64,000 nucleotides of DNA from Bugula neritina (GCA_964035545.1 OZ037767.1:4356707-4420706); one strand, 5' to 3'. Positions 1-64,000 are shown, numbered from the stretch's first letter. Notes: generated by a model not told the origin, from the sequence alone. Made by a program: numbers and translations.

Positions 1-524
1 GCTCTCATAATTTTATTTTTAATCATTTATTATAATTATGATTATACTTTACAATAATAAAGTAACAATTATACAGACTGTCATAGGAGAAGTGTGGAGG
101 TCAAGAGACATTATAATCACTGATACTAGCTTTAAACTTTCCCTGCAGCCTAATAGTTGATTCACTTTTTTTCAACGACCCAATAATATTATTATTGTTT
201 GACTTGAAGCTCCAACATTTGAATAATTTGATCACATGCTTCACCTGTACCCTACCAGATCTACACACAACACTGTGTAGCTATGAGGGGCTGCATAGAC
301 CCACCCGTAACTCACCTGTTCTATGGAAAGAGAAAAGCTAAGAGTGAAATCCATCTATGAGTGGTTAACCCCAAAGAGTTTTAAATTATTTTTTTAAATT
401 TTATATAATCTTATAACAACTTGACAACTGTTTCAGCAACAACCGCCAAAAGATTTAAGAATGTGGAAGTTCAGAGAGGTTTTCATGCTGCAGTTACCTG
501 ATGAAACCTAACGAGTATAGACAA

Positions 525-735
525 ACTATAGCTACCTATATACCATCTCCTAATAATATATCTCTGTTACTTATCTATACATTATCTACTAATGTTATAC
601 CTGCCAGTATTATAGCTATCTATATATTATCTACCAACACAATATATGTTAATGTTACAGTTATCTATACGTCATCTACTAATGTAAATATGTTAGTTTT
701 ACGGTTATCTATACATTATCTACTGACAGTTTCTA
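525..735. repeat. Degenerate ~44-bp minisatellite (core TTATCTATACATTATCTACTAATG) just past the AAR2 stop codon
   Basis: The core ttatctatac(a/g)t(t/c)atctac recurs 4-5 times at ~44-bp spacing. It explains the spurious 113-aa ORF 501..842. Confidence 0.7.
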
Positions 736-759
736 TATATTACCTCCTAAGAAAGAGAC

Positions 760-3700
760 TCAATAGTTGCCAAACTCATCTACCACGACAGGTTCGCAGT
801 CTTCAGGTTCAAGGTCGAAATCCCAGCCAAAATGCTTCGTAAGATGATCGCTAAACTTCTGAGCTCTCGACTTTAACCCAGCACTGGCGGTACTCTCTGA
901 TACGTTGGCAAAGAGGTTGTGTAGAGTAGTTGTAAGAAAGTTGTTACTAGATACGATATCAACAAAGAAGTCCTCGGGCAATTCTTTGAGCTAAAAATAG
1001 ATAGAAGTAAACAATACAATCTAAAATAGACAGCTGCATGACGAACGCACATAGGTTACTTCTTCTTTGGTCCATTTCAGTTTCCTAGAACAACACATGA
1101 CGCAAAGAGTCTGCTAATAAATAGAATAGCGTGATTTCAGTATATTACTGCGTTACCTGTTTACTGCGACCAATCAATAGTTATACTACATGATTAGGAA
1201 AGAGATAGCAATATAAGATGTTCACAGAACACTGTGGGAGGTGACATAGTGTACAGAGATAGTATCAGAGGTGTGAAGGGAGGAATCAGAAGTATTAATA
1301 AATATAACATATGAAGACCGCAAAGCTGATGTTTTACTATCAAATAGATGATTTATCATACAGGAAGCAGCGGCAGCATTGGCAGCATTGGCAGCATAAG
1401 TGGCAATTGAGAATCAAGGTGTATGCAAAAGCTTTGAAAGCAGAACATTATTGATTATTGGATATTTCAGAACTATTTATGTCACATTCAAGATCTTCTG
1501 CCACTTTTTCATATAATAGGAAATTTAGCAAATTCACCAGGCATAGAAATGCGAGTTGAAAAATAAATTTCATTATTCAGGGAGAGAAAACTGTCTCCTG
1601 AATGCAGAGAAAAAATTCAAATGATGAATATAGATTGATTCTGATCTTTCTACGTGCAAAATATATTTCCAGCTGTAAATATACTTCTACAGAATAAAAA
1701 ACGCATGGTTGGTTAAAATCAGTATGTATCCCAACCTGCACAGTAATAAAAAGCGTTAGGTAGACATTAAAAGGTTTCTGTGACTGGCCCATAAAACTAC
1801 ATTACAGCTATTACAACAATAGTATATAACAACACTGTTTTTGCCTAAATTAAAACAGCTTTGAATTACAAGTAGCAGAAGACTTGCTGATGGCAATTTT
1901 GCAACTAGTAGAAGGTTTGGATGTCCAAGTAATTCGACTCAACTTGACACCACAATATCATAAAGTATTACTCGAGGTGGCCAGATAATATAATTAATTT
2001 CATCGTTTCAAAAAATAGGATTATATGATTTAAGATACTCACAATAAAGAATTATATCATGTGCATGCACATTGCGCTACAAACTGTATAATTAGGGAAG
2101 TGAATTAGCCGTAAATAACACAAAATAAACACAACGTATAGAACTAAGTAGCATTAGTCCGTTGTAACAAGAGAAGACAACTAAGTAGTATTAGTCTGTT
2201 GTAGAAAGAGAAGACAACTACCTGAAAATGAAGCACACTAATCAGTTCTGTGTAGAGCTCTTCATACTTGTATATAGATGATTGGTTTCCACAAAGCAGG
2301 GCAACAAGTTTTTTCCATTGGTCAAAACTATCAAAATGTTGACCAATAAGAAAGCAGAGGAATGACAACTGTAACTCGGCCAGAACATTCTAGAAATATT
2401 AAGAAAAATAAAATAAAGCTAACGACTAAACACAACTACCATACCATAGTTCACATTGGAGAATGGATTTATTATTCAATCGATGAGAACAAATTTATTT
2501 GATATTTTGAAGGGAATAAGTCAGCTGTGTGTAATCGAGGAGGCAAACAGTTATATAATGCAGAAGATTTATTCCTTTTATATATGTACGTTAACCCTTA
2601 ACAAAATGCAATCAGCAATTAAACTAAGTTATAATTTACAGATGCAGTTCAGTTCAATTTATAACAAATATAATTTAACAATTTTTTCTATCCCATCTGC
2701 TATTCCAAATAATTACCTTTTGTATTTAATACATAGTCTTTTTGTAAGCTAATATAAGCTAAAAGCTATTTTCCTTTGAAAATTGCCAATAATTATAAAT
2801 AAGCCTTCACTTATATGCATCATAAAACAATTTAATCTACAATTAGTCCATTATTGTTTAAAAACTGTTTTAAAATTTATAACTCATAGATTTTGGGTTT
2901 AAATTAAGAAACTTAATATAACAAAAACCAAGGCAGAGTAAATGGCATGAAAACACAGGGAGTAGCAATACATCTAAACCAATATAAATATATTGAAACC
3001 ATGTTAGCAGATTGGAAAAGGCTGGCTAATTTGGAGTTGTCTTTTTTAAAGGAACAAATTGCTTGCAAATTGACCATAGGTAGAATTTTGTGGTTTTTCA
3101 CTGATGTAACCCAACCTGTAATCTATTCAAACGATGGAAATGTAGTGTATAAACAAACTTAGTGTGTAATAGACATCGATGCTGTGTGAAATAGCTCCTT
3201 TACAAAATAAGGTCATTCTCCATTAAGATTTCCGTCGCAAAGTATGAGGGCTAGGCTATTTACCATTTCCCATATTATGTCTCTCCACCATGGATACATA
3301 ATTAATTCAGACCTTTCAGTTAGTATCTTAGTTCATCACCTCAATGTGAGGTTTTCAAAAACAATGGTATTATAACATTTGGTGGAAGTGCAGTGGTTTG
3401 CCCACTCATCTTCCACCAGAAACTTTAAAGTTGCAATAGTTATATTATTTGGGTGTGAAAAAGACAAAACTACATTTACAATGAATTAATTACTTGTTAT
3501 TTTCATGATTATTATAAGAATGATAGCAAATTTAGTAATACTGATATTTAAATGTGGTTTCAAAAGATTTATAGACTAGCATGTACTGTAAAAAGTAATC
3601 ATATATAATCGTAGGGAGATAACTTCAACTTTTTCAACTGCTAATCCTAAGGTCTATGTGGGTATACAGGGGAACATACCAGTGAGTACACAGGTGAGTA

Positions 3701-6510
3701 CACAGGTGAGGACACAGGTGAGTATACAGGTGAGTACACAGGTGAGTACACAGGTGAGTACACAGGTGAGTATACAGGTGAGTATACAGGTGAGTATACA
3801 GGTGGGTATACAGGTGGGTATACAGGGGAACATACAGGTGAGTATACAGGTGAGTACACAGGTGAGTAAAGAGGTGAGTATACAGGTGAGTATACAGGTG
3901 AGTAAACAGGTGAGTATACAGGTGAGTAAACAGGTGAGTATACAGGTGAACACACAACATACCTGCCAAGATCCACAACGCTCCAGAACATTGTTAAGAA
4001 TCAGCTCAGAGTCCGTAGCACATTTGGTTATCATAGCAGAATCACTGCCTTCAATAAATCTTCAATAGAAATTGTAGCAATATATTAGCTTTTATAGTAA
4101 TACACAGTAAATATGGGAAACCATTTAACATTTTTAACATGTAGATATTGTTAAATAACACACACATTACATATATATATGATTTAACCCAAGTACAAGA
4201 ATGACTCCATATATTTTCATGAACTCAAAGACACTAAAGTACACTATAGTTAGTGACCCCCTGAACACTAGCTGATGGCTATTGACACTAGACTAACATA
4301 AAATCAAATCTAGACATCAAGTAGAACCACACGAAACCCACCTGTCAATGGAGGTGTAGTTTATAACTGTGTCCAAATTCTCTTTCATCTCTGGCATTAG
4401 ATTATCTGCTGTCATCTTATTCAATGGCACACTGGCACTCTAGATATATATCATATCATTATCATATCAATGCACCATATATCAATTATATCATGTATCA
4501 ACACATTACATCACCATCAAGTTTATAGTCACCATCCCTGCGAGAAAACCCCTTTTTGTTGAATCGGGCTAAGGACTTATTCAGATGTGACACAGGAGCA
4601 ATTATGAATGGATTCTCTTCCTAACATCACCGATGGCCTTTGTTGGCTCGAACCCATGACTTTGTGTTTACTAGGCAAGCACTCTAACCCCTAGGCCACA
4701 GCTACTCCCTAATATATACGATTGCATATGAATATATCATATATGAATATATCATATCGTATCAATATATCATAGGATATACAAATAGATTAACACCGTA
4801 ACTGGTTAGTATGCTAGTGAATACCTTTGGCTGCGAAGCTCTAGATGCAGTATTGCTGCACTCAGACAACAGGGCAGTGACAGACATGATGTAGCCACAT
4901 GTTGGTAGAACTCTACCAGTTGTCTCTGTCGTAATGTGACGGGAGAGGGAGACCCACTTTTTATAGCTGCAAAGCAAAAGAACTTAAACTAATTTGGTGT
5001 AATTAACAAAGTAAATTTTTCACTTTATTATGGCACACTATTAATTTTAGGCATTAAATATATAACAGATATCAACTTGATTCAAACTTGTTTTGTAAAG
5101 ATTTAAACTCTACTGGAAGCCTAAAAAGTTATTTTCACATGGTATCTTGTTCTTTAATTATGCTATCACTAAAATGAGCAGTATCTCACTTGGTGACTCA
5201 CATGAAGCTAAGCATAGAAAACTTAACTTGTGTCATGTGAATGCAGGCTTACGTTAGTATGAAAGGCTCTATATCTGTAATCTAAACATCACTTTGTGTT
5301 ATAAACACGAGACTACTATTTACAGCTGACACACCTGTCATAAGGGAAAGCCCCGCAATAACGATCTAGCTCTTTCTTGTTCTGTATAAACCTATTCAGT
5401 TCATCTTCATCTGTAATTTCTGGGTCAAATGTCTCGTCAAATGAGTTCCACTTCCTGACCACGACTTCTCTCTCTCGGAAATACCGGAAGAAGCCTGTCC
5501 GGGGAGCCAGCTGACCCTCACTGCTGCATGAACTGCACGGCATATGGATAGCATTAAACTGGTCAAGTATGTAAATATTTGAATCTTTTTCCATCTACTT
5601 GTTTAGCTATGACTTGGAAATATTAGATATATTGTGAGTCGGCTAAGGGATATGTGAAGAAAAACCTCCGGAAATATGCAAGTTTTTTCAGGTAATTTTC
5701 TGAGTTAAACTATCATAATCAACTGGTAGTGTTTGGTGTATAGTATAAGCAACTCTACGCTTATTGACTTAATACTAAAGAAATTATTCAAGAAAATAAA
5801 GCTTCAACTCAATGAATTTCAATCAAATACTTTTCCATTATAACAGGCAACTCCTTCTTCTTTAAATATAAATTAAAACAGCTAGACTTTTATAATCATA
5901 ATAAATCAATGGTAACAATAATATACGTATAAGTGGCTAGCTATCAGATGTCAATGTTAACTTTATAATATTACCATGAGCTATTATTTTATTATTTACT
6001 TCTACTTAACAAACTAAGCACAGTTGTTAATAAGCTCCTAGCCTGTTTGAGTGATACTATCGGAAGATTGTGAGCTCCATAAAGAATTCTCTTTTGATTT
6101 ACATTAATGCAGAAGTGCAATTAGTAGGTGAGTAACTTATTCTATTTACTTACACATATGCGCAGTGGACAGAATATTGAAACATGATGCAAATGCCAAA
6201 TAAACAGCATGAAAGATAATTGCCATTGCATTATCAAAACCTATACAGAGATCTCAATATTATACACAATCCTTTCAGGTATATGAAACAGATTAAATAA
6301 ATATTAACTCTGTGCCACTGAAAAGACTTTCTACCTGAAGTATATAAAATGAAGACCGGGCGGTATCATCTTGATTCCCTTAAAGTTCTCAGCTGCCTGC
6401 CAAGAATTCATGTTAATACCAATCTCAGTCCCATAGGGAACATCTAGCAATATTAACACAGCCCCGGCATCAAATAAATGCTGTGCTGTTGCTTGGTTCA
6501 TTTCCGCCAT
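760..6510 (-). CDS. AAR2: AAR2 splicing factor (U5 snRNP/PRP8 assembly chaperone), 7 coding exons, ~369 aa
   Basis: Phase-consistent GT-AG exons 6335-6510, 5335-5532, 4825-4966, 4342-4439, 3963-4059, 2222-2389, 760-990. Diagnostic AAR2 motifs: GTEIGINMNSW..FKGIKMIPPGLHFIYFS, APRTGFF, GAFPYDSYKKWVSLS, LAELQLSFLCFLIGQHFDSFDQWKKLV, PEDFFVDIVSSNNFL, FGWDFDLEPEDCEPVVV. Confidence 0.96.
2142..2220. repeat. 37-bp tandem duplication abutting an AAR2 splice donor
   Basis: aactaagtagcattagtccgttgtaacaagagaagac is followed by aactaagtagtattagtctgttgtagaaagagaagac. Confidence 0.8.
3655..3950. repeat. 12-bp minisatellite (CAGGTGAGTATA)n, ~24 units, in AAR2 intron 5
   Basis: Directly visible tandem array with variants (GTACA, GTAAA, GGGAACATA). 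It produces four overlapping stop-free ORFs in the track. Confidence 0.97.
4530..4709 (-). mobile_element. tRNA-derived SINE in AAR2 intron 3
   Basis: The minus strand starts GGGAGTAGCTGTGGCCTAGGGGTTAGAGTGCTTG...GGGTTCGAGCC: Pol III A-box (TGGCCTAGGGG) and B-box (GGTTCGAGCC) at tRNA spacing. A ~100-bp unrelated body and an AT-rich (GATAT-like) tail follow; there is no intact acceptor stem. Confidence 0.8.
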
Positions 6511-7056
6511 CACCCCAACTGTTTGACCCAAAAGATATCAAACTGAGAACCTAGAAATGAAAAAAAACCACTATCAGAAGTCAATGAACCACTGATTTGT
6601 TATTCAGGTCAAAAGTAGTTGCACCCCAAATTTCTCATGGCAGTAGTCAGATATAGTAAGAGTAATCTAATTCACTAAACCTGTAAAAGTGAAGTGTAAT
6701 ATTATTTCCATATAAAAAATCTCTGATATACTTAAAATATTCATTCTACCTTAGCTATTATCTACAGACTATTTGAGGGTGGTATGCTCAAACAATTTTG
6801 TTTGTGCAAACATCTCTTGAACTAATTTGGTACTGATTGCTTGCTGATGACATTTCCAGTCCCGGTATTATAAAACTATTAGCTATTCTTAGCTGCTGCA
6901 ACACACAGGTTAGTAACTATTAGTATTACTAAGCTGGCTTAAAGGTTTGAATTTTCCAGCTGGCTTGGGGATAAAATGTGTGTTGTAACAGCTGATAATA
7001 GCATCAGGCAGTCAGTGTGCAGTGACAACTAGAGTTAGTCAGTTACTGTTAGCAAA

Positions 7057-7059
7057 AAT

Positions 7060-7097
<38 letters not shown>

Positions 7098-8400
7098 GTA
7101 GTAGTACTACGTCTACTATTAGTATTACTAGTCAATAACCAGTTCTATGAGTATGACTATTAGACTAACTCTAAGAGTAAGTTCATGGCCATTTCGATTA
7201 GATAATACATAAAGATAAATATTACGATCATGGCGATCGACTTGAATATTATTATTAATATCAACAACATACATGAATTAGAATATATCTAATATCAATA
7301 ACTATAAGTATAAGTATACTGTATTAGTGTATAACTTAAACTATTTATATTAATATAAGTATAAGTATAAGTATTAGTAAAACAATAACATTAACTATAG
7401 TCTATAACTATAAGTATTAGTATAAGTATTAGATTAGTATTACTATTAAATTTACTTGATTTTGTAGAAGATTAAGTATTAGTATGATTATTAAAAAATA
7501 AAAGTAAAAGCAAAAATACAGCTTTACAGACACTCAAGTATGAATAGTTAATGTTATAAACCAAACCTAAGTAAGCGCAGGAAAAAAGTTAAACCTTGCA
7601 ACTTTATCTTATAAGAGGCTCCACATAACCTAACGTGTTAATCATAAACAGAGTAAGAGTGAGTGATCGTAATGATTATGATTGAATCTAAAACGGCAAT
7701 GAACGTTTTGTGCTATTAACAACAAAAATGGGTACGGTTAGAACATATTTTATTTTTATATTGTCAAACATTATTTGACCAACTGCGCTACCCTTGACTG
7801 TAACTAAACAAAAATTTTTTTTATTTACTATTTCCGTTCACGCAACCAAGGAAATCGCTTGATGCAGCACAAGACGTTTGTTGGTTTAGAAGTATCGAGG
7901 TTGAGGTTTCGAGTTTAGACAATAGTGTCTATTAAATACTGCATTAAGTGGCTCAAAGCTTCGTGTTGCATCTAGCGATCAACCGCAAGCAAGCGTATTA
8001 CATTACCATTAGTATTATTTATAACTTTTAAATCTAGCTATTACTATTAAACATAAATTTAGGATAAAGATCAAAATATTTTATAATCATTGTTATATTG
8101 TAATTATGAAATGAATATTATAATAATAATTATTATTATTGTTATTGTAATTGTAACGTTTAATTCTAAGAGTAACTGTAAGACTAAGACTAAGAGTAAG
8201 AGTAGTAACTGTAAGTCAAAGTGTAAAGTAAAACTAAAAGTGTAAGATAAATATAATCATGATGATTAAGATTTAAGAATGAGTATGACTGTGTTTGTAT
8301 CAGTATGGGTATTAACATGGCTATGACTATGAGTATCACTAATCACAGTAGTAGTAGTAGTAGTACTAGTAGTAGTAGTAGTAGTAGTACTAGCAGTATC
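7057..8400. promoter_or_regulatory. Bidirectional promoter region AAR2 / sulfotransferase, flanked by mirror-image (TAC)n and (AGT)n tracts and hexamer-periodic AT-rich DNA
   Basis: Divergent start codons at 6510 and 8903, each preceded by a splice acceptor (non-coding first exons implied). CpG-containing core ~7550-8000, with (TAC)n at ~7059-7110 and (AGT)n at ~8347-8392. Confidence 0.6.
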
Positions 8401-8902
8401 AATTTAATCTTATGTTGATTAGAATGTTCATCATTAAGACTAAAAAAAGTCCTAATAGCTAGCATCAAGCTATAACAAATTTGAACACCAACAGTAACTG
8501 TTGGACTTAGAGTAACTTAAATACCTATATTTAGTAATTTATGGCTGTTAAAATAATTATCATTTAACTTAATATTATCATAGTTGAGTATAAATACTAA
8601 AATAGTAAAATACTTATGTTAATATTAAAAAGACACAGTATTTGCAATAGTAACTTAAAAGGTGAAATTTAAGTGAGTGTCAGTAGTAGTGTCATGTAGT
8701 CAACTAAAGTTTCAATTCTATGTTAATAAAAGTAATAGTAAAAAAGTAGCTATAATATTTAGTGTTGCAATTATTATGACAATCATTACAGCACGAAAAA
8801 TCATGTAACCATACAATATTATTATTAACACATAATATGTGATTTATTTTAGTTGCAATAGTTAAAACTACACCGTAGTTGTGTTTTTTTTTTGTAGAAG
8901 TT

Positions 8903-11900
8903 ATGCCTTTTAGCAGGTCTAAACTGAAGATTTCCTTTATCATAATATGCCTGGTGCTGGTGTTTTACTATTGGCTCATGCTAAAGGCTACGGGCTTGTT
9001 TGCAGTTGAACCTACTTCATCGTATTCTTTAAAAATTGTGAAATCCAAAGAAGCAGTAGAGCTCAATGAGCAGGTTGGGGTTGAGGCTATTGAGCAAGAT
9101 TTGGAGGAAGCTGGTAGGCCATCAGCTAGTCTAACAGTTTTAGTCAAAATAGGTGTTGATTTGTTCTACTGAGTAATAGCAATGTTTACTGAGGGTTGCC
9201 AGATGTAGGCAAACGAAGAGAGAATTAAGATCATGTCTGTTTCCCTTATTGTTGTTACTCTGTTGTCTCTTCTTGCTGCCTCTCATGCTATGTTTCTTTA
9301 GATGTGTTTCTACTGCTGTAGAAAAGGATGTGCATAGGTTCGATGAACCAGAACCTCTCAACTGTCAGCTTTATTCTGAAAATCGACCTTTTGTGAAATT
9401 TACCAAGACTGCAAAGTTTATGACCCCTCATGTCTGTCAGATATTTTGCCTGAAGAATAACTGTACATTTATGGGACTAACCGTAAGTTTCTGTTGCAGT
9501 GTCTAATTTGTAAACATTCTTCAGCGTAAGTACATGAGCATTCTACCCAACATTCACAATTTAATTGAAGTCTCATTTTCTATTTACTACAGAAAATGAA
9601 AACGGATTTATTGTTTTAAATGTTTAGCACTTGGAAACTTGATCATTTGCAAAAGCTCAAATTCCTACGTACTAAAACTTGTAATTATACAATAAAAATT
9701 CCAACCCACAGTGTATTTTCAGTTTCTTCTTTTCCTTCTAAAGCTTGTAACTCGTATGTATGAACATACATTTTTAATTCGTGTCAATTTGATTAACCGT
9801 GAGTTACAATGCCATGTCTGTGTTATTTAGAGGGGAGATACCTGCATCTGTGCAAACCAAAATGGTGCCGGATATGTTCAGAAAGATAGCGATTGCAAAC
9901 TGCCATGTAGCGGCAATTCTGTGAAGCATTGCGGTGGCATAGATACTGTCAGCATGTATCGAATTGGTAATCATGAATATCTGTAATACTAGTGATAGTA
10001 TCTAAGTTAACTTTGAAAAAGTATAACTTATTAAAAATATTACATTATGAATTTTATTTGAATTTAGACAAATAATAGTAAATAATACTCTTTGGGCTTG
10101 AATAATTTCAATATATTTGTTTTATTTATTTAAATACCAGCCTAGTTGCATTAGAAGTAAATCTGTTTATTTGTCACTTGATAATTAAAGTCAAACTTCA
10201 ATCTTGTAAAAATATGACCAATGATAATGTCATAGACTTGGGTATCAGACAAAGTGTTTATCTGTTGCACTAATATTATGAGGAAGTATAATTAAAAAAA
10301 TTTTTTTAATTTTTTTTCCTGAAAAATGCCTGCTGTGGAAATAATTTGTGAGCATATAAAGAGCTAGACTAACTACTAACTACTTCTGCGATTGTTTTCC
10401 ACAGACACTGCCAATGGTAGCTCCACCTGGTCAACTTGGATGAGAGTCCCGCTAGGTGCAGACAACTCCGTGAGGACTCGGTACAGGAAGTGCTTAAGGC
10501 TCGTAGACGAACCAACATCCTGTTCGGCTGAGCTTGACAAGGATTTTACTAATGCAGGTTTGGCATTGTGTATATTGTACATACATGTTTACTTCTTAAT
10601 TCTGGCGACTCACAGGTTTTAGTTGTAAAAAGCTCGTCGTTTTCATTCAACTTCAAGTAAGCTAATATTTTGTTTTCAATTTCCCTGTTTAGCATTATTT
10701 GAGCTGGAGATTTAAAATAAAACATAATTGTTTAAAAAGGTATCATTTGATTCCGGAAGTGCATTTGGGAAGAAATTTTTGCTCTTTCAGGCCATGGAAT
10801 TTTTTTTGATACACATACATACATACATATATACATACATATATACATACACACATACATACATACATACACACATACATACATGCATACATACATTCAC
10901 GAATACATACATACACGCATACACGCATACATACATACATACATACATACATACACACATACATATCTGATTCCTGAGCCTATAATCTAAACCTTGACCT
11001 TAGTAGTGCCCACCATTTATCAAATAATTTATTTTGTAGGTGATGGTGAGCTAGACTCTAAGATCAAAAACAACCTGATTGGTTGTTTTACTTCTTACAG
11101 TTTTGCTATGACAGATGAAACTCCACCCAAGTATATTAAACTTACAATCCCTGCGTCTAATGGAGATTCTTGTTTGAAGGAATGTTCCTCCACATCGTCA
11201 AAATACGCTGTGTTTGTGGTGAGTATTGTATTTATTCTGCATTTACACTACTTTACTTCCACTGCTTACTAATTTATTTACTATTCTACTTATTACTCTG
11301 CTTGTGTTTCTATGTTTATGTTACTTCACTTGCATTGCCAGGCTTACTTCTAGAATATATGTAACCAATCTATCATATTAAAAACATTTTACTGGCAGAA
11401 CGGTGGCTGACCAACTTATTGTCTTGAGCTGCATGCTTTGCTACAAGCTTCGGTCTCTGTTATGTTGCTTGGGCCTGGTTCTTACCCCTCTATAGTTATT
11501 TACAGTTGCTATAGTTACTATAGCAACTATAGTTGCTATAGTAACTATAGTAACTATAGTAGCTATAGTTACTATAGTTACTATTGTTGCTATGATTACT
11601 TATAGAACTTTATTATATTTACTTATAGTTGCTATAGTTACTTATAGTTGTTATAGTAATTATAGTTGCTATAATTACTTATAGTTGCTATAGTTATTTA
11701 CAGTTGTTATAGTAACTATAGTTGTTATATTTACTTATAGTTGTCGTTTGGTGTAACATTTACACATTAACAAGAACTATGCACCAAGTTGTATATTTTA
11801 TTAGTTATCCCATAATATGATATGTTGTTAAACCTTCTTGCCTATTTTCCATGTTCTGTTTAGTCAGAGTTTGGATTCAGCGGTAAGTTGTTCAGCTCAC

Positions 11901-14900
11901 TTGTTTTGCATGTCAACTCCTACTGTCGGTAGAGGGTGCTTCCTGTTTAGTGGCAGATATGGCATAACAGCCTTGCTAGGTGCTTGAGGTGCTCTTCTGG
12001 TTTGTAGTACATACAGTAGCTAGAATGGCTGTCATAATAGAATTGTGATTTGTGCTGCATACGCTCTGTAAACATATAAATGTAATAAACAGAATAGCTG
12101 TATGGGCATGGTATATGCTTTACAATAATTTAGTAATTGGCAGATGTATGATCAGGTTTGGTATATAAACAATGAATTGTCGCCTCTCTACTGTTGTATG
12201 TGTTATTTGTCTGTACACAGGAAGGCCAATGCTATTGCACTACCAGTCTGGGCTGGTCCCAGCCAGCCGACACTTGCGTCTACCAGTTTGGGGCCATCGT
12301 TTACTCTGTTACACCCATCTCTGATAACAGTGTAACTTTAGTGGTAAGTGACTTCAATTGTGTCTGCAGCAGTTTGTGTGGTGGCTATTGTGTTGTTGCT
12401 ATAGTAATTAATGTGGCAGTTGCTGTAGTTGTTACTGTAGTGGTTGCTGTGGTAGTTACTGTGGTGTTATCTAGTAGTAGCCTAAAGGTGTGATGTTAAA
12501 CATCGACTTTTCAATATAAAATTTGCAAAATATTTTTGGATCATTTTTATTTTTATATTATTGTGGTGTGTGAAACACAAATAGGAATGTTGTTATAACA
12601 TACAGGGTTCTTTCGATCAGAAGTAAAAAGTGTGTGCATTATATTAGTTGCCTAAGTATTGTATAGCTTTATTTCACTCTCATATTTCTATTCTCGCGAA
12701 TCAGCTGTTGCGGACGTCTGCTTTTCACAGCCAACGTCTGCGTCAATATCCACTCCTTCACTCATTCTGTGGGGAGTATTTTCATGGATATTTGTTGAAA
12801 ATATATGTGCTTTGAAAGTTTTACAGTTTTTGATTTAGTTTTATTTTTATGAAATTTACCAATACACAAGCTTACCAGGCTTGATGTGTTGGTTAATGCA
12901 ACTGTCCTAATGTCGGCTACTATTTTAATGTTTGAATAACAAAAATTTTAGCATTTTTTTTCAAAGAGGCAATTTTGTTACTGGACATTTTTAGCCGATA
13001 CTAAGACTGATCGGTATAACTACTTTAAAGTCTTGGGCTACTAGCATTAGATCACCATGGCAACGGTGTAGCTAATTCCTTTATTTTAAGTTTTTATATG
13101 CTATATACTCAAGAGGACTTTGCCAACTCGGCTTTATATAAAAATTAGCTTACTTCTGCTTTCTAGTTTGAGAAAAGACGAACAAAGCTGAAAGTTGGAG
13201 TCGTTGCCTATTTCAGAGGAGGAAGTACCTTAGCCTCTTCTCTCTTCTACCTCCATCAAGGTTCGTCTAATACGCGGGCGGTGCTCTTGCGCTCCTCTTA
13301 CAGCATGTTAGAACAGAACTACACAATTGTATAATACTGAAGAGGTGGTTATATTCTGCAGGTAGCCTCTCAGTCTATGAAATTGACAAGTTATTAGGCA
13401 ACAAATGGCCAAATGTTGCTGTGATGGGAGCTGAAAATGAGAGAAGTGAACTGTTTCTGTCTAAGGTATTTATACGACATCAGTTTAGCCTGCATGCATT
13501 GCTCTCTGCTGCCTTTCTGCTGCCATTCTGGTGTGCATCTCAACTAGCTGCGGTGCTATCGCAACAATGTTTTTTGGTCTCAATTTTATGTATTTTCCCT
13601 TCAACTTTAGTCTAGATATAACAAAAATTAAGCAGGTTATACGCGTGCTGTGCAGTATTATTGTTTTATGCTGTAGATATTATCTTTTCTTTTACCGCAT
13701 TGGCCATAATTTATGTGTTGCAGATATACCCTGCATGGTTCTATTGCGATTCCACAGCATTGCCCGGCATTTTCTACAGATTATACCCAAAATCAGGCGA
13801 TAAATTCAATACTGGATTAGAAAGCCTGGAGGCATGCCAACGTAAAGTTAAAATTACGGAAGGTATGTTTGCCTGTCTGTAACAGTTCCATAGCTATGTG
13901 TAGATAAATGTACTTGGCAAGGTGTGTGCTCGTTGGTACAACTAGATAGATGGCCGCTGCAACTATTGCTCTCTGTTTGGAGCTGTTATCTCACAGTTTG
14001 ACTATCCGACCTGCAATTTGTTAGACTGAAGCTAATTACATAATTATACCATATCCTTTAAAATCAAGTTGAGTATTGAGTATGTCGTAAATGTCAACTT
14101 AAGCATTGAGTATAACTTAAGCAATTTATCAATTTTGTGATAAGTATCGTGAGTTTTGTTCTGATTTTCCCAAAAAATAGAAACCAGAATATGGTAGATT
14201 TTTTAAATTGGTTAACTCATGCACTTTAATCCATAGCTACTGATTTGTAAACAGTAATGTTTATAAAACTTTCTTCAAGTCTGTCAATGACACCGACGGA
14301 GGTAATTAGCATATGTTGATATAAGTTGGTATGACACTACAGTTGGCAGTCTCTGCGCCGTCTATGTCAAGGAGAAATGTCTCATGTCACCAATAGTGTC
14401 CACTAAGACGGTTAGGATTCTACACGCCGGTACACTGGCAAATGCTGTCAAACTATACTCTGATATTCAATTCATATACGTGGTAAGTGCCAGTAGCCTC
14501 TCTTTGAGAGGTAATTTACTGTGAGACTCGTTTTAGCAAAATATCGAGTAATTAACAAGATAATAAATAGTTAAATATATAGTTATAAATACATACAAGG
14601 TAATAAACTCTGTTTAAATGCTGTTTTTCTGCAACTATTCAAACTGGCACCGTAGATGTACTATTCTTAAAAGTCTTTACAAAGCTTCTCATTTTCTAAT
14701 AATGATTCACTGGTTGGCCCATGCAACATTCACAATGATAATTCAGTGCAACTTAACTGCGGGTGGTTACTCAACGTTTCCGTCTTTTGTGTTTAGTTGC
14801 GAGATCCCCGGGCTATGCAGGCGTCGCGCGTTTCTATGATCAAATGGTATGAGGAGGACCAAGTCAGTCGCCTTCGAGATTTGTGTTGGGAAATAAAGGA

Positions 14901-15772
14901 GCTGCATGGAGTGTTTGGGACAGGCAGGAACACCCACGTAGTTCACTATGAGGACATGGCCACGGATATTGTAGCCTCAGCTACCCAACTCTACAAGTAG
15001 GCTGTTGCTTCAGTTGTGTTGTAAAATTTAGCTAAGGATTTAGTAGCATATTTGACTAATGCAGGTGTTAGACAGGCTTTGCATCACAATGGTCTGTTCT
15101 CAAATGAATATATGCTTGGTTAATATTTGGTCTGCTGTGCCAAGTTGTGATCTCTTTTTTCACAAAGTTTTTGCTAGTCGATATGGCTATAATTTATGGT
15201 GACAGTTCTATTATGTGCCACACCCATTGGATCATATATTATGAATTCATTGATTTTAGAAACATTCAGAACAGATAAACTTTTGTGACAAAGCTAATGG
15301 CGATTATTATTGTACTATTTTTTGTTGCATAATTTTACTGTAAGACTTCACTTCACCAACTTATATAATGATATTTTTTATTATGAAAAAGTAGTTTTCA
15401 AAATATAAACAGATGAGGTACATACACTGTTTTCGGTTGTGTCGGTTGATACACTAATACTGCATTATTGCGTAAACATGATATTTGAATCTTATGTTTG
15501 TCACTCGGAATACTGCTGATTGTAGAGAGACGAATGTCACTTTGACAGGAGAGCTGTTGGAGAAATTGAAACAGCTGACGGGAGAAGGTGCAGTTCGCAA
15601 GTCGAATTTCGACGTTGTTCAGGAAGACCCGAAATCCCGCATCGGCTCGTGGGTGCATAACAAGAAGATGTTTGGTCAAATAAAAACTGCAGATTCTTCT
15701 GAAGAGTGTGTTGAAGTGTTTAGATATTATTCAAGTTATTATAAACCTTTGACTAAAATTCTTTCTTCATAA
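8903..15772 (+). CDS. Type II membrane carbohydrate sulfotransferase (CHST1/GlcNAc6ST-like catalytic domain) with WSC - TSP1-like - WSC stem, 12 exons, ~628 aa
   Basis: Exons 8903-9113, 9322-9482, 9831-9966, 10405-10557, 11040-11218, 12221-12343, 13167-13260, 13362-13465, 13724-13862, 14343-14482, 14797-14996, 15526-15772 join in frame. N-terminal anchor ISFIIICLVLVFYYWLML. WSC1 MTPHVCQIFC..FMGLT-RGDTCIC..CKLPCSGNSVKHCGG; WSC2 LIGCF..CLKEC..YAVFV-EGQCYC. 5'-PSB AYFRGGST, KTVR, 3'-PB LRDPRAMQASR, VHYED. Confidence 0.88.
10810..10966. repeat. (CATA)n microsatellite in a sulfotransferase intron
   Basis: Directly visible; source of the HTYIHTY and MYVCMYVC ORFs. Confidence 0.97.
11490..11742. 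repeat. 9-bp-unit palindromic satellite (CTATAGTTR)n
   Basis: Units ctatagttg/ctatagtta/ctatagcaa/ctatagtaa; includes a perfect 42-bp palindrome at 11509-11550. Confidence 0.9.
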
Positions 15773-16828
15773 CAGTTTAGGTTTATTGCTTTAAGTGTTC
15801 CCTATCGACTTTTGGCTGTTATAATATGCAATCATGATATTTGTGTTCAGGAAAAGCTTTCATACCCTTTTGAATGATTTATTACCGCATCTTCCATTTC
15901 TCATAACCTTGTTAAACAATTATGATAACAATTTTTTACTATTTTATGCTCTGTTTCTAAATTATTGCAATTTTTGCATCATTTGTGAGATTATAATGTT
16001 GTGCTAACCTGGTTAGAGATGTAGTATTGTTAACTCGCTGTTCATTGGCTAATACAAACAGCTTGGATAGTCACAATCATTTCTCGGGTTTTTATCGGTC
16101 ACATGCAAGTTGAAATTATATAAAGATTTTGGGCGTTTAACTGCCAGTTTTAGTGAAAGTGTGTGAATTTTTCTACTCGACTAAACTCTAGTTATTCTTA
16201 TTTTATCATTTATTTTTACTATGAGCATGTTGACCTTTTTTCCTTTTATAATATGCTGGGTCTGTAGATCTTTTGTCATAATAGGTATTGTGCATTCTTT
16301 ATATTTATCTTTTTCTTGTACTGCTGGAGCTCTAGATGGCAATTGGTTTATTTTAAAGGTTGTCATCTTCAGTTTTCTACATTATAGTTTACTTTTTCTT
16401 AAAATGCAATTATATGTATATTTTCATTTTTCAAGTTTTCAGATCTCTGACTTTAGAAAATTTACTTATTGAAATTAAAACCTCCCTCAATATCAGAACT
16501 AGTTTGTTTTATAACCTTTGACCTTTCATAATTAAATTTATTTATCAATTTTCAAAAGTATAAAGCACTTGAATGTAAAGGACCCTTAACATCTCCGAAT
16601 CTCTGAGAAATATTATGAACATTACAGTTGTACTTGACATTAACAAAAAATAAACATAATTATACTAAATTTTCTAGAATAATAAATCACTTAAAATCTG
16701 AATAGTAGAAATTATATTAACTTATAAAATATATACATAGGCACGTGAAATAAGGCTATTTATGGAAGGCAGCAAAACTGACCCAATTTGTACAGAATTT
16801 ATGAAAAACAAAAAAGCTCAGTTTTTAT

Positions 16829-23564
<6,736 letters not shown>

Positions 23565-24191
23565 TTTAAACTATTATGTATGTGCTAGATGGGTAATTGT
23601 GCCTCTACAGACTTATATGCTGAGAAGGTTTATGTGCCAGACATGCAGGGTCAAATAGAACTACCTTTAAAACAGTTGGTAAAAAAATAATGGGTACATA
23701 AAGTAAACAACAATTTTATGGTACAACACTGAATAAATAGAACTTTGTTCAAATCAATATATAGTTTTATTTATAAATTTTGAAACTGCTGTATAATTTA
23801 GTAATCAAGGCTCTCACTAAAACATAGTATTTTTGCTTTTAAATAAACATTTACTTTTTTTGCCATAAACTTAATTAAAATTTAAAATTATGTCGAATAG
23901 TATGCTACCAATACTATGGTGATTTTAAATCACCAAGGACCAATCAAGTTCCACGGTTTAAAATAAAAAAGTTGTAAATTTATAAGAAAACCTAAATTCT
24001 ACGACTACTGTAAATAAGCACAGGACTTTAAAAAATGCAAGAAAGTAAACTAGTTTCAACTTACATTTAATTAGTTTCATTTTCATAAATTTTAGAACAT
24101 GGTGCTTCGAAATTGATGATGAAATAGTGACCATTAATTCTCAAAGTTAAAGTGAAAACTGTTTCAACTGTCCATTCAACTTTGTTGTCCC

Positions 24192-24205
24192 ATCCTCATA
24201 GCAAC
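24192..24205. promoter_or_regulatory. Candidate RFX X-box in the ANKEF1/FKBP2 divergent promoter
   Basis: ATCCTCATAGCAAC fits the RTHNYY-WT-RRNRAC X-box consensus. It lies ~130 bp from a minus-strand GTAAGT donor (24059-24064) that probably ends ANKEF1's non-coding exon 1. Confidence 0.55.
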
Positions 24206-24703
24206 GAATGCCATTTCCGTTTCTTGTTTTGCAATGTCAAGGACATTCCTCATAGTCTAGCACTTTGTGTTTTCTGCACTTGTTTTTATATTTACGTTAT
24301 CAGTCGTTAAATGTATGCAGTTTAGTTAACTATAGCCTGACGTGTAAAATTTTCTAACCAGGTAGAATTAATTGAACTAAACCCACCGCCTATCAGTGTA
24401 TAATAATATTAAGGTATAAATAATTGGGTATTAATATTTATGTTACTGTTATTATTAGCATAACTGCTCATACTCATACTGTAATTTTAGATAGAACTTT
24501 GATTTAATCTAAATCATTAAATTAAAATTGAGTGCATTGTTATTTAAGTTTCAATTTGAACATCAACATGAATTTCAATTTTAATTTACAATAAATTTAA
24601 TTAATATTATAGTTATATATTATAATAAATAATAATAATAATATTTATTGAAATTAAAGTGATTAAATTTAATATTAATAATATTTTTATTGTTGGTATA
24701 GTA

Positions 24704-25053
24704 ATAAATACCCCGGAAAGTTTTATCCAAACTAGGGCCCAAACACTAGGACAGCCAAGATCAGTCAGCACCAATAATAACTGCTATTATAACAGCTTCT
24801 TGCCACGGACAATCCGTGACCTTAAAGGGAACAATCCTTGCAAGACTAATTTACACACAGAATAATCTAAACATTGACAGGTTAACTTACCTGTACTAAT
24901 AAACAATATTGCAACACACACTGCAACCAATTTATGGACTATTGTATGCATTTTACTTTCTGACCAACCGTAAACATATGAGGCATGCCGCTTCTGCTAC
25001 CTAGTGGCCTAGCATGATTGTAATCTGGAGGTAACTGGAGGTAACTGGAGGTA
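24704..25053 (+). mobile_element. 5'-truncated non-LTR retrotransposon 3' end (CR1/L2-superfamily-like) with (CTGGAGGTAA)3 tail
   Basis: Encodes ..YYNSFLPRTIRDL.., the typical LINE ORF2 C-terminal motif (SFFPRTI.DWN-like). A ~160-bp 3' UTR and a tandem-repeat tail follow. Possible ATAGTA target-site duplication at 24698-24703 and 25054-25059. Confidence 0.7.
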
Positions 25054-26464
25054 ATAGTATTGATATTCTCATAATCAATATCATTCAATCAATCATTCAG
25101 TGCCAATGTGAATCACTGAATGTGAGTGTGACTGAAAATGAATGCACAATTACAGTCACTATGACTATCACAGTATCAGAATGAGAATGTATCACTACCA
25201 GTATGTAATAATGATAATTTTCAATTGTAGTATTAGTCATAATTATTTACTAAAAGTAATCTTAGTACTAATAGTAATACTAATAGTAATAGTAAATTAC
25301 TATTAGTATTAAATATAATGAAATAAGTACTAAAATTATATCTATTGGCTACTACTAAATATAATACCTTTACCATTAGTAAAACTCAATGAATTTATGA
25401 TCACGAAATGTATTTATTTGTAATACTAATATTCTAAGTAGAATACTGTAAGTGCCATAGTTATACTAATAGTAATTGGAATACTAATACTAGTAATACT
25501 AATACTAATAATAATTGTTTAATAGTAATAAACGTTAGTAATGCCAATAGTAATAGTATTTTTGCATTAGCTGGTGTAATAATAGTAATACTAACATATT
25601 AATAGTAAAATTGAAACCAATCATTATTATACTAGTAACATAATAAAACTCGAGTAAAGCTGTTGCCAAATTTAAATTTTAATTGAAGTAAATAATTAAT
25701 TGTTGTACTGAGTAAATTTTATACACTTGATGCAATACTCATCATACCCATGCCCATTTTAGTAAAATCAAAGTGGTAGAATATATATAATTATCATGGG
25801 ACTATCACTTAATTATAGGTTTCCGAGAACTAAAAAACACTCATGCAATAAACTTGCGTGGGTTTATTTAGAGAAGTTAGAAGTACAAGAACTTAGATCC
25901 AAACTTGTACTTTTGAATCAGGGAAATCTGTTGGTGCATGATTTTTGTACCCTAATCACAACCAGCTAGTCATATACAAGCCGACTAAGGATTGCAATCT
26001 ATTGAGGGGGACTACTAGTTACAGATTCTGGGGCTGAATAATAAAATAATTGCACAAACATAAACTGAAAAGTTCAAATCACTAGTTATTATTGCAGGAT
26101 CAAATTTTATAATTATTTTACAGATGTTTTACACTGTTAGTGATTTGCCTTTATTTTTATAGTTAAATTAGATATTTGAAGTATTCGTGATAGTATCACT
26201 TATCAATTAATACTATGCACACACTGTTTATGATAATTAAGATTCTGACTGCTGTAATGTTAGTTTTTACTGAAAGTCATTTTTGCAAAAAACTAAAATT
26301 TTCAATATATTGCTGAGGTAGAATATTTTGATCGTTTCCGTTTTGTAGTTGGATATTTTAATGTGTCATCATAAAATTCGCACTATAGACTTATTTCGTA
26401 AGAATAATATCATAGTTTGTGATATATACATTTATTGTTGTAGACTAGTATTCAATTATTGAAA

Positions 26465-27901
26465 ATGAGTTCCTGGACTGTAGTAACTGGTACATTTGTG
26501 CTGCTGCTGTGTACTTTGTACTTGGTGAGTGCAGCCGATAAAAAACTTCAGATTGGAGTGAAGAAAAGAATTAGCCCGGAAGATTGTAAAATAAAGTCAA
26601 AGAAAGGAGACAAACTAGAAATGCACTACACTGTAAGTTGTAGGGGTTATGTCCACATTGTGAAAAAAATTTCATGCTATTTTTCTAAAGTTGCCGACAT
26701 TTTAAACACAGTATGTTTTGAATTTTTAAAAACATTAGAATAATCTGAATTTTTTTTAAAACCAATTTTCTCTGAGTGACTAAGTAGTTTATAAATAACA
26801 ATTTACTCACAAACACAAGTTTTGGTACAAGACTCACAGTAAACATAATTTTGCAAGTGCTTGCAAAACGTTCCTCTATGCTAAAGGAAACACAAACTAA
26901 CTAGCAAAAACTTTCTTGTTAACAATTTCAGTCTCAGTGTATCAAGGAAATTTTGGTAGTAAATGAGAAATCCTATTTATTTACTCTCAAATGAGCTAAG
27001 ATTTGGGCACAAGACTGGCTGTAAACATAGCAACAAGTGCTTGTAAAACGTTCTTCTATTCTTGTTAACAATATGACAGTCTCAATGTATCAAGGAAATT
27101 TGGATAGTAAATGGGAACTCATTGTACCGTATGTTACTATAACTTGTATTGCAGGGTACTTTGGAGAGTAATGGTGAACAGTTTGATAGCAGTGTGGAAA
27201 GAGGACCATTTAGTTTTACTCTAGGTGTTGGACAGGTTATCAAAGGATGGGATCAAGGCCTCATTGGGTAAGAAGGTTGCACCACCATCAGTGCAGTCAT
27301 TTTCGTTATACCTTTAGTTTACCAACTCACTGGTACCAGCATTCTGCTAAAAATAGGCACTTTTATATTCTTTGTACGCAACCGATTACCTCTGAAGTGT
27401 TGAAAGAGCATGTATTTGTATTGGGGTCTGTGTGCTGGTAAGAGTAGGCTACTTAAAGTTTTTTTTGTATCTATGTGATGTACAATGGAAGTAATTAAAG
27501 GTTAGTTATAATTAGAAAGAGTACTGCTTTTAACCACAAAACTTTACAAAACTTGCCAGATGGCATTGGCTTAGAACTTCAAGATTAATTAAATCAGAAT
27601 CAGAGCTAGTCCTGGTTGGCGAGTTTTATGGGGTAAGTTAGTTGGTTTTTCAAGGGACATAATTGTCTGCTAACTCTCTCTCTATAGAGATTTTTAGGAA
27701 TATATGAGATTTTTTCAAAATCAACCTGTGATAGAGGTACTATATCAATGTTGTAGAATGTGCGAAGGTGAGAAGAGAAAGTTGGTAATACCTCCAGAAC
27801 TGGGCTATGGAGCAAATGGAGCTGGAGATAAGATCCCTGGTGGTGCCACTTTGGTTTTTGAAGTAGAGTTGCTCAAAATATCACGAAAAGAAGAACTGTA
27901 G
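26465..27901 (+). CDS. FKBP2: ER peptidyl-prolyl cis-trans isomerase FKBP2 (FKBP13)
   Basis: Exons 26465-26632, 27155-27267, 27757-27901. Signal peptide, [84 protein letters not shown]-terminal KEEL ER-retention signal. Confidence 0.97.
26815..27120. repeat. Diverged tandem duplication in FKBP2 intron 1
   Basis: caagact..gtaaacata..caagtgcttg(c/t)aaaacgttc..ttcttgttaacaat..cagtctca(g/a)tgtatcaaggaaattt..tagtaaatg occurs twice (~26820-26970 and ~27000-27120). Confidence 0.8.
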
Positions 27902-28317
27902 CCCAATGGTGGCAAACTTATAGCTAGTGCAATCTCTTAAGCAGTACTCATTGTTTCAATATATTAATTTGATATCTCAACTTGTCCAGGTTGTATTATT
28001 GTAAGCTGCGTATTTCAGAATGAACTACACATTTATAAATTGTCTATTGAGTTTAATAACATCACTAGAATCATAAATGAATATATATGATAACAAAAAC
28101 GTATACACAGGGGTTAATAGGAAGCTTGAAAAAGCTGCTAAGTTTTAAAATACCAGCACAGCAAATTGCCAACATTGTTCTTCTACCAGTGTAGATATCC
28201 ATAAATTTTATACAGCTAACAATATACATACTACATGACTAGGAATATAAACTACACATGTTTGAAGATAACATGGCAATATTCATTGAAGAGTAGGAAT
28301 TATCACTAGAGTTATGT

Positions 28318-31300
28318 TTAGCGAAGAGCTATCAAACCAGACTCAATCAACTTTTGGATCTTTGAAGCTATTGCTGGGTTCTGTAGATGCCTACAACAAT
28401 AAGTTTAGAGTTCAAAACCGTAGCAGCAAAGCAAGAACCGGCTCATTTCTAATGCAGAAGAAATCAAAATTGAATTTTTTCGCACAGGGTGCCAATATGA
28501 GTAAACCGGTCACATTTTTTATAACAGAATGTGTAGCATAGAGTTACAGTAATAACTATAATTGCTTTCATCATGCCTCATCAGGAACTGTCAATTATTC
28601 AGTCATACTAATAAAGATTGTGAAGTCAATCATTCCAATTGCCTTGGCAGTTGCACCATCAACTTGGTAACAATTGGAAGTGAAAATCTGTACCATCACA
28701 GCAGATGCTTAAAAACATGATTGCGTTCAACTTTGCTTGAAACAAAAATAATGAAAACATTCAACAATCTAAATGCTTGAATTATTGCTATTAATATTCC
28801 TAATGTAAAAATTAACTTTGAAAAGATGCGTTGCTTTATCATTCTTTGATGTAACAACTCTGTTTAAAACTTCATTTTTCACTTCTGCTTTGCAGATTTC
28901 AATTTTGCATTTGAATTGATTTAAAATTTCCATAAACTATTCAATATGTACCATTTCCAAGTGAATGTTTACTAGCTGGGGTTAAAGTCACGTCGAGTAC
29001 TTGCCAACTTGAAACTTGCTAAAACTCAACTCGCCTTTCTAAAACTTTTGCTTTAGCTACTTGTTAAACAAATTGATTTTCAATATAACTACTGACTGGC
29101 TACAATAAGAGTTGTTTAAAATTTAGGTCAACCAACGACTAAGTTGTGTTAATAAAAGAGATGACAATTCTACTCACTCCTTCAGGGCTGCTGGTTCTTT
29201 TTGCATCTGCTCTAGAATCATTCTCATGGCAGGATCTCCTAAGATGGACTGGACTTCTGGGTCATTCATAGCCCGGTTTCTTACATCTTCAGGGGACTCG
29301 GACATGGCACACTTTCTATATCCGTCAATAGCCTCCTAAACCACAACATATTCATAAGAAATCTTTAGCGGATGTGAATGGAGCTCGAAATACATAAAAA
29401 ACAAAATTGTATATTAAGTAAACATGGAACTAAGTAATAAGCTTATGTGCTCAGAATTATAATGTACACAAATACTATGTTTAAAACTTTGTTCACAGAC
29501 AATACGACTCCAACTTTAACCAGCATACATTCAAATTTTTTTCAATATACTTTACCCACAAAAATACTAGCTGCAGTAGCCCCAAATTGGTGCAAAAGCA
29601 ACTCTGATTATTACAACAATTATTATGACTTTTGAGTCTGGTTTTCATGATAAGTGAATTGATAGGAACCAACAAGTTAACATCACTGTCAACACCACTT
29701 ACCTGACATTTAGGATCCAACTCAAGAGCTTTCTGATAGGCTTGCTCTGCTTTAGAAGTCTCCTTCATAGCCAGATGGCACGTTGCTTTCCGTAGGTAAC
29801 CTTTGACTATAACATAGCATATACGATACTACTGAGAAAGTTAGAAAAGTTGTTACATTAAATGATTTAACATGTACCAATCAATGCATAAATGTAATCA
29901 ATCAGTAATCAGTCGATAAGTTCTGTCTAGTTGACGTACCAAAAGTAGGATCTAGCTTAACGCACTCATCAGCGTCCCTTAGGGCCAGGGGAAACTCCAT
30001 CAGTTTGGCGTAACACGCAGAGCGGTTCGAGAACACTTTTGCATCTTCGGGGTTCCTCTTTAAAGATTCTGTGTAGGCAGCAATGGCTTGTGGGAACTTT
30101 CCTGTAACACAAGTTCTTAATTAGATAGCACAACTCCCACTGTGATACGAAAACCTCACGGTGGTAAGACAACTCCCTACTCGCTTTCAGAGTACGAACA
30201 CAACTCCTCAGTATGGCAACAAGTCCCTAGTGATGAAAGAATTTTTACATTAATAGCACAACTCCTCAGAAGCAAAACATTGAATTATATTCAAGAAATT
30301 TGCTGCTTCAATCAACAAATTATAGGGCTTAGAAAGTTAATTAACTGCTTAATACATTCTATTTATTTGTAAAATAACAGTGGACAAAAGTTTGAAACTA
30401 GACTAGACAGTGGTTGAGCTTAGTCAGTAGCTTACATACTTTTCATCAAACATGATATATAACAAAGATACCTTACCCTGCGTAAAGAACGAGTTTCCTT
30501 TTTGCTTTTCTTCCAAAGCAAGTTCTGGATTTATGTATGCTCGCAGCTCTTTCTCCTTTATTAATTTTTGTACCTATCACAAATTGTATGCCAATTTTAG
30601 CTGTTAATTTGACTACTGAGGGTTCTAAGAGACTAAAGTCACTAGACAGGATAGCTTATGAAAGTCTGTCAAAAAGGTGCAATCATTAAACAAATAGAAT
30701 GAGTGGGCTCAGTCGAGGTAAAAAAGGAGGAAACCATATCTGGATTTCCTAGAACTGAATGCTTAAGTCATGAACCATTTCTTTAAACATTTTAATTCAT
30801 TTGAAAATAGAGAAGAATAAGAACGGTCACCTCGTGTGCCTTTTTAATGACTGTTGAGTCACGGAATTCCGACATGGACTTGTTAAGGAAAAGCAGAGAG
30901 TTATCTAGATCATCTTGTTTGAGATAAGCATTACCAATTCTGGCGAGAGGCCTAAAGATAAATACTCCCATTGAAATATCGGTATATACATCATGCAAGA
31001 GAGATGAGAAAATTCCTAGCTCATGGTACTGTACAGTATGTAAACATTGCTTTAGTTGCCTACTTATTTTAGTAAAAATAAAATAGAAAAACAAAGTCCA
31101 ATGCTATTTATGAATCTAAAAATAATATTTTGCATAGACAACTTAAAAGTCGTTTAAATAATTGTGTAATTACACAACTCACTCCAAAAATTTCTGAAAT
31201 AATACTGTAATGTGAAATATTTCACATGTTGAGCACTTACTTGGCAATAAGTTTGTAGTCTGCTTGATTTTCCCTGCCAACGTCCACAGCTTTGTGACAT

Positions 31301-32339
31301 GTTTCTATGCACAAGTCATACCGGCCTTGCTCAAAGTACACAGCTAAATAACATGTGAGTCGATGTATGCATAACTATTAGTATGTTATGTTAATACAAT
31401 AGTGAATCAGTTGGGAAGAAAACAAAATGATAGCTGGACTCATGCAAAAATCCATGTACCCACCTGCCTTGTTGGTATAGTATATTATATTGTTTGGGTC
31501 AAGTTCTATTGCTTTGCCATAGTGTGAGAGTGCCTCCTCAAATTTCTTAGCTTTGTAAGCAGCATTTCCTTTCTCTTTCTCTGCTAATGCCTTAAAATAG
31601 TTCATTGATTGGATGCTCATGATTTTCAGAATTAAATGTGTTGAAAAAAGGTTTTTTAAGCGAGCAGCAGAGTACTTAAAGGTTCACCTTAGATCTAGTC
31701 TCTTAGTCTTTGCAGCAATCATTTAGTTAAATTTTTACATTAATAATAAAAGTTATAATTATCATAACACGAAAATCTAAGGAAAAAACTGTAATTATAA
31801 TAATTATCATTATTATCATAATCATTGACATTATGGCAATGTCAATGTGACATAGCTATAATCATAGTAGTTACAGTAACAGTAGCTCAAACTGAGTTGC
31901 TGCAAGATTAAGTGCAACCTCAGGCTCAAATTTTTTTCTAAAAATAATTTATCAATATTATTATAATTTCAAGTTTATCGTTGACATTATCATTATGATT
32001 GGTCACATTTGGTCACCTTTCACCGCCGTGGTCCTGCGCGGGTGACATTATCATTATGATTATGATTAAATAATAAAATATAATCTTAATTTTAAAAAGT
32101 ACGAGTCAAACTCGGTGTCCTTCTGAGTGGAGTGAGAGTGTTGAGTCAGAGAGTCTCGCTGATCACTCTCACATTCAGTAGGAGGACACTATAATTACAC
32201 AGCACACTGCTACACACTGATATTCTGATTCTCACTCTGACTCACACTCACAGAAAGTGAAACAGTAACACTAACACTCACGACATCGTTTTATAACAGT
32301 GATAATAATTGCCCTTACCTGTGCTTCTACGGTACTCAT
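28318..32339 (-). CDS. STIP1: Stress-induced phosphoprotein 1 / Hop co-chaperone, short form (TPR2A-TPR2B-DP2 only), 9 exons, ~321 aa
   Basis: Exons 32319-32339 (MSTVEAQ), 31464-31590 ([21 protein letters not shown]..), 31241-31343, 30831-30951, 30477-30573 ([15 protein letters not shown]), 29940-30101 ([14 protein letters not shown]), 29703-29806, 29178-29335 ([24 protein letters not shown]), 28318-28390 ([23 protein letters not shown]). All junctions are phase-consistent. Confidence 0.93.
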
Positions 32340-34174
32340 TGTAAAGGTCTGGGTAAAGCACACACTATGCAACAAATAGACTATTCAAGAAAATAAAATT
32401 TCAACAAAAAGTAGTGCTAAAAGTAAAATAAAAATTGAATGACAGTGAACAACCCAGTCGCCAGTTCCGTAGCTTCAGCGCACACCTTGATTCTGGAAAA
32501 ATCTTCATTCATACGAAGACATGGTTTCGGACTTTTAAAACAAAGAGCAAAATTGAGTTTTGTATCGAAAATTTGGATCAAACTAGCGTTGTCAAAAAAG
32601 GGTAGTCAACTCCATAACAATATTATGTTACAACCGCATTCGCATTATAATAATTATATAAGATCAATTTGATTTCACCCTTTTATCCTTATTCTAACAA
32701 GATATGGAGTCTAACCCATTGCAATTTGCAAACCATGAACAAACCAATTATATGTTTGATGGCCTGACATATTTTATCATGTATATGGTAAATTTATAAC
32801 CTAAATTATATTGATATACTGCTGCATAATATACTATATATTTAAAAGGCTAGTTTCATAACCATATTGGTAGCTGTATTCAGCACCAAGAACAAGTGGT
32901 AATGATGATTTTAAAGTGTTCTACTAGTCATTATAAGTGCATACTCTATGCAAGAGTATGCAATTTAAATAGTACTGTTACATTTTACACGCAGTGACAG
33001 TGAAGGGAGGTTACTGTGTACCACTAGAAAATAAAAAATACAATTATGCCTCAAGACTGTAAAAAAAATTGGAATTAATAAATTTGCAAATGATTTATTT
33101 ATCATGTTGCTGGAACATAATTTTAAAACAAAAATAATACTATAAAGATTGTATTGGTACGTACATTTCAAAAAGTATATTTCCACAAGCTTGAAATAAG
33201 TATTGTGATTTATTGCATATATGATAATATTATCATACAATTCTGTATATCATTAATATATTATATATCATGTTTTGTTACAGCAACAATATTGTTAAGT
33301 ATGAAAAGTATCAACAGGTGCCTTTCGATGTAGTAATGTATTGTACATTAGCACATTGCACATGTCAATATCATACGAATATATATACACTCGTCACATT
33401 ATATATGAGTAGAAAGCTTCCATGAATGTGTTAGAAAACTGGAAGTTAATTAACTTAGAATTTTGCAACACTTGGAACTTTTTCTAGCCGTACAAAAAAA
33501 ATGTATGCTTACATCAAGGACAATATCACAGTGAAGAAATGATGCTGGAACATAATGTTAGTCTAAGAATTAATGCTGACTTAATCCTGGGGTTGATAGA
33601 GAATTGAACCACTTTTAGTGTTGCCAGTTTTTATTGGAGAGTCAATTGTTTCAAGAGACAGGAAACTTTTCTGTGACTACTTGACTTCAAAAAACATTCC
33701 AGAAAACCAGACAGCTGAAGTAATTCTTGGCAATCTACAAGCATAATAAACAACAGAAAATCCCTAGAAGAAATTTAACAATTACATAACGATATATATA
33801 ATTTTATGATTATCACATATTCTTTATAATATACATACATTATTTTATAATTGGTCCATTGCACATATAATGCGCTGAGCAGCATGAAAAGCAGGAAAGG
33901 GAAAAAAAGGGAAACATTGAAGTAATGAAGACATATCAAGAGTTTCATGGAGATCTTGAACAAAACAGATCTACATATATTTTCTAGGAAAAAAATTATA
34001 AGCTTCTAATTTTCCCCATTTATGAAGTGAATAAATGTTTAATAAATGTTTAATGATCATTCTCACAGTACCATCCCTGAGGATTTAAAGCATGAAGTGA
34101 GGCTACCTGAGGAGAGGGTTGAGCACGTGCAGCAGCAGACAGATTATGCCCAGAAACGGAAGAAAAGATCAAAA

Positions 34175-34366
34175 ATGGAAGAAAAAATTTCATCAATGGA
34201 GAATTGGAACAAAAGTTAAGAGGATTCCAAAGTACTTTATTAATTAAATGAAAGAAAAAAAATCCATAACAAACGTGAAGGAATATATTGAATTGAAGGA
34301 AAAAACAATCTCATCAATGGAGAATTGGAAAAAAGTTGAGGGGATTTCAAGGTACTTCATTAATTT
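34175..34366 (+). repeat. Diverged direct repeat (~120-bp period) in a decayed coding-like segment
   Basis: gaaaaaa..tcatcaatggagaattggaa(c)aaaagtt..gatt(c/t)caa(a/g)gtactt..attaatt occurs at ~34180 and ~34300. Confidence 0.7.
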
Positions 34367-34397
34367 CATGATCCTGGAAGAGTTCCAGCATGAACTC

Positions 34398-35130
34398 CAT
34401 AAAAATTTTTAACACCGAAACACTGAAAGTGTCACACAGCTGTATGCCAAAAATACGATCATTTATTAATGGCCATAAAAAGAAAGCGCTGTCAGAAGAA
34501 CAACATAGCAACACATCCAAACTATGTAACTGCAGGGTTAAAACAAACTGTCCACTGAACGGCCAATGCTGCACAAAGGCCATAAGCTATTAACTACTGG
34601 TAACCAACAGAAACAACAGAAAACGATTTCAAAAGTCAATATAACAACCAAATGATACTCTACTGAGCTGAGCAAGTATATTTGGAATGTGAAAAAAAAG
34701 ATCACCTACGAAACTAAATGGAGAATACTAGCCTGGGTACAGCCGTGTAACAAAGAATCATCACTCTGCAGGCTGTGCCTACTGGAGAAATATTTTATCA
34801 TCTGCAAACCACATTGCTGGTCATTAAAAAGCCCCAATGAAATTGTAACAACATGCTAGCATGCTGGGAAACTTCTATTACAGAATGTGACTTAAACTTT
34901 TAATCTCCTAGCTAATATCTTCTTAATATAGCTATTTCTATTTTACCTATATTGTATTTATCTATACATCTCAATCCATTGGCTTTATAACTTTTATCGT
35001 GTACCTTTGTATATTTAGTATGTACTTTTATTACATTTTATCTGATAATTGTGCATTAGGCGCATGAAACTATTAGTAATAAAATGTGTTAACTCAATTT
35101 CATCATACTCTACTTATAAGATATATATGC
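34398..35130 (+). mobile_element. Decayed 3' end of a Penelope-like retroelement (Naiad-type GIY-YIG endonuclease region plus pLTR)
   Basis: KIFNTETLKVSHSCMPKIRSFINGHKKKAL..CNCRVKTNCPLNGQC (CxCx5C linker), then after deletions STELSKYIWNVKKKITYETKWRIL..PCNKESSLCRLCLLEKYFII..NEIVTTC*H..LLLQNVT*. A downstream AT-rich pLTR carries a hammerhead fold. Confidence 0.85.
35033..35087 (+). ncRNA. Minimal type I hammerhead ribozyme, probably inactivated (G8 to A)
   Basis: Stem I ACATTTTAT/ATAAAATGT (9 bp, perfect), core CTGATAA (canonical CUGAnGA), stem II TGTGC-attag-GCGCA, GAAA, short stem III CT-att-AG, GUA cleavage triplet. It lies in the pLTR of a Penelope-like element, the known context for such ribozymes. 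Confidence 0.8.
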
Positions 35131-35397
35131 ACACTTTTTCTGAAAGAATACTTGCTGTTTACTTTTACAATTTTCAGTACAGTCATTGTATTTTGCCCTG
35201 TCTTCAACTTTACAGACAGTATAGCCTCTGTTAGACACTTGAGTTATTTTTAGTAACATTTGTCATATGACTAAAAGTGCTAAGACCATGCTAAGACATT
35301 GTGATTTAAGCTACGGCCCTGGAAAAAAATGAAAGAGAAACAACGGCCCTAGTCTATTTTGTATCACATGGCAACAAGTCATTTCTATTACGAAATC

Positions 35398-37200
35398 ATG
35401 GCTGACCGTAAACGACTGTTGCTGCTAAAGAAGCTTTTATTGCTTAAAAAAGACAATCAACTACACAAAGATACCATCGAAGGTATTGGGTTCACCCCAT
35501 CAACAGAAAATGAGAAAGCTTTGGAGTATATGCTCATTTGATAAATGAATTGAGAAATGATGAACTGAGGTTCAGGAAATATTTTCGAATGACTCCTGAA
35601 AACTTAGACCATCTTCTGTCATTAATCCAGCCCTACATCACCAAGAAAGACAAAAATATGCGAAGGGCATTAGAACCTGGCTTGAAGTTGGCATTGACAT
35701 TACATCATCTAGCAGAAGGTGCTAGTCATGCCGCTATAGCTGCCCACTATAGGCTTGGCCGGTCATCAACATCTCAAGCCATCTACGACACCCTAAACGC
35801 ACTGTGGATTGTCTTAAAATCTCTAGATTTAAAGCCACTTTCTGGACCAGCTGAATGGATGAAAGTTGTTCACGGGTTGTAGTTGACAAAAACAATTTAG
35901 CTGCTCTGTACTACTAGTACTACTTGCAGATTTAATGATTTATATTTTTAAAATATTCAACAAAACTATTTATGTTTGATTAAAGACTGAAAGTTATTTT
36001 TACTACTACAAATAAGTTATTTTATTAAACTGCCTGAATATAATTCAATAAAATAAATATCATGGTGATATAGGCAGTGTCGCTTGAAACAACTGTTTAG
36101 TACACTAGATGCTCTTTTTTCTTTATTGCTGTTATTGAAATAATTTTATTTTAGATTTGAAAAATGGAACTTTCCTCATTGCTTAGGGAGTGTTGATGAA
36201 AAACACGTCACTATTAAAATACCAGGCAATGCAGGGTCTACATTTTTAACTATAAGCAGCGAGAAAGCATTGCATTGCTTGCAGTTTGTGATGCAGATTA
36301 CAAGTTTTTACTTGTTGACATTGGCCAACCTGGAAGCTGTAGTGATGGTGGGATCTGCAAGTTTTCTTAATTTGGACGAGCACTGGAAAACGGTATAGTT
36401 TGTTTTTCAACTTGAACCCCTGATTTGAGTACATTATATATATGTGTGTATGTAGCAGTACTTTACATTTTGTTTTCAGGGAATGGAAATCTACCAGTAC
36501 CAAGTATGTTACTAGGCACCCAGGAAACATTACCAATGCCATGTGTTTGTTGGAGATGAGGCATTTCCACTTGAAAAACATTTTATGAGACTATACCCAG
36601 GCAGATTGATCAACTCACTCGAAAAGAGGGTGTTCAACTACCGACTCTTTCAAGCTAGGAGGGTTGTTGAAAATGCATTTGCTATATGAAGCAATTAGAT
36701 TTTAAAATTTTACTTATGCTACACCTTTAAAACCATTTATAAAAGTTGGTAAAATTCACTCAAGCTAGCATTATTTTCAACAATGGCTGACTACTTAGTG
36801 ACATGCTGTTTGTCAATGTCAAAGTTTAGGCTAGTCTGCTGCAAAAACCAAAAACCTTGTTATCTGCAGGTATAATGTCACAGCGCTGGAGAATACTCTT
36901 CAAAATGATGTGTGCGAGTCAGGCCAAGGCTGTGAAAGTGATGCAGGGCTTGTGTGTGCTGCACAATTTTCTTCGCATGGTTGGCGACCCAACCTATGTA
37001 CCTCCTGGTTATGCAGATACTCCCCCGAGAGGATGGGGTAATTCAAGAAGGCTTTTGGAGGGCTGAAGCTAGTGGGGTACAGGCAGCCACCAATTTTAAT
37101 AGAAGTACTAATTTAGATGGTGCTATAGTAAGAAATCGTCTTTGCAACTACTTTAGTAGTAGAGACGATGGTGTTCCTTGGCAGCTAGATAATATAATTT
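35398..37200 (+). pseudogene. PIF/Harbinger DDE transposase (HARBI1/ALP1-like) pseudogene with three spliceosomal introns
   Basis: RYWVHPINRK*..ELRNDELRFRKYFRMTPENLDHLL..KLALTLHHLAEG..YRLGRSST / [43 protein letters not shown] / FVGDEAFPL..MRLYPG..RVFNYRLFQARRVVENAF / GIMSQRWRIL..LCVLHNFLR. Contains frameshifts and stops; introns ~35877-36153, ~36392-36479, ~36682-36869. Confidence 0.9.
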
Positions 37201-37412
37201 TTGTGAAGTACTGTATTTTATTTCTTTTTTAAATTTGTAACAATAATAGGGCCAATTTAAGAATCTACAAAAAAACTTAATATTCAATGCTTAACTTACT
37301 GGAATTTAAAATACTGCTGATATGCATTAACCGTTATCATTAAAATTTCAGAGGTTAGTGGACAATTGTTTTTAAATATTTTGTTGTTTCTTATCTGATA
37401 TTAAATGTTGCA

Positions 37413-38000
37413 GGATTTGTATTGCCATTTACAGATTGGCTAGCTATGCAGAGTACAGAGTGGTTGCTGGGAAATTCGGAGTCAGTAAGACCACAGTGCA
37501 CAAATGTGTGTATTTATTCTGTAACGCTATATGTGATGAGAAAAGAGAGTTTATTGTCTAGATGATGCTAAACAGCACACCTATGAAACAGAACGAAGAT
37601 ATGGCTATCGACAAGCAATAGGAGCCATTGATGACTCTCATATCCCCATCACTGCTCCATCTGACGGAATGAGTGCCTTTATTTGTGGAAAAGGCTGGCC
37701 TTCATTAGTGTTGCAAGCTGTATTGGACAGCGATTGTGTTCCGGGATGTATATTGCAACACTCTTGGAACTGCACATGATGCAACCGTTTAAGATCTCCA
37801 TTATTTGACTTTTTATCAAGAAAGATGCCTCAGAATAACAAATTAATTCAAGGTAGAGAAGTCCCACTGCACTTGCTAGGCGATCCAGCATACCCTACAT
37901 CTCCATATATCATCAAAGGGTTTGTGGGTCGGAACCTTACAGATAAGCAAGAAAACTTCAATGCCTATCATAATAGTGCCCGGATGTGTGTAGAAATAAC
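37413..38000 (+). pseudogene. Fragment of a second, different Harbinger transposase
   Basis: IAIYRLASYAEYRVVAGKFGVSKTTVHKCV.., QAIGAIDDSHIPITAP.., KGWPSLVLQAVLD.., LLGDPAYPTSPYIIKGF..QENFNAYHNSARMCVEI; interrupted by stops and frameshifts. Confidence 0.85.
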
Positions 38001-38974
38001 TACAGCTACACCGGTCTAGCAGTTGAATTGTTGGACATTATTAGATTGGTTTGTAGACCCAGTTGATGATTTCCCCAAATTTTTGCTTTGTGACCTGGTG
38101 CACAGCATAATAGCTTGGGTCACCTGCACTGTTTAGCAAGCAATTTATAAAAACCAGTTGTCATCCTTGCACTGAGTATGTTCATTTTGTATGATGTTAT
38201 TAATTATCAATATTTGTTCTGTACGCAGATTTTACTAGCAATTGAAGCAAACTGAAGACAAACTTGTTCACCATAAACAAAGGTTGTTGCATTCTATTTA
38301 TAAAACTATAGATCATGTGTTAAACATGATTCATTGTTGTTAGAAAAAATAATATTCAGGTGGTCAGTTTCAAGCTCATATTTTTTTGGTTACTAGATGT
38401 GAAATTGAGCCAATACTGCAGGATATTAAATTATTGAATGCTACAACTTCTCATATTGCCTTTAACCATAGGCCATTATGATATTTTGTGAGATGATCTA
38501 ATCTAATCACCTAAAACTCTTGAAAATTCATTCGATTTCATTCCAGGAAACATCCTGACAAATAATAGGTTGTGAGAAGGGCTATAAAAAAATTTGTTTG
38601 TGGCATTTAACAAGCTATAGAAAATAAACAGTTTGATGGCAAGTATGATAGACTAAAAATGCTCTGGCATCTCAAAATTGGGAGGGCGTTATTCTACCAT
38701 CTGATGGAGATATAACAACATGCCTGCGTGCTCAGAAGTATTTGGAAACCATCTATTCTATCAAGCTTCTTGAATTTCAACATGCTATAAAAACATCTAG
38801 TGTCACTGAAAACCAACATTTCAGATTATTCAACTGTCTTGTAAAAATACCTCAAATTTATTGCAAAATAATCTTTGTAAAATGAAAAACTTTGCTATGC
38901 TGAAAAAATCACAATAAAAAAAATGAAAAATAGGAAGATTTCAAATCATTTAGATGTGCTGCAGAAGCTGAAAG

Positions 38975-39240
38975 TGTTAACGCCCGAGTCCTAAATCGGG
39001 CTGAAGGACCAATTCTCACCAGGATTCGTGAGATGGCAGAGCCTTTTACTGGTAATGGCAGCCTGAATGTCACTGCGTGGTTGGCAGACTACCAAGAGGC
39101 TCTGAAGGTTGAGTCAGTCTTAATGTACATGTCGAGTAGCAATGTGTACAGCAGGATGATAGTGAGGGAGATATCCCAGTGAGATGTTGTGAAAGCAGCC
39201 TTAGTGGCTAAGCATGCCATGCCCAGGCAAGAAGGTCCGA
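38975..39240 (+). mobile_element. Possible Ty3/gypsy gag-like remnant
   Basis: From ATG 39033: MAEPFTGNGSLNVTAWLADY..SQ*DVVKAALVAKH, resembling the PF.G....W+..+E / W..+K.AL pattern of retrotransposon capsid N-termini. GC-richer than its flanks. Confidence 0.4.
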
Positions 39241-42200
39241 GTGCTATCGGTGGTGGGAGCACTGAACACTACATTAACATTTGTCTGAACGCAGCTGCTG
39301 ATGCCAGAAACTAATGTTTTTAGGTGGGAGGTGCAGAGCTCAAGAGATAAAAAAGCCCAAATGGGGTAGGCTCTTCAAATACCAAAGGCATTAGCTTCCA
39401 TTCAGCAGAGCTGACCAAGCCAAGCCTACTTTCCCCATTTGGCTAATTTGTTGATCACTATCCAGTGGCTAGATGGATGACTGCAAATGCATCGCAGTTT
39501 CTTCAATAAAAAAACCATAAAAATGGCTGATTAGCATACTGTTGGAATAAATTAATTATTTTGACTATCCCCATAGAGAAGTTATAACACTCAACGACTG
39601 TATATGTATTTCATATTGACCAGATGTCTGCTTTTAAAACTACCGCAGCAAGGACTAAAAGCTACAGGAGGGTTGCAGGTTATTAAAATTGCTCTTTAGG
39701 TTGAAATTCGAAACTTAGCTATGTGATTTCTACCAAGTTTAAAATACATTGTAGATGATCAATACAAAACTTCATATACTGATGAAAAAACATCTGAAAA
39801 ATACGACATAAGTTTTTTTAATGACAGTAATGAACTACATACGACAGGAGCCAAAGGTCATCATTAAATAGCTGACTGAGATCACTATACAATCATAGCA
39901 GCAAGTTAATGAAACTTTTATAGCACGATAACACATTCATAGGGTATGCAATAATGTCACAATCGGAAAAAAGCTGGGGCCAGCCATCCGGATGTTTGTT
40001 AGGGGATGGTCCTGTCGGGTGAAGGCAATGTGCCTCAACGTAATTGGCCAGATTTTGTTGCAAAAGTGTGCAATAGCCAATGAGAGGCGTTGGAAAATAT
40101 CCTGTTTAATATTGCTGGTGTAAAATGCTGTCTTTTCTGGTCAGCAAAGTGTTTTTAGCCATTAAAATATGATGTGCTCGCATGATATTCATGCATAAGT
40201 TTTATAACTATATTATCACACTTTATTCACTAATCAGAAGCCAGTCTAAGGCAAGCTAAAGGAGAACAAAGGGTTCGCTATACTCTTTTATCTTTTTTTT
40301 GTAATTTGTTTTGTAATTAACTGCAATTATTTTATGTGCTGAGTTAATAGCCTTTAATACATTTTGTCTTGTCATGCTTCATATCATATACATATTATAT
40401 TACATATTACATTTTACATATTACTTAATCATACTGTATTCAAATTATAATTCTTACCCAAATTTTACTATTATTACAGACTTTATGGTGTTGGTTTATG
40501 AGCTAAAGTGTTAGTGTTCTGTAAAGTTGGTGAACTAGAATAAACTATATTAATACTAACTTTCACCTGCCCCATCTATAAACTACACTCATGACCGCAT
40601 CAGTAAAGTTCAGTTATCTAAAAAAGCTTGCTGAGCCCCTAGCAGACCGGTAAAACTGCTCTAAAGACTATTTTGGTATTTTGCAACAGCTTTTTGTATG
40701 TAAGTAATTAATCAACAGGCTGATTTTTGTTCAAATATTATTTTGTTTTTCAATTAAATAGGTAAAACAGGTTAACGTCATTACCCTTATCCATTGTGCA
40801 AAAAATTCCCTAGAAAGTGCATTTCCGAAAAAAAGTAAATAAAACATGTGGACAGGGTTCTGTTAATACATCTATGCTTTCACTGCCCGTTGTTAATCCT
40901 GCCAGAATTATGGTTGTCAATCGGAAATAAAATTGATTTTATCTACAGTGGTGAATCTGCCAGGCTTAACAGGAATAAGCATATTAATTCAAACACTTAT
41001 TTTTACCATTAAATTAAATCAAACCCACTAAATGAAAAAGATGAAATTGTGGGAGCTAGAAGTAAATGATACTGAGGGTTATTCAGGGCGTTGAAGGCAG
41101 TGAAATGTGCACTATATCCTACAATGACCAATGTGGCAGTTACCAGAAGTTAAGGAGACAAAAAGTTCTGAAAATGCGGACTATACAGCATAATATTTCA
41201 TAAAAGATTTTATTTTGGCCTCTATACCCTATGTATTAGTTCTTTCAAAAACATAGTATGCAAGAAAAATGTTTAGGAAGGTTCCCAGACTTTAAAACCA
41301 GTAAAGCTTTCAACTACAGTTTGCGTGAATGACTAAAATAAAGCTTTTCACTTGCAAATTACAAAACCTTAAAATTGGAAAAACTTCAATGTTGAAACAA
41401 AGAACGCCCAAAAATCATCATCAGCTCACCACTACCACGCTGGAATATAACACTGCAAGCCTAATAACAGCAGAATAAGCCAGGTTATATAAAACAAGGT
41501 AGCAATTTTTTTATCTGCCATGTTAGCTCGACTAAAATTAAGGATTGATAAAAAATGATATTGTATTTTATGTTTCAAAGATTTAATAAAAATAGCAACA
41601 TTAGTAAGCCTGCTTAAATTTGTATTTTCATTTCAGTGCAAAAATATTTTTCTGCTTCAGTAGTGTGCATCTAGCAGTATGTTTTTCTAGCAATGTTCTA
41701 TATTCTATCGATGAGCTTTAGCTTTCACCTCTTTAGGCGCCATATCCTTCATACTAGGAAGCAGTGTAGCTGCAGAGTAAGACTTTTATCTATTATTTTC
41801 AAGTGCATGGTTCAAAATAGAGAAAAAAAGAAGTCTTTTAAAACAGTCAAAAATAAAAATAGCTTTTCCAGCCATAGACCAATTAGCAGAAATTAGTAGC
41901 TATTTAGAAGGCAATTCCTTAAAAGCCAGAATCACTAGAGAAGAAATGAAAGTTCAGGAGGATATAAAGCTTCCTTTGATACATATTTTGCAATGGCTGT
42001 TACTCTCGTTAGGACACCGATGTGTCTCTGCTGCTTGGGTGTAGGTGGTCTTCTTTGGTGGGCTGTGTGTGTTACAGCCTGACTAGGCTAGACTATTGGT
42101 TATTTGTGCCTGCTGTGGGCAGTACTGTGCTGATTAACCAATGGCCCATAATCAAAACAGGAACGGTTTAGCCTGAATTTAGTGTTAATGGCTTTAATGT

Positions 42201-42874
42201 GAAAGTAGTGGATATTTAATATAAGGCTATTTCAGTATCGTGTAATTGTAGTTATGTATTGTAGTAATTCTATAACAGCCAAAAACTGTGACTGCTTCAT
42301 TTAATAATTCCTAATTTTGGATGTTAACAGAAGTTAGTCAGCGTTTGGTGTTTGTTAAAACCACTGTGAAGAAAATATATTTATATCTCACAAAAGAGTT
42401 ATACCAATACAAAGTAATAAGGGCACCACAAGATATTTATCTTTTGTGTTGCTTAGCATCCTTTCTAGTAATTTGAGACTGATGTTAAACTCAACTTTTG
42501 TTTATATAAATTGTGCATATTAATAATCACCTTGGTTCCGCACCTCTGGTATAATATAATAATACATTCATACAAGAATCAGCAATTCCAAGTTGTCATT
42601 AACCAGAGAATTTGAAAAATTCTCTCAAGAAGAAAAACAACTCCAAATAGAGAATGCAAGTGATACCTGATCACACTATTAGTTTTCCTCTATTTGGCCC
42701 TGTTTGAAGCAAAAATCTAGGAGGTGACAAATGTGATTACAGTAAGTTGTGTATAAAATTTTACAGTTTTATAATAAATGTTAGAATATCACTATAATAG
42801 CTTTATTTAGAGCAAATGTACACCCAACTGTGAATGTTAACCTGAAGAGCAATGCCTCTACCTCACCAATACAG

Positions 42875-45588
42875 TCAATAGTCGTATTCATCGGGAGCTA
42901 GAGATGAGACATGTGCCACTGACACGTCCTCTTCATCCGTCTCATCAAAGTATGCCTCTTCAGCATCTCTACCCTCCTGCACCAGGTCATCATATTTACA
43001 GTTACCATCTACAGAGCTAAAAAGAAACACCACATATCTCTAAAGCACAATTTACTAAATATAAAAGCTGCAGATTTTATGACAACATTTCAAGATCATT
43101 GACGTATTGTTTTAGAAGGTTGCATCATTTTCAGATTTTTGAGACGGTAACTTAATTCTACTCACTTTTTCGTCTCAATTAAAATTGTTGGTTATTGTGC
43201 TATGTAAACTTAGCGCAATGTGCAAATAGAGAAGGGTTTAACAGGTATAGTTCACCTATAATCAAACTCTTGATCTTGCCCTGCCAGAAACCGCTCTTGC
43301 ATGACGTGTAGAAATTCTTCTCTCAAAGCCATTCTTTCATCAGCAGAAATACCTAACAGAAGAGAAACTAAATATAGATTGAGAACAAAAAACTGAATTG
43401 CAATGAAATAATATAAAATGTGGAGTGTTCAATGGTTGTTATCAAGTTGATCAAAAATGCATTTTCACAATTACAGTTCTATATTTAAAAACAACAAAAA
43501 CAGAAATATATTGAAAATACAGCATTGCAAATAAGTAGAGGAATAAAATTAAGTTATAGACACACAGTTTCATTGAATCTACAAAGGTGAGAATTTGAAC
43601 AAAGAATAATGACAACTTATAGTCCACATTAGTACTTACCACTATTTTCTACGTCTGCGGGTGTGCATTCCTCGTCACTTTCGCTGTCCTCTTCCTCTAG
43701 TTGACTCTCTTCTCTGGAAAGCTGCCGTGTGTATAGCTCGTCATTACCTAGTGATGAAGTCAATATGAGACATAAAGTTCTTGCATCATTCAGTCTATAG
43801 TTCTGGGTAGCTTAACAACTTAATAATTCAATTTAATAATTTCCCTAAGAAATCAGCACACCAAGTTTAAAACCTGTTATAGGAACTCCCACCTCTCCTT
43901 CCAAGCATAGTTATGGGCTCAGGTTATAGGAGATACTTTAGTAAGTCATCATTATCAGTGGACACAACTGTGGTTTGTATATTAATTTTCACAGATCATT
44001 ATTGAAAAAACTGATAAAAAATCATGAAACATACACAATTTTTCGTTACTTTTAAATGTAAAATAGCAAATTTGCAAATTTGCAAATTAATTTTCTTCAC
44101 CTATATACTCATGTAATGAAACTGGGAAAAAAAGGAAGTGTTGTCTCATTGATTGTCAAAGTATTGCAATATAGCTAGAAAAAAATATTGAAGCAAATGG
44201 GTTGCAAAACTATTTTCAAAAGTAATTTCGAAAGTTTCAAAAAATAATAACAAAAAGCTATGAAGTATAATGCAAAAAGAAAGACATGTGGCATTTGCTT
44301 GGGCATCAAAATATTGAAAGCTGAAGTTTGAAACGAAAGAATATAATACAATTAAAATCATGCAACACCTTCTACTCCTAGGACCTAGGCAAATAAATGA
44401 CACTAAGCCAACTTCAAATGCGAATATTTAACAATGCAGCAAGAACATAATTTATGAAACGAGTATAAAAGACCAACCTACCTCGAGAGTCCATTTGTTC
44501 AAGCAACATTGTAGAAAATCCGGTGTGCTGCCTCAAAAGGTTATCAGATTGAGTCTTGATGTCATCGTCTGTGAGATGTCGGCCAACCATCTGCAAAGAT
44601 GGTGAATTTATTACAACCACGAAGTAAATGTTGAAATACAAAGACAATTGATTTGACTGCACGATACATGCCTTAGAAACTCAAATTGAGAAAAAGTGGC
44701 CATGATTAACAGAACCTGCTCATAAAGTAGTGGATCTCTATGTTTCATTTGCTCATCACTAAAATATTCACCGGCTGCCAGTAAACTTCTCATCGCCACG
44801 AATCTACGATTTTTCACTCTTTGACCTGCAGCCTTTAACTCTCTTTTCAAAATTTTCAGTTGATACATTAAATCTTTGTCTTCTACAATTTGAAACAAAA
44901 CTGCTAATACATAAACTGAAACACCTAATAAACTTATATGAGTTAAATAGGTAATTCATCTGTTAGATTATCGAAAAACAAATGTAAGATTCTTAAAAAA
45001 TGTTGATTTGAAATGCCAATTAAATGGCAAAGTGTGGAAATTTGAAAGGCATGGTGAAATATTACAAAGATACAAAAACTTACCAATCAATTTACATTTT
45101 AGAACACAGTAAACAATGTATATTGTATAGAATTTCTTTGGCTTTATTAGTAGGCTGAGCACAGCTGATTGATTACCTCTATCGCCAGATTCTATCCTAC
45201 ATGCCTACAGCTTACAACTTTCTGGTTCTATTTTCACTACTTATTAAAAAGCAATTCTGCTAAAAATTGAACAACTAAATCTACTAAAAGTAGCCTACAT
45301 AGATTTTTATTAGTAATTATATAATTGTCAATATGAATAATGCCACTTTGCATTACCTGCAAAATTTTTAGTAAAATAATTTATATGCTCCTCTTTTAAC
45401 TGAATGCCATATCTAGTTAGGAATGTTGCGGCAGATTGTTCTAAAACAGAACGTAAAAATATCGCTTTCTTTTCTAAAGAGAGATTTTCCGAATCACGTT
45501 GATGGTCACCAAAGTACGAATCTGTTTGAGCTAGATACGATATCATAGAGGAAATAATGTCTGGATCTTGACTAGTACATGCATCCAT
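42875..45588 (-). CDS. CCDC97: Coiled-coil domain-containing protein 97 (DUF2052)
   Basis: Exons 45357-45588 (..FLTRYG), 44716-44882 ([34 protein letters not shown]), 44482-44590 (MVGRHLT), 43640-43747 (acidic), 43256-43352 ([23 protein letters not shown]), 42875-43016 ([20 protein letters not shown]). Confidence 0.93.
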
Positions 45589-45829
45589 AGCATCGCGGTG
45601 CTCAACAGACCTGAAAAACAATCACACAAAAACTGCATTTGAAGGTATTTTTTATTTAGTTGACTACTCAACAGTTTTTGAAAGTATAAAATTAAATGAA
45701 AGATAATACTCATTAAATAGACTAATAGTAATAGTGTAGTAAAAAAACTTGCACTGCAGTCAACTATTAAGGAAGTTGTAAATTCACAATAAAATTTTTC
45801 ATTATATTTGGCTATGCTAGTCTAATGCT

Positions 45830-47220
45830 ATTGCTATTCACTATTCAGTATTCACTTTGACTTTCACTAGCAGTAGCTAGAGCTTTGAGTTTGCCTTTGG
45901 CGGTTTTTCTAATAAATCATAAAAATAATATTAAATTTAAAATTAATTATAATATTAATATAAAATTAAAAATAAATATATCAGATTTTTATTTTACTTT
46001 TACTGTTTTAGCCAATATCAATATCAATATGAATATCAATTACAATAGTGAATAACAATACGAAACGGAAATCACTGAAATGTCAGCAAAAGCATGAATA
46101 GTATTACTATTACTATTAGTAAAATTAAATCAACATTCAATTAAAAAGTTCAGTTTTGGCTTTGCAGAAAATAATAATTATTAATATCATAATCATTATC
46201 ATATTCATATTGATATTCATATTCTAATTCATTATCATCACACTCACAGTCACAGATACTGATAGTAAGACTGAACAGAGGCCATGCTGTTTTAATTTCA
46301 AATTGTAACCTTTTCTAACCTCAATTCATAGGCGTGGATAAGCATACTGTTCAACGAGTTCTAACCGAAAAACAGTGGGCGCGGATATCAATAACCCGAC
46401 AGAAACCATTGAAATAATAATATGGCTTGCCTTGGAAGTAAATATGCTATACACACAAATCTGAGTTTTTTATAAGCTTGTATCTATAGTTTTTAAGTTT
46501 ATGTATAATATGACAAAGTTGTAAATTATAAATTTTGAGATAATAGTATTGCGTTTTGCAAAGAGATTATTGACTTTTTATTGTGCAGATAATTTCAATG
46601 ATAATATACTCATACCAGCGAGTCTACAACAGTTCGTTTCTTCACCCTTCGCACTTTCATGACTATTCAAAGCTCTGTAATCAGTAGCCTGTAAGTTGCT
46701 TATCATTTTGTAAGAAGCAATGGTTTAAATTTCATTATTTTACAAACTCTTACAATTGTATGCCAGAACCTATTTTACTAATAAGACCCTTATGGGCATT
46801 CTGATACTGTGAAGTGTGACTCTAAGTCTGTGGGCGTGGCACTTTTTTTTTTTATTCTAACAAATAAGTATAACTATAAGTATAAGACATAGATGATAGA
46901 ATTTAAACATAAAAATTAACAGATGTGGTCGTAAAAAGTGTTTTTAGTAATGCTGTAATTTTTATGATTGTGTTAGTTCTGTGATGCATTACATACAACA
47001 TACAAATGTTGGAATAGTATCTGTATTGCAGTGTGATTATAAGTATAAGTATTACTAATATTTATATTAATAATGATAAATATAATAATAATACTAATAC
47101 TAATAGTAATAGTAATACTACTAATACTACTAGTAGTAGCATTCATATTCAATTCGATACTGATGCTTATTGTTATAGTGATGGCTGTACTCATAATAGA
47201 TAATAATGGTTTTAGCTTTA
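45830..47220. promoter_or_regulatory. Bidirectional promoter region CCDC97 / heparanase with flanking periodic AT-rich tracts
   Basis: Divergent genes whose first coding exons are preceded by acceptors (45611, 47582). CpG-containing core ~46320-46660, with periodic tracts at ~45830-46280 and ~46860-47220. Confidence 0.55.
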
Positions 47221-47594
47221 GTACGCTATACTCAATTTGTTTATAATTATTGTAATATAATTTGACCAGTTTCTGTTTAACTTTATAGTAATTTTTTGAT
47301 AACTTAAAAAGTTTAATCTTTGACAGTTAGAACAAAAGTAACATCATCTCTGTCACTTTATGTTATAGTAAAAACAAAATGTACAAACCAATTTTTCTCT
47401 ATCATTAATAATCAATAAGCTAGTATTTTTAGTGTGGAGCTACTGTAGCACATAGCTTGCCTCAGTCTAATATAGCACTTCTAGTATAGCACCTCTTGTG
47501 ACATAGTTGATTTTTTATATTTCCTGAATTAATGACTGTTTGAAATATAGTGCTTACCAAATTTTTATTTGTATAATTTTAGATTTCAAAACTG

Positions 47595-49869
47595 ATGATG
47601 ACTGCGGCAAGTAATGTTGTGTTCTCTTTAGTCTTAATCCTGCCACTTATAGCAGACAGTACAGCAGTACCTACACTAAACTATACAATTGAAATAAATA
47701 GAGAAAGATATTTGCATGAGGCTCGAAAGGATTTTCTTAGCATTGCACTTGATTGCTCTCTAATAAATTCTGAGTGGCAAACCTTTAACCCACTAAATAA
47801 AAATGTAATAGTGATGGCTAAAGCACTATCTCCAGCTATCTTGCGTCTTGGGGGAACGGCCTGTGACTATGTAATTTTCAATAACACTAACAATCAGCGT
47901 TCTTTGTATCATTTGAACACAATGTTGAAGAATGAAAGTTTAAAATCAATTCTTCATGCGAAAGACTGGGACAAACTAGTAGCTCTTTCTCGAATGGCTA
48001 ATTTGACTTTACTGTTTGATGCTAATGTAATGTTACGTGATCCTCAAGGAAACTGGGATCCAACAAATTTCATTAGCTTTTTAAAACACAATGAATACTA
48101 TAATGTGTCAAACTTGATGTTTGAGCTTGGCAATGAGCCAAACAACTACCCAGTACATTTTAATTTAACCATCTCTGCATCTCAGCTAGCTGCCGATTTT
48201 AAAACTCTGCGTGATGTCATTAGTCAGCACAGTTTTTTTAAAAAGAGCTTGATAGTGGGGGCAGATGTTGGCAACCCATACATACGAAATGGTAAGTAGG
48301 CTAGATATGATAGTTGTTAAATTGCAGTGTGTAATAGCACACATATATGACAAAGTGGTTCATTAAAGCCAAGTATGTTTGTTGAAACCTCATCACTCTT
48401 GAACATGTTGCAACAAGTTTTTTAATTTTAAATAGTTTGAGACATCGGCAATCTGTTGTGACAGCATTTGTTTTATTGACTTAGAACTACAGCTGGACCC
48501 AGCCACATATATACACGATTTCTTTGAAGATGCTCACTCTACTATTGATGCCCTCACGTGGCATCAATATTATCTCAAAGGCAGCACTGCAAAAGTTGCC
48601 GATTTTATCAATGCCACTGTTATGGAAACATTTAGAAAGCAGGTACAATTTCTATAAGTGTGTTTCATAATAAAGCTAAAACAATAGAATATTGATATTT
48701 AAGATTGATTTACATCTTATCAACTGTGTTACTTTTACATTAATTACAGTTTTATCTTTGTAACTTCAGGTCATCATTGTGAGTAAGATCATTCAAGATG
48801 TCTTGGGTGCCAATCAAACATTTCCTGTATGGATGGGCGAGACTTCTTCTGCGTACGACAGCGGCGCTAAGAACATTTCAAATCGTTATGTTGCCGGGTT
48901 TCTCTGGATGGACAAACTCGGTATATCTGCACAATACGGGTAAACATCCCCCTTTGAAAAATAAAATTGTTGAGTAGAGCTCATATCAATATGTTATGTA
49001 TATTTCTTGGTTTCGTTTTTATTGTAAAGACAACTCCCAATGTATAACTTTTCACATAATTTCCAGGTATGACATTGTGATTCGGCAAACACTTTATGGT
49101 GGCGCATACTCTTTGATTGACGAGAATATGCAACCACTTCCTGATTTCTGGCTTTCCTACCTTTTTAAGAAGTTAGTTGGCCGAAGATCGCTTGAGGTAT
49201 CCGTTACCCAAAACCCGGGAAGTATCAGAGTATATGCCAGCTGTTCCAGGTAGTGTCTCTCTCCCCCATGAGTGTGTATTATGACTAATTCTTGGGAGTT
49301 GTGGTAAACTGCAGAAAATTTGCCAACAGAATTTTTAAGATCATGAAACTACTTACACAATCAAAATCAAAACTATTCTCATCCAATTACTAGCTTTAAT
49401 TTATGTTAATCAAGCATGTTTTTGAGGTTTATCTAAAAACCTTCAATACTAGGGCTTTCGGAGGTTATAAATACAAAAAATATTTTTGTATTGTTTAACT
49501 ACAGTTTTTGGCTGTTATATGTAAAGTTGTAATTGCAAATATTAGTTTTACATTGAAACCTTGTCATTTGATAGAATTGAAGAAGGAGTCAAACCAGGTG
49601 CGGTTACTATCTACGCTATGAATCTGGACCCTACATCATCTGCTAGACTACAAGTTGCATTCAATTCTACTGGCACCATATACTTGCTGGAACCCACAGA
49701 CGGCACCCTTACTTCACCCTATGTTGATATTAACTCACAGACTATGAAGTTGACAAATGATAGTAAAATCCCCCCAATACCTCTCAAATCTCAGAATTAT
49801 TTTGAACTGAAGCCTCTAACATTTGGATTTTTTGTTCTGAATGAAGCCAAAGCTGTTGCTTGTATATAG
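47595..49869 (+). CDS. HPSE: Heparanase-like glycoside hydrolase family 79 endo-beta-glucuronidase, 5 coding exons
   Basis: Exons 47595-48291, 48485-48642, 48770-48939, 49067-49249, 49575-49869. Signal peptide, [24 protein letters not shown] (acid/base Glu), [20 protein letters not shown] (nucleophile Glu), [39 protein letters not shown]-terminal AKAVACI. Confidence 0.93.
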
Positions 49870-51100
49870 CTACAACTTTTCACTTAAATTTCAAAAAAAA
49901 GTAAGTCAAATGCCCGTTAGTGCAATCATTTGAACACGTTGAGTTACTACATAGAATAATTTCTGTTGAATTTTTAAAATATTTTAGCAAATCATGGAGA
50001 TTTTAGACAAATGTTGTTTAAAGAAATATTTTAATTAGTTTAACCAACTAATATCAAAGCCATGTTATATTAACAATCTAAGATGTGATTAAAATGTTAA
50101 AAAATTTTAGTTTTTTTCTGAAATTAAATTGGAACAAAATAAATTTAGTAGTTATACTATATTTTATATTTAATACAAATTTTAGTAGTTATAATATTAT
50201 ATTTTATATTTAATACAATTTATGTTTTCTACACAAAACACTGTTTTGATGATAAGATAGTTGATTTATTCTTTGTTCATTTATCTATTAAACATTTTGT
50301 AAAGGTTATTGGGAATTTTCCCCTCATTAATTTATTCACTGCTTTGCATAGCCATAATGATATATCTAAATTTTTTTCACGAGTTTCTTACATTTTTAGG
50401 CTTTGTAATTACTAATAAGTTGTCTTCTCTCGTGAAATATTGAGTCAAAATAAAACATGAGATTTGAAATACTGTAATGTATTATTGCAATATATTAGAT
50501 TCATATAATTTATCACTCTAGCAACTTAAATCTTGAATGTAAAAATATTTTGACTTTATTATATAATATAGACAAATGTAATATAATAGCTATAGAGCCA
50601 TATATAGATATAGTACCATCATACAGTGTATATTATGTAAGCAAAGTTACTAAAAAATATAATATTTACTTCACAAGTTCCATTATATAGAAAAAAATTG
50701 TAAGATAATAATTTCACTTGCTAGAATGATAAATGCTATATAATTGCTGAATCTGCTGATTATAAAAACCGTAATCATGCCTTGACTTTACATTTTATTA
50801 CACAAATAGTATGTTTTGTTTAACCATGGATAGCAGGTAAACAAAATAATACATATATCAAGCTAAATACATGTAAATGCATAAACGGAACAAGTCTATA
50901 AATTCAATGATTCAAATAAAAAGTTATGTCTGAACTTACAAACCAAATATTATACTAAGCTTATGAAAATGGCTAACTTAATTTTAAATGTGTACCTTAT
51001 GTATCTCTGTGTATAAATTAAATGTAAATTAGCATAGCATAATCTGACTGTGTACTGTAAAAATTTTGCAGGCGCAAAAGTTTCACCTACTCTAACGTAT

Positions 51101-54100
51101 TTAGACCTGCGTACTTCGAGCACTTCTAACAGTACCTCTGTCCATTGTTGCAGCCATAGATGGATGCGAGTAGGTGTCAATCTTGTCTATCGAATCAACA
51201 TTATTGTAAGATATATAGGTACCTGACCCAGGGTGTAGGTGATTATGACTGTAATACGTCGTAGGTATTCGTATTGGAACAGGTAGCGTGTGAACATCGT
51301 AAGATCTTACTGATCTTTGGGGTGTAACTATTTGGTCGGGAGTTGCTACCCCATTGTCTGTTGAATCGTTACTAATTCTACCGAGCAGACGTTCATCTAC
51401 AGTCAGTTGGTCGTCTGAATACATAGTCTGCTTATACTCATCGGGGTAAGAAATGGCGCCGTGCGTATGACACGATGAATTTTTTAATATTTGTGCAGCT
51501 ATTATTGAAAGAATCATAGCTAATCCAAAGAAGCCACAGTTATAAAAGGTCAGTTGAGTTGATATTCGAATGCTAGCGAGTCCACCCGTTACTTGAACAG
51601 TTTCAATGGCCACCTGCTCGTACATATTCGAACTAGTTGGATTTTCAAGAACTGCATTCAAAGCATCAACGTACTTGACCCAATAGATGCCGGTAAGCAA
51701 GGTCTGTATGATACAAGTGGCGTATATAAAAGCTAGAACTATGAAAGTGGCTCTCATTGGCTTGCATTTTCTATTCAGTTTACCAAAACAAAGTAACAGA
51801 ATTATCGAGAGTAGACTAAGCACTCCAGCTACACCAATGGCCACCAGAATCACTAGTTTAGTTGATGAATACTCAAACTTCTTAGCGAACTCTTGCTGGG
51901 TCTTATCCGGGAAATTCAAGTCCAACATCGTCTGGTTGAGAGATGTGAAGGTGAAAGATTGTTTGAAGCATTTACCGTGCTTGTCATACTTTAGGCTCAG
52001 TAGGGCAGGGTTCAAAGGTAGAGGTTTTGGGTCAAAGTCACATTCAGTTTCATCAGAAAAATCTTTGCATTGAAAGTTTGCATATTCTTTCTTCTCACAT
52101 CTAAATAAAGCATATATCATTATTTATCTGTATAAAATTATTACTCATCATGATTTGATAGAATTATTGTACACAAGTTGGTTTATTCAATATCTATAGA
52201 GCCATTCTTTTTCTGAAACTTCTGCATGTCTTGGAGTTTTAAACGTGTGTAATAAATCAAATTTATACTGTTTGGACATGTACAATTGGAAGTATGACTA
52301 AACAACAACTGATTTACAGTTCAATAATGTCTCCACACAATCTAGTTGCTATAGTAATCTATTTTAACAAACATATAATACTATCTTATATAACTATGTT
52401 TCTCAAATGCTTACACATAGGTAGACTCTATCAGTTGACCATCATTGCATTTTGAGTAGAACTCAGATGCTGGATCAGGACAGTCATATTCATCCGAGAG
52501 ATCAAAGCAGTCAGCTTTCGCATCACATCTTTCTCCGATGACACAAGATCCATCACCACATCTAAGATAATTTAAATAATTTTTGTAATATTTTTATCAT
52601 ATGTCTCAGCACTATAATCAAATGTCCATAACCATATATCTCACAGTTTTTCAATACTACAACCGTATTCTTTCAATGCTATTATTATACATCCCATAAT
52701 TTTTCAGATGATGAAATTGATATCTAGTAAAAAATCAAACTTCCTTTCACAACCATAATTTATTTTATTAAATACAAACACGTCAATACCATGAGCAGAT
52801 ATACAGTATTTGGAAAAGCGAGAGAGTATATCAGTTTCCAACCTGAGAAAGCCAGCTCTACCACAGCAGTTCTGCTCGTCCTCATACATGCCACAGTCAT
52901 TGATGCCGTTGCACACTCTGGCTTTAGGGATGCATATAGGCTTGTTGGCACTGCACTGTATCATACCTGGACCACAGGGCTGTTCTGGCTGGGGGCAGTT
53001 CAACTCATCGTGGCCAGTGGGACAGTCAATTGTACCATCACATTGCTACAACAGATTGTATGTCACATTAAACTACAACATTGTATATCGCATTGTTACA
53101 CTATCATACAATCACATTACTGATACATATTGTATGTTACATTGTAACAATATCATATAATCACATTGCTACAACATTATATATCACCTTGTTACAACAT
53201 TGTACATTACATTGTTACAATATTAGATGCTACATTGTTACAACACTGCATTAGATGTTATGCAGATTGCAATATGAAATTGCATAGCTGGATGTGACCC
53301 TAAATTGCTGCATTATACTTATAGACCTGCAATCACGTGTGAAGAGCTGTTGGATGCCAATAATTAATGTAGACTTGTTTCAGCTTAGGTTTACAATTTT
53401 TATTTTTGGTTACTTTGCTTCAAAGTTAGGACAATTTTTCATGCTAAACACTTGGTTAGAACAGGGGCTACTCAAAAAGCTGTAACTTATCACCTATAAC
53501 TCAGTTATCTCAGACTGGCCGTGCATAGTGCAGGCAAGTAGTGGGAATATGAATTCAATGCTAGCAATTCTACATTTAAAAGAAGCTGAAAATACTGCCA
53601 ATGTATGCAAACAACACTTGCCGCAATCTTTGACAAAAAATCATAAAGTTTTGTATAATTATTCACAGCTACAATTATCTGTGACAGGTTAATTAGACAA
53701 AAAGTAAAACATACAACTTAGAACTAACTCTGTTATTGGTGATGTATCTTAAACATACAATAGAAAATTAATTATTATGTCTACATGTATATTCAGCGTA
53801 TTTAATATGCTTTCTTTGGCATGTTCAAGCTATTAGTATTCAGCCATCAAATAAAATAATCATACAGCTTATAGTACTGACAGCTTGAGTGTCAAAATAA
53901 TTGGGGATGACTGAACATTTAAATTGTTACAAGCCATTTATGTTGGAATGTAGATCAATAATGACTGCAAGTACAATGAAAGACATCTTAATTTGCTCTT
54001 TTCTGGTGATATTACTACAACAGCTATTACCAATAGTGCAGGAGAAGATAATTACTAAGGTTAACAATATTGCTCAACTTTCATGCATTGAGTTTTCATT

Positions 54101-57100
54101 ACAGAAACTGGAATTTGTTCTCCTCAAAGTAAGTTCATGACTAGCTTTACTGTGCAAAGCTCATAATAGTACTTATAATAATCAAATGAAAATAAACAAT
54201 TTAAAATACTCTATATTATAGTTTTTATCACTATCAGGAGAATATGGTAGATTATTAATAATTTACTACATGTGCACACATCTTCTATATACTTTCAGTA
54301 AAATTATATTTTATGTTACAGCAAGACTGTCATTGTAATTGGAATATTAAAATAAGTTGTTGAACATAAAGCAACAGATATGCTGTATGTTATAGTTGAT
54401 CTATCAGCTGAATGACTATTTTTAAAGTTAATATGAGCAAAATGAAAAACATTGGGTTGAAGCTAGTGCAATGGCTGAATGTATATTATGCAAGTTGTTA
54501 ATAAAAGAATGGACATAAATTCTTCCACCATGCTACTAAGCCATGAAACATCAACCAAACCAACCAATGAGAATGAGTAAATTCTACTAACCTGGGCAGC
54601 CTTTATGCATCCATTTATTGGTTTCCTGTAGGAGAGGGCCCTCGGAGACTTAGGCTCAGATCCTCGGAGAGTTCTCATGGCCACTATGGGGCATTGGTAT
54701 TGTGCATAGGACGCCTTGCACACTGGCGCTACCCACGGTGTCTTGAACAGAGCTATCTTTGGACCTTGTACCGGTATTTTGCAATGAGACAAGAGGCCAT
54801 ATCTACAAGGTAGTAGAATTAAACAGTAAACATATTAGGAGTTGTCTGTACAACAATGTAACTTAAAAAGCAATGAAACTGGTTGAGCTGTAGTTAGGTC
54901 ATTGCTTTCTAGAGGTATTATAGCATTGACCTTTGGCAAAGGCAGCTTTCTTATTTCCTAAATTTACTGGAGCAGGAAACAGCCAGAATGCAATGAAACA
55001 GGTCACCTGCAGTGGCAATTCACTAATTAATACTCTTAACGGTAGTTATATAATTACAGCTTTAGGCTACAGACAGCAAACAACAATGGTGAAAATTCCA
55101 TCTATTCTGTTTGCTGTTGCAGCAGACAGTACCCTGGCAGACAACCTGTCTAGGCATGGTCATTGAGTTCATGACTCATCTCCTGGGAGTCTGTCCAGTT
55201 ACTACTCTGTCTTCATGTATTCATAAGTTATAAAGACAATGGCAACAAAGTTGTGTGAATTGTTTTTATAAACAACAATAAATTTAGTTTACTTTTTTAT
55301 AAATAATATATGTCTTCTAATTTTTATGCAGATTATAAAATCTAAATAAATTCAACTTTTTTTAGCAATATATTCTTATTTTTGACGCTTTTACAATAAA
55401 TATTTTTTGTAAAATGCATATAATGAATTATAAGTACCTGGAAGTCATAAATCTAACATCTTCTCCGCCATTGTCAATGTACTTGTACAAAGTGCCGTCA
55501 TCATTGGGTATAGTCTTGTTGAACATAACATAGTCCAAGTGTTTAGAGCCAAGACGAGGGTACTTGAGATCTAAGGTGGCATAGGGGTTGGTAGAGATCC
55601 CTGCCCAGTTATCCAGCCACAAAGATAAACCTCCCATGGCAACACCAGCCAACTGAAATAAAATATTTTTAGACATTAATGACTTTCATCATTTTACTTA
55701 AGACAGCAGTGTAATGGCCAATAAATATAAAAGAAAAATACTGTTGGCATTATTTCAAAAGGTAAGCTAATGTTTTTGGCAAAGCTCATAATGAAAATGT
55801 CACTTTTTTTCTTGCGTTGTTTGCAAACCAAATAAATCTCACTCAAAATTTCTGACTTCTCAAAAAAGATGGCACCATTTATTCAATCAATTGCCTACTT
55901 TTTATGTCAGCAGCCAGCCTTCGGAGACAAACTCTGCTGCCATAGAAACTAAACTTCAAACAAAAAAACTTAAAATGATAAGAGGCCTGGGCAGACAAAA
56001 ACTTAGTGAATTTTTTATTTAGGAGTTATCCTTACAATGTTGATACTATGCACCTGTGAACCATTCCTCACAGCTCTTCTCAATAGTGACAGAAATAATG
56101 ATTATCTTATCTAATCTGTTGGGATTAGGACTTACGGTTGTGAAGAGAAGTAGTACTACAATAGTACATATCTTGCTGCAGCAGTATCTACCATGGTGGT
56201 AGTAACAGTTGCTATAGCGACCAGACGACAGTCCGGTTTCTTTGAGACCCACAGGTGAGGGTATGGAGGTAGAGTGACTGGAGTCGTAGTCCATCCTACC
56301 TGAGGCCAGTGACATTGCTCTGAGAAGGGCAGGTGATGGCCCAGCTAGTCTCTTAGGTAGTCTGTAGTCTAAATAATATATTGGAGAATAAATTAATTAC
56401 CATAGAGTATAGACATAACATTATGCATGCAGTTGTTTACAACATTGTTTTGACATGATTTACACATGCATCTTGCTTGTGATTTAAAATCCTCAACTGA
56501 TTTCTTTGTTACAAACAATTATTGAATAGATAATAAAGTTGTACTGCACTTGACATGTTTTTAATAAATAAAAATAGGCATTTAGCATGCAAATTTTACA
56601 TCCTAAACTGGTTAGTCTATATCAATTCAGTGTTTCGGAATTAGTCAATGCCAACATTAGGTTGACATCAAAATCCTGATAAATCTAAATTCTATGGTTT
56701 TTAAAATCAATTTTTGCTAGTAATAAGTACTTAGCTTCATTATAGTTATTGCAATGTAGTAAAATTTAGTAGTTTTAAACTAATAATGTTAATAGGCTAT
56801 AGGATGACTTTAACAATGTATTAATTAACTCTAGACCAATTGGTTGCATTCAAACTGCTATAAAAATACACTCCAGGAAGCAAAAACTCTTTAACTCAAT
56901 TTATTTTTATTCATAGAGACAGTAAAACTGAGAAATTGATCTCCATGCCAGGACCCCCTGTATCACGTCAACAAGAAATTTGATTCAAAACTCAATGCGG
57001 TGAATAAGATGAACAATTTATTTAGTCTCAGGTTTCAAACCTGATAGCACTTTGAGATGTGGTTATTGTCGCCTAAAATTTAACAAGTATATATGTTACA

Positions 57101-58679
57101 GGCTAACATGAAAACTGCTAGGAAGACATGTTAATTAAGTGTTATTTTAAACTTTACTCCCGTCTATTTAAAGAGCACTTCTGGTGTGTGAGCAATAGAA
57201 GTGTTTTAGGGCTTATTTCTAGCCTTTTAGTTTGTTTCAATAGAATACAAGTTCTTTTCTCCACGCTCTAAAAAACTGCTTTAGCCACTGATAGTTGGTG
57301 CTAGGAACTAATATAAATTATCTCAAAGTTATAGGGACAAATTTATTCAAATATATTGACAATAAATTAGGAGAAATGTACTGAAAACCTTTCAAACTTT
57401 ATTTAGCAAGAACAACTTAAGTGCAACAGCTAACACATAAGACCCATATATAGCTGACTTTAGTGTATATGCTATTAATAAATTATGAAATTATTCTAAG
57501 CAATGTTAGACTGGAAGGTTTTTCCCTTAAATTCACTCAACAGAGCAACATAATATTTCCATAGATGTAGATATGAGAATCACCTAACCACAACTCCTAC
57601 ATTGATTTAACTACCTACGATCTACTTGACTTCACCTGAGCTTTGAGATTAACACAAATACAGTTCAACTGCATAAAACTACGGCAAATATTATTTACTT
57701 TTAAGAAGACAATAAAGTGGAGAAAAGCTGGGCTTATGTGGTTAAAGCTTTGGTAAGAAGTCTTGGTCGCCCTTTGAGCATAGCAAACATACTGGGTCTA
57801 CTACTTGGTAAGGAGCTCACTGTAATACTTAATCCAACTATTAATTTGTTTATATGCCAGAGCTATTCTTGTATACCTCTTCATTCATAATAAACTGCCT
57901 TAAGAACTCAGCAACGAGTGGAGCACTTTAGCCTCAGTGAAGTGCCTTGCACTAACTAAGAAATATGCTATAAACAAAGCAGGAAAAAGCACGTCCACTG
58001 ATAAAATACTCTGCTACAAGGACAGCAGGTTTTAGGGCTAGAAAACTTGTAAGGTATTTATTACTGTCTTAGAACCATAAAATTACATAACAGTTAATAG
58101 CAAATATACTATCTATATTCTATATTTCCCATATCTCTATATTAAAGGTTGACAACTTTGAATCTTGAGATTGAAAAAGAATTGTGTGCAAAAAATTATT
58201 TCCGTCAAAACTTGTCAGACTTAATATTTATCCTCGAAGATGATTTCAAGTGACATAAGATACTGCAGATTACCAAGGAGTAATCAGCAGTAATAGTATG
58301 ACAAGTGATGTGATAGGACCATTTCAAGAGGTACATTTATGGCAAGGTTTGTAAGGAGTGGATGGAGATATGCACAAGTGAGTGGATAAAACAGGGAACC
58401 CTTGGACATGTGGAGAAGTTACGTGTACTCCTTACTGCTATACAGGTATACATATAAAGGAGATAAAAATAAATTCAGAGGGTGTATAGATGCAAGCTTT
58501 CAAGTTTCTGTACTAAGTGAATTATAGCAGGTATTTATAACACATGGAGTTATCTGTTCAATTGAACCCTGAAAACTGAACTAATGAGAAAACTAAATTT
58601 CTGCACTGAATGAACGAAGGAGGGCTGCCATTGCTGCCAAGACAAAAGGACGGGAATTGTGCATTGACTTACCATCCAT
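51101..58679 (-). CDS. Four-TM claudin/PMP22-superfamily-like membrane protein with four LDL-receptor class A modules in extracellular loop 1 and a C-terminal PDZ-binding motif, ~671 aa
   Basis: Exons 58673-58679 (ATG GAT G), 56136-56368, 55438-55652, 54592-54802, 52843-53045, 52415-52561, 51101-52100 join in one frame (2016 nt). TM1 ICTIVVLLLFTTLAGVAMGGLSLWL-DNW; YGLLSHC; LDLa cores CDGTIDCPTGHDELNC, CNGINDCGMYEDEQNC, CDAKADCFDLSDEYDC, CKDFSDETEC; GKCF; three more hydrophobic helices; tail ends STQV. Confidence 0.82.
53038..53250. repeat. Degenerate ~23-bp minisatellite (CACATTGTTACAACATTGTATAT-like) at a splice acceptor
   Basis: acattg(c/t)tacaa recurs about 8 times; atcacattgctacaaca is present at both 53038 and 53160. 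Confidence 0.8.
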
Positions 58680-61600
58680 GGCTCTGAAAAAAAGAACAAA
58701 CATATTTTTTCATCTATTATAATTTCAACGATTAATGACTGCATAATTATGTTAATAGATGTCTTGAATAAATAGGCTTCGTGTCTAAAATTAGGCTTAT
58801 AACTTCAACTTCCACATACTATAATAGATACATTAATTTAGAAGCAACGTCTTTATTCTTGGTATAAATAATTACCTATCTGGCATGAAACTAATTTTAA
58901 TTGTGCATATAAATGAGAAATAACCTGCTGTACCATGCATGCTGCAGCACTGGTGCAATTATAATAACTACATTTGTCTGACACTACGCCTGTCTAGGTG
59001 TGGTCTTGCTCAATTATCATCTTTGAAAAGTACAAGAATTTCAGTAGAGAACAGAGACAGTTCTAATCTAACATGAGATATCTCAGTCCGACGAATACAC
59101 CGTTCTCCCTCGTGATCCAAAGATACCCTTCTTGCACACTGAACCGTAGCTTGCATTATTCAACTTTCAAATCAACTGCTGCACTGCAGCTAAGGCTAGT
59201 GGTTGTTCAGAGACTTATGTAAGGAGATCCAGCAGTTTAGATTTCAAAGTGTAAATTTCTACGAGCTATTTTGCTTGGTGCATTATAAATGCCAACATCC
59301 TAGATAACTTAATCTGATGATAAATTCAATAAGCTTTACAAAGTTAGGGCTTACTAGATGCTAATTCAAAGTTTTCAAGGAACAGCTATGCTGCTGAAAA
59401 CCAACAATTTGGGGTATTTATTAGTAATTATTTACTATAAGCTTTCTAATAGCTTTATGTCCCTGAGTGGTGCTTGAAGCTAGCTGGATGTGGACTAAGT
59501 AAACTGCTGGTGATTAAATTATTAGAGCAAATCAAGAACTTACAGGATGTGCACCTAATTGTAAACAATATTCCAATGCAGCAAAATGCTATCATTAACC
59601 AGAATATTAATTATGATCAATATCATACAATCTGCTGACCATTTCTCTCCATTTAAACCTACGAGTGTGTGGAGCTAGAACAATAGCATTATCAGATCCT
59701 TACACTGCTAATTAATGTGTTTATCAGGTAAATAATTCCTTAAATCCAATTATTAGAAGGTCAATGCTGACTACGAACAGCAAACAAGCGCCATTTCCCC
59801 TCAAATGTTAACAGCCAACGGATAGAGACATTAACACTCTCAGTGTGTCCGTTAGTTCTCCTGTACAGATGTTATGCTCATCATTATCACACCTATTTAT
59901 GCAATTTTGCTTTAGGAGAGCAATTCTTAGTAGCAAAAGGTGAACTTTGGATAACGAAAGCAGGTTTGCCTATTCGTGACAGGAAAATTCAACTCACCCA
60001 GGCTTGAAGTCATATTGTAGAAGCCTAATACAAGTGATCAACTAGTTTCTATGCTATACTGATGGTAAATAAGGTCTGTTTGGTAATAAAACAGCACAAT
60101 GGTGTAGTGTTTGCTGATGAATGAAGATAACGGTTTGTTATCTGAGAAAAATAAATGTGGAGATTATTGCTAAAAGCAGGAGCCAATGAAATGCACAAAG
60201 CAAACATGGCGAGAGTTTATCAGGGTAAACACTTGACCTTGTTCCTTGACTTGAACTTCCCCTCGTCATCTGACATTCTCTAATGAATTCAAACCAGGTC
60301 GTGTAATCTTTATGTACATTACACAACAGAATTATTATTCAATTTTTGGAGAAATATTTAATTTGATAGTTACTAGGTTGAATTTTGGTCAAGGAAAATA
60401 ACGATTGCACCATCTCCAAAGGAAGTCCACTTCAAAAGTTTAGGTAGTGAGCTACGACATGTTTAAAACATAAAAATTAAAGTTGGGTTCAGTGGGGTTT
60501 CATGAATATATCAATCGAATAGTCTTTATCTGAGAATAGACCGTAAAACAACTGTAATTTTGTTCAAATTCACCTTTAAAGCCCTAATAACTTCAATAAC
60601 CATATATATACTTTGTATGTAATTGGTTGAGCTTTTTCTCACGCTAAAGCTACCTTCTGTTTTTAGGCTGTGCTAAACAAGCTAATTTTGGCAAGAAGAA
60701 TAGCTTGCAGTCTCCAAATAGCTCTTCAGCACTTGGAGTGCGAGATTGCTCTCATTTGTGAAGCCAGTTTTCCCACTGCATGTCACTTTTTGTTGCGTTA
60801 TCTACAATTCTAAAGTCCATAAAATAACATCTCAAAATAATTAGTAGAGTTTCTCAACTTATAGGAAAGATTTCTCATGCTTGTATTTTAGCAACTCTCT
60901 AGTGATAGTATCTTACAAACTCCTCAACCTTTTGATGTGAAATTCGTCAATTGAAATGTTTGTATATCAGCGAAGATCTGCTGAAGCTAATCAACACTTT
61001 CTTAGAACATACTCTTTCACATCAACCTGAATTGTTTAGAACTCAACATGAAGGTTGAAATAGTCTGTGATACACACGTGTCTTGCCAAGTTTTCTCTTA
61101 CCAACATCATTTAATTGAAACACAATTTCGATTCCTATTAATACCCAATATTGCACAACTACAGCACCCCCCCCCCCCCCTCTATACCTCACAATTCCAT
61201 TTCTCATGAAATTTCATAGGTTACGAGAAAGACTTGGACCCGTTTTAGGGTTATGTATCCTAAGTGTGTATAAAAACAAACTAGCCCATGACCCATGAGG
61301 TAAATCTGGTATACTATGTTACAAGCTGAGGTTTTGGACCCGAAGCTTAGTGTAGGTTGTCCCTGTAATATGTTGCTCTGAGTAATTTGGGGAGACAATT
61401 TCATGTGCATATCATTAATAACTTGGGTTAACACGTGTAGAAAAACTCTTCAAATGTAGTTGTGTCAATTCCAGAGTAATATTGATATTCAATTTTCAGT
61501 CAGTCATTTTATTGTACTTCTGTAAGGTCAATAACTAATCAATTAGACATACAATATGCAGGAATTAAATTGGTAGCAGCAGTATTAAAACAACAAAAGA

Positions 61601-64000
61601 ATGAGATCTAAAGGAAGAACCTGTTGACATGGACAGCAGTTACAAAGGCAACATCTAGTATAAGTTCCAGATTGATTTATTTCTATTGGCAAACAAAGAA
61701 AATAATGCACCTGAGAAGGTGTCAGCTAACTTTGACATGCTGACTTTAACAAACCAATAGAATGCTGCCTGGGCCTGTGATTGTAGATTAGAGATGAAAA
61801 ATATTAAAAGGGCTTAGAAATTGTAATTTGTGATTGCACAGTTATTAGTTGCAGTGCTAAAAAGTTTCCCAGCCTGAGCTCTTTTATTTTCACATAAATT
61901 TAATTTTCAGGCATATTATGCTTATAATCAACCCCATCTATTACAGAGCTATTTGCAGGTGTTCAGGCTATGGTAGACCTATCCAAGTTCTGGCTAGTTT
62001 TGGATGGTCAACAGAAAGACACTAATTGTAATTTTCTCTGCTTGGGCACAGCAGAGTAGCTTAGTATAGCAGTGTTTTCAAGAGCTTCTAAAACCCCTGT
62101 AGGTGGCCAAAGCCCTCCATAGTTAAAGGTGGTACATTTTCTTGCCCCACCATATGTGGGTGAAATATGGAAAACAGAACTAGCATCTTGTAGGTGAGGT
62201 TGCACAACACAGGTGCCTAATTTATGTCAGAAAAATTAGCACACTGGTTTATGTTGTCAGTGCATTGTGATAATTTGATGAGAGTTAAAATTAGCATATT
62301 GTGGTGGGGGCTAGTTGGTACTGCAATAACCCACAATTCCACATAATTACAATAATAGTTCCTAAATTACCCTTAAAATATATAGCCTTGGGTGGCTTGG
62401 GGTTTTTCTTACAACTCCTAGTAAAATTAGTCAACTTCAAGCTCAAGAAATATCTTATAACATAGCAATGGCCACCCTTCATAATCGGGATTATATTGGA
62501 TTAAAAACAACGTAACAAATTCTACATGTGCATAATAAAAAATGTCTACTAGTAGACGTGACTATGTGGCTATTGTATTATAGTAGGATTGTATCATCTT
62601 CAAGCAGGCTGTTAGGAGAGAGTTTCAAGAAGCAGATGGTTATCTCGAGGTCAATTTACACTTCCTGTACCATGTTTATTTTAAACTTAGTTCTACCATT
62701 TGCATCACAAATATACAGTAGCTTTATCTTTGAAATTGCTACTAATCTAGATCACTGATTCAACGTTTTGGTGTGAAATTCATAATAAGTACTAAGCAGG
62801 AGATAGTTTATTCACTCTTGTATCTTGAAGATCTTGTCTGCTACAGCATAGACTATTTATTCAACAAACCAACCACTAGTGAATAACCAAACCAAAGGAA
62901 AAGGTTCTTGAACTAAAAATATTTGTGTTGAAAGAGAAAACATACTTGAATCACATTGTTGTTTTTCCACCTGCATTTAATTGAGCCTTTGCTAAGTTGC
63001 AATATGAATAAATATTGATGGGCCAGAAGATTTTGCATAAATTTATAGTCACACAGTTTTAACTCCATTAAGAAAGAATGTAAAATAAAAATGCAATCTA
63101 ATAAATATTAAAAGTAGTTGCTGGATTCTTGTATAATAATTACGCAAGCTCATTAGCTGAGTATTTCAAGCAACACCTTTGCTTCAATGTAGTAATCAGT
63201 CATTTATTTAACCTACCAGTGGAAGCCATGGAAGTCAATAAAGGCGGTTTATTAAATGACTATGTTATAAATTACAGCCTCTTTTCTGTAATTAACTGCT
63301 ATAATAAATACGGCAGGTAATGATGATGGCAAAGTAACATTATTATACCCAGGGATTTAATCAACCAAGCCTTACAAAAATGTCACACTGACACTAACCA
63401 TATATTTTAAATAAAACTGATGAAAAGCAACAGGAGAGATAACTTCCCAACTATATATTTCAAAGAGACCAATACTAAACTCATAATGAAAGTTAAATAC
63501 ACATTTATTCCTTACACTAGCATGCCTATTTGCACCATTTACCATAATGGTTTTTTTATTTTATTTACAAAAGCCTTCCAAAGAAGAGATATTGAGAAGT
63601 TTTTGCCTTGGGTCTTCAATTTTGTGACAGTGACACCAACTTTTGATAGCATCCGATTATTAGTTACTTTAGTATCACATTGATAGGCTTGTATGGTATA
63701 AATAGAGTATGAGAGATTTGAGCATAGAAAGCTGTCTTTTTAAGAGTTTGCTTTCTAGTAAAGCGAAAAAGCAGTCTCGTCAAAAATTAAAGAATATTTG
63801 AATCAAATCTGAATTGATAACTGTGATGTCTACAGAAACGTTATTTGCAGACATCAGAGATCTATATAAAACATTTAAAAACGCATCTAAACTGTCATTA
63901 TATCTTAGATAAGGTTAGGCCCATTAGAGTATAGTTTAGTCATTGCATAGCCTGTGAGATATTTTATTCGGTTTCAGTTCATCGCACATTTCAAATGAAG

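Follow-up and report, generated by a model that had tools for sequence, protein, structure and literature searches.

A single bryozoan gene encodes a predicted four-pass membrane protein with an LDLa cassette in its first extracellular loop

The window analysed here is a stretch of 64,000 nucleotides of Bugula neritina DNA (GCA_964035545.1 OZ037767.1:4356707-4420706). On its minus strand, an exon model built from the raw sequence gives a gene of six coding exons, with the ATG at 56315 and the stop at 51101, that encodes a protein of 651 aa. From a cytosolic N-terminus this protein passes through a first membrane span (TM1), a first extracellular loop (ECL1) that carries four LDLa modules, three further spans (TM2 to TM4) with a second extracellular loop (ECL2) between the last two, and a long tail. 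The features are, in the order of the transcript:

56368-56136, minus strand: exon A, with 5'UTR at 56368-56316 and coding sequence from the ATG at 56315 (60 codons); as read from the sequence, its product is the N-terminus on the cytosolic side, with a Cys cluster (YCCSKIC), and then the first half of TM1 (56171-56136)
55652-55438, minus strand: exon B, with the rest of TM1 (55652-55614), followed by DNW and by ECL1a, which has an NKT sequon
54802-54592, minus strand: exon C, with YGLLSHC (Cys codon 54783-54781), a linker and, from 54720, the N-terminal half of LDLa1
53045-52843, minus strand: exon D, with the rest of LDLa1 (53045-52995), the whole of LDLa2 (52976-52866) and the first residues of LDLa3 (52865-52843)
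52561-52415, minus strand: exon E, with the remainder of LDLa3 (52561-52480) and the N-terminal part of a degenerate LDLa4 (52479-52415)
52100-51101, minus strand: coding part of exon F, including the stop (51103-51101)
52100-52040, minus strand: exon F, end of LDLa4
52039-51857, minus strand: exon F, ECL1b with GKCF and an NQT sequon
51856-51782, minus strand: exon F, TM2
51781-51752, minus strand: exon F, basic loop
51751-51677, minus strand: exon F, TM3
51676-51554, minus strand: exon F, ECL2, without Cys
51553-51485, minus strand: exon F, TM4
51484-51104, minus strand: exon F, tail of 127 aa with T-Q-V as its last residues

Spliced RNA contigs of X1, X4 and X8, runs from three studies of organism A, contain all five junctions, junctions B/C and C/D recur in X12 (an oligo-dT metatranscriptome), and a single 2716-nt contig of X4 covers every one of the six exons. 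Among the individual junctions, 56136|55652 and 55438|54802 were found in RNA contigs, and 52415|52100 was seen in RNA with six allelic letters between its two sides. At exon A the RNA contigs reach 56377 and 56324, and the acceptor could be refined to 56369/56368. Here a spliced contig joins exon A directly to a non-coding exon at G000:C3:4424101. In window coordinates this position is ~67395, so that the exon lies outside the window; the 30-letter loose 5' end of the RNA contig is absent from the window and was located ~3.4 kb past its end. As for the start codon at 56315, the same Met begins the orthologs, and in a third species an in-frame stop lies 8 codons upstream. At the other end, the 3'UTR extends below 51101, beyond 50801. 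One real, expressed gene encodes TM1, the LDLa cassette and TM2-TM4. From TM1 onward, the spliced ORF proposed in an earlier note on this DNA is confirmed by RNA, and the order of parts matches its description (TM1, W, YGLLSHC, four LDLa modules, GKCF, TM2-TM4 and a tail ending in T-Q-V). The 5' limit that it gave, 58679, found no support, the only further exon being the non-coding one beyond the window.

The 216-Mb genome has one copy of the gene. A full-length ortholog, the Watersipora subatra RefSeq protein P0029 (645 aa), has the whole architecture with the same order of parts and is 65% identical to the Bugula model over 98% of the latter. In the third species all six exons are present (on contigs L011 and L012), and exon-level relatives occur in about ten further species, with identities of 67-99% for the ORFs homologous to exon B (~10 species) and of 48-65% for the homologs of exon F. 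Compared with a haplotype or sibling genome that is 11% diverged in DNA, 447 codons show 38 synonymous vs 1 non-synonymous difference, and the gene is under strong purifying selection. All known occurrences so far are in bryozoans, and both named species are cheilostomes. P0029 served as proxy for full-length searches and folds, the Bugula window exons being searched one at a time. With phmmer, no relatives of the last exon were found outside the family among 1.84 billion representatives, and word-indexed searches of 5.8 billion clusters returned only last-exon or exon-B ORFs of related species together with LDLa-only matches. A targeted literature search found no published description of a four-pass protein with an LDLa cassette in ECL1, in line with the earlier note, which knew of no characterised protein of such architecture.

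Pfam Ldl_recept_a (PF00057, cut-off 24.1) matches exon D with 48 bits in two stretches, exon E with 29 bits and the ortholog P0029 with 54.6 bits in four stretches, so that the four modules claimed from the window sequence hold up. In PDB profile searches the LDLa region matched LRP2 and VLDLR, down to 1e-35. As read from the sequence, LDLa1 to LDLa3 have six Cys each, and in LDLa1 Cys2 is separated from Cys3 by a conserved insertion of ~20 residues. LDLa4 has four Cys; it lacks Cys1 and Cys3, which pair with each other in canonical modules, and has four extra residues between Cys4 and Cys5, and it retains the acidic C-x-D-x-S-D-E end. The acidic Ca2+ positions are kept in LDLa1, LDLa3 and LDLa4, and LDLa2 is substituted at one of them (N in Bugula, H in Watersipora). 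Given this substitution and the insertion in LDLa1, ligand binding, if it occurs, need not involve all four modules.

Modules 1-3 resemble the LDLa repeats of LDLR, VLDLR, LRP2 and LDLRAD3 in their six Cys and acidic D-x-S-D-E cage, but they are placed in an extracellular loop of a multi-pass protein, unlike the usual LDLa hosts, in which they belong to a single-pass receptor, a protease or a GPCR N-terminus. The ~20-residue insertion of module 1 and the missing Cys1-Cys3 disulfide of module 4 are further differences from LDLR-type repeats. A degenerin mec-10-like protein of Anneissia japonica (P0030; PF00057 and PF00858) is also a multi-pass membrane protein with LDLa, so the combination is not unique to the Bugula gene; however, it belongs to a two-pass channel family unrelated to the Bugula tetraspan, and the LDLa module is the sole similarity (E 5.6e-4). 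Neto and LEV-10 are LDLa-bearing single-pass membrane proteins with CUB domains that organise ligand-gated channels and bind PDZ scaffolds. The Bugula protein is like this type in being a membrane protein with LDLa modules, whereas the single pass, the CUB domains and the want of a tetraspan core set the type apart.

Four hydrophobic spans with positive-inside flanks were found (hydropathy windows 43-71, 394-425, 432-456 and 498-525 in P0029), the basic flanks placing both termini in the cytosol and the sequons and LDLa modules falling in ECL1, which is longer than ECL2 (~41 residues, without Cys). The sole extracellular Cys outside the LDLa modules, C135 and C359 in P0029 numbering, flank the cassette, as had been supposed from the Bugula sequence when the cassette was placed between two conserved ECL1 Cys. 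C359 is invariant in 8 of 8 aligned sequences, and C135 is seen in the three species (of three) for which the exon is available. Between DNW and YGLLSHC, ECL1a is a strongly conserved, family-specific segment of ~60 residues. On the cytosolic side, two Cys, one following TM2 and one following TM4, are invariant in the alignment of family members, and the PDZ-ligand-like end noticed in Bugula (T-Q-V) is kept as [ST]-[QP]-V in all 12 aligned C-termini. Two other families were considered and set aside: Tetraspanin (PF00335), with a small ECL1 and a large ECL2 containing CCG, does not fit an ECL2 of ~41 residues without Cys and gave no Pfam match, and connexins, innexins and pannexins have Cys pairs in both loops, which the Cys-free ECL2 does not allow, and their structural matches, at Z 12-13, do not stand above those of other bundles.

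Among known four-pass superfamilies, the core topology, in which a long ECL1 with two Cys, a short inner loop, a long TM3 and a short ECL2 free of Cys follow one another, looks most like the claudin/PMP22/gamma-subunit type. What speaks for a claudin-like core is this topology, the GLLxxC motif and the presence of one Cys on each side of the cassette. With the claudin/PMP22/EMP/TARP proteins (PF00822, PF13903) it shares four membrane spans, cytosolic ends, an ECL1 much longer than ECL2, the Cys after TM2 and TM4, and a long tail with a PDZ-type ligand end, and, as a possible counterpart of the ECL1 signature W ... G-L-W-x-x-C-x(8-10)-C, it has a Trp at the TM1 exit followed by G-L-x-x-x-C and a second ECL1 Cys; the Watersipora ending, S-T-P-V, resembles the T-T-P-V of stargazin. 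DNW, where TM1 ends, and G-L-L-x-x-C are both conserved, and the second Cys follows only after the LDLa cassette. On the other hand, the two ECL1 Cys are ~224 residues apart vs 8-10 in the claudin superfamily, the conserved ~60 residues between TM1 and GLL are extra (the distance from Trp to GLL is ~58 residues vs about 20 in claudins), ECL2 probably has two strands, and there is no detectable sequence or profile similarity.

This last point was examined in several ways. No claudin-clan Pfam match was obtained at E up to 10 with the window exons, P0029 or eight family members; a SUR7 match on the last exon (E 0.015) was taken as noise, for neither the ortholog nor any of the eight aligned members reproduced it. 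Genome scans with PF00822 and PF13903 found other Bugula loci and missed the LDLa-tetraspan gene. Neither the TM half nor ECL1a found a match in PDB profile searches, and when ECL1a/TM1 and the TM half were compared by hhalign with an alignment of four Bugula Claudin_2-like first exons, the probabilities were 0.7-1.5%, a weak negative because the alignments were shallow (Neff 1.2-2.0). The membership of the claudin family or fold asserted in the earlier note was therefore not supported by any Pfam, PDB-profile or hhalign signal, nor did a claudin-fold match emerge with the LDLa block removed, the two halves being taken separately.

Two AlphaFold2 predictions were made on P0029, the second with ten-species depth for ECL1a. 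Their mean pLDDT was 49.9 and 51.4, and in both the ectodomain was unfolded (pLDDT <50 for most of residues 72-219); exon A and the locus-derived exon C pieces had been left out of the folding alignments, MAFFT having scattered short exon fragments. TM1-TM4 form four long helices in one bundle (pLDDT 65-89), preceded at TM2 by a short hairpin (351-362) and two helices (371-391) with pLDDT 64-84. ECL2 was modelled as a helix with low confidence. Hydrophobic periodicity suggests that TM3 extends further as a helix and that beta-strands come next, in ECL2. When the protein was split in two, the ECL1b/TM2-4 piece was docked by the TM1/ECL1a piece with an ipSAE of 0.59 vs 0.02 for the best control, which the tool rates as weak support (partner pLDDT 46-47, runs agreeing in at least 53% of contacts). 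In structure comparisons, claudin-fold chains align over nearly their full length with Z of 11-13 (3jbr_E, Z 12.8, 136 of 138 residues, rmsd 2.9; 8oyv_B, Z 13.1, 165 of 179; GARLH4 9faj_L, Z 12.4), but by the tool's own account a Z of 12-13 is noise for helical bundles. Chains of sarcospan, MARVEL, MS4A and pannexin/LRRC8 rank equally with them, other bundles scoring 15.6 (sarcospan), 13.3 (LRRC8), 12.8 (pannexin), 12.4 (synaptophysin) and 16.2 (a designed maquette). Foldseek against the PDB returned nothing below E 0.6, and no discriminating match came from Foldseek (PDB), VIA-align wide or the ESM Atlas (shape search and the Atlas's own model). Of the claudin bundle and beta-sheet anticipated from the sequence, a four-helix bundle was predicted; a claudin match was not singled out, the ectodomain staying below pLDDT 50.

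The nature of the core can be read in two main ways. In the first, which comes close to what we would call probable, the core belongs to a new tetraspan family of bryozoans that has no relation to claudins, GLLxxC and DNW are convergent or due to chance, and the protein is an LDLa receptor whose four-pass anchor and beta-rich ectodomain are both novel. The searches, which found no relative of the core or of ECL1a outside the family (1.8 billion representatives, 5.8 billion clusters, PDB and Pfam), argue for this, as do structure searches that single out no family and an ectodomain that without the LDLa modules still has ~145 residues, so about threefold the length of a claudin ECL1, and invariant motifs of its own. 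It would however leave to coincidence a set of independent claudin-like features, i.e. the size order of the loops, the distribution of Cys, the motif spacing and the hairpin and helix before TM2; diverged claudin-clan families are commonly without sequence signal, and alignments with Neff 1.2-2.0 are shallow.

The second reading, a reasonable possibility that we would hesitate to call probable, makes the core a true but very diverged member of the claudin/PMP22/EMP/calcium-channel-gamma proteins, a four-helix bundle with an ECL beta-sheet and with the cassette inserted, as the earlier note proposed, between the signature Cys, here in the beta3-beta4 turn. Bugula's own Claudin_2-like genes have [PD]-[YH]-W where the LDLa-tetraspan has its Trp directly after TM1 (D-N-W), and G-L-W-x-x-C in the spacing of its G-L-L-x-x-C. 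Exactly two non-LDLa Cys in ECL1 and none in ECL2 are also consistent with such an origin, and so are the invariant juxtamembrane Cys after TM2 and TM4, the hairpin of the second Cys and the helices into TM2, which resemble beta3-beta4-ECH-TM2, the periodicity that suggests an extended TM3 helix and then ECL2 strands, and the near full-length alignment of 3jbr_E, 8oyv_B and 9faj_L. Yet those alignments, at Z 12-13, fall in helical-bundle noise and are tied or beaten by sarcospan, LRRC8, pannexin, synaptophysin and a maquette. The claudin-clan Pfam models do not match at E up to 10 and the SUR7 match is not recurrent, the PF00822 and PF13903 scans find other genes and miss this one, hhalign reaches 1-1.5% and the PDB profile search is empty, the Trp-GLL stretch is ~58 residues rather than about 20, and AlphaFold2 makes ECL2 helical, at low confidence.

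Starting from the gene model, its expression and conservation, the topology and the LDLa modules, we think it probable that this one expressed, single-copy gene encodes a 651-aa four-pass protein of the plasma membrane with an LDLa cassette in a very large ECL1, working broadly as follows. The two lone ECL1 Cys, to judge from their even number and conservation, would pair in a disulfide and so clamp the cassette at its base, and the cassette would then be an insertion into the loop of one folded tetraspan domain. By analogy with other LDLa receptors, the modules may bind, in a Ca2+-dependent manner, a protein ligand that bears basic residues. The cytosolic juxtamembrane Cys would tie the protein to the inner face of the membrane and the conserved C-terminal [ST]-x-V would tie it to PDZ scaffolds, and these two tethers could place it at a cell-cell contact or in a receptor cluster. 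The function thus proposed for the LDLa-tetraspan is drawn from knowledge of its domains. A more specific proposal, of a claudin/TARP-fold tetraspan with an LDLa cassette in ECL1 that, anchored through PDZ binding, organises a cell junction or a cluster of ligand-gated channels in bryozoans, seems unlikely to us; if true, one polypeptide would unite a claudin-fold core and an LDLa ectodomain, two known channel-accessory or junction modules.

What the four-pass LDLa protein would mean depends on its core. We know of no earlier case of a whole ligand-binding cassette between the signature Cys of a claudin ECL1. With a claudin-like core, the Bugula protein would be the first example known to us, ECL1 would be seen to tolerate a large insert, and barrier or accessory tetraspans would be linked to receptor-type ligand binding. 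With a core of another kind, the gene would represent a family of receptors specific to bryozoans, in which both the four-pass anchor and the conserved ectodomain are new. To our knowledge, almost no membrane proteins have been studied functionally in bryozoans, which keeps the wider impact moderate.

The deposited Bugula neritina annotation shows two adjacent hypothetical proteins, EB796_011794 (exons A-B, 144 aa) and EB796_011795 (exons C-F, 524 aa), but that these are separate genes and the tetraspan an artefact of joining them is scarcely credible in view of the four runs, the oligo-dT metatranscriptome among them, whose contigs contain the B|C junction (55438|54802), the RNA contig with all six exons, the invented start (MSYC) and out-of-frame tail (KMLDL) that the deposited models require, and the Watersipora RefSeq model and the third species, both of which keep the exons in the same frame and order. 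Since the TM1 exons and the LDLa/3-TM exons, which had been assigned to one gene from the start, do lie in one transcript, the GenBank split is contradicted, and the public annotation, neither of whose two hypothetical proteins holds all four membrane spans, can be corrected.

From the raw sequence, six coding exons can be read on the minus strand of the window (51101–56368), all with borders of the canonical GT..AG type. Together they make up 1953 coding bases, or 651 residues, and three codons are split by introns.

Coding exons of the tetraspan-LDLa gene
Exon A: 56368–56136, minus strand, ATG at 56315
Exon B: 55652–55438, minus strand
Exon C: 54802–54592, minus strand
Exon D: 53045–52843, minus strand
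Exon E: 52561–52415, minus strand
Exon F: 52100–51101, minus strand

RNA contigs from four runs (X1, X4, X8 and X12) were aligned to positions 50801–56700. All five predicted junctions were found, exact to the base, in X1, X4 and X8 (organism A, three studies), and the B/C and C/D junctions were seen too in X12, an oligo-dT biofilm metatranscriptome; the two sides of the E/F junction are separated by six allelic letters in the RNA contigs. Since intron depth was nil or negligible, the aligned contigs represent spliced RNA and not DNA. Exons A to F are one gene: the five junctions, together with a single X4 contig of 2716 nt that covers all six exons, confirm the splice chain of the earlier note, in which the TM1 exons are joined to those of the LDLa modules and the other three spans.

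The same X4 contig carries 66 more letters 5′ of exon A. The first 30 of these have no match anywhere in the window and, with one mismatch, match positions 4424101–4424130 of contig C3 in the 216-Mb genome (G000), some 3.4 kb past the window end, where the stretch 4424101–4424166 (locus L028, ~1501–1566) runs into a GTAAGT donor. The distant match and the donor therefore define a first exon that is non-coding, followed by an ~11-kb intron that spans 56369–64000 and beyond, with the exon A acceptor at 56369/56368. The 5′ limit proposed earlier, 58679, finds no support, as the X4 transcript uses no exon there and splices from the distant exon to exon A. The Met at 56315 is supported as the start codon; it is common to two orthologs (see below), and one of them, from a third species, has a stop in the same frame 8 codons before this Met. 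On the 3′ side, an X8 contig of 4916 nt extends ~2.6 kb beyond 50801, and the 3′UTR may be long, approaching the convergent neighbour gene.

A cluster look-up with the last-exon ORF led to KAF6029896.1 (EB796_011795), a hypothetical Bugula neritina protein of 524 aa with an invented 'MSYC' start followed by exons C–F (51101–54802), and an exon-B search to EB796_011794, 144 aa, consisting of exons A–B with a spurious start and tail (54592–56368). The public annotation thus halves the gene, and the four membrane spans are complete in neither GenBank product. This split is wrong, as there is one gene in both the RNA contigs and the Watersipora model. The latter, retrieved with the 524-aa model (65% identity over 98% of the query), is a Watersipora subatra 'uncharacterized protein' of 645 aa (P0029) that begins M-S-L and has the complete architecture; the two animals are cheilostome bryozoans of separate superfamilies. 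All six exons also occur in the third species (ENA metagenome contigs L011 and L012), and last-exon ORFs (P0002–P0009, 48–65% identity) and exon-B ORFs (P0033–P0040, 67–84%) contribute roughly ten species-level sequences. Among 1.84 billion representatives, the non-LDLa parts had no match outside this set of relatives. The gene has a single copy in the 216-Mb genome, the remaining matches being to LDLa only.

Two genomic contigs (L001 and L002), taken from a Logan run and from a JGI metagenome, match 49177–53218 with 89% identical DNA over 3.9 kb and a nearly identical protein. This is consistent with either a diverged haplotype or a cryptic sibling species within the Bugula neritina complex. 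Over 447 codons of exons D–F, 38 differences were synonymous and one non-synonymous, so that the gene is evidently under strong purifying selection.

From TM1 onward, the protein read from the six exons has the order of parts described in the earlier note.

Layout of the protein, from N- to C-terminus
Hydrophilic N-terminus, 48 residues, with a Cys cluster
TM1, across the A/B junction, then D-N-W
Conserved segment of ~55 residues that includes the sequon N-K-T
R-Y-G-L-L-S-H-C, then a 20-residue linker
Four LDLa modules
Segment of 61 residues that includes G-K-C-F and the sequon N-Q-T
TM2, basic loop of 10 residues, TM3
Cys-free loop of 41 residues, then TM4
Tail of 127 residues, ending S-T-Q-V

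Hydropathy gives four spans, and charges, sequons and the placement of the LDLa modules put both termini on the predicted cytosolic side. In the family alignment the cysteines after TM2, after TM4 and of G-K-C-F are conserved, as is the stretch V-x-x-E-T-x-x-V-T-G-G-x-A-x-I-x-I-S in the second extracellular loop (ECL2). The part of the first loop before the cassette (ECL1a) is mostly conserved (18 columns invariant and 15 nearly so in ten species). The T-Q-V end noticed earlier is kept as [ST]-[QP]-V in 12/12 aligned sequences.

The four LDLa modules also stood up to profile searches. Against a Pfam cut-off of 24.1 bits (PF00057), exon D scored 48 bits in two stretches, exon E 29 bits and P0029 54.6 bits in four stretches, while a family profile matched LRP2 and VLDLR structures in the PDB with E-values to 1e-35.

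LDLa modules
Module 1: six Cys, full acidic cage; conserved insertion of ~20 residues between Cys2 and Cys3; intron inside the module
Module 2: six Cys; one acidic position replaced (N in Bugula, H in Watersipora)
Module 3: canonical
Module 4: C-x-D-x-S-D-E-x-x-C kept; Cys1 and Cys3 missing; Cys4–Cys5 spacing longer by four residues

Cys1 and Cys3 form a pair in canonical modules. The extracellular cysteines of P0029 are 6+6+6+4 in the modules plus only C135 and C359, which flank the cassette; a C135–C359 disulfide would be the simplest reading.

P0029 served as the full-length stand-in for folds and searches, and window exons were used singly. AlphaFold2 gave a mean pLDDT of 49.9 with an 18-row alignment and 51.4 once ECL1a depth was raised to ten species. 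In this second model TM1 (pLDDT 65–72) and TM2–TM4 (74–89) form a single packed bundle; a hairpin (351–354/359–362) containing C359 is followed by two helices (371–391) leading to TM2 (64–84), and ECL1a and most of the cassette fall below 50. ECL2 is helical in the model (~61), whereas alignment periodicity suggests an amphipathic extension of TM3 and two beta-strands around the invariant G-G. In an ESMFold2 split test, residues 40–140 docked on 330–530 with an ipSAE of 0.59 versus 0.02 for the best of three controls (partner pLDDT 46–47, at least 53% of contacts shared between runs, graded by the tool as weak support), in keeping with a single folded domain into which the cassette is interposed.

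The earlier note had seen a claudin fold in this core. No claudin-clan Pfam family matched any exon, P0029 or eight family members; a SUR7 match in the last exon (E 0.015) was discarded, being absent from the ortholog and the eight aligned members. Genome scans with PF00822 and PF13903 did not find the gene and elsewhere found at least four genuine Claudin_2-like genes with [PD]-[YH]-W-L after TM1 and G-L-W-x-x-C.

First exons of Bugula Claudin_2-like genes (G000), usable as claudin references from the same species; second Cys 13–22 residues after G-L-W-x-x-C
C1:34431947–34432309 (L025)
C2:23071377–23071517 (L022)
C1:24496735–24496905 (L024)
C1:23101510–23101677 (L026)

A further Claudin_2 match (L023, 838–1733; C1 ~34436626–34437521) was false, a long tandem repeat of a 9-codon unit with many stops, one frame of which reads …NTYRELSLC…. 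Aligned with these first exons by hhalign, the N-terminal half of our protein reached a probability of 1–1.5%. PDB profile searches with the TM half and ECL1a were empty, Foldseek gave no match below E 0.6, and an Atlas shape search returned LDLa proteins.

VIA-align matches of the second model (Z below ~13 is common for helical bundles, according to the tool)
Designed maquette 6z0c_A: Z 16.2
9c3c_n, dystrophin-glycoprotein complex chain, which we take to be sarcospan: Z 15.6
LRRC8A 8dr8_A: Z 13.3
Designed claudin fold 8oyv_B: Z 13.1, 165/179 aligned
Cav gamma1 3jbr_E: Z 12.8, 136/138 aligned, rmsd 2.9
Pannexin 6vd7_A: Z 12.8
GARLH4 9faj_L: Z 12.4
Synaptophysin 9bra_s: Z 12.4
Fc-epsilon-RI complex chain B 8k7t_B: Z 12.2
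TARPs 6qkc_I and 8c1p_E: Z 11.3

Judged on the predicted model, structure searches single out no fold family, claudin matches being level with other bundles. A new tetraspan unrelated to claudins is the slightly favoured reading of the core and falls just short of being probable. A claudin fold is nearly as likely, if somewhat doubtful: Pfam, genome scans, hhalign and PDB profiles are without detectable claudin signal, and what favours it is circumstantial, namely the order of loop sizes, the two Cys of ECL1 against a Cys-free ECL2, the Trp where TM1 ends, the spacing of G-L-x-x-x-C, the hairpin and helix before TM2, the juxtamembrane cysteines and the PDZ-type end.

The gene encodes an expressed, conserved, four-pass surface protein. 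Its first outer loop displays LDLa modules with a Ca2+ cage, three to four in number, and its C-terminus is a PDZ-type motif of class I; the protein may be an LDLa receptor on a novel, perhaps claudin-like, tetraspan anchor. Judging by what is established for LDLa modules and for PDZ ligands, the cassette would depend on Ca2+ to bind a protein ligand through basic residues of that ligand. C135 and C359 would clamp the base of the cassette, and the tail would anchor the protein on a scaffold beneath the membrane, either at a cell contact or in a receptor cluster. The protein could also act as a channel accessory in the manner of TARPs or Neto, though with low probability. As for the claim that the architecture is undescribed, literature searches aimed at it found no paper describing such a protein, and one on tetraspan and LDLa combinations yielded just a single, unrelated paper on cattle genetics. 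The protein is already in RefSeq as the uncharacterised Watersipora entry. A crinoid degenerin-like protein likewise carries LDLa on a multi-pass protein (PF00057 with PF00858).

Units resembling TGTAACAATGT form a degenerate, AT-rich repeat at 53050–53320, within the C/D intron. Pieces of 21 letters in this repeat and at 52581–52601 match a very deep 693-nt X4 contig, most likely by low-complexity chance. Convergent with the tetraspan-LDLa gene lies a 234-aa ORF (47595–48299, plus strand); at the equivalent place in the third species (L005, L006) there is a called gene, also convergent, with a Glyco_hydro_79n (heparanase-like) match, which points to conserved microsynteny.
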